Below are positions 1 through 11,844 of a stretch of 11,844 nucleotides of DNA, one piece after another (position 1 is the stretch's first letter; the number at the start of each line of letters is the position of its first letter). The notes below the pieces were generated by a model. It saw nothing but the letters and a program-made list of their open reading frames with translations. It was not told where the DNA came from and did no database searches. Origin of the DNA: a bacterium (lineage in GTDB: Bacteria > Zhuqueibacterota > Zhuqueibacteria > Oceanimicrobiales > Oceanimicrobiaceae); NCBI GenBank assembly GCA_046757025.1, contig JBHHXN010000160.1, forward strand, positions 1-11,844, read 5' to 3'. Both the position numbers and the translations under genes were made by a program.

Positions 1-52
1 AACTCTCAGGCTCAAACTTTTTTTTGCTTAGAATGAACTGTCGAAGTTGGGG

Positions 53-289
53 TAGCGCGGCGGAGCCGCAAATGTTTAAAGGACTTGCTTTGTTGTGGTC
101 CAAACCATGGTGCTATTATCAGCCGTCATTAAGCTTCGCTGTCATTGACAGAGGTGAATTATTGCTGCTGTCTAAAATGACGCCAAAGGCAAATGACCTG
201 ATGACTTTATGACGGGTCGTGTCATTCACTTCGCGTCATTTAGCCATTTTCTTGTAAAAAAATGCAAAAGTTCAGAAGTAATACTATAA
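53..289. repeat. 237-bp dispersed structured repeat, copy 1 (possible non-autonomous mobile element)
   Basis: Direct comparison: 53-289 matches 11530-11766 in the same orientation with 2 substitutions (81 G vs 11558 T; 135 T vs 11612 C); the flanks differ. Begins TAG plus a GCGGC-GGA-GCCGC hairpin (57-69) and ends AATACTATAA. Confidence 0.95.
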
Positions 290-330
290 GACGTGGTTGT
301 GTCTGGAATATGAGGCGAACGGATGCCACA

Positions 331-350
331 CCTGCCTGGAAGCAGACAGG
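331..350. repeat. Short REP-like imperfect palindrome CCTGCCTG-GAAG-CAGACAGG
   Basis: 8-bp arms with one mismatch and a 4-nt loop. From recall it resembles a common small extragenic palindrome type (CCTGCCTG..CAGRCAGG). Single copy in the window. Confidence 0.45.
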
Positions 351-455
351 GGATAATTAAGGAGTTACCATAACATACGTACCCGAGCTGGTAAGCATTA
401 ATTGAAAGCCTAATTACGCGATTCTGAGGGGGCGGGGTTCTGTGTTCAAGCTTCA

Positions 456-588
456 GAGCCTGTGTGAAAATGTGACACAAGCATCTTGCTTGCGAGAATG
501 GATTGCTAAGAAAACAAGAACTTAGCTTGAATTATAGACCTGTTTTAACAAGCCAGAGGCTTGTTTTACCATGTTTTCACACAGTTTC
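456..588. mobile_element. 133-bp MITE with IS1182-like terminal inverted repeats and a 4-bp target duplication
   Basis: Left end GAGCCTGTGTGAAAA (456-470) and right end TTTTCACACAGTTTC (574-588) are 13/15 inverted, with the inner 11 bp perfect. TTCA is directly repeated at 452-455 and 589-592. No credible internal gene. The family assignment rests on recalled resemblance to IS1182 ends (..TTTTCACACAG..). Confidence 0.75.
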
Positions 589-849
589 TTCAGCTTGCCC
601 GGGGGTGGGGACAACCACGCCAGAGTGCGGACTCCAACTCTGTCGTCCATTACTAAATAAATTCAAGGCACAACCGGTCAAATCGGCGTTTTCATAGGGG
701 ACGGCAGGGTTAATAAAATAGTCAACAGTACAGCGAATTTTATTCTTATTGTGCAGAGATGCCTCATAAATTGACCATTCATTTCACGACTTATTAGCGT
801 TTTGGTTAATTATTTCTCATTTCTGAAATTTCTTAAAATTGAGAATTCT

Positions 850-864
850 GTAAACCGGGTTTAC
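850..864. promoter_or_regulatory. Operator-like palindrome GTAAACC-G-GGTTTAC
   Basis: Perfect 7-1-7 inverted repeat in AT-rich intergenic DNA ~170 bp upstream of the 1035 start; resembles LacI/GalR-family operators. Confidence 0.45.
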
Positions 865-955
865 CAATTCTGAGAAAAGAAATCACCGAAGGCTGGCGAT
901 AGAAACCATTCACTGAAGCTAATTTTAATTTTTACAGTCATCTGTAATAAAAATC

Positions 956-966
956 AAACCCGGTTT
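956..966. promoter_or_regulatory. Second operator-like palindrome AAACC-C-GGTTT
   Basis: Exact reverse complement of the core 852-862 (AAACCGGGTTT); lies ~70 bp upstream of the start codon. Confidence 0.35.
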
Positions 967-1034
967 TGGAGCAAATAAAATGGCATAATTTTTGGGCTTA
1001 GTTGTATGTTTTCAATCCGGAGGACTTCATTCAA

Positions 1035-3176
1035 ATGAAACAAACTCTCATTAACGGGGCAATCGCTGGCTACCTGTGTGTCAGCATAACCGGGGGATTT
1101 TGCCAAGAATGGCTCTGGGTGCAGGACGACCGGGTGCTGAATCCCAGTGGCCTGGACATCCGCAGCAACAGCACCCAGTTTCAAGTGCTGGACTGGAACG
1201 GCGACGGCTTGTGGGATTTTATGATCAACGAGACCGGCGAAATAGTGTATTACGAGCAGGTTCCGGGGCAGGAGCCATTCTGGACTGTAAAAGCCATCGA
1301 GCTGCCGAAGATCGGTTTCAATCTTGAATATTCTGGCTTGCTGCCCGGTAATTTTCAATTCTTTGACTGGGACGAGGACGGCGATTTTGATTTAGCCGCG
1401 GACAGTTCCCGATTCTGGTGGAACCAGGGCAGCAACTTCACACCTGTATGGATTATTGATGATGCGCTTTTGAGCGGGATCAAATTCGATGATTCAGACC
1501 TCGGTTGCAATTTCTGTTTTAGCGATTACGACGGAGATGGTGACTGGGATGTGCTGGCTAGTCGTCCGGAATATTTTGAGATACGACTCTTCTTGAATGC
1601 AGGCGATAACAATCAACCGACCTGGCTCAAAGATGATATATTGATCCCCTTCGGGCGGTCAATTCCATTTGGACACTCTGCGAAGTTTGTGAACTGGGAT
1701 TCGGATAGCACATTGGATTTGGCGGTACTCGACATATTGGCTGGCACCCAGGTTTTCCCGACCGGATTCGGTGCGGCTGGATTTGTAAACCGGGGGATAG
1801 CTCTTGCACCGGATTGGCAAGACCTTCGTTCCGTTCGCCTTTTCTGGACGAGCCTGAAAACACCTGTGGCGCCCGCGTATGGTCTTGTGAATTACAATCA
1901 GGACTTTTTAACCGATGTTGTTAAAACCGATTGGCAGCGCCATATTGCCATCCATTTCAATAAAGGTACGATCGATTCCGCATTGATCGATTGGGAAGGT
2001 GATTTGCTTCTTGGGGCTGTGAATGTCGAATCCAGAGCGAGACCGTTTTTCTACTATGCCCATGGCGACGACCTGCCAGATCTATTAGTAACGGGGGACT
2101 CTCTCATCGACTTTTTTGTCAATGTTTTTTATGATGGCCGCATGCACACCTACCAGAATTTGGACGGACAGTTTGACCCTGGAGTCGAATTAACAGAAAA
2201 CGTCCCCAGCACCGCCTACACGTTCTACCCGAATTTCCAGAAGAGTCTAACCTTGACGATCGCCGACGTCGATGTTGACGGCGACCATGATTATCTGATG
2301 GGATTCATCCAAACCGATCAAGCCGGAAATGCCGTGAGCAAGGGCGTGCTCTATTATCAAAATATCGGCACGGCCGCCCAACCCAACTGGCAGCCCGATT
2401 CCACCCGCTTTACTTACTTTCTTGCGCCCGACTCCAATTTCTACGACCCGCGCCTGGTGGATATCGACCACGACGACGATTTCGACTTGTTCATTCAAAG
2501 GCAGGGGAAATACACTTTTTACGAGCGCCTGAATAGTGCTGAGGAAAGCTGGCGGCAAAACGAAGCCTGGCTGTCCGGTCTGGATTCGCGGGAGCATTAC
2601 AGCGCGGTGTTTGCGGATTTGACCCGCGACGGTAAACAAGACCTGGTGTTTGGCGGGTTTGACGGCACGCTGAGCTTTTTTGAGAATGTCGGCGCCGCGA
2701 GCGCCCCGGCCTGGAAGCACATACCAGAAGCCTTTGCCGGCCTCGATGTCGATTCCTTGGCAGCGCCGGCCTTCGCCGATATCGATGGAGACAGCCGTTT
2801 GGACATGGTGGTGGGCAACGCCCACGGCTGGCTGTTCTACTTCCGCAACGAGTCCACCGTGGACGTTTCCTCAGAAGCCGACTCGAGACCAGGACAATTT
2901 CAACTATTCCAGAACTATCCCAACCCCTTCAACCCGGCCACCACGATTGAATACGAGCTGGCGAAACCCGGTCACGTGCAGCTTACCATCTACAACCTCC
3001 TGGGTCAGCGCGTGCACACCCTGGTGGACGCGTGGCAACCGGGGGGGCGCCATCGCGTGGTCTGGGATGGTCTGGGAGAAAACCGGCTTGCCTTGACCAG
3101 CGGTATTTACTTCTACGAGTTGCGACACGGCAATCTGTCACTGTCAATCAGGCGTAAGATGGCGCTCATTCGCTGA
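1035..3176 (+). CDS. Secreted FG-GAP/VCBS-type repeat protein with C-terminal T9SS type A / FlgD-Ig-like sorting domain (paralog 1)
   Basis: Long ORF. Start moved from TTG 1002 to ATG 1035 (GGAGG at 1019-1023; signal peptide MKQTLINGAIAGYLCVSITGGFC|QEW). About 10 DxDxDG-type motifs (DWNGDG, DWDEDGD, DYDGDGD, DVDVDGD, DLTRDG, DIDGDS and others). C-terminal QNYPNPFNPATTIEY..IYNLLGQ..SGIYFY..RKMALIR. Confidence 0.9.
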   Translation: MKQTLINGAIAGYLCVSITGGFCQEWLWVQDDRVLNPSGLDIRSNSTQFQVLDWNGDGLWDFMINETGEIVYYEQVPGQEPFWTVKAIELPKIGFNLEYSGLLPGNFQFFDWDEDGDFDLAADSSRFWWNQGSNFTPVWIIDDALLSGIKFDDSDLGCNFCFSDYDGDGDWDVLASRPEYFEIRLFLNAGDNNQPTWLKDDILIPFGRSIPFGHSAKFVNWDSDSTLDLAVLDILAGTQVFPTGFGAAGFVNRGIALAPDWQDLRSVRLFWTSLKTPVAPAYGLVNYNQDFLTDVVKTDWQRHIAIHFNKGTIDSALIDWEGDLLLGAVNVESRARPFFYYAHGDDLPDLLVTGDSLIDFFVNVFYDGRMHTYQNLDGQFDPGVELTENVPSTAYTFYPNFQKSLTLTIADVDVDGDHDYLMGFIQTDQAGNAVSKGVLYYQNIGTAAQPNWQPDSTRFTYFLAPDSNFYDPRLVDIDHDDDFDLFIQRQGKYTFYERLNSAEESWRQNEAWLSGLDSREHYSAVFADLTRDGKQDLVFGGFDGTLSFFENVGAASAPAWKHIPEAFAGLDVDSLAAPAFADIDGDSRLDMVVGNAHGWLFYFRNESTVDVSSEADSRPGQFQLFQNYPNPFNPATTIEYELAKPGHVQLTIYNLLGQRVHTLVDAWQPGGRHRVVWDGLGENRLALTSGIYFYELRHGNLSLSIRRKMALIR
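2928..3042 (+). repeat. Intragenic direct repeat: sorting-domain coding segment shared with 5098-5212
   Basis: Ungapped hand alignment: 12 mismatches in 115 bp (~90% identity), offset 2170 bp. Confidence 0.9.
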
Positions 3177-3195
3177 GCGCCGAGAGGTGTAGAAG

Positions 3196-5343
3196 ATGAA
3201 AATTTGCCTCGCCTTTTCATTATGCATGCTTGTACCGCTGATCCACGTTCACCCTTCATTTGCACAAGAATGGGTCTGGCAGCGAGATGATCTGGTTCTC
3301 AATCCCTCTGGGCTCGATCTGACTGATGTCACTAGTTGGGCCTGGGGCGATTTAGACCGGGACGGGCACGTAGATGTAATCTTAAGAAAGAAGGGTTCGA
3401 CCGTTGACAGCCGTTTGGTGGCGTATCGTGGCCGTAATTCCTCCGCGCCGCCTTACTGGGAGGAGGCACCAGAGTTGCTCGCCAGCTTGGATGAGTCACG
3501 AGGATCCAAAGGTGTCGTCCTGGTAGATCTAAATGGCGACCATTGGCTAGATTTGGTTACAGAGTTCGAAGCCGATCGTTTCACTTCGACGTGGAATTTG
3601 CTTTTTTGGAAGAAGGATTCTGAGAACCGGTGGCAGGCCGATTCCACGGTTTTTCGAGGCATTGAGCTAGCCTACCCATATCGCTCGAATGAGCCACATT
3701 TCGCCGATGCGGACAACGACGGAGACCTTGATATGGTACTCGGATCGTATCCTTGGGGAGCAAATGAGAAGTTCCGTTTCTACATCAATGCAGGGGATGC
3801 CTCTCATCCGATCTGGGAAGAAGACTCCACTCGCATCGAGTTGGTAAACCAGGCTCCTGCGGGGTACGAGAGTTGGTCTCCCATCCTCGCACACGTCGAT
3901 GACGACCAGCTCCTGGACTTGGTGGTGGCTTACGTAATTGAAGGTTTTTACGGTTTGGCAGTTTATCCTGGTGTAACGGATGGATTGGATTTCCACTGGG
4001 CAGGTAGGCCTCAATATTTTCAACAGGAGTTCTTTGGAGGCATTCGCAAGCTCGTGCCTATTGATATGAACTCGGATCGGATGCAGGAGTTAGTCATCCT
4101 CGAGGAGGTTGCAACTGGAAGAGTGTACCACGACAGGTCATTCGCCAGCTCGAGCTATTTTCGCCTGGGTCCGATCAATTTCAACTATTACGCCTCCGCG
4201 ACTCCATTTGACTACAACCACGATCAGACCATGGAGCTGTTAGCGGGCGGATTCTGGGGTGGTTTCTATTCGCAGATTGACTTTGATTCTTATGAGAAAG
4301 CTGAATGGGTGGGATGGCAGTTGTGGAAACAAACAGGGTGGTTCGATGCGCCGTTCAGGATTTATGACCTGGCGCTCGTCAAGATTGGACTCACCGATAT
4401 AGATCGCAATGGTCTTTCCGACTTGATCATCTCGTCCGTGAAGTCTTATTCTGAGAGAACGGACTTCATGGCCTATGAAAATGCCGACCCCAATTTGCGG
4501 GAAAACTGGAACGAGCGTAACGATCTCATCGCGCCGTTTTATAACCAAGGCCGCGCTCCCGATACCAGCTACTTCGAAGCCAGTTTTGCTGACTTGGACG
4601 GTGATGGCGATCCCGATATCTTGGTTCAGCAGAAACTCTACGTCGGTCCCGACAGCGGCAAGTGCGCATATCGTTTTTTCGAAAATGAGCTCGGAGCGGG
4701 GACGATCCATTGGAAAGCCCGTTCGGACTGGCTGAATGGTCTGGAACCGAGCCTTGAGGAAGCCTTTTATGGTAACTTCGGGGACCTGGATCTGGACGGC
4801 GACCACGACTTGGTTTTTGGTACGGAGTCAGGCACACTTATGTTGTACGAGAATGTTGGCAACCAGACTTCACCGAGATGGCGGCTAAACCGAGATGCCT
4901 TTAGCGGAATAGATTTAGGTGGTTATGCGACGCCGTCCTTTGGTGATTCGGATCGTGATGGTAAATTGGACATGTTTGTCGGCACCAGATCAGGGAATCT
5001 TGTTTTCTATCGAAATGAGACCATTGTGAAGGTTGAAGAGGATAATTCTGATCTCAGACCAGGTGCATTCAGCTTAGCGCAGAACTTCCCGAATCCGTTC
5101 AACCCGGCCACCACGATTGAGTACGAGCTGGCCAAACCCGGCCGCGTGCAGCTTGCTATTTACAACCTCCTCGGTCAGCGCGTGCGCATCCTGGTGGACG
5201 CGCGGCAGCCGGCCGGAAGTTATCGTGTGCATTGGGACGGGAGAGTAGAGGGTGGAGCAAAGAGGGTAGCCAGCGGCGTGTACGTGTACGAGTTGCAAGT
5301 AGGGAAATTCACCGCCAGAAAGAAATTGCTTTTGATTCGTTAA
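3196..5343 (+). CDS. Secreted FG-GAP/VCBS-type repeat protein with C-terminal T9SS type A / FlgD-Ig-like sorting domain (paralog 2)
   Basis: 715-aa ORF with a GAGAGG RBS, starting 19 bp after paralog 1. Signal peptide ends SFA|QEWVW. About 10 DxDxDG motifs (DLDRDG, DLNGD, DADNDG, DIDRNG, DLDGDG, DLDLDG, DSDRDG and others). C-terminal QNFPNPFNPATTIEY..SGVYVY..KKLLLIR. Confidence 0.9.
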   Translation: MKICLAFSLCMLVPLIHVHPSFAQEWVWQRDDLVLNPSGLDLTDVTSWAWGDLDRDGHVDVILRKKGSTVDSRLVAYRGRNSSAPPYWEEAPELLASLDESRGSKGVVLVDLNGDHWLDLVTEFEADRFTSTWNLLFWKKDSENRWQADSTVFRGIELAYPYRSNEPHFADADNDGDLDMVLGSYPWGANEKFRFYINAGDASHPIWEEDSTRIELVNQAPAGYESWSPILAHVDDDQLLDLVVAYVIEGFYGLAVYPGVTDGLDFHWAGRPQYFQQEFFGGIRKLVPIDMNSDRMQELVILEEVATGRVYHDRSFASSSYFRLGPINFNYYASATPFDYNHDQTMELLAGGFWGGFYSQIDFDSYEKAEWVGWQLWKQTGWFDAPFRIYDLALVKIGLTDIDRNGLSDLIISSVKSYSERTDFMAYENADPNLRENWNERNDLIAPFYNQGRAPDTSYFEASFADLDGDGDPDILVQQKLYVGPDSGKCAYRFFENELGAGTIHWKARSDWLNGLEPSLEEAFYGNFGDLDLDGDHDLVFGTESGTLMLYENVGNQTSPRWRLNRDAFSGIDLGGYATPSFGDSDRDGKLDMFVGTRSGNLVFYRNETIVKVEEDNSDLRPGAFSLAQNFPNPFNPATTIEYELAKPGRVQLAIYNLLGQRVRILVDARQPAGSYRVHWDGRVEGGAKRVASGVYVYELQVGKFTARKKLLLIR
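5098..5212 (+). repeat. Intragenic direct repeat: sorting-domain coding segment shared with 2928-3042
   Basis: Second copy of the 115-bp, ~90% identical segment. Confidence 0.9.
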
Positions 5344-5592
5344 AATTTTCGCTTAATTTAACTACTCAACGGAATTTCAGTTTAAATGAAAATATTTTTT
5401 CGGAACCGACTTTTGCAACATCACAAGGTGACGATATTCATGGTGAACAAAGTCGAACCATGATGCTGCGCATTTAACTAATTTTCAATAAATTGCCCAG
5501 CTCTTCACCCTGTGGGAAGTCGTAGGGTGCGTCAGGATAAAAAAAATAAACAGAAGTCCATTTTTTCAGAAACCAAAGGAGGTAAGGGGCGC

Positions 5593-6054
5593 ATGGCACA
5601 GATAAAATCTAAAATTGCACAGCAGGTGGAAAAGGATCACGATCTGTTGAGGCAGGATATCGGCGATTTGAAAATCACTTTCTGGGAAGAAGTTTTGCCA
5701 GAAGATTTTTCCAACTGGCGGCTGGAGTGCATCTGGCAGCTCAGGGATTTCAAAAACCGGCTATTAAAACACTTCGATCTGGAAGAAGAGGGCGGATTCA
5801 TGCAGGATGTTCTAAATGTCGCGCCGCAAGCTGAGCGCCAGGTGCAGCAGTTGAAAGCCGAGCACGAGCAAATTTCAGCCCAATTAGATGAAGTGCTGGC
5901 AGAGCTGAAGGAGATGCCCGAAAAGGATGCCAAAAGTTTGGATACCATTCGGACTAAATTAAATGATATCATGAACACCATTCGCAAACATGAAAATGAA
6001 GAGCATAAACTCCTGCAAAAGGCGTACTATCGCGAATATGGGGGACCAGCGTGA
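5593..6054 (+). CDS. Hemerythrin-like (HHE cation-binding) domain protein
   Basis: Start placed at ATG 5593 after AAGGAGGTAAGGGG. All-helical, 153 aa, with H..HxxxE..H..HxxxE ligand spacing (DHDLL, HFDLEE, EHEQI, HENEE). Confidence 0.85.
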   Translation: MAQIKSKIAQQVEKDHDLLRQDIGDLKITFWEEVLPEDFSNWRLECIWQLRDFKNRLLKHFDLEEEGGFMQDVLNVAPQAERQVQQLKAEHEQISAQLDEVLAELKEMPEKDAKSLDTIRTKLNDIMNTIRKHENEEHKLLQKAYYREYGGPA

Positions 6055-6145
6055 TTTATTTTGGCATTTTAATGAAATTTGAAATGATCAGAAATTAAAT
6101 GTAATGAATCTTATTTGAAGATGTTATTGAAACGGAGGATTTAAC

Positions 6146-7465
6146 ATGAAATCATCAGAAATGAAACGCAAAAAATCAAAAGAACAGTATCGCATGCGCA
6201 CCCACCTAATACACGGAAATTTCGAGAGCAAGAAGTGGGATTACGACCACCACATCAATCCTCCCATGTCCACTTCGGCCATGTACCGCTTGAGCTCGGC
6301 CCAGCGCGGCGCCCAGGGTTTTTTTGAGTTTGCCAGCGAAAGCGTTGACCACACGCAGCACATCCCCATCTACATTTACGATCGTCTTGACGAGCCCAGC
6401 CGCGGCATGCTCGAGGAGAACCTCGCTTATGCGGAGAGGGGGGAAATGTGTCTGACTTTCGCCACCGGCATGGCGGCCATCAGTGCAGCGGTTTGTATTT
6501 TATGTGAACAGGGACATGAGATCGTCGCCCACCAGGTGACCTACGGCTGTACTTACAGTCTGTTCAACAACTGGCTGCCGCGGTTTGGCATCCAAACCCG
6601 GTGGACGGATGTCAACAACGAGGAGGCGCTGCGACAGGCGATTACCGACAAAACGCGTGTGCTGTATTTTGAAACCCCCATCAATCCGACCTTGACTCTG
6701 GTGGATATTGCTGCCATGCGTAAAATCGTTGATGAAATCAACAGTCGGCGTCCAAAGGAAAAACACATCAAAATCATTGTGGACAACACGTTTGCTTCAC
6801 CCTATTGCCAGCGCCCCTTGGAGCTGGGCGCCAATTTTTCCGTGCAAAGCTTGACCAAAGGAGTCAGCGGTTATGGCACCGATATGGGCGGCGCGATTGT
6901 GACTCAAAAGAAATACTACGGCCAGCTCATGCTTTACCGCAAAGATTTTGGCGGGGTCCTCAATCCCAAAAGCGCCTGGGTCTTCCTGGTGTACGGGTTG
7001 CCCTCACTGGCCACACGCTTTACCAATCAAATCAAAACCGCGCAGCACGTGGCCAAATTCCTGCGTGAACACCCCAAAGTCGAGAAAGTGGTGTACCCGG
7101 GCTTAGAGGACCATCCGCAGTTCGAATTGGCCAAACGCCAGATGACCAATCCCGATGGTAAGTTTGCGCCGGGCAGTATGATTTATTTCCTACTGAAGGG
7201 TGCCGAAGTCAATGGTAAACAGAGCCCCAGGGTGGAGAAATTTATCGACTACATCGCCGACCACGCCTACTGCATCACCCTGGCCGTCAGTCTGGGCTAC
7301 ATGAAAACGCTGGTGGAAAACGCCTACTCCATGACCCACCAGGCCATGCCCGAGGATGAAAAACGTCGGATGGGCATGGAGCCCGGCGGCATCCGGCTCT
7401 CAGTGGGACTCGAAGACTGGCACGACATCACCGAAGATTTGGGGGATGCTTTAGAGCGCATTTAA
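6146..7465 (+). CDS. PLP-dependent Cys/Met-metabolism (trans-sulfuration family) enzyme, methionine gamma-lyase-like
   Basis: GGAGG RBS. Motifs FATGMAAI, YGCT, FETPINP, VDNTFASP, SLTK (PLP lysine), YPGL, AVSLG, SMTH, IRLSVGLED. The YGCT cysteine is typical of methionine gamma-lyases. Confidence 0.88.
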   Translation: MKSSEMKRKKSKEQYRMRTHLIHGNFESKKWDYDHHINPPMSTSAMYRLSSAQRGAQGFFEFASESVDHTQHIPIYIYDRLDEPSRGMLEENLAYAERGEMCLTFATGMAAISAAVCILCEQGHEIVAHQVTYGCTYSLFNNWLPRFGIQTRWTDVNNEEALRQAITDKTRVLYFETPINPTLTLVDIAAMRKIVDEINSRRPKEKHIKIIVDNTFASPYCQRPLELGANFSVQSLTKGVSGYGTDMGGAIVTQKKYYGQLMLYRKDFGGVLNPKSAWVFLVYGLPSLATRFTNQIKTAQHVAKFLREHPKVEKVVYPGLEDHPQFELAKRQMTNPDGKFAPGSMIYFLLKGAEVNGKQSPRVEKFIDYIADHAYCITLAVSLGYMKTLVENAYSMTHQAMPEDEKRRMGMEPGGIRLSVGLEDWHDITEDLGDALERI

Positions 7466-7495
7466 CAATTTTCAGACGGTAGTGTCAAAAGTTCT

Positions 7496-8017
7496 ATGAA
7501 CAAGACCGGAGCAGGAAATTTGCTGCCATTGTTATTTACGGTGTTATGGCTTTGCAGCCAATTGAATCAGGCTGTTGCCCAGGAGGAATCGGAAAAACGA
7601 AAATTTGGCATCTCGGCTTCGCTGCAAAGCAGCCAATTTGATATTCTCCTGCCATTCTGGTTGGATGATAAAACCGTCATCGCGCCGGCCGTCAACGTGG
7701 TTTTTATTGAAGACGGTGCCACCGACTTGGGTATTGGTATTGCCCCGAGTATTTATCTTCGCACTGCAAAAGCGGCTCCTTATATAAGCGCACGGGTTGG
7801 GAGCTTCCTCAACAATATAGAAGGTGGAAACTCAACCACTGATTGGCTGCTGGGATTGGCGTTTGGCGGGGAATATTTTTTCGATCCAAAATTCAGCATT
7901 GATGTGGAAACGCAGGTGAATGCCACCATTTCAGACGCCGGTTCTTTGCGATTTGGGAATCCCGGTGGCTTTAATTTGAATACCGGCACTGCCGTCATTG
8001 CCAGTATTTATTTTTGA
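7496..8017 (+). CDS. Small outer-membrane beta-barrel protein
   Basis: Signal peptide ending AVA|QEE; alternating amphipathic strands (APYISARVG, GLAFGGEYFFDPKFSIDVETQV); C-terminal aromatic ..IASIYF. Confidence 0.8.
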   Translation: MNKTGAGNLLPLLFTVLWLCSQLNQAVAQEESEKRKFGISASLQSSQFDILLPFWLDDKTVIAPAVNVVFIEDGATDLGIGIAPSIYLRTAKAAPYISARVGSFLNNIEGGNSTTDWLLGLAFGGEYFFDPKFSIDVETQVNATISDAGSLRFGNPGGFNLNTGTAVIASIYF

Positions 8018-8098
8018 TTGAATTCACAAAAATAAGAGTTACTGTTCTGAATCCGCTCTATTATAACTGTAAGAGATATTTTCACGCTTCATTCTTAG

Positions 8099-9226
8099 AT
8101 GGCAAAAAAGAGATTACTCATTCTGGGCGGTTATGGCAACACCGGCCGGCATATCTGCCGCCTGTTGCTGCAAGAGACCGATGTCGAGCTCATGCTCGGC
8201 GGCCGCAGTCCTGATAAAGCGCATCAGGCTGCAGATGAGTTGAACCGGGAGATTGATGGAAAACGGGCAGCCGGAATGTGCGTCGATGCCTCTCTCCAGA
8301 AAAGCCTGCAAGCCGCTTTTCAAGATGTCGATATGATTATCGCGGCCTCTTCGACTGCCGAATATGCTCGACTTACCGCAGAAGCCGCTTTGAGCTGCGA
8401 CATAGATTACCTGGATATTCACTTCTCGCCTGACAAAGTTCGTGAGCTGCAGTCTCTGAAGCACAATATCCAAAAAGCCGGCCGTTGTTTTATTACGGAG
8501 GCCGGATTTCATCCGGGCTTGCCCGCCGCGCTTATTCGACATGCCGCAAAGCTATTCACGGAAATTGACAGTGCCTGTGTCGGCAGTTTGATTCTACAAA
8601 AAATCCCCACATGGGATTCCGTGACCGAAATAGTTAACGCCTACAAAAATTACAACGGCCAATTTTATGAAAACGGCAGATGGCGCAAGTTTGAGTCACG
8701 TAAATTCGATTTTGGCAATGAATTCGGAAAGCGCACCTGCTATTCTCTGTTTTTAGAAGAATTGCGACAAATTCCACAAGTATTGCCAGCCCTCACCAAA
8801 GCCGGTTTTTATATGGCGGGATTTAACTGGTTTGTGGATTGGTTTTTTACGCCTGCTGCCATGCTCTCTTTAAAAATCTGGCCGCGAATAGCCATTAACC
8901 CCCTGGCAGCTTGCCTGCGTTGGGGGATCAACACTTTTTCTTCTCCGCCTTTTGGCACGCTGCTGAAAGTGGAAGCACACGGCGTAAAAAATGGCCAAAA
9001 GGCGTCTTTCGAAATGCGCCTTTTTAATGAAGACGCTTATCTTTTCACCGCGATCGCGGTCGTGGCCTGTTTGCTGCAATATCTGGATGGCCGCATTCTA
9101 AAACCCGGTCTCTGGATGATGGGGCAAGTGGTGGAGCCACGGCGGCTCTTGAAAGACATGAAACGCATGGGCATTGAAATAACCGAAAAAATGGAGGGCG
9201 CCGATGCCGTCAACGCTAAACGTTGA
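8099..9226 (+). CDS. Saccharopine dehydrogenase-like NAD(P)-binding oxidoreductase
   Basis: N-terminal Rossmann motif ILGGYGNTG, plus GGRS, DYLDI and AGFHPGLP motifs typical of the family; substrate unknown. Confidence 0.82.
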   Translation: MAKKRLLILGGYGNTGRHICRLLLQETDVELMLGGRSPDKAHQAADELNREIDGKRAAGMCVDASLQKSLQAAFQDVDMIIAASSTAEYARLTAEAALSCDIDYLDIHFSPDKVRELQSLKHNIQKAGRCFITEAGFHPGLPAALIRHAAKLFTEIDSACVGSLILQKIPTWDSVTEIVNAYKNYNGQFYENGRWRKFESRKFDFGNEFGKRTCYSLFLEELRQIPQVLPALTKAGFYMAGFNWFVDWFFTPAAMLSLKIWPRIAINPLAACLRWGINTFSSPPFGTLLKVEAHGVKNGQKASFEMRLFNEDAYLFTAIAVVACLLQYLDGRILKPGLWMMGQVVEPRRLLKDMKRMGIEITEKMEGADAVNAKR

Positions 9227-9488
9227 CCTGATGGTGCTGGTGGGTGTGATCCTGCTCATCTTCTTTTTTTGCGGCTGGATCATCAAACGCGACTGGATCG
9301 ACAAAAAACAAATTACCTCCGGAGCGCAATTTACCGGCGAAAATGTTTTGCTGCAGTATCAAAATGAAGATAAAAAACACGCGCTGGAGCATGTCATCTA
9401 CATGCGAGACCAGGAGGAAGTCAACGACGAAGAGGGTGAGGACATCAGTCGATTGCCCGCCAGGAACAAGAAAAAAGCTAAAGGATGA
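9204..9488 (+). CDS. Small single-pass membrane protein, hypothetical
   Basis: GGAGGG just upstream of ATG 9204; overlaps the previous gene by 23 nt; N-terminal hydrophobic helix (LMVLVGVILLIFFFCGWII) followed by KR and an acidic/basic tail. Confidence 0.65.
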   Translation: MPSTLNVDLMVLVGVILLIFFFCGWIIKRDWIDKKQITSGAQFTGENVLLQYQNEDKKHALEHVIYMRDQEEVNDEEGEDISRLPARNKKKAKG

Positions 9489-9553
9489 CAGGAATGCCCA
9501 TTCAGATTAGCCGCTTTTTTTCTGGAATTGGAAACTTCTGGGGGCGAATGCTT

Positions 9554-10813
9554 TTATGACAAGAAATGCGCCACTTTGTTGAAACCGTTTTCTTTTAACG
9601 ATTGATCCCAGCGTTCCAGCAGGTAATATTTTTCTCCTTCAAACACGCGATTGATGTTTTCTAAATAGAGCTCGGCATCCCTGGTGTTCATGCTGGCCGT
9701 TTTGTTCACAAAAGATAACGTGCGCGAATGGTAAAACGGAATGAGGGCTTGCAGCAACTCGGAGCGTTCGACTTTCTGACTGCGGTAGGCAATGGCAAAA
9801 TCGAATACGATGCGCGCCCAAACGTTGCTGGGAAAATAAAACTCATCACAGGTCATTTGCTGCAGGCGTTCTACCACCTGCCAATTTTGTAAAGACAACA
9901 CCGACTGCCAGAGGTCGTGGTATTTTTTCAGCCCCGATTTAAATGAGTTGTGCAAACGTGTACGATTGACTTTTACTTCCGGCGGATCGATATTTTGACC
10001 GAGCCCAAAACCGTAAATGATGCTGGGTCGGGACTTAAAGGTGTCTTTCCAGAGATATTCGAAATCGATCATCAATTGAAAAATCGTTCCCACTACCTGC
10101 AGAAACATGGGTCCTAAATCGCTGCCGGGGTCCTTGGCGCGATGAGATTTGGGCGAACCCATAAAGGTCTGGCAAATGTTAAAATGCCGGCCCAGGGCGA
10201 TGGTGGTCATCCAGACGTCGATGCCAAAATTGGAAACATCTTCGGACCAGGTTTTTTCAACCAGGTAGCAGCGTGCTAATTTGCCGGATACACCGAAATC
10301 GCCGCCGATGGGCTGCCGAACCCGCAAACCGTACAGAGTACGCAGCATGGGGTACGCGATGTTATTGGTGATGGTGCCGTCGTATTTGTGCCGAATATAG
10401 ATGGGCACCACGTAGTCGTAACCGTCGAAAAGCGGCAGGGAGAGGTGCTCGATCCACTCAGGAGTGATGCTCTTCAGATCGGCGTCCAACATGATGATGG
10501 CTTTGGCGCGCAGCTCAACCGCCACTTCAAATAAATTGCACACGTTCAGCCCCTTGCCTTTTTTGTTTTTCGGTGTGGAAACGTAGATTTTCGGCACTTT
10601 GGTCGGTGTGTTCAAAAACGCTTTTTTGGTATTGTCGGGAGAGTGATTGTCCACATTGATTATCACCGACGATTTATTTGGATAAAATTCCATGAGGCCC
10701 TTGCTGGCGATGTCCACCGGAATGGCGATGGAATCCGCTTCGTTGTACGATGGCACACCCACGACGATATCTGCTGAGGTAATACGGTCTGGATTCTCAA
10801 GTTGATCAATCAT
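9554..10813 (-). CDS. GT-A glycosyltransferase, glucosylglycerate synthase / mannosylglycerate synthase-like
   Basis: 419-aa ORF with VGVPSYNE, GKG, DAD (DxD), RHKYDGTITN, RQPIGGDFG and FGIDVWMT motifs, recalled from single-step glycosylglycerate synthases; sugar donor not determinable. Confidence 0.75.
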   Translation of the reverse strand: MIDQLENPDRITSADIVVGVPSYNEADSIAIPVDIASKGLMEFYPNKSSVIINVDNHSPDNTKKAFLNTPTKVPKIYVSTPKNKKGKGLNVCNLFEVAVELRAKAIIMLDADLKSITPEWIEHLSLPLFDGYDYVVPIYIRHKYDGTITNNIAYPMLRTLYGLRVRQPIGGDFGVSGKLARCYLVEKTWSEDVSNFGIDVWMTTIALGRHFNICQTFMGSPKSHRAKDPGSDLGPMFLQVVGTIFQLMIDFEYLWKDTFKSRPSIIYGFGLGQNIDPPEVKVNRTRLHNSFKSGLKKYHDLWQSVLSLQNWQVVERLQQMTCDEFYFPSNVWARIVFDFAIAYRSQKVERSELLQALIPFYHSRTLSFVNKTASMNTRDAELYLENINRVFEGEKYYLLERWDQSLKENGFNKVAHFLS

Positions 10814-10983
10814 GGCTTTAACCAGTGGCTAGTTTTGAGTTCGGTTGCTTGTTCAGTTAACAAAATAATTAACCATAATAAAACAATTTCCTTTCAATAG
10901 CAAGATAAAACTGCGCATTTCCGTGACTGACTTATTACGCATTCACTGCTATTTAGTGCCTGAACAAAAACTCCCCAACGTTC

Positions 10984-11004
10984 AGCGGGACCGCTCGCAA
11001 TGAC
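10984..11004. repeat. Possible remnant half of a REP-like repeat (AGCGG-GA-CCGCT overlapping CTCGCAATGAC)
   Basis: CTCGCAATGAC (10994-11004) is recalled as one arm of widespread GTCATTGCGAG..CTCGCAATGAC extragenic repeats; no partner arm nearby. Confidence 0.3.
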
Positions 11005-11234
11005 ATCATCCTCTTTGATTTCTTAAGTTTTCGTTCAAACATAATTTATCCTGAATAATGCATAGCCACGAAGTCACAAACTATTGTAAATATTGTGTAA
11101 AAGAGAATTCAAAAGATTACATCAGAAAACTCAGCTTTAAACTCATGCGTGTACGGTTATCCAATTTACTCAGAAAGTGTCATTCTGCTATATTGAAAAG
11201 CAAGCCATTTTTCCATAATTTATTGAAATACAAA

Positions 11235-11343
11235 TGCTTTTCTTCTTTCGAAGAGCACTTTTCGTTTTGTTTTACACCGTTTTTGTGTAGAACAAAACGA
11301 GAAGGTCTTGTTCGTTCGTGTTTTTTCGATCGAACAATTTTTT
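11235..11343 (+). ncRNA. Candidate structured RNA: three consecutive hairpins followed by a U-tract
   Basis: Stems 11235-11242/11250-11257, 11258-11277/11285-11304 and 11308-11318/11327-11337, then T6 at 11338-11343. The non-Watson-Crick pairs in the first two stems are all U-G on the + strand. Confidence 0.4.
11308..11343 (+). terminator. Intrinsic-terminator-like hairpin plus T-run
   Basis: TTGTTCGTTCG / CGATCGAACAA (11 bp, 1 mismatch, 8-nt loop) followed directly by TTTTTT. Confidence 0.45.
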
Positions 11344-11529
11344 CACAAACGGGATATTTATGCGCTTATTTTTGACTGTCTGCTATTCGTGGTCCACCTT
11401 TCAAAGTGGCCGACAATTTCTTTATTCGTAAAAACAAAGAAATACATGACACCGCATACTGAAGACAAGGTTATTCACTCAGTGAGTCAACACAATTAGA
11501 ATGACACCGCGGTTGTCTGGTTATAAACC

Positions 11530-11766
11530 TAGCGCGGCGGAGCCGCAAATGTTTAAATGACTTGCTTTGTTGTGGTCCAAACCATGGTGCTATTATCAGC
11601 CGTCATTAAGCCTCGCTGTCATTGACAGAGGTGAATTATTGCTGCTGTCTAAAATGACGCCAAAGGCAAATGACCTGATGACTTTATGACGGGTCGTGTC
11701 ATTCACTTCGCGTCATTTAGCCATTTTCTTGTAAAAAAATGCAAAAGTTCAGAAGTAATACTATAA
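11530..11766. repeat. 237-bp dispersed structured repeat, copy 2
   Basis: Direct copy of 53-289 with 2 substitutions. Confidence 0.95.
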
Positions 11767-11844
11767 AATCGCGCAAAAAAGTCAGTTTAAAATTAACAAA
11801 CGCCGATGACCTATTCTGTGCCATCGAGCAAACACCGTCTGAGA

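Follow-up and report, generated by a model that had tools for sequence, protein, structure and literature searches.

In Helitrons, which use an HUH Rep-helicase, the strand presumed to be transferred has a hairpin and then CTRR at its 3' end; PATEs (palindrome-associated elements derived from IS200/IS605) have neither inverted repeats nor duplications. MITEs in the strict sense are short, gene-less, and present in many near-identical copies, with terminal inverted repeats and a target duplication; composite transposons need at least one flanking IS that encodes a transposase, and a block that moves or varies as one unit. According to PMC13181058, IS91, IS801, IS1294, and ISCR lack inverted repeats and duplications; the target tetranucleotide lies next to one end, towards which the gene is read, and at the opposite end a palindrome and a related tetranucleotide stand side by side. 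In the literature surveyed, every rolling-circle transposon has an HUH enzyme. Rep_trans/MOBT proteins (PF02486: RepC/RepD/RepDE, 4cwc; RepSTK1, 4cij) show a TBP-like core and the catalytic order N-terminal D, motif I, YxK, RxE (PMC5714925, PMC4797284); their catalytic Tyr lies in YxK on a beta strand, with three acidic metal ligands, and the only roles described for them in the sources consulted are plasmid and phage replication and ICE transfer.

The window analyzed here, 11,844 nucleotides of bacterial DNA, is one whole contig (C160). In agreement with the original prediction, it contains two direct repeats of 237 nt (53–289 and 11530–11766) that differ at 2 positions, lie 11,477 nt apart, and have unrelated flanks; no gene for mobility is seen between them (0 transposase or recombinase families among the nine window proteins scanned). 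We assign a probability of about 0.7 to the reading that these repeats are non-autonomous members of an undescribed IS class, which likely moves in an IS91-like manner with a non-HUH nickase. The left and right repeats (copies A and B) are likely independent insertions, moved in trans by a protein of ~500 aa from a widespread unnamed IS family, and the enzyme type is likely one that is so far not known as a transposase.

The family to which both copies belong (family A) has dispersed near-identical copies, asymmetric ends, and a tetranucleotide target at the right end. It shares with the IS91 group all the features listed above, the direction of the gene included, but the target is TTAT/TTAG/CTAT instead of CTTG/GTTC, gene-less forms far outnumber gene-bearing ones, and the partner protein has a predicted TBP-like fold, with no HUH/Y2 (PF04986) match in any of the 58 members scanned. 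Similar to Helitrons, it shows a hairpin with a CTRR-like end, no duplication, and many non-autonomous forms; however, the hairpin lies 1 nt from CTAG, and there is no helicase. Like MITEs and PATEs, family A is short, gene-less, multi-copy, mostly intergenic, and presumably mobilised in trans, but the terminal inverted repeats and target duplication of strict MITEs are absent, and no link to a Y1 transposase, as in PATEs, is found. Nor is the pair a composite transposon, as the flanking repeats are gene-less, no transposase is encoded between them, and the block is not seen to move or vary as one unit.

The mobile unit is 234 bp long (copy A at 52–285, copy B at 11529–11762, both on the plus strand): the last four bases of the 237-nt repeat, ATAA, are target DNA (286–289 and 11763–11766; TTAT on the other strand), and the true first base had been missed. 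Copy B is complete and identical to nine other genomic copies, giving ten identical copies, while copy A differs from it at three of 234 positions (99% identity), starts with G instead of the usual C, and abuts the end of another IS. The left end (11529–11546 in B, 52–69 in A) consists of CTAG, one base, and the 5-bp hairpin GCGGC-GGA-GCCGC, which is identical in A (57–69) and common to sister families and gene-bearing elements. The right end (11724–11762 in B; 247–285 in A, identical over this stretch) consists of an AT-rich imperfect palindrome (11724–11746) and then 16 nt ending AGTAATACT; it resembles the right ends of sister families and of a gene-bearing element of genome G159. There are no terminal inverted repeats from end to end of the 234-bp element.

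Between a recently active non-autonomous element inserted twice and a composite unit mobilised in trans, both offered by the original prediction, the copy census and the empty sites favor the former. The source genome has 21 full-length copies of family A and 16 left-end fragments at contig ends, i.e., ~37 scattered sites. Base-precise ends are seen at 37 distinct left and 34 distinct right flanks; ATAA directly follows the element at 30 of the 34 right junctions, and C precedes it at 36 of 37 sites. No base of the target site is duplicated in 20 of 21 copies, and a single one in the tandem copy; two junctions had hinted at a short duplication such as ATAAT, which the full duplication test dismissed. 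One copy is inserted head-to-tail at the left junction of another element (C324), and both right-end-only and left-end-only copies are present. Among the assembled contigs listed from four runs, family A shows neither a circle junction nor a tandem one, and a consensus scan reveals no outward promoter at the right end. Copies near both contig ends are a common assembly by-product; all 29 partial copies terminate exactly at a contig end, and contigs C80 and C139 are likewise bracketed by direct copies.

That the assembly created the repeat, or that it serves as a conserved regulatory site or structured RNA instead of being mobile DNA, is extremely improbable. The plus strand does fold better than shuffles (z −2.6), and the filled junctions, which rest on the assembly, are not formally bridged in the Logan pieces listed (these enter copy A by 28 letters, the bridging rule being 31, and none shows the filled B junction), but the left and right flanks all differ while the ends are base-precise, empty forms exist, Rfam gives no match at E ≤ 1, neither position nor orientation relative to neighboring genes is fixed, and a sister copy on C130 lies within a reading frame that it disrupts. 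Nothing in the sequence points to a tRNA or CRISPR nature.

The pair as the borders of a composite unit carrying the 11.2-kb block is likewise very improbable, this part of the original prediction being largely refuted. The direct orientation and the 99% identity suit it, and under rolling-circle movement a read-through of B's left end could in principle carry the block to A, as in the one-ended transposition of IS91 (PMC13181058). However, chance alone would give ~1.3 direct pairs no more than 11.5 kb apart among the ~37 sites, B is closer to nine distant copies than to A, the block exists with the B site empty, and the left end of A no longer starts with the usual base. The intervening host genes (290–11528), outside the mobile unit, are single-copy and common to relatives, where orthologues and partial gene order are kept with no nearby repeat: the methionine-lyase-like gene has 77–85% orthologues in 12 of 20 family genomes, and the repeat is absent from ~1.5 kb on each side of all 13 such loci checked. 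The composite-cassette idea, in itself ordinary, is unsupported; an 11.5-kb circle formed by homologous recombination is possible in principle, as for any direct pair.

Empty-site alleles, which the original prediction proposed to look for, are found in related samples at the strain level for two sites, each with a net difference of +234 bp. One of them is the B site, empty in three of four runs of one study (X2, X3, X4), with no duplication in the filled form and ATAA present once in the empty form; this empty form sits in a doubled-depth stretch and may be a paralogue. Empty paralogues within the source genome are available for three further junctions (C241, C5, C36). In each of the two strain-level cases, the empty and filled forms differ by a single base no more than 2 nt from the left junction, something that simple nicking and joining does not account for. 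This difference, together with the C preceding 36 of 37 sites, as if one or two bases travel and replace target bases, would fit the same element and helper but with excision and a short strand exchange at a phosphotyrosine intermediate (recombinase-like or peel-and-paste) in place of replicative rolling-circle movement. We regard such an exchange as unlikely, since a clean joint fits the three paralogue-based junctions, displaced target bases are never seen at the right junction, and the many identical copies fit copying, although they do not prove it. An IS110 element with a CT core, considered as the element starts and ends with CT, was rejected because the empty forms lack CT; the one IS110 contig is without these ends.

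Sister families of 160–314 bp have both ends as in family A and unrelated middles; in two of them, the last ~40 nt are 87.5–92.5% similar to those of family A. The left hairpin stem covaries over 13 distinct ends, with 89% of cells paired (0 of 500 shuffles as high), and the adjacent tetranucleotides are CTAG, CTAA, or CCAG. By analogy with terIS91, the left end (CTAG and hairpin) is the putative termination end, and the right end with its palindrome is the putative origin end and binding site. A loose left-end pattern, with 282 matches against 135–160 in shuffles, was kept out of the counts. The left end is absent from all 31 viral loci that match the right end (within the 330 nt inspected); most of these right-end matches fall in one phage gene.

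Longer versions with the same ends and a gene, also proposed for search originally, do occur: in other genomes, the ends of family A flank a gene for a ~500-aa protein. In a metagenome scan with the left-end motif, this gene is downstream on the same strand in 8 of 122 cases and upstream or opposite in none of the 122. Among 16 distinct loci found by the protein alone and having ≥100 nt of upstream sequence, 8 have the motif (background, 70 of 3,000 windows), and 5 of the other 8 belong to a distant clade. In G159, the end after the transposase gene reads GAGTAATACT, followed directly by ATAA, and its terminal 9 nt are as in family A; 25 distinct matches to this end in three genomes, obtained with a pattern that did not extend to the following bases, have ATAA or ATAG next in 15 cases. 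The right end of the gene-bearing element in G007 matches only itself in that genome. Intact family genes are present, for example, on contig C340 of G007 and on pOLGA1 (WP_063501089.1). The right ends of gene-bearing elements were placed by eye; an automatic scan sets the palindrome centres 7 to 35 nt from the end. The middle of family A has no match in the 21 gene-bearing loci, hence, the link to the gene rests on ~20 nt at one end and ~9–40 nt at the other.

The source genome assembly contains no intact gene of the family. Its only family match, on C46, is a gene of the distant clade that is split over two frames and has different end sequences; a left-end motif 395 nt upstream was dropped, as it comes from another small element that has inserted there, and the locus was counted as a miss. 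One query against viral contigs gave no relatives of the protein.

Some features would also be expected if the repeats were passengers of a known HUH transposase (IS91-type Y2, IS200/IS605 TnpA, or REP-associated Y1), with ends shared by nesting, which we consider rather improbable: the absence of duplication, the tetranucleotide target, and the terminal hairpin are HUH hallmarks (PMC13181058), the source genome has Y1 genes, 7 of 21 family genomes have Y2 genes, and nesting of these elements in one another does occur. On the other hand, the left end and the unnamed gene always share one orientation (8 cases to 0), ten Y2 loci of relatives have no convincing copy of these ends, and the intact one of three Y1 matches in the source genome (C146) has its own, different hairpin ends; a Y2 search of this genome gave no match, the control being equally silent. 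Guide-base pairing of the IS200/IS605 type at the hairpin foot shows no fit by eye.

The ~500-aa protein, the more probable partner, has at least 7,997 relatives (word-based searches). Its core shows no significant Pfam, NCBIfam, or PHROG family; Pfam on 58 members yields weak matches alone (7 member-hits), with no PF02486 match at E ≤ 0.01. ESM Atlas returns only clusters of hypothetical proteins, one with HTH_5 in 12% of members. A sequence search of solved structures reveals nothing significant, and Foldseek with the model gives no PDB match at E ≤ 0.001. No description of the gene family was found in the accessible papers searched. The structure models have pLDDT 85.9 and 89.4; the model core shows middling similarity to TBP (Z 8.9), ranking above the Rep proteins RepDE 4cwc (Z 7.4, 175 residues aligned, rmsd 4.7) and RepSTK1 4cij (Z 6.8), and residues 386–500 match winged helices. 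Residues D20, Q241, E243, Y312, K314, R320, and E322 are invariant in all 58 sequences; Y312-x-K314 ends the predicted strand 307–314, R320-x-E322 comes next, and the order follows that of Rep_trans motifs (PMC5714925, PMC4797284). The prediction for the protein is a tyrosine nickase of Rep_trans-like type that carries a fused winged helix, the invariant residues being candidate catalytic ones. It differs from Rep_trans in its length, in QxE instead of RxD at motif I, in lacking a PF02486 match, and in being encoded by chromosomal insertion elements. Rep-Arvir likewise joins a Rep_trans-type fold and a winged helix, undetectable at the sequence level (PMC13107129).

If movement resembles that driven by IS91 and pT181 Rep proteins, the palindrome ~25 bp inside the right end would be bound by the winged helix, and Tyr312 would nick the minus strand directly behind 5'-TTAT, the tetranucleotide of the host; the nicked strand would then be displaced, set free at the left end at 5'-CTAG, directly behind the GC hairpin, and joined to a new TTAT site. 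The ends alone would be needed for movement, which would account for sister families with unrelated middles. We see about even odds for the more specific proposal that the repeats are gene-less passengers of a distinct transposon class, abundant in uncultured bacteria, whose transposase is a TBP-fold Rep_trans-type nickase and not a DDE, DEDD, HUH, serine, or tyrosine-recombinase enzyme, and which needs ends of ~20 and ~40 bp, carries any kind of middle, and at its terminating junction alters one or two bases of the target. Should a Rep_trans-like protein indeed drive the transposition of this family, then rolling-circle transposition has two origins, in unrelated folds, and genes now annotated as hypothetical, MarR, or ArsR encode transposases in their thousands. 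Among the unnamed repeats between genes and the contig breaks of metagenome assemblies, a large class is explained by the gene-less copies; these copies reveal the needed bases (two short ends), the target rule, and natural empty sites, hence, a minimal transposition assay is straightforward.

The window opens (1–51, minus strand) with the terminus of another repeated element, probably an IS of the IS1634 family, which explains the contig break at this point. The identical 51 nt start contig C76, and a near-identical terminal 20-mer precedes a transposase gene in two relatives; the gene scanned in one of the two belongs to the IS1634 family. This IS end may have altered the first base of copy A.

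The two direct repeats near the ends of the window are real and as originally described, 237 nt each with two differences and a spacing of 11,477. Redefined as 234-bp elements that carry no gene, copy A (positions 52–285) and copy B (11529–11762) differ at three positions, and copy B is identical to nine copies elsewhere in the genome. The copy count asked for in the original prediction shows a dispersed family (family A), with 21 full-length copies on 19 contigs, and 16 left-end and 13 right-end fragments, all 29 of which stop at a contig end; full-length copies and left-end fragments together thus give 37 distinct left junctions genome-wide. For 37 random sites, approximately 2.5 neighbor pairs within 11.5 kb are expected by chance, 1.3 of them direct; contigs C80 and C139 are bracketed by copies like the window. 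Positions 404–617 hold a second, different multi-copy repeat, which contains an inverted repeat (arms at 447–470 and 574–597) and has about 20 BLAST matches elsewhere in the genome. The window is the entire contig C160 of a genome assembled in 374 contigs, and its left break is explained by the end of another, different repeated element at positions 1–51, likely of the IS1634 family, judging by terminal similarity. Among relatives, related sequence was found in 11 of 18 same-family genomes and in none of 12 more distant ones; a right-end pattern also matches records titled KSB1/Zhuqueibacterota, Neomarinimicrobiota, and Cytophagia.

Contigs from four public sequencing runs of one study, possibly including the source sample, were aligned to the window. 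In three runs (X2, X3, X4), position 11526 is followed by two letters (TC) and then by 11763, hence, the B site is empty there, the insertion adds a net 234 bp, and ATAA is target DNA. The segment 11169–11526 has approximately twice the depth of neighboring DNA in three of the four runs and is probably duplicated in the population, so that the empty B form may be a paralog rather than an allele. X2 also contains the site of a second copy, C56:8836–9069, without the element; this form too is shorter by 234 bp, with 30 letters on its short side. For the other copy on C56, no empty form was seen in the run contigs. In-genome empty paralogs of the C241, C5, and C36 sites fit the same joint; that of C51 is one base shorter; and on C324 one element lies precisely at another's left junction. 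Over family A, the preceding base is C at 36/37 sites and the next four bases are ATAA at 30/34; no target duplication was found. The empty sites suggest that direct repeats read at such ends, CTAA or AATCTA, consist of the left tetranucleotide of the element itself and a target resembling it, rather than of a duplicated target. At both sites with a strain-level empty form, the empty and filled forms differ by one base at most 2 nt from the left junction (T vs. A at B, T vs. C at C56). Since strain differences otherwise amount to a few per kilobase, the element may bring along one or two bases that replace target bases. Next to the segment of doubled depth, positions 11152–11223 also match the end of contig C114, and 11037–11152 belongs to a different repeat family, one that begins CCTGAATAAT-CATAGCCAC; other copies of that family are a favored landing site for the present elements (C241, C355), and the window copy is empty.

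Between the repeats are encoded two FG-GAP repeat proteins with C-terminal sorting-type domains, tandem paralogs at 1002–5343 (each with a terminal FlgD-Ig or T9SS-type domain); a hemerythrin-domain protein, its gene directly followed by that of a Cys/Met PLP enzyme (5593–7465), methionine-gamma-lyase-like, with a score that falls short of the NCBIfam cut-off for that enzyme; a likely beta-barrel protein; a saccharopine-dehydrogenase-like protein; a small membrane protein; and a GT2 glycosyltransferase. Mobility proteins are absent from this set, in line with the original prediction, whose suggestion of a composite mobile unit does not hold: the block is present with an empty B site, and its genes are kept in relatives with no repeat match within approximately 1.5 kb of the PLP-enzyme orthologs (0/13 loci). 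These orthologs (77–85%) occur in 12/20 family genomes; the hemerythrin gene adjoins the PLP-enzyme gene in 5/11 loci of relatives, and the glycosyltransferase gene directly follows it in two genomes. The block between the copies is not a mobile unit. In X3, 13 clustered substitutions inside the PLP-enzyme gene (6814–6949) resemble a tract acquired from another strain by recombination.

Other gene-less families, of 160, 178, 195, 216, and about 310 bp, have unrelated middles; that of 160 bp is represented by 13 full copies and 12 left fragments. The left end that they share with family A consists of CTAR or CCAG, one base, and a 5-bp GC hairpin, and the right end, mostly the same, of an AT-rich palindrome, 16 nt, and ATACT. 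The hairpin covaries over 13 distinct ends (89% of cells paired, five double changes, 0/500 shuffles), which is supportive only, the structure being derived from the same, related sequences.

A metagenome scan with the first 19 nt of family A, completed from a sister family, yielded at least 122 left-end matches. A gene for a protein of approximately 500 aa, a candidate helper, follows the left end on the same strand in eight of the 122 matches listed, and lies upstream or opposite in none (at least 250 nt of flank downstream in 99, upstream in 104); a viral-contig match has a decayed gene downstream. Protein search finds this partner gene in 7/20 family genomes, 25/167 phylum genomes, and 14 plasmid records. 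Of 16 distinct loci found by protein that include the N-terminus and 100 nt or more of upstream sequence, eight have the left motif, vs. 2.3% of random 600-nt windows; five of the eight loci without it belong to a distant clade. In that clade (L189, L190), the left hairpin, following CTAG or CTAC, is different and longer, and a strong 11–14-bp palindrome is centered 27 nt from the right end. After the stop codon, the elements of genomes G007 and G159 end with TTTTTGCA-A5-TGCAAAG...AAGACT, then CTAA, and with GAGTAATACT, then ATAA, respectively, close to the family A right end AAGTAATACT + ATAA. For the G159 end, its own genome contains 18 matches vs. none for the reversed control, and in three genomes 15/25 distinct matches continue with ATAA or ATAG. 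The remaining right ends of gene-bearing elements were located by visual inspection; in an automatic scan, their palindromes are at no fixed distance. The sole partner gene of the window's genome (C46), a member of the distant clade, is split between two frames; the active helper is therefore lost, or else missing from the assembly or from the bin.

Relatives of the partner protein number at least 7,997; most are on contigs of approximately 2 kb and bear the name hypothetical or MarR; one plasmid copy is annotated ArsR. Its core fits no family in Pfam, NCBIfam, or PHROG. The predicted structure models are confident: residues 386–500 match winged helices (Z up to 9.8), and the predicted core (1–383), compared with 48,161 chains, matches TBP (Z 8.9), RepDE (Z 7.4, 175 residues, rmsd 4.7), and RepSTK1 (Z 6.8), interleaved with unrelated partial matches. 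Foldseek ranks 4cij second and 4cwe fourth, none reaching E 0.001. The TBP and Rep fold families are known to share the TBP sheet (PMC13107129); RepDE uses Y191 together with D46, D142, and E214, and its binding site lies 23 bp downstream of the position that it nicks (PMC4797284). The invariant residues D20, Q241-x-E243, K310-x-Y312-x-K314, and L319-R320-x-E322 occur in the same order as the Rep_trans motifs N' Asp, RxD, YxKxxE, and W/LxRxE (PMC5714925), the equivalence being by order, not by superposition.

On the minus strand, the element reads TTAT/AGTATT...palindrome...hairpin-G-CTAG/G (slashes mark the junctions). IS91 has this layout too: its ori adjoins a target tetranucleotide, its ter palindrome adjoins a similar tetranucleotide, the target is not duplicated, and the bottom strand serves as the substrate (PMC13181058). 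From this layout we infer nicking of the minus strand after TTAT, strand displacement, release after the left-end hairpin, and joining at a new TTAT. While the copy number, the ends, the target, and the association with the gene are observed, the strand, nick position, catalysis, and replication would follow by analogy. The element would work like IS91, but its candidate helper does not match the HUH transposase; from MITEs it differs in having neither inverted repeats nor duplication. The most likely reading (about 70%) is that the repeat belongs, as a non-autonomous member, to an undescribed insertion-sequence family of the rolling-circle type, whose enzyme is Rep_trans-like. No description of this family was found in the literature covered, most subscription papers being outside its scope, nor a passage on it in the accessible portion of the digIS paper (PMC8147514).

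Many gene-less middles (L019, L008, L064–L184) are inverted arrays of 7–10-nt repeats; such arrays flank four-helix-bundle and GxxExxY genes. Near-perfect palindromes of approximately 50 bp at G000:C150:6604 and C256:154 resemble two back-to-back right ends, with no left end, and an element at G000:C3:67200 has an inward-facing left end at both extremities, each after TTAACC-GA-TA-T. One contig (L185, G007:C340) is exactly one gene-bearing element, starting with CCTAA and ending with CTAA, which may reflect a circle, a tandem, or just a conserved target.
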